Source: [Scytonema hofmanni] UTEX 2349 (GTDB taxonomy: Bacteria; Cyanobacteriota; Cyanobacteriia; Cyanobacteriales; Nostocaceae). From it: a stretch of 8,428 nucleotides of DNA. The notes beneath the pieces were generated by a model. It did not search any database. It was not told the origin of the DNA and worked only from the letters and a program-made list of their open reading frames with translations. This document shows, in pieces, positions 1-8,428 of the stretch; within the stretch, counting starts at the first letter, position 1; each line of letters opens with the position of its first letter. The position numbers and the translations under genes were made by a program. The stretch is from assembly GCF_000582685.1 (NCBI RefSeq), contig NZ_KK073768.1:3928917-3937344 (forward strand), in the 5' to 3' direction.

Positions 1-625
1 CGACCAAGCCGAACCCCTGTATCTCCAAGCTTTAGACCTCTTGAAACGCCTGCTGGGAGACAATCATCCCCATGTCGCCACCAGCCTCAACAATTTAGCA
101 TATCTCTACAATTGCCAAGGAAAGTACGACCAAGCCGAACCCCTTTATCTCCAAGCTTTAGAACTCAGACAAAGCCTGCTGGGAGACAATCATCCCGATG
201 TCGCCACCAGCCTCAATAACTTGGCATTACTCTACTATTCCCAAGGAAAGTACGACCAAGCCGAACCCCTGTATCTCCAAGCTTTAGAACTCAGACAAAG
301 CCTGCTGGGAGACAATCATCCCGATGTCGCCACCAGCCTCAACAACTTGGCTGCACTCTACTATTCCCAAGGAAAGTACGACCAAGCCGAACCCCTGTAT
401 CTCCAAGCTTTAGAACTCAGACAATACCTGCTGGGAGACAATCATCCCCATGTCGCCCAAAGCCTCAACAACTTGGCTAAACTCTACTATTCCCAAGGAA
501 AGTACGACCAAGCCGAACCCCTGTATCTCCAAGCTTTGAATATTTTCGAGCAAAGTTTAGGAGGGAATCATCCTAATACTGTGAGAGTGCGTGAGAATTT
601 AGCAAATTTGCGCGATCATCTCTAA
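1..625 (+). repeat. Tandem 126-bp coding repeat, four near-identical units plus a degenerate capping unit
   Basis: CGACCAAGCCGAACCCCT recurs at 1, 127, 253, 379 and 505 (period exactly 126 bp = 42 codons). Units 2-4 differ at only a handful of nucleotides. Unit 5 (505-622) diverges after about 35 nt. Confidence 0.95.
2..625 (+). CDS. TPR-repeat protein, C-terminal part (5' end lies outside the window); 42-aa kinesin-light-chain-type TPR units
   Basis: The reading frame is open from base 2 (DQAEPLYLQALDL...), so the TTG at 41 in the ORF track is not the true start. Stop TAA at 623-625. Five consecutive 42-aa units of the form LGDNHPxVATSLNNLAxLYxSQGKYDQAEPLYLQALEL, typical of TPR_10/TPR_12-like repeats. 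Confidence 0.9.
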   Translation, partial: DQAEPLYLQALDLLKRLLGDNHPHVATSLNNLAYLYNCQGKYDQAEPLYLQALELRQSLLGDNHPDVATSLNNLALLYYSQGKYDQAEPLYLQALELRQSLLGDNHPDVATSLNNLAALYYSQGKYDQAEPLYLQALELRQYLLGDNHPHVAQSLNNLAKLYYSQGKYDQAEPLYLQALNIFEQSLGGNHPNTVRVRENLANLRDHL

Positions 626-679
626 TAAGAACAAGAAAATTTACCTTCCCAACCTCATCACTCTAGCTTTTATCTCCAA

Positions 680-784
680 GTTTCCTGTTTTGAACTCAAC
701 GTTTCATGTTCAGAACCCGAACTTTCGTGTTGCAAACGAGAATGTTCCTGTTTCCAACTAAAGTATTCTTGTTTCCAGTGGATG
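680..784. repeat. Five contiguous degenerate 21-22-bp direct repeats, core TTYCNTGTT-N3-AAC
   Basis: Units are GTTTCCTGTTTTGAACTCAAC (680), GTTTCATGTTCAGAACCCGAAC (701), TTTCGTGTTGCAAACGAGAAT (723), GTTCCTGTTTCCAACTAAAGTA (744) and TTCTTGTTTCCAGTGGATG (766). They lie in non-coding DNA between the TPR stop and the orphan EF-G fragment. Confidence 0.8.
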
Positions 785-905
785 TAAAAAAAGACTGAAA
801 ACTAGACAGAGTAAACTTTATACACCAAAAGTGAAATAATCACTCAATCAGAATTGAGCGATCGCACCCGTAGAAATTGATCTCAAACTAATCTAAAATC
901 CAAAA

Positions 906-1024
906 TTACTTGCCGTTACCGTTGCCATTAATAGTAACAATGCGATCGCTGAGTTTTTCCGGCACCTCTTGCAAATGGTCGTATTGCCAGTGGAAGGAAC
1001 CGACGCCTAAAGTAAGCGATCGCA
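906..1024 (-). pseudogene. Orphan 3'-terminal fragment (last 38 codons plus stop) of the EF-G-like gene; direct-repeat copy A
   Basis: Positions 901-1024 align without gaps to 2033-2156 (offset 1132) with 4 mismatches (942, 951, 966, 978). Read on the minus strand it encodes RSLTLGVGSFHWQYDHLQEVPEKLSDRIVTINGNGNGK*, identical to the C-terminus of the 677-aa protein. An in-frame TAA lies shortly upstream and there is no plausible start, so it is not an independent gene. Confidence 0.9.
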
Positions 1025-1109
1025 CTATTACTAAATAATGTAAGGCTTATAAAATAAGCTTTTCATCTTTATTGAAATTTTTCCTACTCTGCAATCGCTC
1101 TCCCGATTT

Positions 1110-1433
1110 TCAAGCTATAGAAACAGGCTGCGAATCCGGTAGAAAAGCCAGCACAATATCACGCTCAAGAATACCTTTATTAATTAAGTCCTGAGTAATT
1201 CCACATTCCATACCATCGTATTCAATTATTACTTTCCCATTCTCGATAATTACATAGATCAGGTTGCCACGCACCCGCTTTCCTCTATCCCAACCAACCT
1301 GCATCAGAGCATAGCGATCGCGCATCTCGTCAAATATGGCATCTAAGCGAATATTACCGTGAGATGGGCGTAGTTTGGCATAATCACTAATTACCTGTTT
1401 GACGATTTCTCTGCTTGTCGTGATGGTATCCAT
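1110..1433 (-). CDS. xisI: XisI-family protein (fdxN-element excision-controlling factor family), 107 aa
   Basis: The internal ATG at 1433-1431 starts MDTITTSREIVKQVISDYAKLRPSHGNIRLDAIFDEMRDRYALMQVGWDRGKRVRGNLIYVIIENGKVIIEYDGMECGITQDLINKGILERDIVLAF... This matches the XisI pattern recalled from memory (IFD..RD.Y.L..VGW......G....I.NGK..I..DG.E.GI...L...GI....IVLAF). In the ORF track it forms the C-terminal part of the 265-aa ORF 1110..1907. Confidence 0.85.
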   Translation of the reverse strand: MDTITTSREIVKQVISDYAKLRPSHGNIRLDAIFDEMRDRYALMQVGWDRGKRVRGNLIYVIIENGKVIIEYDGMECGITQDLINKGILERDIVLAFLPDSQPVSIA

Positions 1434-1862
1434 TGGCTTACTTCCTTTTTCTCTAAATCTACAATAATCAGCTTTAAAGGTAGTTGAGCGATGGCGTAAC
1501 CGCCTGCCGTAGGCAATCGCTAGTTTTCCAATTGGTTCAGTAAATATGTCGCTGTAGGTTGCTTCAGAAACAGCAAGATAAAGGTCACGTTCTGGATCGA
1601 CTTGATTAAGTAACAGGCGATATAGCGTATATTGACCAATAGCTTGCTCTAAGTCAGCTACTTGAGATTGTCCACGAAATTGTTTAATTTCAATGGCAAT
1701 GTGTTTATTTCCCTGCCGAACTCCAATAAAGCCACTTGCACCAAGATCCACAAATAAAAAACGCTCACCATAGGAAATAACATAGGGATCGTCCGTAATT
1801 TCCCAACCGTCTTTGATAATTGCCTCTTTAACAGTTTCGTGAATGGAGTCTCTGGCTGGCAC
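1391..1862 (-). pseudogene. xisH: XisH-family gene (restriction-endonuclease-like fold family) carrying a +1 frame disruption near 1491-1519
   Basis: The canonical N-terminus (M/V)PARDSIHETVKEAIIKDGWEITDDP begins at GTG 1862-1860, preceded by GAGGAG. The TTG at 1907 used by the track adds 15 atypical residues. XisH-like sequence runs in the track frame to ...TEPIGKLAIAY. The conserved XisH C-terminus LPLKLIIVDLEKKEVSQWIP is encoded in the +1 frame (open 1519..1394, TAA at 1393-1391). Confidence 0.75.
1487..1521 (-). repeat. 35-nt imperfect palindrome inside xisH at the frame-disruption site
   Basis: The minus-strand sequence is AGCGATTGCCTACGGCAGGCGGTTACGCCATCGCT. Arms AGCGATTGCCTA and TACGCCATCGCT are complementary at 10 of 12 positions around an 11-nt centre. 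Confidence 0.7.
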
Positions 1863-1981
1863 TTTATTATAATTCTCCTCGGAATGCACGATTTTGAAGG
1901 GAGGCAAAGTTACTCATTGGATTACTCTATACCTCCCATCAGTCTTTCAAGTGACTGCCGCACCGGACTTTCAACTATTAA

Positions 1982-2002
1982 CCCGGAACTTAATGTTCCG
2001 GG
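1982..2002 (-). terminator. Putative intrinsic terminator hairpin downstream of the EF-G-like gene
   Basis: Perfect 8-bp inverted repeat CCCGGAAC (1982-1989) / GTTCCGGG (1995-2002) with a 5-nt loop, about 35 nt past the stop codon. On the minus strand it is followed by TTAATAGTT, which is only moderately T-rich. Confidence 0.5.
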
Positions 2003-2016
2003 CTAATGTTGATTCT

Positions 2017-2156
2017 AGACTAATCGCAAATTCAAAATTACTTGCCGTTACCGTTGCCATTAATAGTAACAATACGATCGCTAAGTTTTTCCGGCACTTC
2101 TTGCAAATGATCGTATTGCCAGTGGAAGGAACCGACGCCTAAAGTAAGCGATCGCA
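2017..2156 (-). repeat. Direct-repeat copy B: the in-use 3' end of the EF-G-like gene plus about 20 nt of 3' flank
   Basis: Partner of 885-1024. Positions 2033-2156 are 120/124 identical to 901-1024. In the flank just past the stop, 2013-2032 matches 881-900 at only 13/20. Confidence 0.9.
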
Positions 2157-4071
2157 ACTCTACTATAAAGTCGTGCATTTCGGCTTGGGGCAAATAAGCT
2201 GAGATATTATCCCATCCTTGCCAATCGTTTCTTCCTTCATAGCCCAAAATTTGACCTCGTTTGCCACTTAAAAGTTGCAGGGCTTTTGAGGTAAATTCAC
2301 TGGGGGTTGTCACTTCCACATGTAGAATTGGTTCTAGCAAAATGGGTTCTCCTTTAGGTATTCCCGTTTGCATTGCTAATCGAGCAGCTTGCTTAAATGC
2401 TTGTTCGGAACTATCAACGTTATGATAAGAACCATTCGTTAAAGTTACCGCTACATCTACCACGGGGAAACCCAAGGGACCGTGTGCTAAAAACTCACGT
2501 ACACCCATTTCTACCCCAGGAATGTATTGTTTGGGAACGACACCACCGACAATGCGATCGCTAAAATTAAAGCCTTCACCGCGTCCTAAAGGTTTAATAT
2601 CGAGAAAAACATCGCCAAATTGTCCATGTCCACCGCTTTGGTGTTTGTAGCGTCCGTGAATCGATTCTACAGGTTTGCGAATAGTTTCTTTATAAGGAAC
2701 TTGCGGCAGGTGAGTTGTCATTGGTAAATTATATTTGCGGTGCAATCTGTCTAAAGCGACTTGCAAATGTATTTCACCTTGTCCCCAAAGAATAACTTCG
2801 TGAGTATCACCGTGTTGTTCCCAAGCAAGAGATGGATCTTCTTCTAATAGTTTGGCGATCGCACCACTAAGTTTAACTTCATCGTTGCGCTTTTCGGGAG
2901 TAATTGCCAGAGCATAAACTGGTTCTAATTGTTCAGCTTTTGGTAATTCCTTTGATTGTTGACAAGAAAGTGTATCCCCAGTTTTGACATTTTCTAAACG
3001 GCTTAAAGCGACGATTTCCCCAGCATCAGCTTCTTGAAGTGATTTCTGTTGTTGTCCCATGAGGCGATAAATTCCCCCAGCACGAACGCCGTTGAGGAGA
3101 ATACCATCAGTTAGTTTACCACGCCAAACACGCACTAGAGAAAGTTTCCCACCTTGAGGAGTATAGTAGGTTTTTATGACTTGCGCTATGGGAGTATTGC
3201 CTTTGCGGTCTTTTAAACGGCGTTCTGCGGTGGTTTCTGGTTCCGGTGCTTCGCGTAATAAAGCTTCTAATAAAGGTCGCACACCATAATCAAGTTCGGC
3301 AATACCAAAGAAAACAGGTACTACTAAATCTGCGCTTAATTCCAGTTTTAAATCTTTGAGAATTTCTTCTTGGGGTGGTTCGATGTCTTCTAAAAGTTCT
3401 TCGAGTAAATGATCGTCAAAATTTGCTAAAGCTTCAAGCATTTCTGCTCGTGCGATGTGTTCTTCTTCTTTAAGAGATTCGGGAAACGGGATGGGATCGG
3501 CAGGTGCCCCAGGATGATATTGATAAGCTTGTTCGGTGACTAAATCGATAAAGCCGGTTAGCTGTTCCCCATTCATGATGGGATATTGGTGTGCTACCAA
3601 AGGACGACTAGAAACAGTTTTGAGAGCGTGTAAAGTTTCTAGAACATGGATATTTGCCCGATCCATTTTGTTCACAAAGACGAGATGGGGAATTTCCCAA
3701 TCGTCAAGGAATTTAAATAAAGGTGCTAGGGTAAGGACGCGATCGCGTATCGGTTCGCAAACTACAATTGCTGCATCGACTCCTATTAAAGCATTGTAGG
3801 TTTCCTGGGCAAATTCCACCGAACCGGGACAATCAATAAAGGTAAAGCGAATATCGTTGTATTGAGTGCTTGCTGTGCTTACTTCAACACTCATATGGCG
3901 ATCGCGCTCTACTGCCGCACTATCTCCTATTGTATTCCCATCTTTGACATTGCCTTTGCGGGAAATTGCTCCTGTGACAAATAACAAACTTTCTAGTAAT
4001 GTGGTCTTCCCGCTTAAATAAGGACCGACAATTGCAACGTTTCGCGAACCCGATTTTACTTTTTCGTTCAT
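2038..4071 (-). CDS. EF-G-family translational GTPase paralog (elongation factor G-like, divergent G motifs), 677 aa
   Basis: ATG at 4071 is preceded by AAGGAGGTTTT. P-loop GPYLSGKTT, G3 DCPGSVEF, G4 NKMD, and domain-IV hallmark GSYHNVDSSEQAFKQAARLA. Five-domain EF-G length. The G1 and G3 motifs deviate from the canonical AHxDxGKTT and DTPGHxDF. Confidence 0.9.
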   Translation of the reverse strand: MNEKVKSGSRNVAIVGPYLSGKTTLLESLLFVTGAISRKGNVKDGNTIGDSAAVERDRHMSVEVSTASTQYNDIRFTFIDCPGSVEFAQETYNALIGVDAAIVVCEPIRDRVLTLAPLFKFLDDWEIPHLVFVNKMDRANIHVLETLHALKTVSSRPLVAHQYPIMNGEQLTGFIDLVTEQAYQYHPGAPADPIPFPESLKEEEHIARAEMLEALANFDDHLLEELLEDIEPPQEEILKDLKLELSADLVVPVFFGIAELDYGVRPLLEALLREAPEPETTAERRLKDRKGNTPIAQVIKTYYTPQGGKLSLVRVWRGKLTDGILLNGVRAGGIYRLMGQQQKSLQEADAGEIVALSRLENVKTGDTLSCQQSKELPKAEQLEPVYALAITPEKRNDEVKLSGAIAKLLEEDPSLAWEQHGDTHEVILWGQGEIHLQVALDRLHRKYNLPMTTHLPQVPYKETIRKPVESIHGRYKHQSGGHGQFGDVFLDIKPLGRGEGFNFSDRIVGGVVPKQYIPGVEMGVREFLAHGPLGFPVVDVAVTLTNGSYHNVDSSEQAFKQAARLAMQTGIPKGEPILLEPILHVEVTTPSEFTSKALQLLSGKRGQILGYEGRNDWQGWDNISAYLPQAEMHDFIVELRSLTLGVGSFHWQYDHLQEVPEKLSDRIVTINGNGNGK

Positions 4072-4346
4072 AAAACCTCCTTTGCGGTGAGCTTACAGCC
4101 GCATATGCAGATTTATTTGGGAATAAAAATCTTGATGCACGATTGTTATCCCCTCTTTAATTTGTCATTATCCTTCTTTTAACCTAGTTAACAAAAAATC
4201 GTAGCTTGTTGTAAGATTTACCTGAAGAAAATTTAAGTTGTACAAACTTTGATACAAATTTCCAAAGTTTTGTAAAAACATTTCTTTTCAAACAAAGCTT
4301 TTAGTGAAGTAAACGTCACTAAAGATGTCGCAAGGAGTAAAAGTCA
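4072..4346. promoter_or_regulatory. AT-rich divergent intergenic region between the EF-G-like gene and the TPR gene, containing two inverted repeats
   Basis: Inverted repeat ACAAACTTTG (4242-4251) / CAAAGTTTTGT (4263-4273). Perfect 8-bp inverted repeat TTTAGTGA (4300-4307) / TCACTAAA (4316-4323) just upstream of the AAGGAG ribosome-binding site of the 4347 gene. No promoter boxes could be assigned with confidence. Confidence 0.35.
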
Positions 4347-5330
4347 ATGAGATTATCATTCTATAAATATCGCATAGGAAGGCTGATAAGTTTGATTTTG
4401 TTGGGTAGCGGGATTATCTTACCGTCTTCCTCTGCTTCTGCACAGACGCGATTAATCGGATCTCCCGCACAGACGCGATTAATCGCGTCTCTACAATTTT
4501 ATCCTCCTGTAAAGCTGGCACAATATAATAGTAATCAAACTGCTACAGATTGGTTAAATCAAGGCTTGCAAGCGATAAATGTGGGTAGAGTAGAAGATGC
4601 GATCGCTTCTTTTAACCAAGCAATTAAGCTGGATCCGAATTTGGCACCAGCACATTATAATTTAGGGTTAGCCCTGCGACAAGTCGGACAATTACAACCT
4701 GCGGCAGATGCATTTTATCGCGCAACTCTAGCCGATCCTAAATTTGCACCGGCTTTTGCTAATTTGGGGGGAGCGTTGTTGGAAGGTAATAATTTACAAC
4801 AGGCAAATGATTATTTGCAACGAGCTTTGCAACTTGATTCCAAGCTAGGTTTTGCTCATTATAATTTTGGTTTGCTGCGAGAGCAACAACGGGATTGGGA
4901 TAAAGCGATCGCATCTTTTAAAAAAGCAATGGAATATAGTAAAAATGCACCAGAACCAGCTTATCATCTGGGAATATGTTATCTGCAACAAAACAAACTT
5001 GATCAAGCTAAAGATGCATTTCGTAAAGCAGTTAAAATTAATCCTAAATATTCAGAAGCTCATTATACTTTGGGAACGATTTGGTATAACCAAAATAAAT
5101 TAAAAGAAGCTTTAGAAGCATTTAGAAAATCCGCTGAGGCAAACACAAATTATCCCAACGCTTATTACGGTGCGGGGTTAGTTTTTATGCAATTAAGACA
5201 ATATCCGCAAGCCGCAGAGGTATTACAATATGCCAGAGATTTATATAATTCTCAAAATAATACTTTGTGGGCAAGAAATGCCGAACAATTGTTACAACAA
5301 GTACAGAATTTAAATTATCAACCCCGTTGA
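4347..5330 (+). CDS. Secreted or periplasmic TPR-repeat protein, 327 aa
   Basis: AAGGAG lies 9 nt upstream of the ATG. N-terminal signal peptide (RLISLILLGSGIILPSSSASA|Q). About seven 34-aa TPR units (for example AIASFNQAIKLDPNLAPAHYNLGLAL and AKDAFRKAVKINPKYSEAHYTLGTIW). Confidence 0.9.
   Translation: MRLSFYKYRIGRLISLILLGSGIILPSSSASAQTRLIGSPAQTRLIASLQFYPPVKLAQYNSNQTATDWLNQGLQAINVGRVEDAIASFNQAIKLDPNLAPAHYNLGLALRQVGQLQPAADAFYRATLADPKFAPAFANLGGALLEGNNLQQANDYLQRALQLDSKLGFAHYNFGLLREQQRDWDKAIASFKKAMEYSKNAPEPAYHLGICYLQQNKLDQAKDAFRKAVKINPKYSEAHYTLGTIWYNQNKLKEALEAFRKSAEANTNYPNAYYGAGLVFMQLRQYPQAAEVLQYARDLYNSQNNTLWARNAEQLLQQVQNLNYQPR
4440..4493 (+). repeat. In-frame 27-nt tandem duplication containing a perfect 20-bp palindrome (small dispersed palindromic repeat type)
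   Basis: GCACAGACGCGATTAATCG occurs at 4440-4458 and 4467-4485 (period 27 nt), encoding AQTRLIGSP and AQTRLIASL. AGACGCGATTAATCGCGTCT (4471-4490) is its own reverse complement. The right arm CGTCTCTACAA (4486-4496) is identical to 6142-6152. Confidence 0.85.
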
Positions 5331-5368
5331 GGTGCGATTGCTTCACATTGGGTAACAATAGAATTATC

Positions 5369-5510
5369 AAGGAGGGGTAAAGGGGAAATAAAAAAGGAAA
5401 AAGGAAGAAACATTAGGGTTTGTTCATCGGCTTTTAACCATCGCTCTGGCAATCCCCATATCAATTTCTTCTCCCTTTCCCCTTTCCCCTTTAACCTTTC
5501 CCCCTCTTCT
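5369..5510. repeat. Inverted purine-rich and pyrimidine-rich arms; the right arm is a heptamer (CCCCTTT) tandem array, STRR-like
   Basis: 5369-5410 reads AAGGAGGGGTAAAGGGGAAATAAAAAAGGAAAAAGGAAGAAA. 5471-5506 reads CTCCCTTT CCCCTTT CCCCTTT AACCTTT CCCCCTC. The arms are partly complementary (GAGGGG/CCCCTC, AAAGG/CCTTT, AAA/TTT) and separated by about 55 nt. Confidence 0.75.
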
Positions 5511-5546
5511 TGATAGGTTGGACTGGTGTCGTCGTAAATTGTTCCC

Positions 5547-6101
5547 ATGAGAATACAAATGTACAAGCAAAAGCGCCTCAAGAGTCAATTTTTATTTGGC
5601 GATCGCTGGTTTGATCGACATGCAATTGTTCGCAACATGGAGGCTTTCCAAGACTTAATCGTTATAATTCTGTGTTTGACTTTGTTTGTTGTGATGGTAA
5701 TGCAGTTGTGGGGGATATTTACTGCCCTCACTCAGGCATTAGACTATAAATATGTGACTTCCAAGATGCTATTTATCTTGATTCTGGTTGAGTTATTTCG
5801 ATTGCTCATAGTTTACTTACAAGAACATAGTATTTCTGTCGGTGTAGCAGTGGAAGTAACAATTGTATCTGTATTGCGAGAAATAGTTGTTCATGGAGCG
5901 TTAGAAATTTCTTGGATGCAAACAGCCGCAATGTGTGGCTTATTGTTTATTCTTGGTATGCTATTAGTAGTGTGTGCCAAAACCCCACATATGGATTGCA
6001 TTAGTGCTAACACCAAATATTGTCCTATTAGGCATCGAGGAGGTAGAGAACATCAAAACGAATTCTCACATTATAGTGATGAAAATAAACCCGTTGCATA
6101 A
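5547..6101 (+). CDS. PsiE-like (phosphate-starvation-inducible protein E family) integral membrane protein; start codon uncertain (5547, 5559 or 5637)
   Basis: Four predicted transmembrane helices. The core LFILILVELFRLLIVYLQEHSISVGVAVEVTIVSVLREIVV resembles the E. coli PsiE segment [40 protein letters not shown], recalled from memory. No clear Shine-Dalgarno sequence. Confidence 0.6.
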   Translation: MRIQMYKQKRLKSQFLFGDRWFDRHAIVRNMEAFQDLIVIILCLTLFVVMVMQLWGIFTALTQALDYKYVTSKMLFILILVELFRLLIVYLQEHSISVGVAVEVTIVSVLREIVVHGALEISWMQTAAMCGLLFILGMLLVVCAKTPHMDCISANTKYCPIRHRGGREHQNEFSHYSDENKPVA

Positions 6102-6120
6102 TAGACATCTCCGCAAAATA

Positions 6121-6159
6121 TGTAGAGACGTAGCAGTGCTACGTCTCTACAAGGGTTTT
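6121..6159 (+). terminator. Strong hairpin plus T-run 20 nt after the PsiE-like stop; also a member of the GTAGAGACG...CGTCTCTAC palindromic repeat family
   Basis: Perfect 14-bp stem TGTAGAGACGTAGC (6121-6134) / GCTACGTCTCTACA (6138-6151), 3-nt loop, followed by AGGGTTTTG. Confidence 0.6.
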
Positions 6160-6161
6160 GG

Positions 6162-6300
6162 ATAGCGCATAATTAATTTTGGTCGATGTAATTATGCAGC
6201 TATTCATGAGGTACAGAATATTGAATTAACCGCAGATGAAGATAGATAAACGCAGATGGACGCAGATAAGTTTGTACCTCAGCTGACTGGGAAGCGCTAT
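6162..6300. repeat. MITE-like nested inverted repeat enclosing four tandem decamers (CGCAGATGAA-type)
   Basis: Nested inverted repeats: ATAGCGC (6162-6168) / GCGCTAT (6294-6300), CAGCT (6197-6201) / AGCTG (6281-6285), and GAGGTACA (6208-6215) / TGTACCTC (6273-6280). The centre (6231-6270) reads CGCAGATGAA GATAGATAAA CGCAGATGGA CGCAGATAAG. Confidence 0.6.
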
Positions 6301-6441
6301 AAACTAGTGATGATATTCAACAAGTGGCAAATGCATCATACCAAGGTTGTTAATAATGTATTTGTAACTACGCTTTTGGGCAGATGAATGACTCTTTTAT
6401 GATGGGTACAAATTAATTAGCACCACTAGGAGGGTTAATTT

Positions 6442-6678
6442 ATGACTACAGGTAACGGAAATTCTCAACCCATTAGCAATCTTGAGTACGATTTTATCAC
6501 TGTGCTGCACAACAAGGCGGAAGCAGTTAAAGCTTACGAAACTTACATTCAAGATGCACAGCAAGCAGGTTCTCAACCTTGTGTAGAGTTGTTCGAGAAG
6601 TTGCGCTCTTCTGATATGGAACAAGCACAAGAAATCCGTCACCATCTGCAACAAGTAATGCAACACGGTAAAATGTAA
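6442..6678 (+). CDS. Small (78 aa) predicted all-helical hypothetical protein
   Basis: Strong ribosome-binding site GGAGGG (6429-6434) 7 nt before the ATG. Balanced, hydrophilic, helix-prone composition (EYDFITVLHNKAEAVKAYETYIQDAQQAG...MEQAQEIRHHLQQVMQHG). The overlapping antisense ORF has typical shadow-ORF composition. No family recognised. Confidence 0.65.
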   Translation: MTTGNGNSQPISNLEYDFITVLHNKAEAVKAYETYIQDAQQAGSQPCVELFEKLRSSDMEQAQEIRHHLQQVMQHGKM

Positions 6679-6767
6679 GGCTTGCACTCTTCATTAACAC
6701 ACAAGAGCGATCGCTTTCAAATTCCAGATAAAGTTGGATTCATAGCGATCGCTTTTTAGCATTGTAA

Positions 6768-6896
6768 CGTAGTAAGCACTTCAGTGCTTAAATCTAATTG
6801 AGCAATAAATTGCTCACTACGAATTACTCATATATTTAGGATAAATCTACCTAAAAGTAGATGCATTAATAATTGAGCAATAAATTGCTCACTACG
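6768..6896. repeat. Two copies of a 27-nt hairpin-containing repeat plus additional hairpins, upstream of the DUF1499-like gene
   Basis: TAATTGAGCAATAAATTGCTCACTACG occurs at 6795-6821 and 6870-6896; each contains the hairpin GAGCAAT/ATTGCTC. Extra hairpins are AAGCACT-TC-AGTGCTT (6774-6789) and ATCTAC-CTAAAA-GTAGAT (6845-6862). CGTAGTAAG (6768-6776) pairs with CTCACTACG (6813-6821) at 8 of 9 positions, enclosing the first unit. Confidence 0.75.
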
Positions 6897-6939
6897 TTGT
6901 AGAGTAATATACAGTGTATCTATTTATAAGAGCATAATT

Positions 6940-7335
6940 ATGGTTTTTGCTGGCAAACGACCAAACAATTTAGGTGTGAACAATGGGAAATTAGCACCTT
7001 GTCCTAATAGCCCTAACTGTGTTTCTAGTCAAAGTTCAGATGTCGGACATGCAATAGCACCGTTAACTTACAATTCTACCCCAGAACAAGCGATCGCTAA
7101 ACTCAAAAGTGTGATTCAATCTTTGCCTAGAACCAAAATCATCACAGAAAACAATGATTATTTGTATGCAGAATTTAAAAGCGCTTTAATGGGATTTGTC
7201 GATGATGTAGAATTTTATCTAGACCGCAAAGCCAACGTCATCCAAGTACGCTCGGCGTCGCGTTTGGGTCAAAGTGATTTGGGCGTAAACCGCAAACGCA
7301 TAGAGACGATTAGAGCCAAATTAACCAAAGTTTAA
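6940..7335 (+). CDS. DUF1499-family protein, 131 aa
   Basis: Hallmark motifs recalled for this family: CPNSPNCVSS, YLYAEFKSALMGFVDDVEF and RSASRLGQSDLGVNRKRIE. Confidence 0.8.
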   Translation: MVFAGKRPNNLGVNNGKLAPCPNSPNCVSSQSSDVGHAIAPLTYNSTPEQAIAKLKSVIQSLPRTKIITENNDYLYAEFKSALMGFVDDVEFYLDRKANVIQVRSASRLGQSDLGVNRKRIETIRAKLTKV

Positions 7336-7418
7336 TATAACCAACTTTAGCTAGAGGAAAATTAATCACTTTCTGTGTAGCATATTTAATCAGTTCTTGT
7401 CACAAAAAATGCATCATT

Positions 7419-8428
7419 ATGACCACAGCAGTTAGCACCCTAACCGTTTCCCCAATGGATCGGTATAATCAGGAGTTAATTGATAACCTTCATCCTCCAG
7501 ATTGGGTTAATCCTGAACCTGCACCGAGTTACAATTTAGTTGTCATTGGTGCGGGTACGGCTGGATTGGTAACTGCTGCCGGTGCAGCAATGTTAGGTGC
7601 GAAAGTAGCTTTGATAGAAAAGCACTTGATGGGCGGTGATTGTACTAATGTGGGTTGTATACCATCAAAAACTCTGATTCGCTCTGCACGGGTAGTTGCA
7701 GATATCTATTACGCACAAGAATTTGGCATTGACAACCGTCATCAGATTAACATTGATTTTCCGGCAGTGATGGAGCGGTTGCGACGAATACGGTCAGAAA
7801 TTAGTCCCAATGATTCTGCTAAACGCTTTCAAGAAGAATTTGGCGTTGATGTGTTTTTTGGCGAGGCTCGATTTAAAGATAGTGATAGGGTAGAAGTGGG
7901 CGAAAGTATTTTACACTTTAAAAAGGCGGCGATCGCTACAGGTTCGCACCCTAATAAATTAGCAATTGATGGTTTAAATGAAACAAAATATCTGACTAAT
8001 GAAAGCGTGTTTTCTCTGACACAATGCCCAAGTAGATTGGCAGTAATTGGTGGAGGTTACATCGGTTGCGAATTAGCTCAGACTTTTCAACGCTTAGGTT
8101 CACAAGTTATTTTACTACAAAGAGGTTCGCGCTTACTGAGTCGTGAAGATGCTCAAGCCGCAGAGATGATTCAAAAAGCTTTTGTGCGCGAGGGTATTGA
8201 ATTACGTTTTGAGTCTAAAATTAAACGCATTGAACACGACGATGCAGAAAAAGTCATTCGTTACGAGATTAACGGACAAGAGGAAGTGCTTGGAGTTGAT
8301 GAAATTTTAGTAGCGACTGGGCGATCGCCGAATGTAGAAAATTTGAATTTGGAAGCTGTGGGTGTAGAATATGATGAAAAGCAAGGTATTATAATTAATG
8401 ACTATTTACAGACAACTAATCCCCGAAT
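7419..8428 (+). CDS. Class-I pyridine-nucleotide disulfide oxidoreductase (mercuric reductase / dihydrolipoamide dehydrogenase-like), 5' portion; continues past the window end
   Basis: My own translation from ATG 7419 is open to the window end (336 codons): MTTAVSTLTVSPMDRYNQELIDNLHPPDWVNPEPAPSYNLVVIGAGTAGLVTAAGAAMLGAKVALIEKHLMGGDCTNVGCIPSKTLIRSAR... It has the FAD motif GAGTAG, the redox-active disulfide GGDCTNVGCIPSK, and the NAD(P)H motif VIGGGYIGCELAQ. It is absent from the ORF track because no stop lies within the window. Confidence 0.9.
   Translation, partial: MTTAVSTLTVSPMDRYNQELIDNLHPPDWVNPEPAPSYNLVVIGAGTAGLVTAAGAAMLGAKVALIEKHLMGGDCTNVGCIPSKTLIRSARVVADIYYAQEFGIDNRHQINIDFPAVMERLRRIRSEISPNDSAKRFQEEFGVDVFFGEARFKDSDRVEVGESILHFKKAAIATGSHPNKLAIDGLNETKYLTNESVFSLTQCPSRLAVIGGGYIGCELAQTFQRLGSQVILLQRGSRLLSREDAQAAEMIQKAFVREGIELRFESKIKRIEHDDAEKVIRYEINGQEEVLGVDEILVATGRSPNVENLNLEAVGVEYDEKQGIIINDYLQTTNPR

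Follow-up and report, generated by a model that had tools for sequence, protein, structure and literature searches.

A duplicated elongation factor G gene end around an xisHI cassette in Scytonema hofmanni suggests homologous import joined at HIP1 sites

The window analysed here is a stretch of 8,428 nt from Scytonema hofmanni UTEX 2349, in which the gene for a 677-aa paralogue of elongation factor G (EF-G) is followed by xisH, xisI and a second copy of its own 3' end (Table 1). The gene product contains all five EF-G domains of Pfam and scores 1088 bits against the NCBIfam family NF009379 'elongation factor G'. Around this gene in the outgroup loci L001-L004, synteny is kept upstream and is not kept downstream. 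The T1 hairpin is a terminator-like leader that is conserved behind the gene in many Nostocales (L001, L012, L018, L020, L023, L029, L030, L035, L041, L052, L060, L070 and L074). Scans of the window against Rfam and for tRNAs gave no match.

Formal alignment of the two copies of the gene end (901-1024 against 2033-2156) is gap-free with 120 of 124 positions identical, and a repeat finder widens the match to 877-1033 against 2009-2165 at 90%. The block comprises the last 38 codons and the stop of the gene. Its four mismatches, at 942/2074, 951/2083, 966/2098 and 978/2110, are all silent, as both copies encode the identical peptide LRSLTLGVGSFHWQYDHLQEVPEKLSDRIVTINGNGNGK*, and 13 of the 20 nt after the stop match as read off the alignment. 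An earlier note, made from the sequence of the window, had described the 124-nt block, its silent mismatches and the match after the stop, and each of these points holds. It had overlooked that a HIP1 octamer coincides exactly with the gene-internal edge of the repeat in both copies. For four changes placed at random on the block, the probability that all are silent is 0.0024 if any change is allowed and 0.015 if only transitions are; for drift of one copy with selection on the other, it is about 0.03 by our own estimate, which was not computed.

Table 1. Features of the window around the duplicated gene end (positions in the window; a dot marks features given without strand)
Feature	Position	Strand	Remark
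EF-G paralogue gene, 677 aa	2038..4071	-	Conserved anchor bordering a variable island
Gene-proximal repeat copy, core 2033-2156	2009..2165	-	Working gene end and ~30 nt past the stop; from repeat finder and alignment
HIP1 octamer GCGATCGC in the gene, codons L-R-S-L	2148..2155	.	Start point of the duplication
T1 hairpin right after the gene stop	1976..2005	-	Folds at -21.6 kcal/mol, z = -7.5
xisHI unit (hsdS relic, xisH and xisI)	1100..1909	-	Common to unrelated genomic contexts
hsdS relic, last 13 codons and stop, FASLQNRAFRGEL*	1867..1908	-	Directly upstream of xisH
xisH, PD-(D/E)XK family, GTG start	1391..1862	-	Frameshifted near the 3' end
25-nt mini-insertion in xisH, splits HIP1-like AGCGAT|CGCT	1492..1516	.	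Resembles a small dispersed repeat
xisI, 107 aa, intact	1110..1433	-	Pfam XisI match over positions 1-101 of 110
Spacer between xisI and downstream copy	1025..1099	-	Starts with degenerate HIP1 GCGATTGC (1091-1098), ends with true HIP1
HIP1 octamer, left edge of the downstream copy	1016..1023	.	Join of cassette and putatively displaced gene end
Downstream repeat copy, core 901-1024	877..1033	-	Putatively displaced gene end, detached from the gene
Terminator-like hairpin and U-run behind the downstream copy	838..863	-	-12.2 kcal/mol, z = -2.7

Between the two copies lie only xisH, xisI and a relic of hsdS and, as the earlier note had stated, no recombinase. The span 1100-1909 is 95.8% identical to L085 and 92.3% identical to L087, and the flanks are unrelated. 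In L085, L087 and L127 the xisHI unit comes after ...LFASLQHRAFRGEL*, the genes ending at that motif in L085 and L087 match Methylase_S, and the motif is found at 7 of 83 xisI loci. Close xisHI homologues are located between hsdS and hsdR in type I restriction loci, which argues for a toxin-antitoxin or defence-like role of such pairs beyond developmental excision. XisH, XisI, the SPFH protein and the 156-aa ORF gave no match to PADLOC. The pair is probably passive, toxin-antitoxin-like cargo and not the agent of the event.

Both proteins belong to the expected Pfam families (XisH, PF08814, E = 6e-43; XisI, PF08869, E = 5e-29), and XisI is 97-98% identical in L085, L086 and L087. The XisH match covers only model positions 2-116 of 134, and the lost C-terminus, ...LPLKLIIVDLEKKEVSQWIP, is found in another frame. 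Because the 25-nt mini-insertion shifts the frame, xisH reads through into xisI and a single 250-aa fusion (1110-1862), overlooked by the earlier note, takes the place of two separate intact frames. An intact 148-aa xisH is found in L086 and L084; the window and L085 have the 25 nt themselves, and L087 and L084 lack them, in an alignment that leaves L086 uncovered there. The window contains the motif GCCTGCCGTAGGC once, and at cassette junctions of other species HIP1 is split by related inserts of 22 nt. These 22-25-nt inserts in HIP1 or HIP1-like sites, at junctions and in xisH, are like the SDR5 repeats of Nostocaceae as summarised in one paper (PMC5861425); the mini-insert is incidental to the duplication and did not cause it. 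A 95-nt segment of the window that includes the spacer (1007-1099) occurs twice more in the source genome, in L081 at 19169-19256 (87%) and 17410-17467 (84%). At L081 19240 the spacer is followed by GCGATCGCTTACTCTAGAC, a 17/19 match by eye to the gene's own site, and this paralogue of spacer and HIP1 is not joined to any gene end.

The source genome is a draft, and short-read assembly can go wrong at repeats of 124 nt, so that a collapsed or chimeric repeat might be suspected. The chance of such an artefact is negligible, however. The EF-G protein and the 250-aa XisH-XisI fusion occur in identical form on two separate contigs (112 kb and 5.4 Mb), and L086, a 94%-identical relative, has the same order of gene, xisHI and copy; these two findings show the duplication to be real. 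In addition, the assemblies of 15 other species carry a like duplication, and the two copies in the window differ at four positions and have unlike flanks. The proteins on the two contigs are named under Scytonema hofmannii FACHB-248 and MULTISPECIES Nostocales.

The same gene end was surveyed in 80 Nostocales species representative genomes. A second copy of its last ~120-150 nt, located 0.5-4.5 kb downstream, is present in 15 of the 80 species, and four further species carry 18-37-nt remnants. The bracketed cargo consists of HicA/HicB, PIN with RHH, PIN with an unknown antitoxin, SPFH/Band_7, or HATPase-233aa-MBL. All 16 filled sites (the window and the 15 species) lack a recombinase between the copies. 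Neither xisH nor xisI was found downstream of the EF-G gene in the 80 genomes, and the idea of an xisHI-specific element was therefore dropped. The earlier note had proposed that the repeats are att-like sites of a minimal mobile xisHI module, and had named a duplicated gene end without xisHI in relatives as evidence against this; the 15 species provide exactly that. Moreover, the shared unit lies inside the repeats and does not include them, elsewhere it sits right behind hsdS, and its xisH is disrupted here.

Seven pairs of empty and filled sites were found in Nostoc. The empty site is collinear with the filled gene copy from -599 to about +1..+25, and with the downstream copy and its flank from about -110..-127 over 0.2-1.0 kb. 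The empty sites anticipated by the earlier note thus exist in clean form in the Nostoc clade, but none was found for the lineage of the window, where the gene would be followed directly by 626-900: no relative has sequence like 626-876 behind the gene, and only the first 32 nt after the stop are matched, in L002. Among the 80 loci, 13 spaced direct repeats start in the last 200 nt of the gene. The 51 other spaced-repeat hits, by our reading of the list, are largely overlapping and within repeat-rich genes. Comparable duplications of other gene ends are a 53-nt hsdS end bracketing a 309-aa ORF in L087 and a 51-nt antitoxin-gene end bracketing xisI in L094, the latter with its edge inside a HIP1 site. 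The phylogeny of the gene body is not tracked by cassette type, and the cassette types are non-monophyletic. L017 and L014 are 87.7% identical in the gene body, 94.5% identical at the 3' end and nearly identical after the stop; the mosaic 3' end of the EF-G gene moves together with the region behind it.

The left edge of the downstream copy falls at the identical HIP1 position in every species that has one, and in several species a 22-nt mini-insert interrupts this boundary HIP1. On the right, the HicAB and PIN/RHH cassettes end in ...GCG[insert]ATCGCT, joined to the gene end in some species and to a different leader, CCAAGGCTGAG..., in others. Cassette-to-cassette joins also fall on HIP1. The octamer occurs about once per 500 nt, which makes repeated chance coincidence at the junctions unlikely. 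Microhomology at the non-homologous join amounts to the 8 nt of HIP1, extending to as many as 13 nt (GCGATCGCTTACT). HIP1 is absent from the left edge of the xisHI unit (1909) and from the hsdS duplication of L087. An AT-rich 'tail' before the downstream copies was considered as a shared att arm and rejected: it is the palindromic promoter/operator region of the RHH-PIN operon in the Nostoc clade and an island-recurrent spacer in the window, and is therefore no evidence of a common att site. Homology of this tail to the gene sequence upstream of HIP1 was likewise too weak (~9/16 by eye). In the summary of SDR5 already mentioned, HIP1 is reported as an insertion site of SDR5 and discussed as a possible site of recombination (PMC5861425, citing Elhai 2008 and Akiyama 1998), and the function of HIP1 is described there as an open question (PMC5861425).

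Differences between the gene copy and the downstream copy at 12 loci give a pS of 0.31 and a pN of 0.049; the ratio of ~0.16 is close to the between-species baseline of 0.08. When the window is compared with L086 and the outgroups L001-L004, its downstream copy keeps the outgroup-like codons GAC, CTC and CGC, and the sequence after its stop, TAATTTTGGATTTTAGATTAGTTTGAGATCAA, is identical over the first 32 nt to that behind the gene in Tolypothrix L002. The gene-proximal copy carries GAT, CTT and CGT, which are common to both L086 copies, whereas the outgroups have GAC and CGC. Outgroup states, the post-stop match and a pS far above pN all bear out the view of the earlier note that the copies diverged as functional alleles and not as a decaying in-situ duplicate, and the downstream end represents a different allele from the working end. 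The gene-proximal copy would be a 'T1-type' allele that arrived with the cassette and the downstream copy the native allele of this lineage, a direction of import that the codon and post-stop states suggest and that ~120 nt cannot prove. The downstream copy of L086 is chimeric, being of gene type to 22 nt past the stop and then of native type, and the tract ends outside the shared homology; it is a visible case of gene conversion between copies. Within the window, each copy has the other as its closest relative (95.8%). Nearest-neighbour identity of the 120-nt ends was tried as a means of picking the imported copy and rejected, as the segment is short and most loci are not discriminated.

These findings are probably best explained, with modest confidence and from comparative sequence evidence, by homology-facilitated illegitimate recombination at a hotspot behind the EF-G paralogue, of which the window would be one filled state in heterocystous cyanobacteria. 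The pathway and its direction are read from the end products. DNA of a related strain would bring a gene end, its T1 terminator and the downstream xisHI cassette, the latter picked up earlier at a type I restriction locus together with 13 hsdS codons. On one side, ordinary homologous recombination would take place inside the conserved gene; on the other, a short-homology (illegitimate) join would connect the HIP1 behind the cassette with the HIP1 located 118 nt before the gene stop. The imported allele would become the end of the gene, and the native end with its own terminator would be pushed downstream as a dead copy. A recombinase encoded by the element would be unnecessary. Later, the copies may convert each other or recombine and delete the cassette; recombination between the repeats would in principle restore an intact gene, as the earlier note had pointed out. 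Measured frequencies of homology-facilitated illegitimate recombination are low (PMC5361080). A site-specific recombinase would be expected to produce the same precise, shared boundary. This boundary could also stem in part from common descent of one old duplication with cargo swapping and gene conversion, and such descent would weaken the count of independent events.

Site-specific integration would involve small circular cassettes, each with a replacement gene end and a HIP1-containing att core, that a recombinase encoded elsewhere would insert and excise; they would be integrase-less, trans-mobilised islands, either integron-like or akin to the cargo-only satellites of tRNA-targeting elements. 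A boundary that is nucleotide-identical in all species, modules that switch exactly at HIP1, gene-boundary-like sequences (TTGTAGAGnnGCGATCGCTC) that recur at junctions and the 13 spaced repeats beginning in the last 200 nt of this one gene all fit such a process, and integrases that target gene 3' ends classically leave a gene end replaced by an element-borne copy. We nevertheless regard it as unlikely. The filled sites are free of recombinases between the copies, and none is found among the 25 most frequent Pfam families listed for the 115 downstream ORF clusters. The left boundary is a constant HIP1, but the partner to its right varies (gene end, T4 leader or other sequences), which speaks against a single att site. 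On its right side the duplication has no sharp edge, with homology fading in conserved post-stop sequence, and similar hsdS duplications lack HIP1. A bolder reading makes HIP1 the crossover site of a dedicated cassette-shuffling system of heterocystous cyanobacteria, integron-like and served by a putative HIP1-directed nuclease or recombinase, which would use the iterated palindrome of the genome to move toxin-antitoxin or defence cassettes and replacement gene ends; candidate enzymes would be the PD-(D/E)XK proteins, such as XisH and Uma2, that crowd the islands. This is a long shot.

The second option of the earlier note, a Campbell-type single crossover of a circle carrying xisHI and a gene-end fragment through ~150 nt of homology, predicts two chimeric copies flanking the insert exactly as seen. 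It needs no recombinase and fits the allele-like differences, and a HIP1-by-HIP1 deletion in the donor could yield the circle. It is improbable, however, as a circle made and reintegrated in one polyploid cell would duplicate the cargo, which is not seen. Transformation delivers linear single strands, so that a small non-replicating circle is unlikely to pass intact from strain to strain, and integration through only 120-150 nt at 90-96% identity would be inefficient. In-situ duplication by replication slippage or unequal exchange between two HIP1 sites, followed by ordinary divergence, would require the silent-only pattern to be luck, or the working copy to have been replaced later by another allele. 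The window copies are indeed nearest to each other, gene conversion between copies occurs, and replacement of the gene's 3' end by recombination is seen in L017, so that a frozen old copy beside a renewed end could also give silent-only differences. Unequal exchange would also duplicate the cassette, however; four silent changes out of four have a probability of 0.002-0.03 (the upper value being the estimate given above), and the pN/pS over 12 loci is far from 1. The post-stop leaders also differ, and each matches a type found behind an uninterrupted gene in other species. In-situ duplication is thus quite improbable.

[quoted passage not shown] The copies of V. cholerae and Rhs orphans within one genome come from different strains and not from duplication, and no integrase is involved (PMC5361080). 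In both settings, on this reading, a conserved upstream gene serves as homologous anchor, an arriving module supplies its own 3' end, the former 3' part is displaced downstream and retained, and growth proceeds by repeated events. Unlike in those arrays, the anchor here is a housekeeping-type EF-G paralogue whose end is no toxin domain, so that there is no apparent selection for new 'tips', and the cassettes carried are toxin-antitoxin-like or defence-like. The illegitimate join would lie on HIP1, a palindrome iterated genome-wide, which gives the identical boundary in all species.

Some genomic islands and prophages integrate into the 3' ends of tRNA, tmRNA or protein genes and supply a replacement end, thereby duplicating the att site, and cargo-only satellites without integrase have been described for the tycheposons of Prochlorococcus. 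The hotspot shares with such islands the direct repeats of a gene 3' end with the gene left intact, empty and filled sites among relatives, and excisability in principle. It differs in that no integrase was found in or beside any filled site, the repeat is long (~130-150 nt) with a diffuse outer edge, and HIP1 joins cassettes to varied partners and apparently not to one att site. No integrase, as of an integron, was found beside the array, and integron attC sites are imperfect palindromes of 60-140 nt whereas the junctions here are 8-nt HIP1 palindromes. As cited in a later paper, XisF, XisH and XisI excise the fdxN element of Anabaena/Nostoc PCC 7120 (Ramaswamy et al. 1997 in PMC4874684). The cargo of the window belongs to the same XisH and XisI Pfam families. 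Unlike in the fdxN element, no gene is interrupted, the pair sits behind a gene and outside a developmentally excised element, xisH is frameshifted, and neither the window nor the 22-kb source locus was found to contain an XisF-type large serine recombinase.

A more general picture, in which the 3' end of a conserved gene is a landing pad, thus takes the place of a curious xisHI mini-element. Such a landing pad, with HIP1 providing the second join, would explain how small selfish or defence cassettes spread in Nostocales without carrying a recombinase. Short duplicates of gene ends may be used as markers of such hotspots and to discriminate imported from native DNA. HIP1 itself is offered a concrete role as portable microhomology or recombination junction, and the dedicated shuffling system, if true, would give it a function after 30 years without one.

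The EF-G-like gene of the window (2038-4071, minus strand) encodes a 677-aa protein in which all five EF-G domains are present and which matches NCBIfam NF009379 'elongation factor G'. Its final 38 codons and stop are present twice, on either side of an xisH-xisI cassette. The 124-bp duplication with four silent differences described in the earlier note is confirmed: 901-1024 (downstream copy) and 2033-2156 (gene copy) align without gaps at 120/124 identical positions, the mismatches at 942, 951, 966 and 978 are third-position transitions, and the two translations are identical. Were four changes placed at random, the probability of every one being silent would be 0.0024, or 0.015 if only transitions are allowed. 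The 20 nt after the stop match at 13/20, and a repeat finder widens the pair to 877-1033 / 2009-2165 at 90%.

Elements between and around the gene-end copies of the window, in gene orientation, and cargo between gene-end copies at other Nostocales loci
Element	Window position or loci	Remark
T1 hairpin after gene stop	1976-2005	strong, -21.6 kcal/mol
Stretch between T1 and 13-codon relic		~65 nt
13-codon relic	1867-1908	FASLQNRAFRGEL, then stop
xisH	start at 1862	GTG start
xisI	1433-1110
Degenerate HIP1	1091-1098	GCGATTGC
Spacer from degenerate to true HIP1		66 nt
True HIP1	1016-1023	then second gene-end copy
Terminator-like hairpin	838-863	behind second gene-end copy
Cargo HicA/HicB	L020, L023, L035, L070, L074
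Cargo PIN+RHH	L047, L057
Cargo PIN + another antitoxin	L002
Cargo SPFH/Band_7 protein	L027, L039, L047, L059, L069, L074
Cargo HATPase-233aa-MBL	L011, L028	three genes

The arrangement recurs across the order with other cargo. Among 80 Nostocales loci with an EF-G paralogue (L011, L020 and others), obtained from one scan of species-representative genomes, the last ~120 nt of the gene are repeated 0.5-4.5 kb downstream in 15, and remnants of 18-37 nt are found in four further loci. None of the 15 duplicated loci carries xisHI between the copies, and the earlier proposal that xisHI forms a minimal element equipped with att sites is therefore not borne out. Synteny upstream of the gene is conserved. 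The region behind it is a mosaic of these modules, every one having a leader of its own, and its gene content is highly varied, as ORFs of at least 150 aa in the downstream flanks of the 80 loci form 115 clusters. Across ~1.1 Mb of loci, 13 spaced direct repeats begin within the final 200 nt of the EF-G gene; the other 51 hits, judged by reading the list, largely overlap and lie inside repeat-rich genes. The three-gene set of L011 and L028, located +0.4 to +4.2 kb behind the gene, is also present in L043, L049 and L055. Of its products, one (683 aa) has two HATPase domains, one (233 aa) gave no hits and one (339 aa) has a metallo-beta-lactamase fold. The set gives weak RTasMBL and PDC-M48B matches in PADLOC and is a candidate defence system that travels as a single cassette. 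The commonest downstream ORF cluster (~26/80 loci, e.g. L037 9831-10517) consists of putative restriction endonucleases of the Uma2 family, again PD-(D/E)XK proteins and abundant in cyanobacteria.

Empty and filled sites can be compared directly. Several Nostoc genomes have the order gene, T3 terminator, 156-aa ORF, and others have gene, cargo, second copy, T3, 156-aa ORF. Seven empty/filled pairs align as two collinear pieces, the first from -599 to about +1..+25 (gene copy) and the second from about -110..-127 onward through the second copy and 0.2-1.0 kb of flank; their overlap is the duplicated segment.

The two copies behave as alleles of different origin rather than as duplicates in decay. 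In 12 loci, gene and downstream copies differ at pS 0.31 and pN 0.049 (between-species baseline ratio of gene copies, 0.08), with later decay of some downstream copies by frameshifts, stops or truncation. The four differences of the window were polarised with the sister locus L086 (94% identical) and outgroups. Both copies in L086 have GAT, CTT and CGT, as does the gene copy of the window; the window downstream copy has GAC, CTC and CGC, like outgroups L001 or L003, and its first 32 post-stop nt show no difference from those that follow the gene in Tolypothrix (L002). These observations support the earlier view that the copies diverged as functional ends in different lineages and that a replacement gene end was imported; the downstream copy would most simply be the displaced native end. 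The L086 downstream copy is chimeric, of gene type to 22 nt past the stop and native type beyond, and so bears a gene-conversion tract. The end of the gene is exchanged along with the region that follows it. In L017 (Dendronalium), identity to L014 is 87.7% over the gene body but 94.5% over the last ~120 nt, and the post-stop sequences hardly differ; there is a clear recombinant breakpoint near the gene end. Carriers of the same cassette are not mutual closest relatives on the gene body.

The boundaries coincide with HIP1, the cyanobacterial iterated 8-nt palindrome. The downstream copy starts at the same GCGATCGC in every case, coding for L-R-S-L within the gene, and the right ends of HicAB and PIN/RHH cassettes also lie at a HIP1, there split by an insert (GCG[insert]ATCGCT). 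Beyond it follows the gene end in some species and another leader (CCAAGGCTGAG...) in others, and in a few the sequence is different again; modules are thus swapped exactly at HIP1. With 17 HIP1 in the window, about one per 500 nt, repeated coincidence with boundaries is not expected by chance. In several species a 22-nt insert divides the boundary octamer (GCG-TAGGCTTTGCCCGCCGTAGGC-ATCGC); it resembles small dispersed repeats whose insertion into HIP1 has been reported (PMC5861425, citing Elhai 2008). The spacer and HIP1 behind xisI are found again 6 kb on in the source genome, followed by TTACTCTAGAC and no gene end. TTACTCTAGAC matches the gene's own HIP1 site at 17/19 positions by eye, and the place resembles a partner site that has not recombined. 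Past the NB-ARC/TPR gene and beyond the window, the source-genome island (L081 16400-19335) holds more toxin-antitoxin-like genes (two HicB-like, DUF433/DUF5615, RHH), internal duplications of 300-350 nt and a third spacer+HIP1 copy (19169-19256).

The cassette itself has a traceable history. In a metagenome scan with XisI, the unit 1100-1909 was found at 92-96% identity between unrelated flanks in the xisI loci L085 and L087; L127 has the same left junction and 88% identity over window 1206-1909, where its contig ends. In all three, xisHI lies directly behind a gene ending in ...LFASLQHRAFRGEL and stop, which in L085 and L087 is type I restriction specificity (hsdS), with hsdR downstream in L087. 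Since the window retains 13 codons of this hsdS end, the cassette came from an hsdS-type locus and brought along the end of the gene that used to precede it. The hsdS relic occurs in 7/83 xisI loci, and direct repeats of at least 40 nt bracket 8/83. Pairs close to the window xisHI, whose hsdS relic is at 1867-1908, have hsdS on one side and hsdR on the other in type I restriction-modification loci (L085 3525-3567, L087 3198-3250; also L082, L094, L097, L098, L127); the L085 locus adjoins genes for a tyrosine integrase and ParA. The position recalls that of other genes carried inside type I restriction-modification operons and suggests a defence or toxin-antitoxin role for xisHI. The window xisH carries a 25-nt insertion (1492-1516; TGGCGTAACCGCCTGCCGTAGGCAA, + strand) that, in alignment with homologues, splits a HIP1-like site. 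The Pfam XisH match is limited to model positions 2-116 of 134, the C-terminus lies in another frame, and a 250-aa XisH-XisI fusion results, as in the NCBI annotation. The insertion is identical in L085 (hsdS context) and absent in L087 and L084, and L086, which shares the EF-G context, has an intact xisH ORF of 148 aa; this distribution implies that the insertions were independent or that xisHI copies exchanged sequence.

Small inserts flanked by duplicated gene ends recur in these genomes, and HIP1 is not involved in all cases. In L094, xisI without xisH is bracketed by a 51-nt duplicated end of an upstream HTH-antitoxin-like gene (3938-3988, 4372-4422) whose edge falls mid-HIP1 (GCGAT|CGC), and L122 has a 41-nt duplication; both belong to the 8 bracketed xisI loci. 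In L087, a 309-aa ORF without a Pfam or NCBIfam match lies between two diverged hsdS 3' ends (2170-2222, 3198-3250); the architecture equals that of the window at a different gene, with no HIP1 at its edges. In L083, a gene start rather than an end is duplicated, namely the promoter of a P-type ATPase gene together with its 5' part (4286-4878, 8474-9527). These copies lie ~4.2 kb apart, are 88-92% identical and flank xisI, two DUF4351 genes and one gene with pentapeptide repeats. Other repeats in the window are 126-nt tandem repeats (71-92% identity; 42-aa TPR_12 units) in the 3' part of the NB-ARC/TPR gene (1-630; 727 aa in L081), a perfect 15+15-nt palindrome (6121-6151; TGTAGAGACGTAGCA/TGCTACGTCTCTACA) with similar copies in L003 and L086, and a perfect 27-nt direct repeat (6795-6821 / 6870-6896, 75 nt apart); the latter two are probably small dispersed or MITE-like repeats.

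Homology-facilitated illegitimate recombination is the simplest recombinase-free pathway that gives all of these features, and on balance it probably made the duplication. One crossover would fall within the conserved EF-G gene, and the other end would be a microhomology join between the HIP1 behind the donor cassette and the HIP1 inside the recipient gene. The recipient segment between both points would be replaced by donor gene end and cargo, leaving the recipient's own gene end downstream. HIP1 has been considered a possible recombination site before (PMC5861425, citing Akiyama 1998). A site-specific recombinase acting in trans on HIP1-containing sites is unlikely, and Campbell integration of a circle, which the earlier note had raised, is slightly more doubtful still. 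Duplication in situ, with later allele replacement accounting for the divergence of the copies, we regard as improbable. Misassembly can practically be dismissed, as two contigs (112 kb and 5.4 Mb; named Scytonema hofmannii FACHB-248 and 'MULTISPECIES Nostocales') encode the identical EF-G protein and the identical XisH-XisI fusion, and L086 repeats the layout of the window; the structure is real.

The same logic has been put forward to explain Rhs orphans and the displaced effector-immunity arrays of Vibrio cholerae (PMC5361080). The EF-G arrays are of the same kind as these known displacement arrays, and what sets them apart and makes them notable is that they recur across the whole order, that the anchor gene is of a housekeeping type and that HIP1 plays a role where the pieces are joined.
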